From positions 2,542,001-2,606,000 of the forward strand of contig NC_081396.1 of assembly GCF_030684315.1 (NCBI RefSeq): a stretch of 64,000 bases of DNA, given 5' to 3'. Made by a program: the position numbers and the translations under genes. A model generated the notes under the pieces. It saw only the letters and a list, made by a program, of their open reading frames with translations, did not search any database and was not told the DNA's origin. Position 1 is the stretch's first letter; each line of letters starts with the position of its first letter. Positions 1 through 64,000 of the stretch are shown one piece after another. Source of the DNA: Stegostoma tigrinum. Lineage: Eukaryota.

Positions 1-1269
1 TGAATCGGTAAGCCTTCGATTTTTCCTTCCTCTTTCTGCTCATCCTCTCACTTTGCCTCTCTAATTAGCTCATTCAGTTCCCCTTGAAACTTCTGGTTCC
101 AGTCCAACCTCACATCTGTCACAAGCATTCTTTCCTCCTTCACCTTAATTTCTTTATTTTGCCATCTTGGGTGATCTGGATTTGTTTTCTCTGGCTTTCT
201 CTTTGAGCATGTTGCAATTTATGCCTGCAGCTGACACTTGGTCCTCCTAAGATCTTCCTTGTGTCGATATGCTGACACTAAACCACCTTCTAAATTATTC
301 TACTTACTAACATTAATTGATGAACTAATAAGTCTCGCAAAAGAGTCGTTACTAAATTAACAAGGTAATTTGTTTCATAGCAGTAAAATTAACAGGTTAA
401 ACATTCATGCTTGGCGAGAAACATTGTTAACTCTTGAGACATACTAAGTTGGTCAGGGCTACATGGCTTTGTCACATCGAATGAACAACTGAACATGAAA
501 TGAGAACCCGACTGGCACAGCTCAGAGACAGTTATCTATGACTCAGCGCATGGGACTATACCACAGGTTCTGAATTAACCCTTGAATGTCTACTGTCTTA
601 TGCAACAGTCGGAAAATTTGTACCATGACTGTTTCAGCAGTATTTCATCTTTAAAGGCAGATCGTTGTTTGGACCTGATTTCAATTTATCTGGATCAGGT
701 CCATTCATACGCTATTGACGTTGGGTTTTTACCAATTAATTACCCTTACTCGCAGCTGAAATGTTTGCCCACAGTTAGAAGTGTCAAATCACTTCCTATC
801 AAATTGAACACTTGATGATAATCAGATCCTGAAGAGTTAATTGACCCTATCAGATATGGATTTCCCATTTAATTTAAGTTCCGCAGCTGTTGATTCCCCC
901 GTTTTCTAATATTCTGTAAAGTAAAATTTAAAAGAACTTCAGAGTGAGTTCAAGGTAGAAGTTCAGACGAGAGAAACAGGTTTCTTGAATAAAAAGAAAT
1001 ACTGTAAATGCCAGAAAACTGAAATGAAAAACAGAAACCGCTGCAGAAACATTGCATGTCCAGCAGCATCTGTCAAGGAATCATAAGAGTTAACACTTCC
1101 AGTTCAGTTACTCTTCTTTCTCATCTGCTCTTGATGCGACCAGCATTGAGATTTCGTGCATTCTATGTCTATCTACAATTTCATTTCATGTGAGTTTGCT
1201 GCGTCTAAATGCTCCCCTCCACACATCTGTAAACTCCAAGCCTGTCAGTTCAAGCGACATTCACAACAT

Positions 1270-1650
1270 TCTCTCTCCTGGCCCCCAGTATGGCCGCGCA
1301 TGCGCCCTGATGCGCCTTTCCCCCTACAAAGATGGCCGCCATCACCTGAGCCTTTCGCCGAGGGACATGGCCTCGCAGCTTCCAGCCCACTCGCCGTCAA
1401 TGCGGAACCGGGAGTCCCTCATTTAGGAGTTTTATGTCAACGGTGGATGTTTAATGAAGCCTCCCTACGCACAGAGACCCCTCCGGGGCCCTCCTAAATC
1501 CGTTTTTGCCTCACCATTTACGGAGCCGACATCATCAAATGCCTGCAGGAGAGATCTCACACAGCGCATGTGTCAGCCCAGCTCTGTACAGGGCATGCTC
1601 CAATCACAGGGACCACTGCGCGTGCGCGCATCTCGAAAGGGTGAAGACCA
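1270..1650. promoter_or_regulatory. CpG-rich promoter-like island, probably driving a decayed minus-strand ZNF unit whose leader-exon homology lies at ~600-920
   Basis: NRF1-type GCGCATGCGC at 1296-1305; YY1-type AAGATGGC overlapping GCCGCCATC at 1329-1343; further GCGC motifs near 1564 and 1617; local CpG enrichment. Confidence 0.55.
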
Positions 1651-1724
1651 GGTCCTCAGGGTGCTCAGAGCTGCAGATCACAAAGTGTGGGGCTGGAAGA
1701 ACACAGTTCCCATTATCTCTGAGC

Positions 1725-3010
1725 AGAACTGCAGATGCTGGAGAAACACGGCAGGCCAGGCAGTATCAGAGGAGCAAGAAATTTGAGGTTTTGGGTCGGG
1801 GCTGTTCTTCAGAAATGTAGAGGGGAAGGGAGCTCAGAAATCAACCGAGGAGGGATGGGGCTAGGAGATAACAAAGTGTAGAGCTGGATGAACACAGCAG
1901 CACCCAAGCAGCATCAGAGAAGCAGGAAGACTGACGTTTCGGGCCTAGACCCTCCATCAGAAGGTTGGGATTGGTCAGAGAAGGTGGACAGGTTGTGTCA
2001 CGTCAAGGAGGCAAGGATGAGAGAGGGGGTTAGTCATGGGATGAAGCAGAGGGGTGGGGAGATTTTGAAACTGGTAAAATCCACATTTAGGCCATTGAGC
2101 TGTAGGCTCCCAGGATGGAATATGAGGTGCTGCTCCTCCTGTTTGCGGGTGGCATCATTGTGGCACTGGAGGATGTCCAGGATGGACATGTCACCCAGGG
2201 AGTGAGAGGAGGAGGTGAAATGGTTCACGGTCGTGAGATGTTATCCTTTGTCTCGAACAAAGCTCAGGTGCTGTACAAATGGTCTCCAAGCCTCCGCTTG
2301 GTCTCACCAATGTAGAGGAGTTAGGGTTAGGGTTAGAGAAGGTGAATCCCTGTCTCATGTGGAAGGTTTGTTTGGTATCTTGAATGGAGGTGGGGGGGGA
2401 GAGGTATATGGACAGGTGTAGCACTCCCTGCAGTTGTAGGGAAAGGTACCGGGAAGGGGGAGAGTGGTGGGACTAGTGGGGTAGTGTGGAGTAGATGAGT
2501 GAGCCGTGGAAAGAGCGGTCTCTATGAAAGGCAGGTAGGGCTGGGGAGGGAAATATATCTTTGGTTGTGGGGTCGGAATGCAGGTGGCAGAGAATGATAC
2601 GTTAGGTATGGAGGTTGGTGGGGTGATATGTGAGATCAAGGGGGATTCTGTCTTTTTTTTGTTGGGGCAACGGATGTGAAGGCAGAAGTGTAGGAAACAC
2701 AAGAGATGTGGTTAAGGGCATTTTTGATTTCCGAAGCGGGGGGTGTTGCAGTCCTTGAAATAGGGAGATATCTGGAATGTATGGGACTGGGATGCCGCAT
2801 CTTGAGACTAGCTGTGATGGAGACAGAGGAATTGGGAGTAGGGGATAACTCAGTTCTTACAGGAAGGTAGGTGAGAGGAGGTAGTCCAGGTCACCATGGG
2901 AGTCGGTGGGCTTGAAACAGATGCTGATTTTGAGGCAGTCATCAGAGATGATGATAGAGAGGCCCAGGAAGGAGATGGAGGTATCAGACATGGTTCAACC
3001 GACATGGACA
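1725..3010 (-). mobile_element. Degenerate Penelope-like element, family A (3' terminal repeats plus GIY-YIG region)
   Basis: Colinear with 10895-12740; terminal repeat gctggatgaacacagcag...gacgtttcgggcctagaccc at 1880-1960. Confidence 0.75.
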
Positions 3011-3239
3011 AGGCACATTCTCTCTTGTCTGTGGACAATGTCAGGATGTCAGAAATAGGAGTAGAAGAATACTTCCAGCCTCTCAAACCTGGCCCACCAT
3101 TCAACCATATCAGCACTAATCTGCTCCAGGCCTTAATTCCTCTTTTCTCTGACATTCTGATATTATTAAAGTTGGATTTCTGTTTTTTTTTTCAAAATTC
3201 TGTCTACTGCCTTTCAAATACTTGTAGTGACTTCACATC

Positions 3240-3535
3240 TGCAACCATCCACCTAGGAGGACAAGGGCATCAGACATATAGGAACACCACCATCTCCAAG
3301 TTCCCCGCCAAGTCACTCACCATCCTGACTTGGAAATATATCACCATTCCTTCATTGTCGCTGGGTCAAAATCCTGGAATACCCTCCCTATTAGCATTGT
3401 GGGTCAATCCACATCAGGAGGACTGCGGCAGTTCAAGAAGGCAGCTCAACGCCACCTTCTCAAGGGCAACTAGGGATGGGCAAGAAATGCTGACCAGCCA
3501 GCGACGCCCACATCCCAGAAATGAATAAAAAAAAT
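3240..3535 (+). mobile_element. LINE 3' end (CR1/L2-type) with A-rich tail
   Basis: Ends gcccacatcccagaaatgaataaaaaaaa; a reverse-complement copy lies at ~30095-30420; 3' end is shared with the SINE at 17345. Confidence 0.55.
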
Positions 3536-3599
3536 CTGTCTGGTGCAAGATATTCTCTACTCCCAGGGAAGAAATCCTTCACATCCCACTGAGTGCCAC

Positions 3600-4960
3600 T
3601 TCATTCTGGAAATGTGCTGCTCGTGCAATATCCATCCACTTGGGAAAAAATCTTCTTAACATCGACCCTGTTAAAATCTTATCTGCATCAACAAGATCAC
3701 CCCTCATTCTTCTAAACTGTAATGAACAAACTTCTAACCTGTTTAGCCGTTCTTAACCTTCATTGCAGGAATCAGCCTCTTGAATCTCTTTTGAACAGTC
3801 ATTATATCCTTTACAAATAAGGGGTGAAAAACAGTGTACTGTACACACACAGACTCACAAAAAAGCATACTGTTGTAACAAGACCTCTACTTTTAAACTA
3901 CAACTTAATAATAAATGGCAAAATTCCATTTGACTTATTAATTATTTGCTGCACTTGTCTGCTAACCATTTCTTTCATGCGCAAGAACACCCAGCTTGCT
4001 CTCCATTGCAGTCTTTTTTTTTGGAGTTTCTGTTGAATTTAATAATAGTCTGCCTTTTGACTCTTCTTACCAAAGTGCATGACCTCACACTCCTGACATT
4101 AAACTGCGTCCACTTAGTTTTGCCAATTCACTCAAACTATCTATTTTTCTTTGCAAATTCCATGTCCTCATCCCAAGATGCCCACCAACCTCCCAACCTA
4201 ATTGGTATTGTCAGCAAATTTTAATGCATTGCACTCTGCTGGTTCCTTCAAGTCATTAATACTGAGATAAATAACTGAGGTGCAATGACTGATCTTTCTG
4301 GCTCTCCACTAATTACAACTTTCCAACTGGAAATATATCGATCAACACCGGCTCTGTGTTTTCTATGTGTTAAACAATGAGCAGTCTACGCACATTTATT
4401 ACCCAACACAGTGAACTCCTACCTTGTGCAATGACCCTTTCTATGGCCACCTACTGAGCGCCTGCTAGAAATCCAAATACACTTCAACCACCAGCTCTGT
4501 TTACCAACTCTGCCTGCAAAGAACTCTGCAAACTTCTCAAATGTGAGTTCCTCTCTACAAATGATGTTGACTTATTTTGACTGCGATAATCTTTTCTAAA
4601 TATCCGGCTATTTGTTAATGAACAATGGTCTCCAGTATTTTCCAAGTCACAGAGAGTGGGCGAAGACCATAAGACATTGGGGCAGATGGAAGCCATTCGG
4701 TTCAATCAGGTCTCCTCTACCTTTAAACAAGATCACAGTTGATTTGATAATTGTCAATTCCACTTTCTTGCCAATCCTTATGACCCTTTATTGCCTTAGT
4801 GATTAAACATCTGTCTGTCTCAGCCTTGAATATACCCAGGCTTGACAGCCCTCTGATGTAAAGTATTCCAGATTTGCTACCCTCTGGAACAGAGAAAATC
4901 CTCCTCATCTCTGTATTAAAAGGATAACCCCTTCTCTGAGGTTAGGCTTTCCGGTCCTAC
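3600..4960 (-). mobile_element. Old CR1 LINE fragments
   Basis: Patchy reverse-complement similarity to the RT and 3' region of the CR1 at 48886-50900. Confidence 0.5.
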
Positions 4961-6129
4961 ACCATCCTGGGTGTACGTCAGGGCAAAGCAAATCCCTAGA
5001 GTGACATGTGAACTCACTGGTGTCTCCACTGTCAGTTGTGGGTCATTGCAACACTGTCCTTTTTGATCTCAGGGTGAACAAAGTGCCTCGGTTTACAAAT
5101 TAGAATTGCTTAAAACTAATCTTCTTCAAAAGAGCTTCATTGAGTCATTGTGGTTTCAGGTGGTGGTGAAAGGCGCTATAAAAATACAAGGACATCTGTC
5201 TTCATCCATCTCCATGATCATTTATACATTTGCTCGTGGAAATCTTCCCATCCATTCTGTCTCTCAGCAAGGTGTACAGCTCAATTCAAACTCCCCTCTG
5301 GTTCCTTTTTTCTGATCAACTGCAAGGTGGTGGGAAATGTTGGGGTCGTGGCCCAGACAGGACAAGGCAACTATCTTCCCTGTGTGAACCATACCATGAG
5401 ACACATTAAAGGCAACTCTGGATCTGTTGCACGGCCAAGGAAATGGGTTAGAAAGCTATTGAAGCTTCCCTACTTAGGATCATATCCTGATGGCTACGTT
5501 TCCTGATCATGCAAATTTTAAATGACTTCCTTCTGGATGAGTTATCGTTCAAACTCCAGAAAAGCCGTGTCAAAAAACCCACACTTTAACAGGTCTGTTT
5601 ATTTGCTGTCATTCGGGAAATTCTTGCTCCGAGAAATTGTACCGGACTGAAAACGTATCTGTTTTTCTTTCCACCGATGATGTCGGACCCGTAGAGCTCC
5701 TCCAGCCTTCTCTGCGTTTATTCTACATGAATGCTGTTTCTCATTCAATATCTTCAATCCCAGTCCTCTGGTAACTGGCCCAGGTCAGTGGAAACATTTT
5801 CTCCTGATCTGCTCCGTCAAACCACCCATCCTCAATCACACTCTGCCCCCACCATCAGGAAATCTCCGGTTAACTTTTTTGCTCCAAAGAAAACACTCCT
5901 GGCCTCAAGAATCTCTCCACAACATTGGATTTCCTCATCTCAGGATAGGGTGCAAGGTGGAGATTTTAAAGAATTTGGGAAGGGATATTGTTAGTTGGTG
6001 GGTGGGAAGGTGTTGAGGAAACCAAGAAGAAAGCTGGTCTCCAGCTTTGAGAACCTTTACAAACTGTGAGAGCTGCAATCAGTGGAGAGTGATGGGTGAA
6101 CTGGCCAACTAAGCAGAGACAGTCAAGGC

Positions 6130-6535
6130 TCTCAGAGATAGCAAGAACTGCAGATGCTGGAGTCAGAGGCAACGCAGCATGGAGCTGGAGCAACACAGCA
6201 GGTCAGACAGCATCAGAGGAGCAGGAAAGTCACTGTTTCAGGCCCTTCTTCAGAACCGGGCAGGGGGAATGGAGCTGGGAAGTAAACAGCGGGAGGAGGG
6301 GTAGGGTTGGGGGAAGGTAGGTGGGATAGTGATAGGCGGATGCAAGGAGTGGACACTCTGGACATCCAATCCCTGTACACTCATATCCCCCTCGTAGATG
6401 GCCTAAAAGCCCTCAGCTTCTTCCTCTCCCGCAGGCCCAACCAGTCCCCCTCCACCAACACCCTCATCTTCTCAATGGAACTTGTCCTTACCATAAACAA
6501 ATTCTCCTCTAACTCCTCCCACTTCCCAAGAACCT
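6130..6535. mobile_element. Penelope family A fragment: inverted terminal piece plus plus-strand RT fragment
   Basis: ORF 6307 encodes DIQSLYTHIPLVDGLKALSFFLSRRPNQSPST, nearly the same as the RT at 12387-12746; terminal repeat at 6135-6255 is in the opposite orientation. Confidence 0.75.
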
Positions 6536-6559
6536 ACGTGTAACAGCCCTAAATGTATT

Positions 6560-7455
6560 CAAGGATTCTACTACTTTCTACATTAATGATCTAGATGGAG
6601 GAAGAGAGGGCATATCTGGCTAAGTTTGCAGATGATACAAAGATAGGTAGAAAGACAGGTGTTATTGAGGAGGCAGGGAGGCTGTCGAAGGAGTTGGACA
6701 GGTTAGGAGAGTGGACAGCAAAGTAGCAGACGGAAGAATGTGGGAAGGTGTGAGGTCGTGAACTTTGGTTGGATGAATAGAGGCATAGACTATTTTCTAA
6801 ATGGGGAGAAAATTTAGAAATCTAAAGTGCAAAGGCACTTGGGAGTTCTAGTCCAGGATTCTCTCAAGATTAATTTTCTGTTTGAGTCAGTAATTAGGAA
6901 GGCAAATATAATGTTCGCATTTATTTCCAGAGGACAAAAAATAAAAGCTAGGATGTATGCCTCAAGCATTGTAATGCTCTGGTCAGACCAAATTTAGAGT
7001 ATTGTCAACAATTTTGGTTCTCATATCTCAGGAAGTATATATTGGCCCTTGAGCAGGTCCAGAGGAGATTCATGAGAATGATCCTGAGGATGAAAGGTTA
7101 ACCAATAATGAACATTTGAAGACTCTGGGTCTATACTTGATGGAGTTTAAAAGGATGAGGGGAGTTCTAATTGAAACGTACAAAGTACTGAAAGGCCTCG
7201 ACAGAATGAATGCTGGGAAGAGGTTTTCATAGTAGGAGAGACAAGGACCCAAGGGCATAGCCTTAGAACGAAGGGAAAGCCCTTTGGAACAAGAGATGAG
7301 GAGAAACGTCTTCAGCCAGAGAACGGTGAATCTATGGAATTCATTGCCGTGGAGGCCAGGTCTTTGAGTATTTTTAAGACAGAGATAGATATTTTCTTGA
7401 TTGTTAAGGAGCTCAAAGGTTACAGGGAGAAGGCATGCAACAGGAGTTGAGAAAC
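6560..7455 (+). mobile_element. Degenerate CR1 LINE, RT 3' part
   Basis: aagtttgcagatgatacaaag (KFADDTK) at ~6622; colinear with 50020-50800. Confidence 0.8.
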
Positions 7456-8789
7456 CAGGTTAGTTATGCATTTCAGTAATATAACGCTGGCGGAAATTAT
7501 CAACTTTATCCGTGGAATCAGTATCTTTATCAAAATCTTTCTCTCGCTCTCTCTGTCTCTTATTAGATTGCAACAGTCAATTTTACAACTTTAAAAAGGA
7601 CTTCAAGAGCTGTAATGCTCCTTCCATTGCCCTGAGGTGATGAAACGTTCTGCTTAGATATTTGCCTTTCTGTCAGTTAACAGCCACGTCGAATGGAGAA
7701 TTAGTCCTTTCAGTGTCTACCTGGGTATTTGTCTCTATTTATCTCTCTCGGTGTATCCACCTCACCCTCGTTCACTCTCTCAGTTTCCCTTGTCGTCCAC
7801 CTCTCTCATTTCCTACTTACGCTCATTGTAAAATCTGAAATTCAGAGACAGTCGGAGAGCAGAGCTGGTGGAGAGACCCCTGGCTGGAGTATCTGGAACT
7901 GGGCTCACATTCTCCAAATAATATGTCTGTCACTTAGACCTGATGGGACGAGACATTTCTTCCCCCAAGACATTGTGAATCTTTAGAATACCGAATAGAA
8001 TTTCTATTCCATCATAAAAATAAACAATTCCACCATAATTACAGGATTTATAGAGACGCCTGTACTGTTGGTGTGAAGCTAATGAATGGTCACAGCAGGG
8101 AAAGAAGTTAATCAGCTTGTGATATCTGTCCATTACCACAACACTCTCTGGTCACTCGGCAGAATATCCTGCCTCTCCTCATTATTCCTATCAAATTGGG
8201 GGTGAAGAAATGAGAATAAAAGAAGAGGTGGAGCAGAAGTGTTTGTGGAATGGAGGAAAGAAACTCTAAGATCAGTTCATTATTCACAAAGTAGCAAGAA
8301 AGAGTATTTTCCGATGGGGCCAAAGTGGGAGCTCTAATTATTAACCTACTTAGTTCAATCATATGAAGCTTGTTCGGTCAACAGTTGTCTTAGGTTGGAT
8401 AAACAACATCACATTTGAGAGAAGTTTAAACAAGGAATCCCTCATGAAAAGGGCAGGAACCGTTGGGAATGAAACCCAGGTTCCGAACTGAAACATCAAC
8501 TTTCCTGCTTCTCTGATGCTGCTTGGCCTGCTGTGTTCATCCAGCTCTATACCGTGTTATCTCAGATTCTCCAGCATCAGCAGTTCCTACTATCTCAGCA
8601 AACCTAGTCTCCAGCTTTGTGAATCTTCAGAACCTCATCGGGTAAGGGAATGGAGAATGAACTGCCGAACTGTGCAGAGACGAAGAAAGTTCTGTCCCCG
8701 TCTTCCGCCATGAGCTGATCATTGAAATGACTCTCATCAAAGGTGCTCTGCTTTTGAGGTTGTCACCACCAGGAACCTTTATCTCTTAC

Positions 8790-8859
8790 TCCCTCATTGG
8801 CACCAAACCCAGCCCACAGTGAAGGAAGTGCCAAATCCTAACCACTAAACTGCCAGGGA
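8790..8859 (-). pseudogene. tRNA-Glu-like pseudogene
   Basis: Minus strand reads tccctggcagtttagtggttaggatttggcac...gggtttggtgccaatgaggga, colinear with vertebrate tRNA-Glu (TCCCTGGTGGTCTAGTGGTTAGGATTCGGCG...); anticodon and T arms are damaged. Confidence 0.65.
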
Positions 8860-9342
8860 TGACGACAAACACACTTATACTTTTTCTTAATGACACAGCT
8901 TTCAACATTTTTTAATGGTTTCCCTCCAACATGATCAAGTCATTGAGTTTTTACAGCATGACAAGAGACCCATCATCCCAGTTTCCAGCACTTGGCCCGT
9001 AGGCCTGTCTGCTCTGAGATTCTGAGTGTTCATCTCAATTAGATTTTATGGTTTTAATATCAGACAAAACAAAGAATGGGACTGAAGTTTGAGATGCTCA
9101 AACAGTGTTAATACTCTTTCAGGGAACAGAACCTCACATTCATTCGCAGAGGGAAACACACAGTCACAGCCCCGGAGAGTGACCGAAGCCTCAGCACAGA
9201 CCAATCCCCAGAAAGCTAGGATTTCATCCACTTGGCTTATTCTTGTTTCATTACAGATTTTAAAGCCAGCGTCTGGTTACAGTAAAGAAAGAAAACATTC
9301 GGCCGCTGCCCTGTCTATTTTATACCGCCGTCGTTTCCCCAC

Positions 9343-9662
9343 GGGTGGCACGGTGGCTCAGTGGTTTGCACTGCTGCCTCACAGTGCCAGGGACCCAGGT
9401 TTGATTCCAACCTCGGGTGACTGTCTGTGTGGAGTCTGCACATTGTCACTGTGTCTGTGTGGGTTTCCTCCGGGTGCTCTGGTTTCCTCCCACAGTCCAA
9501 AGTTGTGCAGGCTAGGTGGATTGGTCATGCTCAATTGCCTGTAGTATTATGGGATGTGTAGATTAGGTGGGTTATACAGGAATGGGTCTGGGTGGGATGC
9601 TCTGAGGGTCGGTGTAGACTTGTTGGGCTGAAGGGCCTGTTTCCATACTGTAGGGATTCTAC
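9343..9662 (+). mobile_element. tRNA-derived V-SINE (HE1-like)
   Basis: A box TGGCTCAGTGG; B-box-like GGTTTGATTCC; V-core gtgggtttcctccgggtgctctggtttcctcccacagtccaaag; CR1-like tail gggctgaagggcctgtttcc. Confidence 0.85.
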
Positions 9663-10236
9663 GAAGTTCACTATGTAGTTTATACTACCTCACCTTGTTC
9701 TTCCTGCCAAACTAGAGCATTGATCATGTCAGCTGCTTCTTCTCCATCCAAATGGTCTTCCTTGTTGGAGGAGAAACAGGAATGTGGAATTCCAAACTCA
9801 AGCAGATCAGCCCTGGCCTGTGGAGAAAATGACATCATGCTGTTACATCAGAAAATAAAACACACCAACATTTAAAGCACTCCTCTACTCCCAGCTACAG
9901 TAGGTGCACAAAAATTCTGCAAGATCCGAATGAAAATCAAATTCAGGATCGTTAGCTTACAAGACCAAATGCTAAATGCTGAGCTGTGTAGTCAATATTA
10001 AAGTGCACACTTTAAAATGGACAAAAAATGTGTCCAGCATGATATAATTGGATTGGAGGAGACGTGTAATGCAATCCGAGACAAATGTAAAACTGTAATC
10101 ACTTTGAGACGTTTCATGCATTAGGAATTACAATATAAAAGATGACTGGATAGCCTGTGTGTCATAAACCAAGGCAATGTAACAAAAGTGAGACAAATCA
10201 AGAGGATTATACCCAGGGTGACAAAAAGACAGATCT

Positions 10237-10278
10237 CCCCTGGTGGTCCAGTGATTAGGATTCAGTGCTTTCACTGCG
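10237..10278 (+). pseudogene. 5' half of a tRNA-Glu(TTC)-like pseudogene
   Basis: ccctggtggtccagtgattaggattcagtgctTTCactgc matches the tRNA-Glu 5' half through the anticodon arm; 3' half is absent. Confidence 0.65.
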
Positions 10279-10894
10279 TATTAGTGACTAACAATTTCAG
10301 TAATAAATATAAAATACTAACTGATCTTTAGAAGCAAAATGATATCATGGACCATTCAGAATTGCTTCACTGAAGGTTACAGTTCCACATCAGCAATGTC
10401 AGCTGCAAATGATTCGCATTCAATTGGCTTAAAACAAGACTAGAGGAGATACCTGCAAAAATGAAGGGCAACGGTGGCTTGTGACAGGTAACTAACCTAG
10501 AGGAACCAGGCTCAATTTGGATGTTAAAGAACAGTTTTCACTATTTACCCTGTTACACAGATCAGTCCAGATCAATCACCTGCAATTATATTCTCTTGTG
10601 TGTTGCCCTCTGCATATCTCATTGCGGTTTCATGCCCCCAGGAGATCCACATATTTTTAACTTGGTAAACTTTATGCAGGTCAGTTTTGCTGTCTCATAT
10701 TAAGACGATAAAGTTTAGGAGCAGAAAGTTGCTGTTCATCCCATCAGCCTCCGACATCCCAAAGAAAATAGCCCCCTCCTATTCAGCCTCGCCCTAGTGC
10801 TCACAATTTCCAACCCTGGCGATGTTGCGAGAAATCTTCGTTGAATCCTTCCAAGTTTCACAACATCCTTCCTGAAGTAGGCAGACCAGAATCA

Positions 10895-12740
10895 CAGATA
10901 ACAAGGTGTAGAGCTGGATGAACAGAGCAGGTCAAGCAGCACCAGAGGAGCAGGGAAGTTGGCGTTTTGGGCCTAGACCCTTCTTCAGAAATGGAGATTT
11001 CGGGCATAGTCCATTCTTCAGAAATGGGGTGGAGAAGAGGACTCTGAAATAAATAGGGAGAGAGGGGGAGGCGGATAGAAGATGAATGGTGGAGAAGATA
11101 GGTGGAGAGGAGACAGACAGGTCAAAGAGGTGGGGTGGAGCCAGTAAAGGTGAGTGTTGTTGGGGAGGTAGGGAGGGGATAGGTCAGTCCAGGAGGATGG
11201 ATAGGTTAAGGGGGCAGGATGAGGTTAGTAGGTAGGAGATGGGGGTAGGGCTTGAGGTGGGAGGAGGAGATAGGTGGGAGGAAGGACAGGTTAGGGAGGC
11301 GGAGGCGAGCTGGGCTGGTTTTGGGATGAGGTAGAAGGAGGGGAGATTTTGAAGCTTGCGAAGTTGAGGTGGGAGAAAGGACATGTTAGGGAAGGGGTGC
11401 GGGGGGGGCGAGCTGGGCTGCGTTCTGAGTTGGGCTGATTTGCTGTTCCTGCAACCTTCGGGTGACGTCGTTGTGGCACTGCAGGAGGCCCAGGATGGAC
11501 ATGTCGTCTGCGGAATGAGAAGGGGAGTTGAAGTGGTTCGCAGCTGGGAGGTGCAGTTGCTTAGGGTGAACCCAGCGTAGGTGTTCTACAAAGCAGTCCC
11601 CAAGTCATCACTTGATTTCCCCGATGTAGGGGAGGCTACAACGGGAACAGAGGATGCAGTATACCACGTTAGTAGGTGTGCAGGTGAACATCTGCTTGAT
11701 GTGGAAAGTCTTCTTGGGGCCTGGGATGGAGGGTAAGGGGGGAGGTGTAGGAGCAGGTGTAGCACTTCCTGTGGTTGCAGGGAAAAGTGCCAGGTGTGGT
11801 GGGGCTGGAGGGGAGTGTGGAGTGGACAAGGGAGTTACAGAGAGAGTGGTCCCTCCAGAAGGCAGATAATGGTGGGGAAGGAAAAATGTCTTTGGTGGTG
11901 GGTCAGATTGCAGATGGCGGAAGTGTTGGAAGAAGATGGATCCGGAAGTTGGTGGGGTGGTACGTGAGGACGAGCAGGATTCTGTTTTGATTTTTATTGC
12001 TGGGAGGGGGTGTGAGGGATGAGTTGCAGGAAATGCGGGACATGCGGTCGAGGGCATTTTCCATCACACGGGTTGGGGGAGGGGGGGGGAGTTGCGGTCC
12101 TTGAAAAACGAGGATATCTGAGGTGTACAGGAGTGGAATGCCTCATCCTGGGAGCAGATGCGGCGGAGGCAAAGGAATTGGGAATAGGGGATGGCATTTT
12201 TGCAGGAAGGTGGGTGGGAGGGGCTGTATTCTAGGTCGCTGTGGGAGTCGGTGGGCTTGAAATGGATATCGGTTTCGAGGCAGTTGCCGGAAATGGAGAC
12301 TGAGTGGTCCAGGAAGGACAGAGACGTATTAGAGATGGTCCAAGTGAACTTATGGTTGGGGTGGAAAGTGTTGGTGAAGTGGTGAACTATTGGAGCTCCT
12401 CGCAGGTGTACAAGGTGGCACCGATACAGTCATCAATGTAACAGAGGAAGAGGTGGGGTATAGGGCCTGTGTAGGTACAGAAGAGGGATTGTTCCACGTA
12501 ACCTACAAAGAGGCAGCCATAGCTTGGGCCCATGCGGGTGCCCATGGCCACCCCCTTTGTCTGTAGGAAGTGGGAGGAATTGAAAGAGAAATTGTTGAGG
12601 GTGAGGACGAGTTCGGATGAACGGATGAGGCTGTCAGTGGAGGGGGACCGGTCGGGCCTGCGGGACAGGAAGAAGCGGAGGGCCTTTAGGCCATCTGTAT
12701 GGGGAATGCAGGTGAATAGGGACTGGATGTCCATAGCCAG
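10895..12740 (-). mobile_element. Penelope-like element family A, 5'-truncated (RT, GIY-YIG endonuclease, terminal repeat)
   Basis: RT motifs GVAMGTRMGPSY and YIDD in ORF 12387-12746; GIY-YIG signature NVVYCILCSRCSLPYIGE in ORF 11608-12057; frameshifted; terminal repeat with degenerate hammerhead at 10900-11025. Confidence 0.9.
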
Positions 12741-12759
12741 AATCACAGACAGTGTTGCA

Positions 12760-13015
12760 AAAGTGGCCTCACCAATTCAACTGCAACATGACCACCCAAC
12801 TTGTATATGCAGTGCACTGACAAATAAAGGAAAGCACACCAAACGCATTCTTCACTGTCCTATTTACCTGTGACTCCACTTTCAAGGAACTGTGAACTAT
12901 TCCAGGGTCTCTTTTTACAGCAACACTCCTCAGGACCCTACCATTAAGTGCATAAGTCCCTCCCTGAATTTCACTTCCAAAATGCAATAATTAGCTAAAT
13001 TAAATTCCAAGTACT
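12760..13015 (-). mobile_element. CR1 RT fragment
   Basis: ORF 12769-12987 (MHFGSE...SLKVESQVNRTVKNAFGVLSFI) is homologous to MHFGRS...SLKMATQVDRVVKKAYGVLAFI in the 48886 ORF. Confidence 0.8.
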
Positions 13016-13089
13016 GTGCGTCTGAATGGGGATCCCCTGCTCCCAACCATCCTCCCGCCCTGCACTTTTCATGCACATCGTGGTATTCC

Positions 13090-13545
13090 AGTATTCCTTT
13101 GGGACTCCAACTCCCACAATCCCTAAAGAGGGCAACACATCCTGAAACTGCGCATGTTCGCAGTGAAGGCGGGGCTTCGGATCACGTGCGCGGTGAACCG
13201 GGTGTGGGCACGTTCCGCGCTGTGATTTGCCGGCAAACGAGGGCAACCTCTTTTTTTCAGAGATAATGGGAACTGCAGATGCTGGAGATTCCAAGATGAT
13301 AAAATGTGAGGCTGGATGAACACAGCAGGCCAAGCAGCATCTCAGATGCTGCTTGGCCTGCTGTGTTCATCCAGCCTCACATTTTATCAACCTCTTTTTT
13401 TATTGGTCGATCCGCGGCGTCAAAGTGTCACCGCGCACACGTGGGCCCAGGTTCCACACTCAAATCGTCATAATGCCGAGAATTGACCAATGAGAAAGAA
13501 GAGAGGACCGGAAGCATTCTCCCAGCCTGAACCATGCCGCAGAAC
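13090..13545 (+). promoter_or_regulatory. CpG-rich promoter of the 14.3-kb ZNF gene
   Basis: ZNF143/SBS-like ACTCCAACTCCCACAATCCC at 13104-13123; TGCGCATG; GC box; CCAAT boxes; CCGGAAG. Confidence 0.6.
13258..13389. mobile_element. Short Penelope family A end fragment with inversion, forming a perfect hairpin; 14-bp TSD
   Basis: 46-bp perfect inverted repeat at 13297-13342 and 13344-13389; flanking caacctcttttttt at 13244-13257 and 13388-13401. Confidence 0.9.
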
Positions 13546-13561
13546 TGTGAGCAAAATCCTC

Positions 13562-13650
13562 AACCCCGAGCAGCTAGCGTGACGGGGTAGGTGTATAAAT
13601 GTTTATTTTTTGTATATTTTATTAATAAAGTATATTTTTTAACTAAAAAA
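13562..13650 (+). mobile_element. Severely 5'-truncated Tx1-like LINE 3' end related to the 30872-36209 element
   Basis: Matches the reverse complement of 30872-30966 (gggtaggtgtataaatgttt...aataaagtatatttt plus A tail); TSD gtgagcaaaatc(c/t)tc at 13547-13561 and 13651-13665. Confidence 0.85.
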
Positions 13651-14309
13651 GTGAGCAAAATCTTCTCTTTTATCTTCCTTTTCGTTTGCCTTTTTTCCGT
13701 TGTGTTAAATTATTGACATGTAGCAATTGAAGGGAAGCAAGTGAACTCAGGATGGGTGCACAGTCTCAAGAAGTAGTGAGTATGGATCTATTTGGAGAGT
13801 GGGGAGGGTGTATATTAGCGACAGCAGAGTGAACATCATAGGAGAAAGCGTGGGATGAAGGTTTACAGATTTGGGGGAACATCGAGGAAAAAGCTATCCC
13901 AGAGAAAATAGAATTGTGTGTTCTCAAAGTCTAATTTGGTATTTGTTCTTTTTTTTTACAGGATGCTAGAAGATAAATGCTTTCAGACAGAAATCACAAA
14001 ACAAACTTCATGTGCAGATAGTGACTAAATTAACCAAGATTTGAATAACCATTGAGGGATAAATGCCCATTTGTTCTGTCTGCAGCAAAGGTTTTAAATA
14101 TTAATTTGACTGAGACATATCCTACCACTCCCGAGTAACAGTCTTCCAATGAACTGACTCTGGCAAAAAAAAACTTTAACATGTGACACAGCCTGAAAAA
14201 CCATTACACCATTCACAGCAGGGAGACACCAATACCTGTGCTCTGTGCTCTGTGTGGGTAAGGCTTCAGCTGATCGTTGAACACTCAGAGACACAACAAC
14301 ACCCATAAC

Positions 14310-14900
14310 ATGGAGAAACCATGGAAGTGTGACGACTGTGGGAAGGGATTCCATTCACTGTCAACACTGGAATTTCATCGACGTGGTCACAGCAGGGAGA
14401 GGCCGTTGACCTGCTCGGAATGTGGGAAGGAATTCCCTGATTCATCTGCCCTACAAAAACATCAGCGTACTGCCACTGGAGAGAGACCGTTTGCCTGTTC
14501 CGAGTGTGGGAAGAAATTCAGGGAATATTTCACCTTGTTGAGACACCAGCGAGCTCACACTGGGGAGAACCCATCCGCCTGCTCAGAGTGTGGGAAGGTA
14601 TTCACTCAGTTGTCGGGTTTGCGTGCACACCAGCGAGTTCACACTGGGGAGAGACCATTTAGCTGCTCTGATTGTGGAAAGGAATTCACTCAGTCATCAC
14701 ACCTGAGGAAGCATGAGCAAATTCACACTGGGGAGAGACCATTCAAGTGCTCCAACTGTGGGAAACGATTCAGACAGTCATCTGCCCTACATGTACACCA
14801 GCGAGTGCATACTGGGGAGAAGCCATTTATCTGTTCTGAGTGTGGGAAACAATTCACTCAGTCATCACATCTGCAGAAACACAAGCAACTTCACAAGTGA
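14310..14900 (+). CDS. C2H2 zinc-finger protein, 7 tandem fingers (one lacks the last His), no effector domain visible
   Basis: aacATGG start, MEKPWKC; CxxC-12-HxxxH repeats with TGERPF linkers; ends HK-stop; candidate splice acceptor tttacag at ~13960. Confidence 0.85.
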
Positions 14901-15579
14901 ATACCACCTTCTCAAGGAGGACAATTCGGAATGGGAAGTAAATTCTGACACAGACATTGATGCTATATCCCATGAACAGATGTAAAAATGAGAGCAAATC
15001 ACATCCAAGGCTGAGCCATGTTCATTTGGACAGTGGGTTTCTTTCTGCTGCACTGGCCGCTCTCACCACTTTGCCTCCAGTAAGGCTGATGCTTTTCGAG
15101 CCTGGGACTGCACGTAACTACTTTAACGATCCCCAAAAGTTGACAAACGATATTTATCCTGGACAGGTAATAGTTTTGTTTATCCCCCACCCCCCCCCAC
15201 CCACCCACCATAAAATCTGACTGAAACACATGAGTCTGCAACACAGGCCAAGCCAATCGACTCAGTTGAGCTCTGACAGAGTTTAGGCTCCACATGTGTC
15301 TTCGCCCCCTCCCCTTTTCATCTTCCCCATCAGCAGATCCTTGTGTACCATTCTCCCTCATGAATGTGCCCAGCTGCTACCCTGCTACTTCTCAGAGATG
15401 GAGGCTGAGTGCTTGGAAGATTTGACAAAGTTGTGGTCGATATGTAGGTGCATAAATTCCCTCACCTTCAGTCCCTGCCTTTCATTCTATCTTTGCACAG
15501 AAGCCAGAGTCTTTTGTGAGATTCTCTCTCACTCTTTTTGTTTTTTGTTTTTATTTTGTTTGTCATCAGTTTCATAAGA

Positions 15580-16840
15580 TATTAGAAGAGGGAGATTTAT
15601 AATCGAAACATTACACTTGATCTGATGGAGTCCCCAGTTTATCATAAACAGAATGGCATCAGATTTTGAACATAGATGGAAAAAGTCCCATTCACAGTGG
15701 AGATGAAGTGTGCACATGTTGTGTGTGTGTGAGAGAGAGAAGGCTTCGGCCAGTCATTGGACCTCAAACCACGTATGCACTCACGCTGGGGAGAAACTGT
15801 GGAAGCATGGGGATATTGGGAGAAACTCATTTCCCCATCTGAGCTGGAAGCTCATCAACACAGTCACTCCAGTAATAGGCCATTCACCTGCTGAGTAAGT
15901 GGGAAGGGATTCACTCAGTCATCTAACCTGCTGCAACATACCACTCAGTCACACTGAGGAGAGACTGTTTCAATGCCTGACCTGCAGGAACTGCTGTAAA
16001 AAGTACAGGGCGCTGTTGTGCCATCATGTTTTCATACTATGGACAGATCTTTTGAATATCCAGACTGTGGAAAATGCTACATAACATCTAGAGGCCTGGA
16101 GTCCCACCCATGGATGAGAGACCTTTTAAATGCTCAAACTGTGGCAATTGCTTTAAAATGTCTGTGGACATGTTGTCTTATCAGCTTGCTCACATTTATG
16201 AAAGACTTTTTAAATTCCCAGACTGTGTGAAATGACCAGGACCTGACGTTCAATCTGAGGAGAGACCATTCAGTGACTCACTCTATAGGACTCGGTTCAG
16301 GCAGTTATCTGACCTCGTAGAGCACCAGCAGGTTCACACTGGGAAGGAACTGTTCACTTGTGCCGAGTGTGGGAGGTGATTCACTCAGTCATCCAACCTG
16401 AGATACCATCAAGCTCACGCTGCGCAGAGGATTTTAAATGCCCAGACTTTAGGAAGTGCTACACACTCTCCTGAGAACTGACTTATCATCAATGTGTTCA
16501 CACTGGGGAGCCAACCTTTAAATGTGAGAATATCAATTCAAGTTTCTGGGACCTGTTTATTACCAATGTGTTCACATTGGGTGGCGACCTTCCAAACATC
16601 TAGTTTGTGGGAAGCGCTATTGAAGTTCTGTGGAACTAACGTCCCATCAACATGCTCACATGATGGGAGACCTTTCAGGTGCTTTCGCTGTGGGACTGGG
16701 TTCAGGCGAGCAACTCCATTTTCAGGACACTAGTGAGTTCACACTGGGAAGAAACCATTCACTTGTGCTGTGTTTTTAAAAAAAACAGTCAGCTCGTTCA
16801 TCCACCCTGCTGAGACAGCAGAGAGATCACACATCTCAGC
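15580..16840 (+). pseudogene. C2H2 zinc-finger pseudogene (long-array type)
   Basis: Repeated gggaagggattcactcagtcatc and cacactgaggagagac motifs with many stops and frameshifts; leader-exon homology at ~15580-15680. Confidence 0.8.
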
Positions 16841-17344
16841 AGTGATTAGACTTTGCTTTCAGTTTTTGAATGTAATTAACAGCAAAGTTTTAATTTTCAG
16901 GATAAAAGTCAAATAAATCTGCTTTATGTCAAACACAGTGTAGCAGGTCATTGTGATACTGTGATTACAAATTAAGGCCTTTTATAGGTTTCTCCCTCTC
17001 CTGCATCTACCCCTTGAACAGCAATTCAGCATCCATCAGGCCATACATCCACTGAGCCTCTCCTATCCCAGCCCTGACTTTCCCTCCTGTCATGCCCTGT
17101 TAGAACTCATGTCCATCAGATCCACCTCTTTGTCTCTTGACTCTACTCCCATAAAATGACTGACCATCCGATTGCCCCGTGTTCCTTGTATTGATAATTC
17201 TCCCTCTCTGGGCCTGTCGCTTCACCTATTAATCCACCATCATCCCACGCTATAAAAAGAAACCCTTTGCACCACCATCCTTGTAATGATGGCTGTTTGG
17301 CACAACATGACTGCACTGACTCTCTGAGCACTTTTCCTTATCAG

Positions 17345-17680
17345 GGAGGCGAAGGCCTAGGGTATCATCGCTGGACTTTTAATCCAGAGACCACAGCAAC
17401 GTTCCGGGGACCTGTGTTTGAATCCTGCCACGCCAGATGGTGAAATTTGAATTGAATAAAATATCTGGAATTAAGAGTCTAATGATGACCATGAATCCAT
17501 CGTCTATTGTTGGGAAAACCCATCTGGTTCACTAATGTCCTTTAGGGAAGGAAACTGCCATCCTTACCTGGTCTGGCCCACATATGACCCCAGACTGACA
17601 GCAATGTGATTGACTCTGAACTGCCCTCTGGGCAATAAATGCTGCCTAGCCAGCAAAGCCCTCAACCTGTTAATGATTAA
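17345..17680 (+). mobile_element. tRNA-headed SINE (SacSINE/Deu-SINE-like, family tentative)
   Basis: B-box-like gtttgaatcc; core ctggttcactaatgtcctttagggaaggaaac; 3' tail gggcaataaatgctgcctagccagc shared with the LINE end at 3460-3535. Confidence 0.6.
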
Positions 17681-18194
17681 AGAAATTGTTTCTATTGAAT
17701 TAATTATCATTGCCATCCGCAGTGTTTCACTCAAACGTTTGTGACATCTGTGATGTGGCTTCCTGTCAAAGATCACAGCAATAGGTCTGAGGAGGAAAAG
17801 ATGCCACAGGAGGGTTTTTCTTTTCTTTTGTCCATCATTTCAGTTTATATTCTACAAGGAGAGGTCATAATGAATTCCCAGCTTTCACCTCATGAAACGT
17901 CTCCAGATGGTTTTTCAAACACTGCAGCACCAAGACACATTCGTGAAGGTAAGAAACATCTCAGCTAAAGAGTGTGGACCTCAGGAACTGTCCTAAAGAA
18001 GAAGGCATGGATTTCCTGTTCCAGTGAAACAGCAATGGTTATTGGCACAGAGCAAGCAGCTTATTTCTCTTCCACCACAACACATCTGATGGAAATTTCC
18101 ATATAGATTCGTAAACACAAAGATCAAATGAGAGCAGAGGCAGTCGGACCGGTTCTGAAAAGTTGGAGCAGTTTTCCTGGTGGTGGTAGGGATT

Positions 18195-18600
18195 CAGATT
18201 TTCAAAGCCTTTCCCATTTGGAAAGTAGTCTCTGCCTCATTTCTTCCCACCAAAGCACATGACCTCACAGTCACGCATATTGTATTCCATCTGCCACTTC
18301 TTTGTCCATTCATCAGGCCTATCCAAGTCCTTCTGCAGCTTCTTGCTTCCTCAACACTATCTGTCTCTCCAGCCATCTTCATGTCATTTGAAAACCTTGC
18401 TACAATGCCCTCAGTTCCCCTGTCAAGTTCATTATTGTATATTGTGTAAAGCTGTGGCGCCAACACTGACCACTGCAGAACTCCACCAGACACCAACTGC
18501 CGTACTGAAAAAGATTCCCTCAGACCCAGACTTCTGCCAATCGTCCAATCCTTTGTTCATGCCAATACCTTGCCCCTGACACCATGAGATTTTATATTCT
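18195..18600 (-). mobile_element. CR1 RT fragment
   Basis: GVLQWSVLAPQLYTIYNNELD...ARFSNDMK is a degenerate form of GVPQGSVLGPLLF...FADDTK. Confidence 0.8.
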
Positions 18601-18918
18601 TTAGCACCGTGGACCGCTTAAATACTCTCCTATTCAGTGTGAGACTAAAATTCAGCCCTTCTTATTTTTGGAGAACAATCTCACACGATCAGAGACAGTC
18701 TGTTGACCTGATGACGAAGAAGTTGTTCTCAGTCTGAAATCAGCAAGCTTGGTTCACATCCAGTTTTTACACAGGACCACGTGTCACAGAGACAAACAGC
18801 ACAGCAATCACCCTTTGTTGGCATGGATGAGGATTGGAACAAAGTTTCCCAAACCAGGCTAGTCTCATTTGTCTGCGTTTGGCCTGTAACGCTGGCTAAG
18901 ATCAGGAAAGATGAGGAA

Positions 18919-18996
18919 CGTAATAAATCCGGCTCAAATCTGCGAGGGGACAACCAATAGGTTTCAAATCCATCACCTACACTTGGCCATGACTAC
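18919..18996 (-). pseudogene. tRNA-Ser(TGA)-like pseudogene
   Basis: Minus strand reads gtagtcatggccaagtgtaggtgatggatTTGAaacctattggttgtcccctcgcagatttgag...tacg, colinear with tRNA-Ser (GTAGTCGTGGCCGAGTGGTTAAGGCGATGGACTTGAAATCCATTGG...); B box is damaged. Confidence 0.7.
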
Positions 18997-19024
18997 AGGA
19001 CGCACAACATTGTCAATACAGCAG

Positions 19025-20310
19025 TCCTCCCTGGACTGACCTATCCCCTCCCTACCTTCCCACCCCTTTACTGGCTCCATTCCCGCCTCTTTGACCTGTC
19101 TGTCTCCTCTCCACCTATCTTCTCCTCTATCCATCTTCGATCCGCCTCCCCCTCTCTCCCTATTTATTTCAGAACCCCTTCCACTCCCCCTTTTCTGAAG
19201 AAGTGTCTAGGCCCGAGATATCAGCCTTCCTGCTCCTCTTTTGCTGCTTGGCCTGCTGTGTTCATCCAGCTCTACGATGACAAAGTGTGGGGCTGCATGA
19301 ACACATCAGGCCAACAGCTCTGCACCTTGTTATCGCAGTTCCAGGCTGAAGCCCGTTCGACAAGTTCCGCATTGTGACGTCTGACGTTGAGGGGCGGGCT
19401 TTTCCCAGACGCAGCCAGTAAGAATCGCTGACTTCGTCGGCGCTGCCCCCAGGTTCCAGGCTGCAGTCCAGGCACGCGGAGCCCCGCCCCAAATCCATTA
19501 ATTTCCCCTCTCTCCGGATCCAGGTCAGGCAGTGGGGGAGGGGAGGGCGCTTTGCAAAATCGCTTCCCTTCGTTTCCTTCCTCTCCCTGAACGACTGGGG
19601 GCGGGGGAGAACAGTTTAGAAAACCCTCTTCCATTTTCCGAGTTAACAAAGTGTGGAGCTGGATGAACACAGCAGGCCAAGCAGCATCTTAAGATTCTTC
19701 AGCATCTGCAGTTCCTATTATCTCTTCCACTTTCCGCCAGGTTACCCAATAGCACAGAGTTTGTATATTTTCTTTCGAAAGAAGGAGCAGACCAAGAGCT
19801 GCAAGAGTCTTACAATGAATCAGAAGGTGAATATGAGATAACACAGTGTGGAGCTGCAGATCTTCGGAAAGGGTCCCAACCCGAAACGTTAACTTTCCCC
19901 CTCTTCTGACGCTGCCTGGCCTGTACCTCCACTTCCACACTGTTATCTCAGATCGCCAGCATCCACAGTTCTTGCTATTCTCTGAAGGTGAATATGATCC
20001 GAACCTCACTGTTTGCGTGTTTCAGGTTTGTCTGTGGGGAAAGATATAGAACATGTGGAAATGAAGAGGGGAAGAGCATAGAGGACTTTGAAAACAAGAA
20101 TAGGAATTTTAAAGAGAATAGGAACTGCAGATGCTGGAGATCTGAGATAACGAGGTGGAAAGCTGGATGAACACTTTTCAGGCTTAGACCCTTCTTCAGA
20201 CCCTTCCCATTTTCTGAAGAAGGGTCTCGGCCTGAAACGTCAGCCTTCCTGCTTGTCTGATGCTTGGCCTGCTGGGTTCATCCAGCTCTACACCTTGTTA
20301 CCTGGGAATT
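19025..20310. mobile_element. Cluster of at least four Penelope family A end fragments, several with internal inversions, surrounding a CpG island
   Basis: Repeat copies at 19025-19335, 19641-19721 (TSD ctcttcca(t/c)tttccg at 19626-19640 and 19722-19736), 19835-19983 and 20113-20303. Confidence 0.8.
19340..19620 (+). promoter_or_regulatory. CpG-rich promoter-like island upstream of the ZNF remnant at 21.4 kb
   Basis: GC boxes (ggggcggg, ccccgcccc), TGACGT half-sites, high CpG. Confidence 0.55.
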
Positions 20311-21399
20311 TAAAAATTGAGATGTCGCTGAGCAGGAGGCCTTAAATTTCTCTGTATGTTTATTAATGCAATGTGGGCAGTGCTGCTTGGGTCAGCATGA
20401 GACTAGCCATCTCAGATGCTTTGTGGAAGTTGGTGCCATGTACCAGGTCTGCCATCATTGACTACGCAGTACAGAGGTGTGTGGGCAAGTCAGAGTTGCT
20501 GGAGTTGCAATGGAGTCTTGGAGTTGCAATGTGTTATTGAATTGAATAATTTATTTTTACGTGTATTCAGTTAAAAATACAGTGAAATGTGTGTGCCTTC
20601 GCTGTGCATACATGGCACCATTTACATTAACTTAAAATAAAATAAGAATAAAAAGGATAACTTGAGAGTCCAAGTTTTCCCTCCGTCACCGCAGTTCCGC
20701 CCCGGGCCTTCCAGCCCTCGCCATACCTCTGCCAGAGTCCATCTCTGGGCTGCCTAACTGGCCCAATCTCACCACCATCTCACCAGCCAATCTTGATCTG
20801 CTGCTATTGCTCCTGCCCATGTTCAATCCGCAGTCACTGCAGGACACATCGCTCACGTGTAGCTCACGCCATGTGGTTCCTGGTCGTGGTTCAGCTCCTT
20901 CCTTATTCCTTCAGTAGGTAGTTGAAAGAGGTAGGGGGTGTAGAATTATGATAGAGGGAGAGAAAAGGGAGCCAAAAAAGGAAGGACAAGGAAAGAAAGT
21001 AAAACAGCAGTGCCCAGCAGAATGGAGTTCCGAATGAAGCAACTTACCCTGCTACCATTTGGAGCACCTAGTTTTAAATAGCCTTGGGGTCACTCTTGCA
21101 GCCAAACTCTTTTCTGTTGTCTTGTCTGTGCTGGAGAGAGACCATGCAGTGTCCACTGGCAGGATTGATACCTTCCATGACCGTTGGGCACTGCAGAGCA
21201 TAGACTCTGGGGATAACTTCATGGTTTAGTTGGAAAAGTTCCTGTTACTTTTGTTAGGTATTTGTTGCAGATTTTGGCTTTTTTGAATTTGACTGAAACA
21301 CATTTGGGGAATTTAGAGGGGTAAGAATTCTCCAGAGAAACGGGAATAGTTTGTTTTTAACATGTATCCGAGACTGATAGTGAGACTGATACTGAGAAT

Positions 21400-21770
21400 T
21401 CCTTTTGCAAGATGTTGAATGAGATCTCAATTTGGATGGCATTCATTGGTAGATGGGAATCTCAAAGCAAACATCAAGTCAAGATCTGACAGGGTCATGA
21501 GATTCAGCAGTACCTGAATACCATCAGCCTTTGAACGTGGATAGAAATTTTTTTCTCTGCTCTGTCTGTGGGAAAAGGTTTCAAACATTCGTGTACCTGC
21601 AAAAGCTCAATGCTGAGAGAGAGTATTCCAATGAACTGACACTTGGGAAAAACAGTTACAACATCCCACAATTCACATGATCTGTGTGGATAAGGCTTTA
21701 ACCAGTCATCCAATCTGGTGAGACAGAGAACATTGACATCATAGAGAAATGTGCAAATTGGGAGTTACAC
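21400..21770 (+). pseudogene. Decayed ZNF unit (leader exon and first fingers only)
   Basis: Leader motif caagtcaagatctgacagggtca shared with other units; finger remnants tgtgggaaaaggtttc and ggctttaaccagtcatccaatctg. Confidence 0.55.
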
Positions 21771-23044
21771 AAAGAACTGAGCCTTGAAACACAGCCAGAC
21801 TCACGCTGTGAGGTGAGGAGTTACACTTTATTCATCCAGTGATGAAGAGGGAACAGTGATATGTGTCCAATAACAAGTTGGATTTATCATGACGCCTTTT
21901 AAATATTGGATTGTTCCAAGATAATCAGGAGTGTTACAAAGTTGTAGAACAAGATATTAGGGCAGAAAACAAGTTTTGATCTCTTTTGGTCAAAGAGGTA
22001 GATTTTTAACACGCATCCTAAAGGAGGAAAATGAAGTTGAGGGGCAGAAAGCGTTAGCAAGGAATGTCCATAGCTTCTGGCTTGTCAGCTGAAAGCATGC
22101 TGGACCGATTTAAAATCAGGGCTGTCTGTGACCCAAAATTAGACAGGAGCAGAGATCATGCAGCATTGCGAATGGGGCAGGGGGAAGATAGTTAGAAGCT
22201 CATCTTGGAGTAAAATACCATGCCCTGCTTGTGTAGAAACTCAGATGGTTGCCTAGGGGGAGAGGGATGGAGTTGGAAGCGAGGAAGTGGAGATCATGAT
22301 GGAACTGAAGGCCATGGTACTGGTCTTCCTTAGTATTTGATTGGAGGAAATTTCTGTTCATCAAGTTCTGATGTCCAAAACATGGGGACAGTATGCGAGA
22401 TGGAGGGAACCTGGCAGTCATGATGTTCACATCCAGCTGCTCCTCTAATCCTTTCAGGAGGTAGGACATGACGGTCTGGGAGATTTTCTTAAAGTCTTAG
22501 CTGTGTTCTGGAGATGTAAAGTCCCTCTCTATTGCTCCCTTTTTCTCCTACGTTCATCTCTCCCTCTCCCTCTCTCATTAGTTTTTTACAACAGTCTGGT
22601 AGCTTTCATGGTCACCTTCTTTTCCCAATGGCCCCACATGACCAGATTCATTCCGATCAATTTCATAACTTTCCTTTTGCGTTTTTGTGGATTCTCTCAA
22701 AGAGGAGAGAAACTGGAGCAGGTTTCAAAGAAAGAGAAAATTGGAGGGAGTTTGTCCGATGGGCTAGTGGTGGGTGAGGAAGAAGTACAGGCAGCTGATC
22801 AGATTTATCACTAAGATTGAGACAGTCAATGATAGAGAAGAAGAGAGGGAGAACCCTTCAAAGTGAAGTCTAAAGAACGTTAAAAAATTTAGGCAGACTC
22901 TGTACTGAACACAAAACTAATTTATCTGACTATTTTGCCAAATATTGGTACTTGTGACTGAGCTAAACATCAGCAGAAATTGACCTTGATGAACACAGCT
23001 CCATTCTAGTTGTGGTTAACAGCAAAATACAGCCCCTGCTGCAG

Positions 23045-24412
23045 TCACTTGTGAAGTCGCTGGTGCCGAAGCAGGTGAGCTGACTGAGTGAATCTCTTCT
23101 CACACACTGAGCAGGTAAATGGCCTCTCCCCATTGTGAACTCGCTGATGTATCAGCAGGTTGGATTTGGTTGTGAATCCCTTCCCACAATCAGAGCAGGG
23201 GAATGGTCTTTCTCCAGTGTGAATTCGCTTGTGTACACTGAGGTCAGATGATCGCCTGAACCCAGTCCCACACCGAGAGCACTTGAATGGTCTATCGTCA
23301 GTGTGAATACGTTGATGACGCATCAGATCTCCAGAACTTTTAAAGCATTTCCCACAAACTGGACATTTAAAAGGTCTCTCGTCAGTGTGGACATGTTGAT
23401 GGGACAACAGAGCCTTGGAACTTTTATAGCACTGCCCACATTCTGGGCATTTGAAAGGTCTGTCCTCGGTGTGTACCCGCTGGTGTGCCATGAGATGAGA
23501 TGACTGAGTGAATCCCTTCCCACACACTGAGCAGGTGAATGGCCTTTCTCCAGTGTGAACTCGCTGGTGCGTCATGAGGTAAAATGACCGAGAGAATCCC
23601 TTCCCACACTCAGTACAAGTGAATGGCCTTTCCCCAGTATGCATTCGCTGGTGTACACGGAGATCAGATGACCATCTGAACCCAGTCCCACAGTGACAGC
23701 ACCTGAATGGTCTCTCTTCAGAGTGAACACGTTGATGGGACATCAGCTCGGTGGAACCGATATAGCCCTTCCCACAGTCTGAGCATTTGAAAGGCCTCTC
23801 CTCAGTATGAACCCGCTGGTGTTTCAGCAGGCTGGATGTCCGTGTAAATCCCTTCCCACACTCTGTGCAGGTGAATGGCCTCTCCCCAGTGTGAACTCTC
23901 TGGTGTGCACGGAGATCATATGGTCGGCTGAACCCAGTGTCACAGTGAGGGCACTTGAATTGTCTCTCCTCAGTATGAACACTTTGATGACGTATCAGTT
24001 CCCCAGAACTTTTAAAACACTTCCCACAAACTGAACATTTAAAGGGTCTCTCGTCAGTGTGAACACGTAGGTGGGACATCAGTTCGCTGGAACGTTTGTA
24101 GCAGTTCCCACAATCTTGGCATTTAAAAGGGTCAGTGTGAACGCGCTGGTGCATCAGCAGCATGGATGATTGAGTGAATCCCTTCCCACATATGGAACAG
24201 ATAAATGGCCATTTCTCACTGTGACCACGTTGGTGAATTTCCGGATCAGAAATGTAACTGATTGCCTCCATGCAGTCCCCACTTTTCCACAGTTTCTCCC
24301 CAAAATGACTGCACTTGTGTTTCAACAGGCTAGATGACTGTCTGAATCCTTGTCCACACACAGAACTCATGTACGGTTTCTCTCTACTGTGAACAAGGCT
24401 TTCTTCTTCCAT
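23045..24412 (-). CDS. C2H2 zinc-finger protein, 14 intact fingers preceded by two degenerate fingers
   Basis: Open frame; aacATGG start, MEEESLVHS; TGERPF, TEERPF and TDERPF linkers; ends HK-stop. Confidence 0.9.
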
Positions 24413-25599
24413 GTTCAATATCCGAGGATTTTCAGGTTTGATAAATTGGGCGACTCCAACAGATCCTGGTGTGATACTGTTCTGAAGATCAGTCACAACA
24501 AACCTGAATTGTTCATACGGTTTATCTCTCTGCAGATGCAACCAGGCACTCCCCAGCACTTTTCATTTCTGTTACAGTTTTCCAAATCTGCAGAGGAGTT
24601 TTCTTTAATCGTCATAGGATGTTCGCATTGGATTCCAAACTTCAAATCTTCTCCTTCTGTGAAATGGATTAAAAATAGAAAAAAGGAGTGATTAGGAAAG
24701 ATACCACAAAAACAAAGGCAGATTGTGTGAAATTTGAGCTGAATGATTCTAAAACTTCATCCATTCTTTTGTTAGCTCAAAACTTAACTACACTCAGGCA
24801 CTCTCAGCCACCTTCCACATCCCATTTCCCTATAACCTACATATTCTTTTACCACGACCTGCGTAGAATTTTGTTCATAAGGAATGACAGATCTAAAGTA
24901 CTTATTTAATATTTCAGCTGTGACTCATTTTTTTGGTCACAATGAGCCCTATTCTAGATTTACCTTGCCATTACATTTTGAATACCTAAATCAGACGTTT
25001 AGAGCTTCCCAATGTGTTGACCACCAGTCTTTTTTCTAAGCCCCTTTTTACTGGTCTTATTTGTTTTTTCATCTTTCCTCTGAACCTTCTGTATTCTGCC
25101 TGGTTCTAAATGATATTTTCTTTCTAATATCAATTGTAGATGTAATTTTCCTCCTTCACCTTCATTTCATAAGAACAAGAGTTACAAAAGCAGAAGCAGG
25201 CATTCAGCCCTTCAAGTCTCCTCCATTATTCAGAGATCCTGGTTTATCTGATAATCCTCAGTTTCACTCACATTCCTCAATCTCCATTACTGATTAAAAA
25301 TCTGATTAATTGATCACTGTGCCTTAAACGTTCTCCACTCACATTTGGCCCACTTCATTGCCAGGCACCAGCCCTAGCATTGTCTCCTTTCTTTTTGAGA
25401 GTGAACAGGCATTGCTGTTTAAAAGCTTCCTGAACACACTCATGTAACTCTTGCCCGGCACAGTCCTTTACATAACGGTATTCTAGTCAAAAAGCAAAAT
25501 ATTGTGGATGCTAAAAAGCTGAAACAAATACAGAGAATGCTGGAGAAATTCACCTCATTAGAACACGTGGAAATATATTTGTGTTTTGAGTACACTTTA

Positions 25600-26100
25600 C
25601 TGATTGCTATTCTCGCGTCACACCCATCATCACAAAACAAATAGACACCAGTGGCGAGATGTTTACCCACAACGCCCCACGGTGAAGAATGACCCCTATC
25701 CAGGACAGGGGAGAACGGTACGCAGGCGCAGTTCGCCCCAACCGTATCCCGAGCATGCGCAATGACCGTGATGACAATGGGAGGAGAAGCTTCGTTTCAC
25801 TCATCTGCAAAGGGTGAGGGTGCGGGAACACGGAGGGACCACTGGAGCCGGCAGGGGAACGAAGATAGTTTATAAACACTTAATAAATGCTTCGAACCCC
25901 GATTAATTACCTGCAATTTGCCTATTTGTGTTCTTCGGCCCATTACCCGTGAACAGCTGTGGATTACCTGCAACCATCTTGGATACAATGGGATTAGGGC
26001 GCATGCGGGTACATTTGGCATCGTCCCGGAGTAGGCGGGGCTTTAGGTGTTCTATTTTACCTAACCGGGTCCTAGTGCCTCTTAATCAAATACCCGAGCA
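25600..26100 (-). promoter_or_regulatory. CpG-rich promoter of the 23-24 kb ZNF gene
   Basis: NRF1-like cgcaggcgca, gagcatgcgca and gcgcatgcg; GC box aggcgggg. Confidence 0.6.
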
Positions 26101-27823
26101 TGGGGCCACGTATATATTCACTGTGACAGAACAGTCAGCTGCCCAACATTTGGTGACATTTCAGTTCCATTCTCCTGCCTTTGGCCGGTGCACTATGGAG
26201 TCCGTAGGGAACTCGGAGTACTTTCCTTCTGTTAAAACTAATTTGTGGGATTGGAATGGACAGCGTGTTTGCAAAGGGTCACTGTGACTGAACTTTAGAT
26301 ATGCGAGCGTGGGTAAGCCAATTGGCCATGAAGCCTGCTCCGCCATTCAACAAGATCGTGGCTCATCTGATTGTGGTTTAATTTCATTTTTCTGCCAGTT
26401 TTTGCTTCTCCTCTGTCATTATTTCTGTGCCTGGTTGTCTCTGGAGAGGAAGTATGCGGTGACCAGCAGCAGACTTGATACCTAAACAAACAGTGGACAC
26501 CTCTGAGTACATAGTGTCTTAGAGAAACTGAGGAATACTGTCTGATTTCGTTAGAAAAGTTCCCATTTTACATTCCCTTTCTTGGATTTTGTTGCTTTAT
26601 ATTTATATGTAGGCCAGACCAGATCAGAGTTAACAAAGTTTCCCAGACCCAATGACAAAAAAGAGTTGATTTCTGGTCCCTTATCCTGTTTCTGAAATGA
26701 TAATAAATGAATTGTTACAGTTGATTTTAAAGTGATTATTTTAGTTTGTTTGGATGACGTATTGGGTGAACAAAAACGTAAGGAAGGAGTCCCTTCAGGT
26801 AGCTATACAGAGGCTACACCTCTTACATTGAATGCATGTATAAAACCGATGGAACAAAAACCAGAAGTTGTTAGGAAAGCTCAGCAGGCCTGGCAGCATT
26901 TGTGAAGAAAAAAATCAGAGTTAACGTCTCGGGGCTGGTGACCCTTCCTCAGAAAGCCCATGGACTGGTCTCAGCAGCAAATATTGTCCCCCCAGTGCTT
27001 TCTTTCATCCCAATGATGTCAGAGTCTTATGATTGTTCTGTCTGGGTGACAGGTTCCTATCCCTGATGAATACGAGTGAACCAAGCAGTGATTTAATGAC
27101 AATTTGGCAGCTTTAATGGTCACTATTCCCTACTGCCAGTCCCACAAGTTAACTGATCTATTCACCTTGATTTCACAAGATGCCTTTGTTTTGTGCATTA
27201 TTTTACACTCTGTCATTTTTTGTTTGAGATCAATTCCACAGTGTTTTGGAATTTGAAGATATGCAGTCGAGATATATACTAAACACTGTGCCAGGATCAG
27301 ACAGAGTTGCTTAATTTAATGTAAGCTGAAAATTATTGGATTTTTGAGTATGGAAGGCGGATGTACCAGTCACAGTGAAGAGAAACTGTGCACAGGTTCT
27401 GACCTCAGGGCAATGAAAAAAATGCTTCATGTCACCTCGAATCCCTGACAAAACAAGGTCAAAGCTTCCAATTTCTACCATATTGTCTCTTAGCCTCCTC
27501 TTTCTTCAGAAAACTGTTTGAGCTGTTCAGATTTTGCTGCTGATTATTATCTCTGTTCCTGAAAGATTTTTGACTGAATCTTTATTTTCCTGTTCCTTGT
27601 GAGAGTTGCCAGCAGCAGTAACAATTCCTAATCTGCGAGGGATTTTGGTTGGATTATTTGTATTTACAAATTCATTCCCACGCTCAAAAATGCTGTGAAG
27701 TTGATGTAAAATAGAAAAGGTCTGAGTAAGAACCCACAAAAAGAAAAAGGCAGCATGCAAAACTGAACTGAATGAACCTGATGATTTGTGGGGCCACCAT
27801 TTGGAAAATGTGACCATGATCAC

Positions 27824-27918
27824 AGATAATAAAATGTGAGGCTGGATGAACACAGCAGGCCAAGCAGCATCTCAGGAGCACAAAAGCTGACGTTTCGGGC
27901 CTAGACCCTTCATCAGAG
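27824..27918 (-). mobile_element. Penelope family A terminal fragment
   Basis: Near-identical to 63395-63479 and 13295-13342. Confidence 0.85.
27886..27918 (-). ncRNA. Minimal hammerhead ribozyme motif (PLE type) with intact core
   Basis: Minus strand ctCTGATGAagggtctaggcccGAAACGTCag: core CUGAUGA, stem II ggg/ccc, GAAA, predicted GUC cleavage triplet; stem I is very short in this copy. Confidence 0.7.
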
Positions 27919-29454
27919 ATGAAACAGCAGCAATGTCAGTCCCTCTTGGCCATGGGAAATGGTGTTGAGGCTGGAAAAGAAACAAGGAAACAAAAGATGT
28001 GCCTAGAGCCCAGTGTGCAGCTGACCGAGAAACAAATTGAAACAATAAATGAAGACAAAATAAGGGGCAGAGATCAGAGTCTGAAATTATTGGTCTCACT
28101 GGTGAGTGCAGAAACCTGTAAAGCCTGAGACTCTATTTCAGCTAACACAAACATGACAGGCCAAGTGGCCTCGGGCTGTGTTGTGACTTCCTGAAACTTT
28201 TATTCTGAGATTTGGAATTCAATTCTGACGATGTTAATACCCTCTTAAATTGGACTGGAATTTAAAATTCTGGAGAAATGTCAAATAAATCAGCTTTTCT
28301 TCAACACGTCTCTGCAGATTGTTGAATTTCTCCGCTGAGGGTTTAATATCACCTGGAGCTCAGAAAGGTCAACCTTGGGGGAGGATTGTACAGCAGCAAC
28401 AGTACTTCAGCCTGGACACGTCGTTCAAGGTCAAATTGTGGGGAACAAATGGCACTTTGATGTTTCTTGTCTCTCTGACAGCAAAGGCCAGTGTCAGATA
28501 ATCCTGCAGTGTGTAAGAAATGTGTTCCTGCTCCTGTCTTCCATAGCTTAGAGCTCCTGGACACAGTGCAGAATCTTGTTTACAACTGGATTTAGAGTCA
28601 GGAAGAACAATGGTGAATTCTGGAAATATGCTTCAAATCAGAGATTAGTGTAAAACTGTGATCTGTTCCTGGCTGGAAGCGAACCTACAGGTTTAATTTC
28701 CCCTGCACTGGTAAAGTCAAAACAGTGTTTGCTAAACCTGCTACATGGGGATCAAAAGCATGTGAGCAGTAGAAGCAGAGGTATGAGCAGCCTGTCTCAA
28801 TCTCTGCTGAAACCACACAGCATGACCTAGGTAGAAGTGAGAGAAGGCTCTCGGGTATAACGTATACTTCACCAAGATGTGGACCTGGGGAAAGTTGACA
28901 AAATATGAGCTTTTGTTTTTCAATTCTCACACGGAACAAACATTGGTCAGGAAGGGGTTTAGTAGGGGGTTAGTACTGGCAGTGGGAAGTGTTTTTCGTG
29001 AAGGAGTCTTTTATCATGTTCTAATGATGTGTAGCCTACTGTGACTGCCTCTAGGACGTCTATTTCATTCCCACTTGGATATCATTGCACAGCTTGCTCA
29101 CTTTTAATTCACTTGTCCTATCCAGACATTACTGACAAAAAAAAAATCATTCATGCTGTGGACATTTTCACCTGACAGTGCTGCTGAATGGCCTCCCTCT
29201 CTGCACTGGCACGATAACCCTATGTTGCAAACAGAACAGCTGCTCCTGTCTCTCCACACAAATGAAGTCCCAAATCCCTGATGACATTCCTGTAATTCCT
29301 GTCTCAAATAGCTTAATGTTTTTCTGCAAAGGTACGGTCCATATCTAATCTCTTTTCTATAGGGATAGAACTGAAAAGGAGGAAGATGATGTTTCACATA
29401 TTTCAAACCAAAGTTTGACTCCACTGGCAGCTCTGTCAACATTTGTCATCTCCC

Positions 29455-29850
29455 TTTTGAGAAAGGAAATTGAGGTACTGCAAGATGTGTCAGACAGATT
29501 CACAATGATATTATCAGAACTGAGAGCATGTAACCTTCAGGAAAGACTGGGGAGCATTACTCTAGAAAAGAGAAGACTGAAGGGTGAGCAGGTGGGAGTC
29601 CATAAAATGATGAAAGGATTCAATAATCCAATAGGCATTTCAAGAGAAAACTCTTAACCCAGTGAGAGGGTGAGGTGAATGGCAGGAATATATTTAATGG
29701 GAAACTGCATATAGACATGAGGGAGAAAAGAAGGATCTGCTGATGGGGGAGATGAAGACAGGAGGGTGGAAGATCATGTGGAGTATAAATACTGATACAG
29801 TCCATTTGAGGTGATAGGCCTGGCCCTGTAGACTATCCACTCAATGGAAC
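29455..29850 (+). mobile_element. Old CR1 3' fragment
   Basis: ORF 29415 (RKEIEVLQDVSDRFTMILSEL...LEKRRLKG) is homologous to RKDVDALERVQRRFTRML...LEKRRRRG. Confidence 0.7.
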
Positions 29851-30335
29851 AAAGATATGTATTTAGTATTAATTAGAGTGACAGGAGGTTTATTTTATCC
29901 TATACTGTCAATGATATGACTTTCATCAGATTTTGTCAATCATTTCCAAGAGAATCCAGTCCCATGATCAAAGAGCATCAGCCTCACTGGAAGCAAAGTG
30001 GTGAGAGAGACCAGTCCAGCAGGAAGAAACCCTCTGACCCTCCACTTCACCCACTGTCCAAATGAACATGGCTCAGTCTTGGATGTGATTGTCCCCCATT
30101 TTTAAATAATTTCATGGGTACAGTATCAGTGTCTAGGTCAGCATTTACTGCCCATCCCGAATTGTCCTACTTGAGAAGGTGCTGGCGAGTTGCCTACCGG
30201 GACTGCAGTCCTTATGGTGCGGGATCTCCCATAATGCTGTTAGAAGGGAGTTCCAGGATTTTGACCCAGTGACAGTGAAGGAACAGCCAATATATTTCCA
30301 ACTGAGGATAGTGTGCGACATAGAGGGGAGTTTCA

Positions 30336-30632
<297 letters not shown>

Positions 30633-31154
30633 TCACTGGTGTCTTAAAAGGGTGAAATCCTCAGAAATTACTCCTCCCATCCTCGGAGCAAGTGAATGGT
30701 CTCTCTCCAGTGGCAGCATGCTGGTCTTTGCAAGGGCAGATGAGTCAGGGAATTCTTTCCCACATTCCAAGCAAGTTAGCGAGTTTTGAGAAGATTTGTA
30801 GCTCAGGTTGAAGTTCTGGATGTGAGTTTGCTCGCTGAGCTGGAAGGTTCGTTTTCAGACGTTTCATCACCTTTTTTTTTATTGGAAAAAATATACTTTA
30901 TTCATAGAATGTACAAAAAATAAAACATTTATACACCTACCCAGTCATGCAAGCCACTCCGGGTTACCCAGGGGGTACGTACACCAACTAAAGGGAAAAA
31001 AAAACAAAACAGAGAAAAAAAAAACAAAGCAAAGAAACCGCCCCGGCGGTCGTCACCCCGCACAGTCCCAGTTGGCCCCCTGACCAGTTGGGGAAGGCGC
31101 CAGCTGGGCCCAGTTACCAGATAGGATTCTTTTCCCTTTTCTGGACGAGGGGGC

Positions 31155-34100
31155 TCATACGGTGGTCTTTCCCCACCGCGCCTTGGCGGCGGCTGCCCCA
31201 AGCTTTAGCGCGTCCCTCAGCACGTAGCCCTGGACCTTGGAGTGCGCCAGTCTGCAACACTCGGTCGGGGGCAGTTCTTTCAGCTGGCAGACCAGCAAGT
31301 TGCGGGCAGACCAAAGAGCGTCTTTCACCGCATTGATGGTCCTCCAGGCGCAGTTGACGTTGGTCTCGGTGTGCGTCCCCGGAAACAGCCCGTAGAGCAC
31401 GGAGTCCCGCGTCACGGAGCTGCTCGGGACGAACCTCGACAAATACCACTGCATCCCCCTCCAGACCTCCTGCGCATAGGCACACTCCAGAAGGAGGTGA
31501 TCAACAGTCTCGTCCCCCCCGCAGCCACCCCGAGGGCAGCGTGCGGTGGTGCAGAGATTCCGGGCATGCATAAAGGATCTCACTGGCAGAGCCCCTCTCA
31601 CCGCCAGCCAAGCAATGTCCTTGTGCTTGTTTGAAAGTTCTGGCGATGAGGCATTCTGCCAAACGACTTTGGCAGTCTGCATGGGGAACCACACGACGGG
31701 ATCCACCCTCTCCTTTTCCCGAAGGGTCTCGAGGATACTACGTGCTGACCACTGCCTGACGGCCTTGTGGTCAAAGGTGTTTCCTTTCAAAAATTTCTCC
31801 ACGAAGGACAGGTGGTACGGAACGGTCCAACTACTCGGAGCGTTCCGCGGCAACGAGGCCAGGCCCATCCTTCGCAACACCGGGGACAGGTAGAACCTCA
31901 GTAAGTAGTGACACTTGGTGTTTGCGTACTGAGGATCTACGCACAGCTTGATGCAGCCACACACAAAGGTAGCCGTCAGGGCGAGGGTGGCGTTCGGTAC
32001 GCCCTTTCCCCCATTTCCCAGGTCTTTGTACATGGTATCTCTGCGGACCCGGTCCATCCTCGACCCCCAAATGAAGTGGAAGATGGCCCGGGTGACCGCA
32101 GCGGCGCAGGTCCAGGTAATAGGCCAGGCCTGCGCCACATACAACAGTACCGAAAGCCCCTCGCACCTGACAACCAGGTTCTTACCTGCGATGGAGGGAC
32201 CGGAGCGTCCACCTGCCCAGCTTCTGCTTAAATTTGGAGATACGCTCCTCCCAAGTCTTAGTGCATGCCCCAGCTCCACCAAACCAAACACCCAGCACCT
32301 TCAGGTAGTCTGTCCTGACGGTGAAGGGGATGAAGGAGCGGTCGTCCCAGTTCCTGAAGAACATGACCTCGCTCTTACCCCTATTGACTTTGGCACCCGA
32401 GGCCAGTTCAAACTGGCCGCAGATGTCCAACAGCCTACTCACCGACCGACGATCGGTGCAGAAGACGGCGACATCGTCCATGTACAGGGAGGTCTTGACC
32501 TGAAGGCCTCCGCTGCCTGGGATAGTCACGCCCTTCAGGCTCACGTCCTTCCTGATGGAGGCGGCGAAGGGCTCCACACAGCACACGAACAAGGCAGGAG
32601 AGAGCGGGCAGCCCTGCCTGACTCCAGATCTAACAGGAAAACTGTCTGATTCCCACCCGTTGATCGAGACTGCGCTAACGATGTTGGCGTAGAGCAGCCG
32701 GATCCAATTGCGGATACCATCCCCGAACCCCAATTTGGAGAGGACGTCCCTCATGTAAGCATGAGAGACCCTGTCGAAGGCCTTCTCCTGGTCCAGGCTG
32801 ACGAGGCAGGTGTCCACCCACCTGTCCTGTACGTAGGCGATTGTATTCCTGATGAGCGCGAGGCTCTCAGCGATCTTCCTGCCCGGCACAGCACAGGTTT
32901 GGTCAGGGTGAATCACCGACTCCAGGACAGACCTGACCCGGTTGGCAATGACCTTGGCCAGGATTTTGTAGTCCACGTTCAAAAGTGAAATGGGACGCCA
33001 ATTCTTAATTTCTTCCCTCTCCCCCTTCCTCTTGTAAATGAGGGTGATGATGCCCTTCCTCATGGACTTGCACATTTCCCCTGCCCGAAGCGCACTATCG
33101 TACACCTCCAGCAGGTCCTGGCCGACCAGGCCCCACAGAGCAGAATACAGCTCGACCGGTAAGCCATCACTTCCGGGAGTCCTATTCCTCTGCAAGGACT
33201 TGAGGGCTCTGGCCAGCTCGTCCAGGGATATCGGCCGGTCCAGCCACTCCCTCGTGCCGTCATCTAAGACCTCCGTGATAGACGACAGGAACGACGCGGA
33301 GGCCGTGCTGTCCGTGGGCTTCGTGTCGTACAGTCCGGCATAGAAGGATCTGCTGATCCTCAAAACGTCAGGCCGAGACGACGTCACCGAGCCGTCGTCC
33401 TCCTTCAGCCGGCTAAGCACAGAGCTCTCTTTGTGCACCTTCTGAAAGAAGAAACGCGAGCACGTCTCGTCCTGCTCCACGGAGCGGACCCTGGACCGGA
33501 AGATTATCCTGGAGGCCTCCGCGGCGAAGAGCGAGGCTTGCTGGCCCCTCACCTCGCGGAGGTCCTCCGTGACATCGACCCCCATCAACTGCAGAAGGAG
33601 CAGGTTCTGCACCCTTTTCTGGAGTCGCGACAGCTTTCCCCGCCTCTCTCTTGCCTTCTGAACACCCTTGAGGACAAAGAACCTCTTGATGTTCTCCTTC
33701 ACCGTCTCCCACCAGTCGCCTGGAGACTCAAAGAGGGGTTTCACGGTCCTCCAACCGGTGTACTCCCTCTTAAGCTCCTCGACGTTCTCTGGGGTCAACA
33801 GTTGTGTTGAGCTTCCACGTCCCCTTGCCGGCCGGCTGGTCGTCCTGTAAGTGACAGTCGGCCAACAGGAGGCAGTGGTCAGAGAAGAACACCGGCTCGA
33901 CACCAGTGGATCTGACCGAGAACGTCCGTGACACAAACAGGAAGTCTATCCTTGAGCGGATAGACCCGTCTGGCCGCGACCAGGTGTACCTCCGCTGCGC
34001 TCTGTCTGCAGGGGTGCTGAAGACGTCGAGCAGCTTGGCGTCCTTCATCGTGCCCATCAGGAATCTGGACGTGACGTCCAGTTGACTCCCCCCACCCGCT

Positions 34101-34570
34101 GTCCCCACGCCGGATCTTCCATCTGGATCGATGATGCAGTTGAAGTCTCCACCTAGGATGACCGGCCTGGATGTAGCCAGCAGGGGTGGAAGCCGCTGCA
34201 GGACGGCCAACCGCTCACTCCGTACCGCTGGGGCGTACACGTTGATCAGCCTCAGGGGAGCGTTCCTGTAGGTGATGTCAGCCACTAGGAGGCGCCCCCC
34301 CACCACCTCCTGAACTTGAGAGATGGTGAAGTTGTGCCCCCGCAGCAGAATAGCCAGGCCCGAGGAGCGACAGTCGTTACCCCCCGACCAGATTGAAGGC
34401 CCACAGGTCCAGGCGCCGGACCATTTCCCGTACCTGCCGAGGTGCGGTATCCCGCACTCCTGCAGAAACAGGAGGTCTGCCTTGATGGTGGTCAGCTAGG
34501 CCAACGTGGATACACATCTCGTGGTTGACTTGACGCTGCGCACATTAATGCTCGCAATTCGTACCCCCAT
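31155..34570 (-). pseudogene. Tx1-like ORF2: APE endonuclease, RT and C-terminal Cys/His motif; three lesions
   Basis: ATG at 34570 (MGVRIASINV); LQE, GDFN and SDH motifs; RT motifs WRPISLLNVDYK, QGCPLSP, YMDD; CPRGGCGGDETVDHLLLEC; in-frame TAG at 34498-34496 and frameshifts near 33800 and 32195. Confidence 0.9.
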
Positions 34571-36008
34571 TGTGGGCAGTGACCGCAGTACCCCCCCCAA
34601 GTCCAAGGTCCAGCCCCTCCATCTGTCCCTTCATGCCCATTGCCCGGGCTAACTGCTGGACGCTCTCTGGGCTCAGGAAACCGTCTGTGCTGCCTTCCGG
34701 GTGGCATCCCCCCGTCAGGGGTGCGGAGGCAGGAGGGTCCGGCTCCGGATCAGGCTGGGGACGTGCTGTTTCCTCCTTCCCGCCTGGAAGTTCCGGGGGG
34801 CCCTCCAGTGCTCCAGCGGCACTTGACTGGGTGTCGGAGTGAGCCTCAGGACGCCTCCAATCACCTGGAAGCGGGGTGCTGCTTTCCTTCCCCCTCGAGA
34901 CCTTTAACTTCTGCTTCGGGTGGGCCCTCTCCGAATCCTCCTCGTCAGAGGAGCTCTTATAGCCCCCCTGTAGCTGTCTCTTCCCTCCTGATTGTTGCAG
35001 TTCCTGGGCCCGTCGACGCACCTTCCTCCTCGCTTTCCGGACTGTAGTCCACTCCCCTGGGTCGCCTGTCGCCGCCTCCATTGGCTCCGGGTTGTCGGGG
35101 GAGATTGGAGCCTGCAGGGGTGCTTTGCTGGCCTCGGGCCCATCCTGCAGGGCTGGGCCCTCCTGCACGGCCTGGCCCTCCTGCACATTAGTGGGGTCCT
35201 TGCTGGGCCCTGGTGCCTTCCTCTCCTCCGGGGGGGCTGGCCCCGCATTTCCCCTGCCGGCGACCTGGGCGTAGGTGGTACCTCGCCGCGGGCATGCCCT
35301 ATAGAAGTGGCCCGCTTCCCCGCAAAGGTTGCAGCTTCTCTCTCGTGGGCAATCCTTTGCAAGGTGTCCCTCCTCCCTGCAGTTCCTGCAGATGGTGACT
35401 TTGCAGTCGGCCGCCACGTGACCTGACCTACCACAGGCATGGCAGACTTTAGGTTGCCCTGCATAGGTCAGGTAGCCCCTGCTCCCGCCGATCGCGAAGC
35501 TGGACGGTGGGTGTGCGACATTCCCGTCTGCGCCCATCCTCAGCGTCACCTTGACCTGCCTCTTACTCGTCCAGATGCCAAAGGGGTCCACCATGTCAGT
35601 TAGGTCCCCTTCCACCTTCACATACCTTCCGAGGAAGGTCAGGACATCAGCTGCTGGCACATGCGGGTTGTACATGTGTACAGTCACCATACGGCTCCTC
35701 TGCGCTGGCATCACAAACAGTGGGACAGCGGTCAATACAGAGAGGGGGCCCTCACCTCCTTTCTCCTTGAAAACCTCCAGGAAGCGCTCGCAAAGCTTGG
35801 CACTCCGGAAGGTCACATCGTAAAAACCCCCTCCGGGGAAATCCTGCAGGCAGTAAATGTCCGCAGCAGCGAACCCACAACAGTCCAACAGGACCCTCTT
35901 CACGAAGAAGGTGCGGTCCACAGGTGCACCCTCATCCACCTTCTTTACGGAAACACGGATGGTGTTCCGGACCCCCTGACCTGGGGCACGAGCACTTGCC
36001 GCAGCCAT
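34545..36008 (-). CDS. Tx1-like ORF1 nucleic-acid-binding protein with three CCHC zinc knuckles
   Basis: Open frame from MAAASARAPG; knuckles CHACGRSGHVAADC, CRNCREEGHLAKDC, CNLCGEAGHFYRAC; overlaps the ORF2 start by 26 nt. Confidence 0.9.
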   Translation of the reverse strand: MAAASARAPGQGVRNTIRVSVKKVDEGAPVDRTFFVKRVLLDCCGFAAADIYCLQDFPGGGFYDVTFRSAKLCERFLEVFKEKGGEGPLSVLTAVPLFVMPAQRSRMVTVHMYNPHVPAADVLTFLGRYVKVEGDLTDMVDPFGIWTSKRQVKVTLRMGADGNVAHPPSSFAIGGSRGYLTYAGQPKVCHACGRSGHVAADCKVTICRNCREEGHLAKDCPRERSCNLCGEAGHFYRACPRRGTTYAQVAGRGNAGPAPPEERKAPGPSKDPTNVQEGQAVQEGPALQDGPEASKAPLQAPISPDNPEPMEAATGDPGEWTTVRKARRKVRRRAQELQQSGGKRQLQGGYKSSSDEEDSERAHPKQKLKVSRGKESSTPLPGDWRRPEAHSDTQSSAAGALEGPPELPGGKEETARPQPDPEPDPPASAPLTGGCHPEGSTDGFLSPESVQQLARAMGMKGQMEGLDLGLGGGTAVTAHNGGTNCEH

Positions 36009-38149
36009 CGTTGCAGGTTGGCTGCTCCCCTGAACCAGCGTTAGGCCGAAGCCAGCATTAAGATCCACTGGTCGCAAGGGTGCACAGCCAACCCGACGTC
36101 CTCCTTTCACCTCCAAGACAGCACTCTCCTCCTCTCAGTCCACAAGAGAGTGGGTCTTTATTGTGTTCGAGATGTGAGCTGGTTCACTGAGCTGTAAGGT
36201 TTGTCCCCAGATGTTTTGTCACCATTCTAGGTAACATCATCAGTGAGCCTCCAACGAAGCTCTGGTGTTATGTCCCGCTTTCTATTTATCTGATTAGGTT
36301 TCCTTGGGTTGGTGATGTCATTTCCTGCATTGGTGATGTCATTTCCTGTTCTTTTTCTCAGGGGATGGTAGATTGGCTCCAAATCAATGTGTTTGTTGAT
36401 GGAGTTCCGGTTGGAATGCCATGCTTCTAGGAATTCTCATGCGTCTCTCTGTTTGGCTTGTCCTAGGATGGATGTGTTGTCCCAATCAAAGTGGTGTCCT
36501 TCCTCATCTGTATGTAAGGATACGAGTGATAGTGGGTCATATCGTTTTGTGGCTAGTTGATGTTCATGTATCCTGGTGGCTAGCTTTCTGCCTGTTTGTC
36601 CAATGTAGTGTTTGTCACAGTTCTTGCAAGGTATTTTGTAGATAACGTTCGTTTTGCTTGTTGTGTGTATAGGGTCTTTTAAGTTTATTAGCTGCTGTTT
36701 TAGTGTGTTGGTGGGTTTGTGGGCTACCCTGATGCCAAGAGGTCTGAGCAGTCATTTCGGAAATGTCTTTGATGTAGGGGAGAGTGGTTATGGTTTATCG
36801 GCACGTTTTGTCTGTTTGTTTGGGTTTGTTGCTGAGGAATCGGCGGACTGTGTTCATAGGGTACCCATTCTTTTTGAATACGCTGTATAGGTGATTTTCC
36901 TCTGCTCTGCATAGTTCCTCTGTGCTGCAGTGTGTGGAAAATGAAAATGAACCTTCCAGCTCAGCGAGCAAACTCACATCCATTCAGAGCAAGTGAATGG
37001 TCTCTCTCTGATGTGGCTGCGTCAATGAAACTCCAGCATTGACAGGGAACAGAATCCTATCCGACAGCCCTCACAATTCCATGGTTTCTCCATGTTTTGG
37101 GTGACTTGTCTCTGACAATAAGCTGGATCTTCATCCACCAGAACACAGGTATAGTCTATTCTTACCGTGAGCAGTGTGATGTTTCTGTAAGCTGAGATTG
37201 GTTGAAGCTACTTCAGCAGTCAGTTCACGAGAAGATTCTCATTGGGTGTCTATGTTTCGGTCTTTTCCAAAGAAACTGATCCTTAAATGTTTTGAATCAG
37301 ACATTTCTCCATGTATAGTTTCCAGCTGATGGTATTGAAGTCTAAGTTATTTTCAGCAATTCCTTTAGAGCTTCTTGTGATGGTTGTTTGGAGACCTGTA
37401 AATCTTCCCTTCTTGTAAACAAAACTTATAAAATTCATCACTTTGGTGCAGCTGGAAATTCAGAAGACAAATCTAATTTCTGTGGAATACTTTTTTCCTC
37501 TCCCATTCCCTAAAATCTGTAAACCTTCATCCCACACCCTCTCCCACCATTCTCACTCTGTTGCACCTAATATACTCATTTTCCTCATTCTCTTGAAGGA
37601 GCTGGTTAACAGATTCTGTTCTGAGGAAGGGTCACTCGACTTAAAATGTTAACTTTGATTTCTCTCCACTGATGCTGCCATACCTCCCAGTTTTTAACAG
37701 CAATTTCTGTTTTTGTACCAGATCCGCAACCATCATAGACCCTGCATCCTCTATGGGTTCACTTCCTTTCCTTTCAGTTGTTGCAAGTAAATAATTTGAC
37801 CACAGAATTTTTTTAAAAAAAGAAGAAACCGAGAAAAAGTGCTGTGCTCACAGACGTTGGATGGAAAGGGAGGTTTCAGTCTAGGTGAAGCTCAAGCTTC
37901 ATTTACAAAGAGGGGCAGAACGAGCAGCCTCAGAAACTCATGTTCTGAGTCTAAACATGCGGCAATGAGGGAGCTCTGATTGGCTGTAAATCCGTAGTTC
38001 TTCCAGTCTTTTGGCACTTTCTATTGGTCACCTGACTGAATTATAATGAGAAAGAGGGGGTGAACACGGACCACATGAGTTTACAAGGCATTGGTCTCCC
38101 ATTATGTGAAACGCCCCAGCCAATCGAAAAAAAAACAGGATGCCATGAT

Positions 38150-38575
38150 GCCATGGGATTGTACTCATTCGAGTTTAGAAAGTTGAGGGGAGATCTAATA
38201 GAAACTTGCAAGATAATGTATGGTTTAGAAGGGGTGGGCGCTAGGAAGTTGTTTCCGTTAGGCAGGGAGACTAGGACCCGTGGGCACAGCCTTAAAATTA
38301 GAGGGGGTAAATTTGAAACTGAAATGAGACGACATTTCTTCAGCCAGAGAGTGGTGGGCTTATGGAATTCATTACCACGGAGGGCAGTGGAGGCCGGGAC
38401 ACTGGATGCCTTCAAGGCAGAGATCGACAAATTCTTGATCTCAGAAGGAATCAAGGGCTACGGGGAGAGTGCAGGGAAGTGGTGTTGAAATGCCCATCAG
38501 CCATGACTTAAATGGCAGAGTGGACTTGATGGGCTGAATGGCCTTACTTCCACTCCTATCTCTTATGGTCTTATG
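38150..38575 (+). mobile_element. CR1 3' end
   Basis: GLYSFEFRKLRGDLIETCKIM...FFSQRVVGLWNSLP; tail tcttatggtcttatg; inserted in a CCAAT/CpG promoter-like region. Confidence 0.88.
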
Positions 38576-38654
38576 ATTACCAATCGTCCACAATGGCGGA
38601 GCTGTTCTCGCCCTGATCTCGCAGTTTTTCTGCGGCCTCTGCCTCTGCGCTTAC

Positions 38655-38855
38655 CTCTTTCAGCCCTGCTGAGTCTTTGCCATCCCCCCAGACTTGCCCC
38701 TTACTGAGGATGAACTGTCAGTCCTCAGTAAAGGGCTCCCCTTTGTCCCCCTCCTCCCACACATCAACGAACACCGGTCACGCTTGGACGATGAACAGTT
38801 TTTCCACCGCCTCCGCCTCCATGCTTACTTCTTAAACCGCAATTTTAACCCCTCA
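38655..38855 (+). mobile_element. Penelope N-terminal ORF fragment
   Basis: PLTEDELSVLSKGLPFVP...FFHRLRLHAYF is typical of the PLE ORF N-terminus. Confidence 0.65.
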
Positions 38856-40325
38856 TCACTGTGTATGCCTGTTTCCCCAACACGCGATTTCTGCCATATG
38901 ACCCATGGCGCTAGGGATTGTGTGGGAGTTGAGACCCCATGAAGATTCGGAGACCCGTCTCCTCGAAGTGAGTGAAAAAGGTGTGGGGTGGAGACTGTTC
39001 GGTACAGGGTCTCCATTCAGACACACAGGACATGAGCACAGTCAGAGAGTTTACTGTGACACACACGCTTAGCCAAACAACTTTCTGGCATCAGGCATAA
39101 AGCCTCAGGGACCTGGATTATAGCTTTTTGGGGAGGAGTGGAATAGGTGACTGTGACAGTGAACCTAAGCAACTTCAGGGAAGGAAATCTGGGCTAAAAG
39201 CAAGGAGATGGTCAGTGTTCCAAACATAGGTAAGGAGCAAGTATGTGGGATATATTGATTTATAGTTATAGAGTGAGAAATATATTCATACCATCGAGAA
39301 TAATGTGTTCTGAATTTATATCCTGTATTTGCAATACCTTGTGCAAAACTGCACTCCTCTTCTTGGAATGTGACTGTGCATCGAGGATGATTTCTTTTCC
39401 ACGCCAGTGTTGTAGGTCCCGAGATTATTGAATAGTTCAATGCTGAATCCAGGAGTATTGCCACATGTGGGGTAGGTGATATTTGCTGAATGGTAGGATG
39501 CTCAGATTTTAAGAAGACTCTTCCATTGGTAACATTTGTTCTCTATTTGGGCCTGTAGGAGATGGTTAAAATAGTTTACTTCTTCACAGATACCTTTTCT
39601 TCAAACTCGATGGTAATGGGCCAAAGATTTCTCCAATTGATTGAGGAAATTCCTTTTTTAAAATCAGAGAAAATGTAGAGTCAGACTGAACACATTTCTC
39701 TATCAACTTGGAAATTCCTTTCCATAGGGTTGTTTGCTCAGATTAGGGAGCTTGTTTTGGAAGTCCTCAGTCAGGAGTGCAGATGATATGAACTGCTTAA
39801 TACAGCTGACGGATCACAACTAGCGCCTCAGTTCAAAGCTCTTTTGTCCATTCGATACTTTTCACAATTGACAGCACCACATCCTATTGGTGCAGGGTGA
39901 TGAATGGTGTGATACAGATGACAGCATCAAATCAACATCCTACAAGGATGCCTAATAACCATGAATAACAGTAACTTCTCTCAGGAAGATGGAACATTGT
40001 GACAGTGAATGATGAGATGAGGAATGAGATCAGCTATTTAAAGTGCAGAAAGGGACTGCATTAGATCACTACTTCTAAAAGTTTTCCCAGTGCAACTGTT
40101 TTCAATACCTCAGAATCTGTGTCACCCAAAAATAAAGTGTTTGTTTGATCAGTGGGGGAAGGGGAGACAGCTAGTGTATTAACAACAGATTATCCATGTA
40201 TTTGGAACTCAGTTATTCATGTGATAACATCCAGATTATTCACCTTTTACAAATGGCAAATGCTTTTAAGGTAAAAGGATCCTGCTTATTGGAGTAACAG
40301 GGCTCTAATTATTAATTAGAATAAC

Positions 40326-41625
40326 GGATGTGAGTTTGCTCGCTGAGCTGGAACGTTCGTTTTCAGATGTTTCGTCACCATTCTCGGTAACATCATCAGT
40401 GAACCTCTGGTGAAGCGCTGGTGTTATGTCCCGCTTTCTATTTATCTGTTTAGGTTTCCTTGGTTGGTGATGTCATTTCCTGTTCTTTTTCTCAGAGGGT
40501 GGTAGATGGGCTCCAAATCAATGTGTTTGTTGATGGAGGTCCGGTTGGAATGCCATGCTTCTAGGAATTCTCGTGCGTGTCTCTGTTTGGCTTGTCCCAG
40601 GATGGATGTGTTGTCCCAATCAAAGTGGTGTCCTTCCTCATCTGTATGTAAGGATACGAGTGAAAGTGGGTCATGTCGTTTTGTGGCTAGTTGATGTTCA
40701 TGTATCCTGGTGGCTAGCTTTCTGCCAGTTTGTCCAATGTAGTGTTTGTCACAGTTCTTGCAAGGTATTTTGTAGATAACGTTCGTTTTGCTTGTTGTGT
40801 GTATAGGGTCTTTTAAGTTTATTAGCTGCTGTTTTAGTGTGTTGGTGGGTTTGTGGGCTACCCTGATGCCAAGAGGTCTGAGCAGTCATTTCGGAAATGT
40901 CTTTGATGTAGGGGAGAGTGGTTATGGTTTATGGGCACGTTTTGTCTGTTTGTTTGGGTTTGTTGCTGAGGAATCGGCGGACTGTGTTCATAGGGTACCC
41001 ATTCTTTTTGAATACGCTGTATAGGTGATTTTCTTCTGGTCTTCGTAGTTCCTCTGTGCTGCAGTGTGTGGTGGCCCGTTGGAATAATGTTCTAATGCAG
41101 CTTCGTTTGTGGGTGTTGGGATGGTTGCTCCTGTAGTTCAGTATTTGGTCCGTATGTGTTGTTTTCCTGTAGACGCTGGTTTGAAGTTCCCCATTGGCTG
41201 TTCGCTCTACTGTGACATCTAGGAATGGCAGTTTATTGTTGTTTTCCTCCTCTTTTGTGAATGTTATGCCAGTAAGGGTATTATTGATGGTCTTGAAGGT
41301 TTCCTCTAATTTGTTTTGTTTAGTGATGACAAAGGTGTCATCCACGTAGCGGACCCAAAGTTTGGGTTGGATGATTGGCAGAGCTGTTTGTTCGAGTCTC
41401 TGCATTACTGCCTCTGCTAAGAACCCTGATATCGGAGATCCCATGGGTGTTCCGTTAGTTTGTCTGTAGGTTTTGTTATTGAAAGTGAAGTGGGTGGTGA
41501 GGCATAGGTCCACTAGCTTGATGATGTTGTCCTTGCTGATGAGGTTGGTGATGTCTGGTGTATGTGTCTTCGGTTCTTCTAATAGTGCAGTCAGGGTTTC
41601 TTTGGCCAGGTTCATGTTGATGGAT
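40326..41625 (-). mobile_element. Penelope-like element family B, 5'-truncated (RT, GIY-YIG, hammerhead terminus)
   Basis: ORF 40929-41615 with GTPMGSPIS, WVRYVDDTF, LPFLDV and SVYRKTTHTD; GIY-YIG downstream after a stop. Confidence 0.92.
40362..40403 (-). ncRNA. Minimal hammerhead ribozyme motif in the PLE family B terminus
   Basis: Minus strand ttcaCTGATGAtgttaccgagaatggtgacGAAACATCtgaa: stem I ttca/tgaa, stem II gttacc/ggtgac. Confidence 0.75.
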
Positions 41626-42230
41626 GCTTACCCCGCCCCCTGATTTGCTCCCGTTGATTGGAGGACCATCCCCCACAGCCTGGTCCGCCAGCTCGCCTAT
41701 TGGTCAGCTGGAAACCGTTGGTGTCAACGAGATCCCTTCTCAGAGAAGTGAAGGGAAATAAAGAAACTTTTTTAAAGTGACCTCTCCTTCGCCTCACCCA
41801 GGGGTGGGCGGGCAGGGGCAGGTTCCCGAGCGGCTTCAGGCTCCTAACCGGAGCTGGCAGCAGGTTGCACTGGAAACCCTGGCTCCAGGTGGAGGTGTGG
41901 GAAAATGGCTGGGGGCGGGGCTCCGAGCGCCCAGCCGGCAAGGTGGAACCCCATGACGTCACGCACGAGCTCCCCCGTTTCTATTGGCTGCTTCAGGTAA
42001 ACACCATCTCCCATTGTGAACGTCATAATGCGGAAGTCGTCCATCTTGCCTTAGAATGAGACTCCGCCCTTTTTGCAACATCTGGGAGCACAGCAATGTC
42101 TCCCCTTTTTCCATTTCTTTTCTCATCCCGGGAGGGAGTGAGACGGAGAAAATTGTTCACTTACAGCAATTCAAAGTACTGGAAGTCAATCCAGTGAAGG
42201 AACCGACTGTCCAAAAGTTGTTTCAGGTAT
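41626..42230 (+). promoter_or_regulatory. CpG-rich promoter and first exon of the 43.7-kb ZNF gene
   Basis: GC boxes; several ATTGG (CCAAT) motifs; perfect CRE TGACGTCA at 41954-41961; CGGAAGT; candidate donor caggtatg at ~42224. Confidence 0.65.
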
Positions 42231-43210
42231 GTGTGTCTCCCTTAAACCTATTGTTTGTATTTGTATTACGTTTGTTTGCCTGGCGAAAACAGATGGTCAG
42301 GATTTAGGGGGCAGTAAATTTAGAACCACTTAGCCCCATCCACTGTCTAAGCCCTCTGGCCTTGCAAGATTGTTACCTTCAAGTAGCCTATCCAGTGCAT
42401 TTTGAAATAATCAATCGCCTTCACTTCTAGTGATGACTGAGGCAAATTTCTTTTTTAGGATCTGCAGGATAGTATTTGCAGACATAACTGTCAGAACCAG
42501 CTTGATCTGAAGATCTGACAGAGTCACTTGACCTTTTGGATACAAATATCATTGAACTTTGAATCTGAAAGGAGGAATGATTAACCATTCTGTCTCCTCC
42601 AGACAGCAATGTGACTGGAAAACAATGAACTTCAGACTGATACTGCCTCCTTTATGCACCATCTTTGTGGGGAAGGGGAAAACTGTTCACTGGCAGCAAC
42701 CGAGGGGAAAGAAAGTGAATCCAGGGATGTGCAGATTTTGGAAAGCTTGGTTCCTATTCCTGTCGGTCTTACAGACGCTGACATTTTTTTGCTCTCTCAG
42801 TTTGACACATTTTCTTGTCAGGCTAAAAGGAATGGCCTCCTTCTTAATATTCACAGTTAAAAGAATGATTTACTCGGGGAAAGCTGATATTTTAGGAGAG
42901 CCTAAATTACAGATATTTCTTGTGTTATTACATGATTGATTTTCAACATATTGTTTATAAATTTATAAATCTAAGTGCTATTATCATTGCTTCTAGTCTT
43001 GTAATACAACACAGTATTAAAAAAATGACTGGTCCAGGTCATGGTTGCTCCCTACCCAAATAAAGTTATTGTTCACTTTCCTGTTGTATCTCCCATAATT
43101 GATTACAGCTTTATACAGTACTCATTTTAGTCCACCAAATATCTACATGTTTATAGGAAGTATGGGTCTGTCACTCGGTATGATCACCCAAATGTGAATT
43201 TAGAGACTGC

Positions 43211-43286
43211 ATGGTCGGCACAACATTGTGGGCTGAAGGGCCTGTTCTGTGCTGTACTGTTCTATGTTCTATGTTCTACGTTCTAT
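43211..43286 (+). mobile_element. Extreme 3' tip of the CR1 family found at 47-51 kb
   Basis: atggtcggcacaacattgtgggctgaagggcctgttctgtgctgt is identical to 50847-50891, followed by (gttctat)n. Confidence 0.9.
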
Positions 43287-43735
43287 ATCATGTACCGCAG
43301 AGTGAGAAGGGAGACAAGGCATTGGGACACGAGATTTTTAGGGAACAAGAGAGAAAGGAATGTTTGATTGAAACTAGAATTGTGTGTTCTGTACTTCTAT
43401 CCAAGACTGACAGCGATTATGACTTCTATGATTTTGTTTTGCACAGTCACTCGATTCTTCGGGACTTGAAATTCATTGGCCTGCGAATCTAGAAGGAGAA
43501 ACATTTGACAAGTTTTGATGCTTCACAAGTTTTGAAACATCATTGTGACCAGGAAAGAGCCAGGAAATGACCTCTGAGTGGGGGTGAGAATATTCCAGCA
43601 TAGATTCTGTGGAAAGGGCTTTAAAGAGCTAAACCACCATAGTAAGCTATACATCATTTAACAGCGAGGAGAGACTGTACATGTGTTCTGTTGATGAGAC
43701 TCGAACTGAACATCAGATACAACGACAGCTGCAAC

Positions 43736-44242
43736 ATGATGAAACCATGGAAATGTGAGGACTGTGGGAAGGACTTCTGTACCCCATCTGCACTGGAAAC
43801 ACATCAACGCTGTCACACTGGGGAGATGCCATTCACCTGCTCTGAGTGTGGGAAGGGATTCACTCAGTCATCCAACTTGCTGAGACATCAGCGCGTTCAC
43901 ACTGGGGAGCGGCCATTCACTTGCTCTGAATGTGGGAGGGGATTCATTGATTCTTCCAACCTGCAGATTCATCAGCGAGTTCACACTGGGGAGAAGCCGT
44001 TCACCTGTTCTGAGTGTGGGAAAAGATTTACTCATTTATCCAATCTACTGAGACATCAGCGAGTTACCCGGAGGGAGAGGCCATTGAGCTGCCCCGAGTG
44101 TGGGAAGGTGCTTCGTGATTCATACAGCCTGCGCATGCACCAGCGAGTTCACACAGGGGAGAAGCCATTCACATGTTCTGAGTGTGGGAAGGGATTCACT
44201 CAGTCATCCAACCTGCTGCGACACCAGCGAATTCACAAGTGA
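43736..44242 (+). CDS. C2H2 zinc-finger protein, 6 fingers (one lacks the last His)
   Basis: aacATG start, MMKPWKC; TGE(R/K)PF linkers; ends HK-stop. Confidence 0.85.
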
Positions 44243-46825
44243 TGACAGGGTTTGGATTCTGCTGTTAATCACACCCAGGTCTGAACCATGGTCACTCTGA
44301 CACTTAGCAAAAGGGAAGGGTCAGAGTGTTTCACAACTTTTGTCCAATGAGTTGATTCTTGAGTATTTTGTTCTGAAAATTGTCTTATGTGTGATCACGT
44401 GGATCATTGATGCAGTAAATACTTTGAAGGTATGTAGCATGTAACTTGCATTTCTGTTTGGAACTGCATACAGCACATCATGTGGCCCGAGATATAGCTT
44501 GTGGGACTGACCAGGTTCTTTTAGTGAACATATTTTAGGTTTCTCATGGCAGGCTGTTGCAGATTTGCTCTTGGGTAATCTGTAGCTTGATTGGTGGAGT
44601 TTCTGAGGGGAAATAAAGCAAGGCAATTTGCCTAGCTTGGATTGGGCGGTGATGGTGGTGGGGGTGGGGAGGAATAAGCCTGAGAGGTGACTTCAGTGTC
44701 GCAGTGAGCTTTGTGGCAGGAAGTAGCCAGTTCAATAGTTAACAACAAACTAAAGAACTGCAGATGCTGGAAATCAGGAACAGAAATTACTGGAAAAAGT
44801 CAGCAAATCTGGTAGCATCTCTGGAGAGAAAACAGAGTTAATGTTTCAGATCCAGTGACCCTTCTTCAGTTCTCACAGATATCTCGATTGCCACAAACCA
44901 TTAGGAACAAACCCACACAGGAGCTGGAAAGCAAAATCGTGGGGAGAAGGAGTGAACAGGAATCATATTATCATGGAAAAGGTGGCAGAAATGAAAGAAC
45001 AGATTTTCATTGAAATGCTGAGAAATGTAGTGCAGAAGATGGAATTGAGTGAAAAGAACTGATTGTGTTTTCACTGTCTTAGGGATGAAAGTTTAAAGGC
45101 AAATTGTCAGAGATTAAAAAGTAATCCAGTGAAAATGGCTGGTGTTTCTCCAGCAAAAGTTGTACCAAAAAGTTAAAAGTTGTGAGCAACCTGCTCCTTC
45201 TAATGGATTCACCATCGGGGCAAAAACAGACAGCAGGGATTTTGGTGGATTAATATTTAAAAGGAAGTAACACCAATATTTTTCTCTGATAGAGGTGAGA
45301 AAGATTGTAAGCCTGAGAGCAACTAGCTCAGCTCAGATCTTATTGATAGAAGAAAATTTCTTCAAGAGCTTACCTGTTTTAATAGTGTATTGTTCGTAAT
45401 TGTGTGCAAACTCCATTGTTTAGAATGAATTTAGATGATACTCTGGTAAATAAGTGTTATTTTTGGTTTTATTTCAAAATTACAAATGAATGATGTGGCT
45501 GAATCATTGGAATTGACATAATGGGGTGTATTGTGTTCCCACAATCTGTGATGGTGTCCTATAATTCAGGATCTTAGTCTGTGAGTAAACATTCCTTGCC
45601 TATTTGTAATCCAGCTGAGCAAAGAACTGAGTCAAATAAAAATACTGATGTATCTACTCCAGGCATGGACACTACTGAAGCAGCAAAAGCGCTTGCAATT
45701 CACAAGTGAAATATTTTTAAGACAAAGGCCTTGGGGAGCTCAAAGTGATCATAACACTGAAGAGTGAATTAAATGTAAAATAAAAATGACCTGTGGCTTC
45801 TGGAAATCTGAAACAAAACTATAAATTGCGGTAGAAACTCAGCCAATCTGGTCGCAGTTATGGAGAGAAAATAGAGTGTATGTTTTGAGTCCAGTGACCC
45901 TTCTTCAGAATGGATCTGGACTTGAAATGGTAACTCTGCTCTTTTTCCAGAAATGCTGCCTGACCTGAGTTTCTCCGGCAATTTCTGTTTTTATCATTGA
46001 ATTAGACATGTTTTCCAGTGATGAAACAATACAGAATACAACAGTAAGGGGTTCTGCAATGAACAACTCACAATGAATTGTATGGAAGGCTCAAAGTACA
46101 AAGAAGAATGAAAGTCCAAACTAACAAATGTGTTGATGGCACTCGCAGTGAAATCGATGTCCTTCTGAATGTGATCAAGAAAAAACTGGCAGATTACACT
46201 TTATTTCAAGATCAGATCAACCAATAATATCAAACCCTGCTCTTGAACATGCAAGAGAATTTTGATAATGTGACCGAGGAAGATTGTAACTACGGAAGGG
46301 TTGAGTTGTTGGTCTTTAAGGCAAACCAAATGCATTTTGCAGTTGGTTATGATACCACAGATGTTCAAATCTTCTTCAAGCGAAATAATTCTATAAGTTT
46401 AAGTGCTTAACTGAAAAACTTCAGAGGGCTGAAAGCACATGTCAAAGGTTTGTGGCTTAACCCTCGCTTAGTCCCTAAACAGAACAAGTGGACCTTCAAG
46501 AATTTTTGGAAACGAGGGAACTTTTGGGGAATAAAAGTAAAACTGAAGTTGAGGCACACATCGATTATATACGATAATGGTTAGCATCAGAGGGCTTACT
46601 TTGTTTTACTTCTTCCCTGCAGAAAGGAGTCCAAATACAGGCCGGACCATTGCAGAAAGATGTTTTTGGATCTTTGGATTCAGCCCTCGGGTTGTCTGCT
46701 GGCTCTGTCTAGAACATATTTGTCATTCCTTGGTCTCTCCCACTGGCCCTACAAGTTTATTTTCAAAAAGCATCCTGGAATTTTAAAGATGTTATCACTA
46801 TATTGAACTGCACTGTACTACAAAA

Positions 46826-47161
46826 GGGTGGCTTAGCGTTTTAGCACTACTGCCTCACAGCGCTGAGGACTGGGGTTCGATTCCAGAATCAGGTGACTGT
46901 GAGGAGTTTGCACATCCTCCCTGCTGTGGGTTTGCTCCAGGTGCTCCGGTTTCCTCCCACACTCAAAAGATGTGTAGAATAGGCGGATTGGCCATGCTAA
47001 ACTGCCCATAGTTTCTAGGGATATTTTGGGTTAGGTGGGTTAGACATGGGAAATACAGGGATAGTGGAATGAATCTGGGTGGGATGCTCTTGGAAGACAG
47101 GCAGTGTGGACTTGTTGGGCCGAATGGCCTGTTTCCATACCGTAATGATTCTACGATTCTA
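46826..47161 (+). mobile_element. V-SINE (HE1-like)
   Basis: B box GGTTCGATTCC; colinear with 9343-9662. Confidence 0.85.
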
Positions 47162-47274
47162 GTTATGCAGTACTAGCAAAATAAGTTATTTTAATTTTTA
47201 TACTGTCCAGTTCAACTTATTTTTGAGGTAGTTCAGGAGAACATGTTAGGGGGAGGAAAGGGGACAGACAGACA

Positions 47275-47937
47275 GTGCAGAGATCCCCTGTGGGCATTCC
47301 CCTCAGCAATAAGTATACCATTTTGGATACTGCTGGGGGGGATGACCTACCAGAGGAAAGCCATAGTAGTCAGTTCTCTGGCACTGAGCCTGACACTGTG
47401 GCAAAGAAGGGAAGGGGGCAGAATAGAAAAGTACTCGTGGTAGGGGACTCGATAGTTAGGGGAATCGACAGGAGATTTTGTGGGCAAGATCGGGATTCCC
47501 GGAAGGTATGTTGCCTCCCTGGTGCCAGGGTCCGGGACGTCTCCGATCGGGTGTATAAAGTTCTAAAAGGGGAGGGCGAACAGCCAGAAATCGTGTTACA
47601 TATTGGCACAAATGATATAGCCAGAAATAGGATTGAGGATATAAAAAGTGATTTCAGGGAGTTAGGATGGAAGCTGCAGAGCAGGACGAACAGAGTAGTG
47701 TTCTCTGGTTTACTACCGGTGCCACGAGATAGCGAGGTGAGGAACAGGGAGCGGGCGCAGCTGAACACGTGGCTACGCAGCTGGTGTAGGAGGGAGGGCT
47801 TCAGATATGTTGATAATTGGGATGCCTTCTGGGGAAGGTGGGACCTGTACAAGAAGGACGGGTTGCATCTGAACTGGAAGGGGACCAATGTCCTGGGTGG
47901 AAGGTTTGCTCGAGTAGTTCGAGAGGGTTTAAACTAG
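47275..47937 (+). CDS. CR1 ORF1 C-terminal SGNH/GDSL esterase-like domain (partial)
   Basis: Motif blocks VVGDS, LPGA, HIGTND and DGLH. Confidence 0.88.
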   Translation: MQRSPVGIPLSNKYTILDTAGGDDLPEESHSSQFSGTEPDTVAKKGRGQNRKVLVVGDSIVRGIDRRFCGQDRDSRKVCCLPGARVRDVSDRVYKVLKGEGEQPEIVLHIGTNDIARNRIEDIKSDFRELGWKLQSRTNRVVFSGLLPVPRDSEVRNRERAQLNTWLRSWCRREGFRYVDNWDAFWGRWDLYKKDGLHLNWKGTNVLGGRFARVVREGLN

Positions 47938-50826
47938 TATGGCAGGGGGGTGGGAACCTGAGCTGTATACCAGAGGTGAGCGTTGATGCAGGTGAGGCAG
48001 TAGCAAGAGGTAGACCAGCTAGTGGGAAGGATTTTCCTGGGAAGGAACCAAGGGATCGGTTAAAGTGTGTTTGCTTTAATGCAAGGAGTATCAGGAATAA
48101 AAGTGATGAACTTAGAGCATGGATCAGTACCTGGTGCTATGATGTTGTGGCCATAACAGAGACATGGGTTTCTCAGGGGCAGGAATGGTTGCTGGATGTT
48201 CCAGGGTTTAGAACATTTAAAAAGAATAGGGAGGGGGGAAAAAGAGGAGGGGGTGTAGCACTACTAATCAGAGAGGGTATCACAGCTACAGAAGCTTCCT
48301 TTGTCGAGGAAGATCTGCCTACTGAGTCAGTATGGGTGGAAATTAGGAACAGCAAGGGAGTAGTCACCTCGTTAGGGGTTTACTACAGGCCCCCCAATAG
48401 CAGCAGGGAGATTGAAGAAAGCATAGGTCGACAGATTTTGGAAAAGTGTGCACGCAGTAGGGTTGTTGTAATGGGTGACTTTAACTTTCCTAATATTGAT
48501 TGGAACCTCCTTCGAGCAGAAGATTTGAATGGAGCTGTTTTTGTAAGGTGTGTTCAGGAGGGTTTCCTAACGCAGTACGTTGACAGGCCAACGAGGGGAG
48601 AGGCCATTCTAGACTTGGTGCTCGGAAACGAGCCGGGGCAGGTATCAGATCTTGTGGTGGGAGAGCATTTTGGTGATAGTGACCATAACTGCCTCACATT
48701 CTACATAGCTATGGAGAAGGAGAGGATTAGGCAGAATGGGAGGATATTTAATTGGGGAAGAGGAAACTATGATGCGATTAGACATGAGTTAGGAAGCATG
48801 GACTGGGAGCAGTTGTTCCATGGTAAGGGAACTATAGACATGTGGAGACGGTTTAAGGAACAGTTGTTGGGAGTGATGAGTAAATATGTCCCTCCTGAGA
48901 CAGGCAAGAAGGGGTAAGATTAAGGAACCTTGGATGACGAGAGCGGTGGAGCTTCTAGTGAAAAGGAAGAAGGTAGCTTACATAAGGTGGAGGAAGCTAG
49001 GGTCAAGTTCAGCTCGAGAGGATTACATGCAGGCAAGGAAGGAGCTCAAAAATGGTCTGAGGAGAGCCAGGAGGGGGCACGAGAAAGGCTTGGCAGAAGG
49101 AATCCGGGAAAACACACAGGCATTTTACACTTACGTGAGGAATAAGAGAATGGTCAAAGAAAGAGTAGGGCCGATCAGGGATAGCATAGGGAACTTGTGT
49201 GTGGAGCCCGAGGAGGTAGGGGAAGCCCTAAATGAGTTTTTTGCTTCTGTCTTTACGAAAGAAACCAACTTTGTAGTGAATGAAACCTTTGAAGAGCAGG
49301 TGTGCATGCTGGAATGGATAGAGATAGACGAAGCTGATGTGCTGAAAATTTTGTCAAACATTAAGATTGACAAGTCGCCAGGCCCAGATCAGATTTGTCC
49401 TCGGCTGCTTTGGGAAGCGAGAAATGCAATTGCTTCGCCACTTGCGAAGATCTTTGCATCCTCGCTCTCCACTGGAGTCGTACCTGAGGACTGGAGAGAG
49501 GCAAATGTAATTCCTCTCTTCAAGAAAGGAAATAGGGAAATCCCCGGCAATTATAGACCGGTAAGTCTCACGTCTGTCGTCTGCAAGGTGTTAGAAAGGA
49601 TTCTGAGGGATAAGATTTATGACCATCTGGAAGAGCATGGCTTGATCAAATACAGTCAACACGGCTTTGTGAGGGGTAGGTCATGCCTTACAAACCTTAT
49701 CGAGTTTTTTGAGGATGTGACTAGAAAGGTTGATGAGGGTCGAGCTGTGGATGTGGTGTATATGGACTTCAGTAAGGCATTTGATAAGGTTCCCCATGGT
49801 AGGCTCATTCAGAAGGTCAGGAGGAATGGGATACAGGGGAACTTAGCTGCTTGGATACAGAATTGGCTGGCCAACAGAAGACAGCGAGTGGTAGTAGAAG
49901 GAAAATATTCTGCCTGGAAGTCAGTGGTGAGTGGAGTTCCACAGGGCTCTGTCCTTGGGCCTCTACTGTTTGTAATTTTTATTAATGACTTGGACGAGGG
50001 AATTGAAGGATGGGTCAGCAAGTTTGCAGACGACACAAAGGTCGGAGGTGTCGTTGACAGTGTAGAGGGCTGTTGTAGGCTGCAGCAGGACATTGACAGG
50101 ATGCAGAGATGGGCTGAGAGGTGGCAGATGGAGTTCAACCTGGATAAATGCGAGGTGATGCATTTTGGAAGGTCGAATTTGAAAGCTGAGTACAGGATTA
50201 AGGATAGGATACTTGGCAGCGTGGAGGAACAGAGGGATCTTGGTGTGCAGATACATAGATCCCTTAAAATGGCCACCCAAGTGGACAGGGTTGTTAAGAA
50301 AGCATATGGTGTTTTGGCTTTCATTAACAGGGGGATTGAGTTTAAGAGTCGTGAGATCTTGTTGCAGCTCTATAAAACTTTGGTTAGACCGCACTTGGAA
50401 TACTGCGTCCAGTTCTGGGCGCCCTATTATAGGAAAGATGTGGATGCTTTGGAGAGGGTTCAGAGGAGGTTTACCAGGATGCTGCCTGGACTGGAGGGCT
50501 TATCTTATGAAGAGAGGTTGACTGAGCTCGGTCTCTTTTCATTGGAGAAAAGGAGGAGGAGAGGGGACCTAATTGAGGTATACAAGATAATGAGAGGCAT
50601 GGATAGAGTTGATAGCCAGAGACTATTTCCCAGGGCAGAAACGGCTAGCACGAGGGGTCATAGTTTTAAGCTGGTTGGTGGAAAGTATCGAGGGGATGTC
50701 AGAGGCAGGTTCTTTACGCAGAGAGTTGTGAGAGCATGGAATGCGTTGCCAGCAGCAGTTGTGGAAGCAAGGTCATTGGGGTCATTTAAGAGACTGCTGG
50801 ACATGTATATGGTCACAGAAATTTGA
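47928..50826 (+). pseudogene. CR1 ORF2 (APE endonuclease plus RT), one frameshift
   Basis: NARSI, ITETW, YRPP, MGDFN and SDH motifs; RT motifs YRPVSLTS, DFSKAFD, GVPQGSVLGP, FADD. Confidence 0.92.
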
Positions 50827-52029
50827 GGGTGCATACATGAGGATCAATGGTCGGCACAACATTGTGGGCTGAAGGGCCTGTTCTGTGCTGTCCTGTTCTA
50901 TGTTCTATGTCAGTCTGGTACGCACATACATTCTAGTGGACGTCTGGAAAGTTTCAGTGAGACAAATAAAATTCAACCTTTCCTTGGAAATATTTTCAGT
51001 GTTTGCCAATGACTTTTCTCCAGGAACCTCATTTGATAGCCTGATCCCAAGCTGTATGTCAGAACCTAAGCAAAAATGTTTATGAGAGACCTCTATTTTA
51101 ACCATGTGTGTTCACTTTCCATTGCTATTCACCTCAAACTCATTGTGGGAGCAGTTCCACAGTCTCACCATTTGCTGGGCAAAAAAGTTTTCCTATGAAT
51201 TACTATTAGGTTATTGAACCCACTTCAACACCTTAAAGACTTCCATCAGGTCATCCGTCAGTTTTCACCTTTCTATAACACCCTCACCCTGCCGCTTCTC
51301 AAGGTGAAATGTTTAGTTTTATCCTTGTTAATCAGTGTGACCCCTTCTCTAATGCATCTATTTCTATTCTCTAAACGAGGATGTAATGGAGACCGAGTAT
51401 ATAATCCCAGTTAAATCTAATTATGGTTCTGAACTAATTGACCAGAACTTCTCTGCTTTTCAGCTATATCCTTATGAAAATGAACTCCATAGTTGGGCCC
51501 CACTCTTGAAGAATGTTGTAAGGTTCTCAGAGAGGGCAGTTAAGATTCAACCACATTGGTATGGGTCTGGAGTCCGATGTGGGCAACATCAAGTGTCGAT
51601 AGCAGAATGACTCAGTGCTGGTCAGGACCCTCGATAGCATAGACCAAGGTTTCCTGCTCCTTGGATGCTGGCTGATCTGCTGTGCTTTTCCAGCTCCACA
51701 TTTATTGACTCTGGCTTCCCAGCACCCGCAGTCCTTACTGTCTCCTGGTGGTTCGTGTCCCCGCCGAATGAGCGGGAGTCGGGTGTAATTCTGTGGAAGG
51801 GTCACCGGTCACGTTAAGTCTGTTTTCCTTTCCTTCACAGATGCTGCCAGACCTGAGCTTTTTCAGTAACTTTGTTTTTGTTCTTAATTGCCCAAGGGGA
51901 GGGTGCAGTGGTAATGTCGCTGACCTTGGACGGGGAAGCCCAGATACTAGTCCTGCCTGCGCCACAGGTTTGGCATCTATGACCAGGCTCAATAGAAACA
52001 ACGGGTGAAATGGACACAAGTCAGGTTCC

Positions 52030-52460
52030 TGGGGGCGGTCCACACTATCGTACCGCCCTTCATTGTCTCCGATTGGTTGGAGGACCACGCGTTCCAGCTC
52101 GGACCTCCAGCCACGTCTACTTCCTTGTTGCCCGGAACTGACGTCTAACAGCCCAGGACGCCTTGTCACCCCGAGCGGGTCGGAGTTATTGCTGCTGAGT
52201 GTGCGAAAGGAATGGAACCGGCGCCTGGGCGGGAAGGTCACCAGGCCCGAGTGACAAGATTCCTCTCCTGCCTCCGGGGGACGAGACTGTGAGACATGGT
52301 AGGAATGTAAACCGTGGGAGGAGCGGGCCCGGGGAATTTATAACCTCTTTGTCGGGGTGGGGGCAAGGCCTGAGGCCGCGGAGTCACTGGCCGCCATGTT
52401 GGTGAGGCGCCATCTTGGTAAGGGAAAGGCGTATCTCACTGAAGCCTGGATGGGAGGGTG
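52030..52460 (+). promoter_or_regulatory. CpG-rich promoter and first exon
   Basis: GC boxes; GATTGG; CCGGAA; YY1-like GCCGCCATGTT and GCGCCATCTT; candidate donor ggtaag at ~52417. Confidence 0.6.
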
Positions 52461-52809
52461 GGGAGAACCAACGAGGGGCTGTGTTCAGGAGGGAACCCAA
52501 GGAGGTGGGAGGGGTGCATTCACGAAAACCCACAGGCAACACCAAACCCCGAATCAAACTCGTTGCTTTGACTCGTAGTCTACAGACAGGAACCGGTGAA
52601 CTGAATCCAGAGGGAGTAAGAAAGTTTGGTATCGAGGAAGAACTTGGGGAGACAGGTTTGGGTTTCAGTCCAAAGAGGAAGGGAGGGAGGGACTGTGGAA
52701 TGGGATTTACGGATTTGGGGAACAGGAGAGAAAAGTAATATTCCTTAGAATCTGGAACAGACTTCAGAATTTCTGCCCAGAATCGACTGTGATGATGTTT
52801 GCAAACTCC

Positions 52810-54004
52810 TTTTGCAGAATATTTGAAAAGGTGGCTTTGGAAATATTAAACACAAAGCAAATTTCTTGTCAAGATCTAGTTGTCTCATGATCAACCAATC
52901 AATCAATCATGAACTGTGTACATTTGGCTTCTGCATGTGGAAGGAGAAATGTTTGTTCTGGCTGTGGCAAATGATTTCAAACATTGGTGTGAGTGACAAG
53001 ATCCCAGAAATATACACGCACACACTCACACCTGAGTGATTGTGTTCCAGTGAGCAGACTGGAAAGAGCATCACACAGTCACACGTTCTGAGTGCATTCC
53101 AGTAAATTTCCTGTGGAAAGAATTTGCAACAGTCAATCAGATTGGGGAAAGTAAAAATTACACCATTTGCAGCGGGGAAATACTGTGCTCAATCTGTGTG
53201 CAGTCAAGGCTTCAACTGCTTGCCATCTTTGTATCTCTCAGGATGGGCATTGCCATGGACAGACTGTGTAAATGTGAGGACTGTGGTGAAGGATTCAGTT
53301 GTCCATCACAGCTTGAAATCCATCACCGATTTCACATTGGGGGAGAAGCCATTCACCTGCTCTGTGTGTGGGAAAGGATTTACTCAGACAACCAAATTCC
53401 ATTCACACCAATGAATTCATACAAGGAGAGACTATTCACCTAGTGAGAATGTGGGAAGAGATTTACACAAACTACCTGCCTCATATTACACCAGCAGATT
53501 GTCCATGAGAATGGGCTGTTCAGCTACACTTATTATGCAAAGAGGTTAATGTTTTCATTTAACCTGAATATACACCTGCGAGTTCATATTGGGGAGAAAC
53601 CATTCACCAGCTCTGTGTGTGGGCAGGGGTTCACTCAGTCATCCAATTTGCTGAGACACCAGTGAGTTCACACTGGGGAGAAGTGTTTCAGCTGTACTTC
53701 CTGTAGGAAAGGTTTCCAGCAGCCATCCACCCCCATTGCACCTCAGTAAATTCACACATTGGACAAACCTTTCACTTGATTTGTGTGTGGAAAGGGATTC
53801 ACTATCAACTGCACTCGAGTCTTACCTACCACGGAGGAGAAGCCATTCAGGTGTACTTCCTGTGGGAAGAGTTTTGAGTGTTCATCCTCTCTCCTTGCTC
53901 ACCAATGAGTTCACACCAGAGAGGGTCCATTCATTTGCTCCATGTATGGGAAGGAATTCACTCACTCATTCAACCTAGTGATGCTTAAGTGAGTTCATAA
54001 GTGA
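52810..54004 (+). pseudogene. C2H2 zinc-finger pseudogene
   Basis: CKCEDCGEGFSCPSQLEIHHRFH and [16 protein letters not shown] with stops and frameshifts; ends cataagtga like the intact genes. Confidence 0.85.
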
Positions 54005-55372
54005 ACCTCAAAAACCAGTATACTGAAGCAGTTTAAGGGGAGAACTCACCACTGTCTTGTCCAGGCTGGATATCGTTGGCTCAGCCAGCGATTTCAGTGT
54101 CCTCTGAAAGAAGAAGATTCTGCTGTTATTGATCATTTCCAAGATTGACAATCTAACAATATTACATTTGTTTCTCCTGATGTTAACACTCTTATAACTG
54201 GCTGGAGTTTGGCACTGTGGAATTGTGGCTGATTTTGGGACTGCAGCGTCCCTTTTTAAAAGCACCAATTTCGATCTTGAATTCAAAAATAGTATTCGAA
54301 GGGAGAAGCACATGCCCTGTAGAAGGGAAACACAAAAGTCATCAATTTACAAAAGAAACTTGACAAAGGAGATTGTCAAAAAAGTTTTGTCCAACAAATC
54401 TCCAGGCTCAACTGCTCCTTTCATGCCATGTATTGCACAGATTGACAGCATCATATCTGATATGATCAGGATGAAGAATGAAGTGAAATTGGCAGTGTTG
54501 GAACCCCCACTTAGTTTGGCATATTCTTCTCCATTTGCTTGGCCTTGGCATTCCCTGATGATACAAAGGAGTTTCACCATAAGCCAAGTCAAGCAATGAG
54601 ATCTGTAATCAATCTAGAAAGCAAAGACCAAAATAAAACCCATCTTTTGATGAGAGAATTTCCCTGCCCTGTACTGATGTTGCATTTGTCGCTGGCACAG
54701 ACTGGTCTGCAGAGGCTCATGGCCTGCATGCCCTCGGTTGTTTGTTTACTCTCCTTGACTATAAAGTGTGCTTTATATATATATATAATGTAATTTATGT
54801 TTTAAAGTTTGGATTTTGAACGAACGACACATGCTTTGGTCTGTTAATATTTGGGGTTTAATAAGCAACGCAGCATAGCTGGTGTCATAATTTTGAACCT
54901 GTGTCCCAGAGTCCTGGTGACTGGGATCTTCTTGGAGTAATAATATGAGCTTATTTGTTTTTTTTTTATGATGGGAGAGAACCAACGAGCTTGCTTTTGG
55001 TTTTAGAAGAGTTTTTTTTTTAAGATCAGGGTGGAAATCCCTATCATTTGGAAAGCTTTGGGTTGTAGCAGTTCACACAACAGCTGGCTGAGGTCAGATG
55101 TCAGAACAGTTTCTCCAAATTGAAGGAGTTAATTCAAAACATTTGGAAAGTAGAATCATTTAGGGTTAGGATTTCAGTTGGAAAACTTCTGCCAAGATGT
55201 GCTTGAAAGTGTCAAGACCAGGTATTGAAAGAAACAGTTAAATCAAATCAATGTGAGATTTAAAATGGAACACTCTCTGGTATTTGAATATTGTAAAGTA
55301 TTGGTGTTGGAAAGGGATCGGATTGTGTTTTGCTATGTATTTTGAAATGCTTAAAATTTGTTAGATGCAAGT

Positions 55373-55730
55373 AGAGTCAGAGAATCCCTACAATGTGGAA
55401 GCAGGCTGTTTGGCCATTCGTGTCCACATGATCCTCCAAAGAGCGTCCCACACAGATCCACCTCTCGACCCTATAACTCTGCCATTCTCCTGATTTATCC
55501 ACTTAACTCATACATCCCTGGACATTATTGGGTATATAGCATGGTAAATCCACCTAACCAGCACATCTTGGACTGTGGGAGGACACTGGAGCACCCAAAC
55601 GAAACCCACTCAGATACCAGGAGAATATACAAACTCCACACAGGCAGTCACCGAAGGGTGAGGGTGTAATTGAACCTTTGTCATGGCACTGTGGGGCTGT
55701 AGTGCTAAGTGCTGGGCTGCCATGCCGTGG
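55373..55730 (-). mobile_element. V-SINE (HE1-like), diverged
   Basis: Reverse complement is colinear with 9343-9662. Confidence 0.75.
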
Positions 55731-56879
55731 AATTAGGCTGGTCTGTTTTGTTTAATCTTCATTTATTTTATGAAATGAACTTCTAGTTCATTATTTAGAC
55801 AAAATTTGAAGTATTGTATCCCTATTTATAACTAGTAAGCCATCACATTCAAGAAATAACAGTGAGTCATAACTGGGGACTTTGCAGATTTTAAATACAC
55901 ACAATTTTAAAGGAATCTGTGTTTCACTTTTTTTGAAAGCATGAGATACTTAGGGTCTGACAGACATCGATTGTGTTGTGAAATTTGTTGCATTGCATTG
56001 AAGATGACTTTGAATATTGACCAGAGTTTTGGAAGATAACACCTTTTGAAGTATTTAACTAGGGATAAACTGAGAGAGTTAGCTAATAAATTGAAGGTAG
56101 AAAATCAGAGCAAGGTCTTACAAGCAAGAATGCTTCAAGTGATTATTCAATAATTAGTATTGGAAGAAAGGGAACTTTAAATTGAGATGTCATTCCTAAA
56201 AGTAGCCAAGATAGAGGTGAAATTGAAAAGGGAGAAATTAAGTTAAAAGGAAAACAAGGAGGTGGATAATGAGGAGCGGAAGCAATACAGACAGATGGAA
56301 AAGGAGATGAAATAAGAAAAAAAAACTCCAGTCAGGGAAATGAGACAACATGAAGTGGCCTTAGAAAATGGTCATTTAACTGGGCAAAATTAAACTGAGG
56401 TTTTTGATCCAATGTAGGGTTTTGTTTAATAAGAATCTATACTAATTGTCTAAACTTACTGAGGATGCAGTTGTATTTTACCTCATGAGAGCAGGTAGCT
56501 GGATAGAGGAATAAATGCAAAATAGTTAACTCTTATTTCTGAGTCATGTGCAAACTTGGAAACACAACATACACTTGCATTATCCAAGTCTATTTTTAAA
56601 TGATTTGTAGTGTGAAAACTGATCCGTGACATCTCATAGTGCAGATTGCCACTGAAAAAGGATACTGCTACCCCAACTCTGTCTTCTAATACTTAGTTAG
56701 TCCTCTGTCCATGTTAATACAGTGTCACAAAATGCTTGTTATACAGTAGCCTTGTGTGTAGAAACTTATTCAGTGTCGTCCAGCAAGACCACTAGGGTGG
56801 CAAGTGTGAAGAATGTACTCTGAGTGGGGTCTTCAATGTTCACCACCTATGGTATCTCAGCAGCACCACCATGGAGTAA

Positions 56880-57240
56880 AGGCAGACCTAGCCATTGGGA
56901 TACAAAATTGGCTTTTAGGTGACAGAGTGTGGTGCTGGAGGGTTGCCTTTTGGACAGGAGGCCTGTGACCAATGGTGTGTCACAAGTATCAATGCAATCC
57001 ACTACTTTCTGTGAATTGTAAGATTGATTTGGATGTGAATATAGGAGGTATGGTTACTAAATTTGCAGATGATGACAAAATTGGTGGTGTAGTTGTCAGC
57101 GAAGAAGTTTATCTCAGAATGAAACCTTGATCAGCTGAGCACATAGGCTGAGGAGTGGCTGAGAGAGTTTAATTTAGATAAGTGTGGTGCTGCAGTTTGT
57201 TAGGGCTAATCAGGGCAGGACTTAGACACTTAATAGTGTC
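56880..57240 (+). mobile_element. CR1 RT fragment
   Basis: aaatttgcagatgatgacaaaattggtggtgtagt; colinear with 49850-50200. Confidence 0.75.
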
Positions 57241-57806
57241 TGAGAGATATACAGCATGGAAACAGATCCTTCAGTCCAACTCATCCATGTTGACTAGATA
57301 TCCTTTGTAAATCTAGGCCCATGTCCCTTTTCACCCTTCCTATTCATGTACCCATCCAGATGCCTTTTTAATGTCCTGTCAAAATTCTGGACAAGTTGCA
57401 GAGTATGCAATCCCTTGATTACTTCCGTATGTCTCCCTCTTTTCTCTGTCACTCTGCTCCATGTAGGTCCCATAGTCCTGTGTAAGCCCAGACCAGGATG
57501 CAGTTCCCTTCCTTGTTTGATATTAGTTTTAGCCCCAGTTGAATTTCTGTGGCAATCCAGCAGCTTTCCTTGTCGCTTTTCCCAAGAGCTGGCCCAGCAA
57601 GTTACCAGATTCACTCGGTACAATTTTACAACCTGCCTTTATGTTTTTGTGGCTTCTTGCTCATTCCTTTCTTCTGTTTTTAAAATTAATTTCACAGGGT
57701 AAGCAAAGAGGATGGTATGCAGTCATGAAACTGAAATCAAAAATCACGTCATGATCTGATGGAGTCACTCAATTTATCACAACCAGTTACCAACAACTTT
57801 TAACCA

Positions 57807-59485
57807 TGGAAGGAGAAAGCACATTTTGCAGTGGGGAGAACAGATACACATGTTCTGTGTGTAGAAAAGGTTTCAGCCAATTAGCTAGCCTCAAGAAGCA
57901 CAAATGCAGTAACACTGGGGAGAAATTATTGAAATCTGGCAACTGTGAGAAAGGATTTAGTCATTACTCTGGGCTGAAAATTCACAAAGGTATTCACACT
58001 GGGGAGAGGCTGTTCACCTGCTCCCTGTGTGGAAAAGGATTCACTCAGCTATCCACACTACGCACACATGAGCAACTTCATACCGAGGAGAGACCTTTTA
58101 AATGTCCCCACTGTGGGAAGTGCTTTAAAAGTTCCAGTAACTTGATGTCCCATCAGCGTGTTCACACTGAAGAGAGACGGTTCAGATGCTCTGACTGTGG
58201 GGCTGGCTTCAAGTGGTCATCTCAACTGACAGTGCACCAACGCATTCACACTGGGGAGAAGCCATTCTCCTGCTCCGAATGTGGAACTCGATTCACTCAA
58301 TCGTCCCACCTCAAGGCACACCAGCAGGTTCACACTGAGAAGAGACCTTTTAAATGTACAGAATGTGGGAATTCCTTTAAAAGTTCCAGTGAGCTGATGT
58401 CACATCAACGCGTTCACACTGAGGAAAGGTGGTTCAGATGTTCTGATTGTGGGGCTGGCTTCAAGTGGTCATCCCAACTCACTGTGCACCAACGCATTCA
58501 TACTGGGGAGAAACCATTCACCTGCTCTGAATGTGGGATTGGATTTACTCGGTCACATGACCTCAAGGCACACCAGCAGACTCACACTGAGGAGAGACCT
58601 TTCAAATGCCCAAACTGCAGGAAGTGCTTTAAAAGTTCCAGCCGACTGCAGTCCCATCAACGTGTGCACACCGAGGAGAGACCTTTTAAATGTTCAGATT
58701 GTGGGAAGTGCTTTAAAAGTTCCACACAACTGATGCTCCATCAACGTATTCACACTGATGAGAGACCATTCAGGTGCTCTTATTGTGGGACTGGGTTTAG
58801 GCGATCATCTCAACTCACTAGACACCGGCGTCTCCACACTGGGGAGAGGCCATTTATCTGCTCTGAATGTGGGCAGGGATGCATTGACCCTTCCCACCTC
58901 AAGGCACACCAGAGAGTTCACACTGAGGAGAGACCATTTAAATGTCCAGAGTGTGGGAAGTGTTATAAAAGTTCTGGGGAGCTGAAGTCACACCGACGTG
59001 TTCACACTGATAATAGACCATATAGCTGTGCTCTCTGTGGGTCCAGGTTCATATGGTCATCACAACTCCGTGCACACCAACGCACTCACACCGGAGAGAG
59101 ACCTTTCACCTGCTCCCAGTGTGGGAAGGGATTCACTCGGAAAATTCACCTCAAGACACACCAGCGTGTTCACACAGGGGAGAGACCTTTTAAATGCCCA
59201 GACTGTGGGAAGTGCTTTAAAAGTTCTTGGGACCTGATACGCCATCAACGTGTTCACTCTGATCAGAGGCCTTTTGAATGCCAAAACTGTGGGAAGTGCT
59301 TTAAACGTTCTGGGGACCTGTTTCGCCATCAGCGGGTTCACTCTGAGCGATCTTTTAAATGCCCAGCCTGTGGTAAGCGCTTGAAGAGCTCTGTGGAACT
59401 GATGTACCATCAACATATTCACACCGATGAGAGACTGTCGGGTGCTCTCAGTGTGGGACGGGATTTAGGTGATCATCTCAACTGA
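57807..59485 (+). CDS. C2H2 zinc-finger protein, 17 intact fingers preceded by two degenerate fingers; C-terminus formed by a frameshift into decayed fingers
   Basis: accATGG start, MEGES (ORF track 57806-59485; start position may be off by one); acceptor tttcacag at ~57697; out-of-frame finger remnants continue to ~59585. Confidence 0.88.
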
Positions 59486-62400
59486 CTTTTTATACCAGTG
59501 AGTTCACCCTGGGTATAGACCATGCATCTGCTCTGATTGTAGGAAAGGATTTACTCAGAAATTCCACCACACAGCACACCTGTGGAGACAGCAGTGTGTT
59601 CATGAGATTTCAGGAGCTGTATTTTTCTGCAATTTTTCAGCGTCTGGATGTAATTTATAGCCCTGCTTTGCTATAGCTCTATGGGAAAGACAAATATATG
59701 GACTTTGTTGAATGCAGTCAACTTTGTTAAATGCAGGTGGTAACAATGGGTGACTTCTATTTCAATGCAGAGTGGGTGAATCTAATCATTACAAATGTTA
59801 TGATGAATTATTTTTTCTTTTTTGTAATGTTACGGGCCAGAATGGACTGAAAACATTCCAGCTGAGAAAAGAATCCATTGACCGTTACACTCTGTTTCCA
59901 TCACTCAGTCAATTTTGTATCGATGTTACTCCTGCCCCTTTTATTCCATGAACTTTATTTACAAGTCTCTTGTGTGACACTGTATCAAACAGCATTTGGA
60001 TGCAAAACTATCACCATCACTTTTGCCCCAGAATTTCCAGTCCTTGGCTCACAACGCTCTTTCTGGATCTTTGAGAATTGAATCTCTCAGCAGCAATTAC
60101 CACAGCTGAAATGAGCTGATTGTAACTCGGTGGCTGAGTTAGTTTCATTAACGAATTGATTCAAATCACTTCTTTTATTTTGGTAAATGTGCTACTGAGG
60201 AAAACATTGGGTCTGTTCAATACATCCCTCCTCTCTGATCCTGCACAAACATTCTGTTTATTATATAACCTTTCCATTCCAAATAAATTAGTCAAGACCG
60301 CAGAGGACTCACTGCAAAGCCATCTTATCAGATCTCACATTGTCTCTGACAGAAACTGCGGCATGGAATTTAAAACAGGTAGATGGAGTTTGAAGTATGA
60401 CCTAGTCTTTTAACATAATCACTGAGTCATGATTAATTCTTCAATTTAATGAACTGAGACTGACAACTTAATCATGTGTTTCTGGTGACAAATTCACACA
60501 TTTGATTCATTGCAGGATGCCTTCCTGAGTTAAATATCTGTCTTCACCTTGTTAATTTACTTCAGCAGATATAAATGTAAGTAGTTTGAAAAGGGTGAAT
60601 TTCTACTTAAGTTTACTAACCAGGCTCACTCACAGGTGTCTGTCTAAAACTCTTCCTTTAAATGCTCCTCCAAGGTCTCAGTGTCTTTAGTAGTAGCCAG
60701 ATTACCAAATCAAATTTACTTTAAAAGTTCATAGGCAAAGATACAAACATTTCTGGGAGAACCTGTGTTAAAAACTGTATCTTTTTGTTTTTCTTTATTT
60801 TGGATTGTGGAACAAAATGGGGAAAAATGCTTTAGGCCAACGACTGTGAAAATAGTTGTTGCTCTTTCTAAAAACAACTTACTGGCATGCATTGTGAGTT
60901 GTGATAACAGTTTTTTTTATTCAAGCGGTGGGGAAGAGATCTGAGAGGTCATGGCACTGGGTATATGTGCAGATTGCTGATTTGTTCTTGCAATCTGGAC
61001 AACTTGAAGTCAGAAGTCATCAGTTTAGCCACAGTTCTCTGATGCACCTAAGGAAGTGAATGCTGTGGTTCTGAACAATACAGAGAGAAACCTTGAAACT
61101 GCATAACGGACAATGTCTCCTCGCTTGCCCACTGTCTTCAGTGAAGTGACCAAAGTCAGAAAGATGGCTAGATATTATCTCCCACCAGGTGTTGTGAAAT
61201 GTTGCCTCTATTAATAACCAAAGGAGTTTACAATTAATGTGTCAACCACATTGTTTCTTCTGTGAAAAATTGGAAAAAATGTGTAAAACTGGAGATCAGA
61301 GAACAGAAGCTGTTGGAAGGCAAAAAGGTCGCCTCCTGAACTCGTATTGATATTTGAACTGCACTTCTTCAGTATCGTTTTCTCCATCCTGAACATTCAA
61401 GTTTGTTTGTCTGTGTGTATGTGCGGCGTAGGAATAAGGTTTAACAAGTGGGAGGGGTTCGGAGTTTGGACTATGAGTTACATGTTGGTAATTCGTATGT
61501 TTGTTTGCCAATAGCTAGAAATGGTTTATTTGTAATAAACAGCAGTTCTTGTGGAGTATGGAAACCTGCTCAGTGTCTTTTTTAATTTCTGTTAAGCTGG
61601 GTCTATCAGACAGGTGAATTGGGGACTTTTGAGAACTCTGAATGAAACTTTATATTTGGTGATCACCCAAGGAGTAGTGGGGCTCGAATATCAGACACTT
61701 TGCAAAGTGTGTCATGACGACCTGTCAACTTATCAGTCTTATCCATACTTCCATTTTAGAATGAACATCAACAACTGATTGGTATATTTCAGTGAACTGG
61801 ATCCAAGGTATGTTAATCCAATTCTCATTCAGTGATGTGTTGTTTCCTTTAATTCTATGTCTTACCCTGACTCACCTCCTCATTGTAAAAATTTACACAT
61901 TTAATCAGTTATTTGACTCTCAAATTTATCTTGCAAAAAGAAATTGATATTTTATTCATTTCAAGTATTAACATGATTTGTTTCTTTTTTAAAATTTTGG
62001 TTGGTGTATATTACTTCAAGTTAACTTGGTAAGTGTGCCACTTTTAAAATTGACAATAGCCTAATTTGAATCAACTGACAGGTTTTCTTCATTTTAATTG
62101 GTTTCTGCCAGATGAAATGGAATAGTTTGCTACCCAGAACCACTGAGACTGTTTGTCATGAGATTGTTTTTTACAGTGGCATTTTTCTTTCCAACGCGGA
62201 AGATTGGCACCACAGTTAACTATTTCCACCGTGCTCTATTAGTACATGAGAAGTAACACCTAAAACTTCAAACCACATTGATACCAATTCAAACACACAG
62301 TTTTCTGTCTCAACAGTGGCCTCAGTGGCTTTGTGTCGCAGATTTTGGGAGTAACAAATAAGATGACCGAGCCTGTTCCCTTTAAATCCGAAGCAGTTTA

Positions 62401-63029
62401 TCTGAAGAGACTAGTCTTTTACAATTACTATTGAGAGTTGGCTTGAAGTCCTCAAATTGCTCAATGCTATCAGCATAACATTTCAGTCAGGTCAGTAAGA
62501 CTGAGAATAAGAGAAGGCACTACATCCACCACAGAGATTGGTTGCATCATCCATTTGTATGATCCATGACATCCAGAAGACTGACACCAGTATTCCCCTA
62601 GTGTGTAAACCATAAACCATTCTGAGGAGACTCAAATAAATGCAAAATACTGTTGATGCTGGAAATCTGAAACAGACACAGACATTGAAAGTTTACAGGA
62701 TTTGGTGGATTATCAGTGCATTCACACCAGGCAAACTGTTTCAATGTCCCGTGTGTGAGCAGTGATTCAGTGGATCACCGTAAATCCACAGGTGACTGCA
62801 GAAGTTGAACTTTGTTCCCATTGCTGCTGGTTCGGGTGTGTATGGATGCACCATCAATTCACATTATCCTGGGTTCGTGATTATACAATCGACGATTCAT
62901 TTCGTTACATTTCTCTAAAAATTGCTGATTTGTTTTATTATTTGAACGTCTGTTCTGGTCTCCACACCGAACAGCCAAACAAGTATCGATCTTCATTTTA
63001 GAAAAAGCTATCAATGGAGATGCTATTAC

Positions 63030-63340
63030 CCATTATGCACGGCAGGGCTGAAAGCCCTCATTCACATCACAGGAGACGCGTGCGCAAGCGCATTGTCTGG
63101 AGCATGCGCAGTATTGTCGGTGATTTTTTTTGGGCCCTGTGGAGGGTGTGACGCAGCCGGTGGCCGAACGGGGCGGCTCCCTCCGGGGACAGAGTGCATG
63201 ATCGCAAAGGTCGGTGAAGGAGATCCCAGTCCTGGGTTTGCAGAGGGCGGGGACAATGAGCTGTAGCGGAAAGCTGGACTGACGGAGAAAGGTTTTATAA
63301 ACTCCTTTTCCGGGGGGAGGATCTGCAAACTGCAACCCAG
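63030..63340 (+). promoter_or_regulatory. CpG-rich promoter of the next ZNF unit
   Basis: NRF1-like cgcgtgcgca and agcatgcgca (63101-63110); GC boxes. Confidence 0.6.
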
Positions 63341-63356
63341 GGACATTTTTGCTTCT

Positions 63357-63479
63357 GAGATGATGGGAACTGCAGATGCTGGAGAATTCCAAGATAATAA
63401 AATGTTAGGCTGGATGAACACAGCAGGCCAAGCAGCATCTCAGGAGCACAAAAGCTGACGTTTCGGGCCTAGACCCTTC
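63357..63479 (-). mobile_element. Penelope family A terminal fragment with perfect 14-bp TSD
   Basis: acatttttgcttct at 63343-63356 and 63480-63493; fragment breaks inside the hammerhead core. Confidence 0.9.
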
Positions 63480-63882
63480 ACATTTTTGCTTCTTCCCAGT
63501 CTCCATACCACACTGACATAGGTGGGGTTTATAAAGTAATGCAGCCTTTGGGAAAGATTGAACAGATTGGACCCTTAAAGGAAGGCATGAGCAGTGACCT
63601 AATACAGCAGTTTAAATGATCAACGTTTTGGACCAGGTCTTTCCTCATGAAATTTCTTCACACAGAGAATGATTGATGTGTGGAATTCGCAGCAAATAGT
63701 ACAGGCAAAAAGCAGAGATGTGTTACAAACGAAACTAGAAAAGATTGAAAGGAAGAAGGGGTGAAAAAAAAGTCAGATGAGCGAGATGAACTAAATTGGA
63801 GGGAAAACAGCAGAGTAATAAGACTGAATAGCCTGGCTGTTTATTTCACATTCAAAGTGTTTCATTTTAAACTCTTTCTGCA

Positions 63883-64000
63883 GGGTATTCGGAAAGACAT
63901 ATTTACGTCCAGAAGCTGAAACAAGTCATCATATCAAAATCTGATAGTAATTCAGTTCGTTAGGATCGGAATATCATCAGCCTCTAAACATGGAGGGAGA
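63883..64000 (+). other. Leader exon and probable start codon (ATG at 63990, MEG...) of another ZNF gene continuing beyond the window
   Basis: Acceptor ttctgcag; colinear with 57690-57816; aacATGGAGGGAGA resembles accATGGAAGGAGA. Confidence 0.6.

Follow-up and report, generated by a model that had tools for sequence, protein, structure and literature searches.

The window analysed here, a 64,000-nt stretch of Stegostoma tigrinum DNA, contains a LINE inserted on the minus strand into a Penelope element (PLE). Along this strand, the upstream part of the host PLE (36244–36937), which is 5′-truncated, holds a GIY-YIG coding part (36452–36751), a terminal-repeat region and the 5′ strand of stem I (36244–36247) of a predicted hammerhead, from whose cleavage site positions are counted below. 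Next come the rebuilt core region of this motif (-1 to -34; 36210–36243), in which the window copy has LINE alleles at -3 (36212) and -8 (36217, G12>A) and the host allele at -31 (36240), and a PLE-derived leader part 3′ of the cleavage site with LINE-specific alleles (+1 to +39; 36171–36209). The LINE-specific 5′ UTR (36009–36170) leads into ORF1 (34545–36008), which is open and encodes two ZCCHC3-like RNA-binding domains with CCHC knuckles, and into ORF2 (31155–34570), with APE endonuclease, RT and zf-RVT. ORF2 is broken in the window copy by a stop (34496–34498) and two frame changes (near 33770–33945 and 32182–32300); an uninterrupted ORF2 of 1,139 aa is present in another genomic copy (L302). 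The 3′ UTR (30881–31154) ends in an A9 tail (30872–30880), directly beside which lies the LINE target, GGTGATGAAACGTC (30858–30871, minus strand), i.e., the 3′ half of the host hammerhead with the 3′ strand of helix II, GAAA, palindromic helix III and the GTC triplet. The host PLE tail (+1 to +81; 30777–30857), where the region of the PLE reading frame starts, follows on the same strand, and an inverted tail fragment on the plus strand (36942–36984) closes the host PLE insertion.

The 5′ counterpart of the target (36210–36223) reads GGTGACAAAACATC, and all three differences from the 3′ copy fall at CpG positions. The 39-nt leader part differs at 9/39 positions from the host sequence at 30819–30857, while the PLE copies at 40327 and 36942 (inverted) each differ from the latter at 1/39. 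The coordinates and junction layout of the original prediction hold in full, including the A tail beside the target, the recurrence of 14 nt with CpG-only differences, and the divergence of the leader against near-identical PLE copies. An empty, uninterrupted PLE from the same family (40327–41627, minus strand), which still encodes parts of RT and GIY-YIG, serves as a local control for the pre-insertion site. A short 3′ fragment of the LINE family (13549–13665, plus strand; 86% identical) represents the off-target class; it occupies a non-PLE site and has, as had been noted for the copy at 13562, a duplication of 15 bp, which is imperfect.

The host is an abundant Poseidon-type Penelope element, with an RT followed by a C-terminal GIY-YIG, a terminal repeat with a tail, and inverted truncated arms; its domain matches are RVT_1 (E 4e-8) and GIY-YIG (E 0.0011, under the curated cut-off). 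Its motif is a predicted minimal hammerhead: an Rfam scan of the 64-kb window gave no hammerhead match, and the motif was identified by its architecture, which fits the minimal type I description in PMC4209133 (conserved core, helix II, palindromic helix III, helix I). With the hammerheads of Penelope/Poseidon elements (PMC4209133, PMC11167929) it shares CUGAUGA, an extra base before helix II, G10.1-C11.1, GAAA, palindromic 15.2-16.2, a short helix I, two tail-end modes, an ORF start at helix II and the inverted truncated arms. A LINE sitting inside such a hammerhead is found here, while the passages of these two papers drawn on mention none; cleavage of the present motif is a prediction.

The LINE has the architecture of the Tx1 clade: two ORFs, an ORF2 with APE, RT and a C-terminal zinc-binding domain, CCHC knuckles in ORF1, and an A tail. 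Homologues of ORF2 include the zebrafish 'transposon TX1 uncharacterized 149 kDa protein' (37%) and U2-flanked elements, with human L1 ORF2p scoring far lower. Placement in Tx1 is strongly suggested. In an ORF2 tree whose references are other than curated Tx1L, Kibi, Koshi or L1 sequences, the protein groups first with amphibian proteins (45–47% identity, support 100). Its group is sister to the clade of the U2-flanked L363/L364, which are 36–37% identical to ORF2; we call L363 Keno, after the U2 snRNA-targeting Tx1 element, from its U2 flank and the description in PMC4494074. Like Keno, the LINE targets a conserved structured RNA locus; unlike Keno, its flanks are PLE and not U2, and Rfam finds no U2 in the window.

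We then examined where copies of the family insert. The exact 3′ motif has 2,867 matches genome-wide. The PLE hammerhead target adjoined 28/30 unselected 3′ ends and 30/30 best-match 3′ ends (17 GG and 13 G junctions), which bears out the claim that the family targets PLE hammerheads. These junctions show first-strand insertion at GAAT^GGTGAC or GAATG^GTGAC, two adjacent bases in hammerhead helix II, a position that the APE endonuclease would set. Well over 20% of its flanks thus fall in a single repeat, the mark of target specificity taken from PMC4494074, and its 3′ junction is fixed; the LINE is a target-specific Tx1-type element, and the Penelope hammerhead joins the known targets of such elements. 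Xenopus Tx1L (into Tx1D), crocodilian Tx1-Mar (into Mariner-N4_AMi) and Tx1-8_Crp/Tx1-4_AMi (into LTR elements) are likewise APE-type Tx1 elements that prefer a site in another transposon and form tandem insertions (PMC4494074). The present LINE differs from that group in its target, a Penelope terminal-repeat hammerhead, and in its leader, which occurs throughout the family, extends to either side of the insertion point and has lesions in the core. The 5′ junction regenerates the target and yields tandem arrays (tandem LINE junctions, 21/199). In four on-target copies with a 5′ truncation, the second break was located some 14–18 nt downstream, and the duplication runs to the cleavage triplet or slightly beyond it; that this break is near the ribozyme cleavage site is probably a coincidence of duplication length. 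Among 80 metagenome loci with a related ORF2, no hammerhead was found beside an element end, three motif matches being internal or due to chance.

Results for the 5′ end support the view that the 39-nt PLE-like segment belongs to the LINE, as had been proposed. The leader was present at 30/30 best-match and 30/30 unselected 5′ UTR loci, so full-length copies do share the variant, and at the fixed sites from +3 to +31 LINE-specific alleles stood in 73–75 of 75 junctions. An independent older PLE or a tandem terminal repeat at 36171–36260 was rejected, as 29/30 loci retrieved with the core plus TGGG were LINE junctions. Upstream of the cleavage site, three alleles were enriched in the 75 junctions over 60 empty ends: -31 A>T (30 vs. 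0), -8 G>A (28 vs. 6) and -3 G>A (61 vs. 6). Junctions for this comparison came only from loci selected on the 5′ UTR or the 3′ end, and the rest of the interval from -100 to -1 yielded nothing significant after correction. Each of the three alleles falls in the core or in helix III. In about 20% of junctions, the alleles up to the cleavage site are those of the host. The 14 nt that recur on both sides in the window do not, for the most part, represent a target duplication in full-length copies, as the two were identical in 2/44 scored pairs (of 60 pairs examined, 11 were unresolved and 5 had the leader of a further LINE for their 3′ flank). CpG decay at junctions is one-sided (79 vs. 1) and at empty sites symmetric (8 vs. 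11; hand counts), which agrees with a leader inherited by the LINE.

The original prediction held that the rebuilt host hammerhead cuts the LINE RNA free of a PLE read-through transcript, so that the 5′ end is the cleavage site. Stem I can indeed form at the junction, with four possible pairs vs. three in the host, duplications of truncated copies end near the triplet, and 107 junctions have an intact core, 15/15 of those inspected being LINE junctions. The geometry of a rebuilt ribozyme is therefore real, but its activity is doubtful: the core was intact in 107/1,455 leader junctions vs. 50/88 empty junctions, and in the smaller sample in 2/75 unselected junctions vs. 34/60 empty ends. The mutated core, taken before as a caveat of the window copy, is the norm of the family, and the LINE front end probably carries a dead hammerhead copy. 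In addition, heritable LINE alleles lie upstream of the cleavage site, where they could not pass through RNA cut at it. The strongest case is a haplotype, GAC(N)GATTGTC, in which GAAA is destroyed and which is shared by 99 copies dispersed over dozens of contigs. It occurs at the 5′ end of 18/18 scored copies and in 0/18 of their own 3′ flanks, and on the LINE-body tree it requires 4 changes vs. 15.6 when shuffled. This lineage rules out release by the ribozyme as the main route, and the element does not resemble a ribozyme-processed, R2-like LINE in that its core is rarely intact and element-borne variation lies upstream of the cleavage site. In an anole PLE, moreover, hammerhead mutants left insertion in vitro unchanged, and zero RNA-seq reads started at the cleavage site (PMC11167929). 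We regard the release reading as extremely improbable; cleaved RNA may form a minority route at those junctions, roughly 20%, where host alleles extend to the cleavage site.

As LINE alleles lie upstream of the cleavage site, the GATT lineage persists and cores are rarely intact, the template RNA was mostly uncut at GUC. The alleles show that the RNA templating full-length copies contains PLE-like sequence that starts at +39 and reaches upstream to -31 or beyond, with weak signs as far as -52; an excess of C>T occurs at -52, -47 and -44, not further upstream. Alleles at -45 and -84 have at most marginal tree signal, so an extension of the RNA to these positions is tentative at best. Searches for a tandem leader duplication marking the RNA 5′ end gave 0 matches for -34 to -51 and 5 matches for -53 to -65, none of them such a junction. 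Upstream PLE sequence was shorter than 100 nt at 1/193 occupied sites vs. 20/101 empty ones, without a spike at a fixed boundary. A candidate boundary of the leader at about -118 was discarded, since the cluster there is a 21-bp internal repeat also found in empty copies. The pooled sets behind the tree, linkage/tandem and upstream-length analyses include loci selected for GATT and for the core plus TGGG; those chosen on core alleles (L141-152 and L283-297) were left out of the frequency tables of the tree and linkage analyses.

Taken as a whole, the data are in our judgement explained best, and with good probability, by a Tx1-type LINE living as a parasite in the terminal repeat of a Poseidon-type Penelope element, with an uncut leader RNA starting upstream. 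Transcription would begin in the host PLE repeat, the LINE borrowing its promoter and not its ribozyme. The Penelope transcription start has been located in the terminal repeat (PMC8557442); the one characterised Penelope promoter, however, is internal and TATA-less (PMC2377424), so the promoter position assumed for the present PLE is tentative. A TATA-like word created by -81 G>T (9/76 vs. 2/91, p 0.024) lost significance after multiple testing. SINEU-2B offers a parallel, with a target-derived 5′ extension and possible transcription from the flanking target (PMC4494074). The end of the cDNA then probably anneals to the target and gives precise full-length 5′ junctions that mix LINE and host alleles, as the allele gradient and the precedent of R2 suggest. 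R2 of earwig, sow bug and silkmoth shows target co-transcription, a target-homologous RNA leader and uniform 5′ junctions by heteroduplex priming; junction variants are propagated, and earwig R2 has, at the 5′ end, 22 bp of downstream target with substitutions (PMC3774820). R2 elements with 28S-derived 5′ sequence resemble the LINE in having downstream target sequence fixed at the 5′ end, but R2 differs in its RLE endonuclease and in having an active HDV-like ribozyme of its own, which defines the 5′ end (PMC3774820). In the LINE, the ribozyme motif is the target's and mutated, and the tandem-duplication junctions searched for were not found. In about 1,500 full-length junctions, positions on both sides of the two breaks are marked; these junctions form a record of how far cDNA vs. 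target alleles are retained and bear on how 5′ junctions of non-LTR elements form. As a young, A-tailed, APE-type LINE with >90% site fidelity and mostly full-length copies, the family is a candidate for studies of homology-assisted site-specific integration.

It may be asked whether the shared upstream alleles spread after insertion, by gene conversion or segmental duplication among LINE-flanked PLEs. Some loci are duplicates (L113 and L115 share 2 kb including the host structure), and leader alleles also occur in some empty PLEs (L186, L202, L209). Hosts vary in length and structure, though, 3′ flanks are unconverted, the alleles track the LINE-body tree and the 99 GATT copies are scattered over dozens of contigs, and we find this very improbable.

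Under the preferred uncut-leader reading, the core lesions themselves may have been selected, since cleavage by an intact core would remove the capped leader and with it the homology to the target; we hold this as a serious, if still tentative, possibility. The position of all three enriched upstream alleles in the core or helix III, together with the persistence of -31T, suggests selection for a dead ribozyme, yet the positions of -3, -8 and -31 are weak evidence, because two of the three are CpG sites. An uncut leader with neutral lesions, produced by CpG decay and by founder effects when a small number of master copies stay active for long, is a rather unlikely alternative. It draws on -3 and -8 being CpG transitions, on the conservation of -45 to -1 among PLEs, which makes few differences expected in any case, and on the poor in vitro cleavage of minimal PLE hammerheads (PMC4209133), which may barely cleave in vivo. 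The passages of PMC4209133 and PMC11167929 drawn on report neither evidence of cleavage in vivo nor a need for it in vitro. Neutrality is harder to reconcile with two different lesions in succession, GATT in old and ACATC in young lineages (14/18, from a GATT-enriched sample, vs. 28/30), and with -31T standing at 43–61% across three age classes although about half of the copies have the host allele. By arithmetic, copies with A would need a relative productivity of about 0.1 at 50% retention, and of only 0.64 at 80%.

The allele -31T admits further readings. Its frequency is about 44%; on the LINE tree it takes 23 changes vs. 24.1 shuffled, i.e., without tree signal, and its linkage is weak to -8A (32/65 vs. 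26/81, p 0.04) and absent to -3A, so it is frequency, and nothing else, that carries the case for its heritability. It could be a recurrent integration scar, fixed in about half of insertions when RNA starting at -30 receives an untemplated base from the RT. A share of about 50% in every subclade, without tree signal, agrees with this, as does the base composition at -31 (T 76, G 3 and C 3; n=174). However, a terminal mismatch beside an annealed end should presumably be trimmed, and a longer RNA is suggested by the C>T excess at -52, -47 and -44 and by the requirement for some 100 nt of PLE upstream; a scar seems quite unlikely. Somewhat better, but still unlikely, is selection of -31T for translation or transcription and not against catalysis, through an ATG change or a better promoter element. 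The host frame from -31, MMLPRMVTK, is open through the tail, and in the leader +24 C>T (73/75 junctions) closes it with a stop; -31T destroys the first ATG of this frame and also the purine at -3 relative to the second ATG, the anole PLE ORF likewise begins at helix II (PMC11167929), and persistence of -31T in lineages already with -3A would be accounted for. Against it, the leader retains a third ATG, which lies at -16 and has a strong context, and -3, -8 and GATT are left unexplained.

Returning to selection against cleavage, the LINE might be an obligate promoter parasite of Penelope terminal repeats whose leader is held in a conversion-selection balance, which we put forward tentatively, as possible but not probable. 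Each insertion could overwrite the leader with the active hammerhead of the host, and copies that regain it would be poor sources because their RNA is cleaved, so that successive lineages would fix different core lesions. If the LINE is under selection to break the motif, this argues that minimal PLE hammerheads do cut in vivo; the balance, if true, would mean that one transposon repeatedly disarms the ribozyme of another and would give genome-scale, indirect evidence of PLE hammerhead cleavage in the vertebrate germ line.

Among contigs of four runs with other organism labels, one run covers 30/30 element bins and one has empty-site joints, and no listed piece bridges the 5′ junction. The 17 regions around 3′ ends without a matched 5′ end, examined as a source of truncated on-target copies, are mostly older full-length or rearranged copies, so the apparent requirement for upstream PLE applies to full-length insertions.

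The window copy is a Tx1-type LINE of 5.3 kb on the minus strand (30872-36170), inserted into the end of a Penelope-like element (PLE). Positions are numbered on the minus strand from the base right after the predicted cleavage triplet GTC (+1), with the C of the triplet as -1; +1 falls at 36209 at the 5′ junction and at 30857 in the 3′ flank. ORF1 has ZCCHC3-like and CCHC domains and its nearest named relatives in cartilaginous fishes. ORF2, which is interrupted in this copy, carries APE, RT and zf-RVT domains; another copy of the family has an open ORF2 of 1,139 aa. The host PLE, with coding parts for RT and GIY-YIG, lies within a C2H2 zinc-finger array in a cluster of zinc-finger genes. The PLE and LINE together split this array (30429-30776 and 36981-37157), and an imperfect repeat of some 13 nt flanks them at either end. 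Two local PLE copies (36210-36937 and 40366-41071) are 92.7% identical and have in common a deletion that breaks the frame ahead of the GIY-YIG part, which suggests siblings or a local duplication.

The host motif, CTCA-CTGATGA-T-GTTACC-TAGAAT-GGTGAC-GAAA-CG-TC, agrees in layout with the minimal hammerhead architecture described in PMC4209133. The generic core has 13,728 matches in the 3.2-Gb genome, and the same layout occurs in older, diverged PLE families (loci L443 and L444). PLE ends without a LINE (empty ends) have tails of two modes, ending at about +36 to +50 (81/172) or at +71 to +81 (73/172); two modes are likewise described for an anole PLE (PMC11167929).

Searches of the same 3.2-Gb genome showed that the insertion is real, high-copy and site-specific. 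We found 2,867 exact matches to the LINE 3′ UTR motif, 1,675 to the 5′ UTR motif and 1,455 to a core followed by the LINE-type TGGG, and 29 of 30 inspected loci of the last type run on into the LINE. Targeting of the PLE hammerhead, proposed from the window copy, holds genome-wide: among the first 30 unselected 3′ ends, 28 adjoin the target, in a host PLE or in the PLE-derived 5′ segment (leader) of another LINE, and two are off target. The joint falls at GGTGA in 17 and at GTGA in 13 of the 30 best-match 3′ ends. The off-target copies (L264, L274, L455, L461 and the copy at 13562) are short and match the window copy at 86-89% identity; duplications of 13-16 bp flank those whose ends could be read.

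A PLE-like leader precedes the 5′ UTR in 30/30 best-match and 30/30 unselected loci; the pooled junctions comprise 174 that run on into PLE, 21 that follow the tail of another LINE and four left unclassified by the filter. In the window the leader (36171-36209) differs from the PLE at 9/39 positions, with 1/39 differences in each of the other two local PLE copies, and the repeated 14-mer differs at three positions, all CpG, both as originally stated. Because the leader ends at +39 and empty PLEs have a short tail mode, it probably arose through capture of a short-tailed PLE end.

The original prediction had the LINE RNA freed by the rebuilt host hammerhead and beginning at its cleavage site. 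We compared 75 junctions, unselected for core alleles, with 60 empty ends. The fixed alleles of the leader, which span +3 to +31, were present in 73-75 of the 75 junctions, and enriched alleles were found also upstream of the cleavage site: -3 G>A (61 of 75 vs. 6 of 60), -8 G>A (28 vs. 6) and -31 A>T (30 vs. 0). Besides these, no LINE-enriched position from -100 to -1 survived correction in this comparison. Among the first 100 TGGG junctions, 44 have -31T by hand count. Hand counts also show CpG decay at -4/-3 to be one-sided at junctions (79 vs. 1 of 100), with both sides about equally affected in empty cores (8 vs. 11 of 88). A -31T core followed by the host-type TGAA occurs 141 times genome-wide, and 4 of 12 inspected were nonetheless LINE junctions. 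A further lineage, with 99 copies spread over dozens of contigs, has (T/G/A)GATT in place of GAAAC at -8 to -4; 20 of these copies were traced to the 3′ end, and in the 18 that could be resolved the haplotype was absent from the copy's own 3′ flank. With the three pair sets taken together, 5′ and 3′ 13-mers were identical in 2/44 scored pairs.

Inheritance was assessed by comparison with shuffled labels on a tree built from 91 LINE bodies, with 76 rows counted. GATT required 4 changes vs. 15.6 shuffled, like the leader control alleles +5 and +13/14. The signal was weaker for -3 (reached by 6/200 shuffles) and marginal for -8 (18/200). Since an RNA cut after GUC could not pass on upstream alleles, the sequence comparison indicates that the LINE RNA starts elsewhere than at the cleavage site and that the template is mostly uncut. 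The 5′ flanks of four truncated on-target copies (L058, L078, L262, L299) end 14-18 nt beyond the insertion point, placing a second break near the cleavage site, which misled the first reading.

In the larger set -31T was present at 76/174 junctions vs. 0/62 empty ends, at 13/30, 14/28 and 11/18 in three identity classes, and showed no signal on the LINE-body tree. These data fit an allele that most source RNAs carry and that survives heteroduplex resolution in about half of the insertions; they also fit a recurrent integration scar. An excess of C>T alleles at -52, -47 and -44 of junctions weakly suggests a longer RNA. Duplicated-leader junctions marking an RNA 5′ end, sought from -34 to -51 and from -53 to -65, were not found. 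Less than 100 nt of upstream PLE was present at 1/193 occupied vs. 20/101 empty sites (p = 2e-9; p = 3e-7 after collapsing inverted pairs), and the length distribution agrees with exclusion of short hosts and speaks against conversion to a fixed boundary. That occupied sites nearly always have at least 100 nt could be a matter of homology to the RNA, of recognition by protein or of access that depends on a promoter. The PLE region from -138 to -75 (window about 36284-36350), inside the upstream stretch kept at occupied sites, holds a 21-bp repeat, in one or two copies, with GGAAATGACATCA, and the AT-rich word GATAAATAG, both candidate promoter elements. PLE terminal repeats and promoters are described in PMC8557442 and PMC2377424.

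The idea that the LINE borrows the ribozyme is reversed by the data. Fully host-like cores were found in just 107/1,455 TGGG junctions vs. 50/88 empty cores (the latter by hand count), and in 2/75 vs. 34/60 in the aligned sets; judged from sequence, the rebuilt ribozyme is mostly mutated. Position -31 is A6 of CUGAUGA, and substitutions of hammerhead A6 impair cleavage. The -3 change breaks the palindrome needed for a dimer and leaves 2/4 helix III pairs, while -8 is G12, the general base (PMC6155905). In predicted folds of variant junctions both core strands pair with each other, which is suggestive only.

Selection for a dead host ribozyme in the leader is a tentative reading, to which we give somewhat less than even credence. 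It draws on the different lesions of old (GATT) and young (ACATC) lineages and on the survival of -31T despite continual overwriting. By equilibrium arithmetic, copies with A at -31 would be about one tenth as productive at 50% retention and about two thirds at 80%. Against selection, CpG accounts for two of the three enriched sites, and the PLE start codon begins with the base at -31, so that translation could be the selected trait.

In the mechanism we propose, helix II of the PLE hammerhead would be nicked sequence-specifically and synthesis primed on the LINE A tail, with an uncut RNA starting in the upstream PLE repeat as template. The cDNA end would anneal to the target, LINE and host alleles would be retained as a mixture at the 5′ junction, and the target regenerated by insertion would allow tandem growth. 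Heteroduplex-primed junctions are described for R2, and earwig R2 has a segment of downstream target at its 5′ end (PMC3774820). PMC4494074 describes a target-derived 5′ extension of SINEU-2B as well as Tx1 families targeting other transposons. No report of a Tx1 element directed at Penelope or at the Penelope hammerhead was found in the literature covered, most subscription journals and Repbase being outside its scope, and the available text of bioRxiv 10.64898/2026.07.22.740005 holds no mention of Tx1. The ORF2 groups together with proteins of amphibians, and the neighbouring clade contains U2-flanked elements. On a metagenome contig (L363; 5786-5960, 6549-6665) the U2 gene that holds a related element is followed by a U5 gene, a Keno-like arrangement; Keno and Utopia are described in PMC4640811.

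Several rearranged loci were seen. In inverted PLE insertions both arms are often LINE-occupied (L114/L115, L127/L128, L457, L463), and L457 and L463 hold head-to-head LINE remnants joined via a central deletion. A 193-nt tandem duplication of the 5′ UTR at L298 restarts at about +5 of the leader. Four PLE ends (L186, L202, L209, L119) have LINE-leader alleles and run into the host tail without a LINE body; the LINE may have been excised between the 53-nt direct repeats, or an insertion accompanied by conversion may have aborted. At 13297-13389 the window holds a 93-nt near-perfect palindrome made up of a short repeat whose family has many further members there, and the weak Rfam SRP match at the palindrome is probably due to the hairpin.
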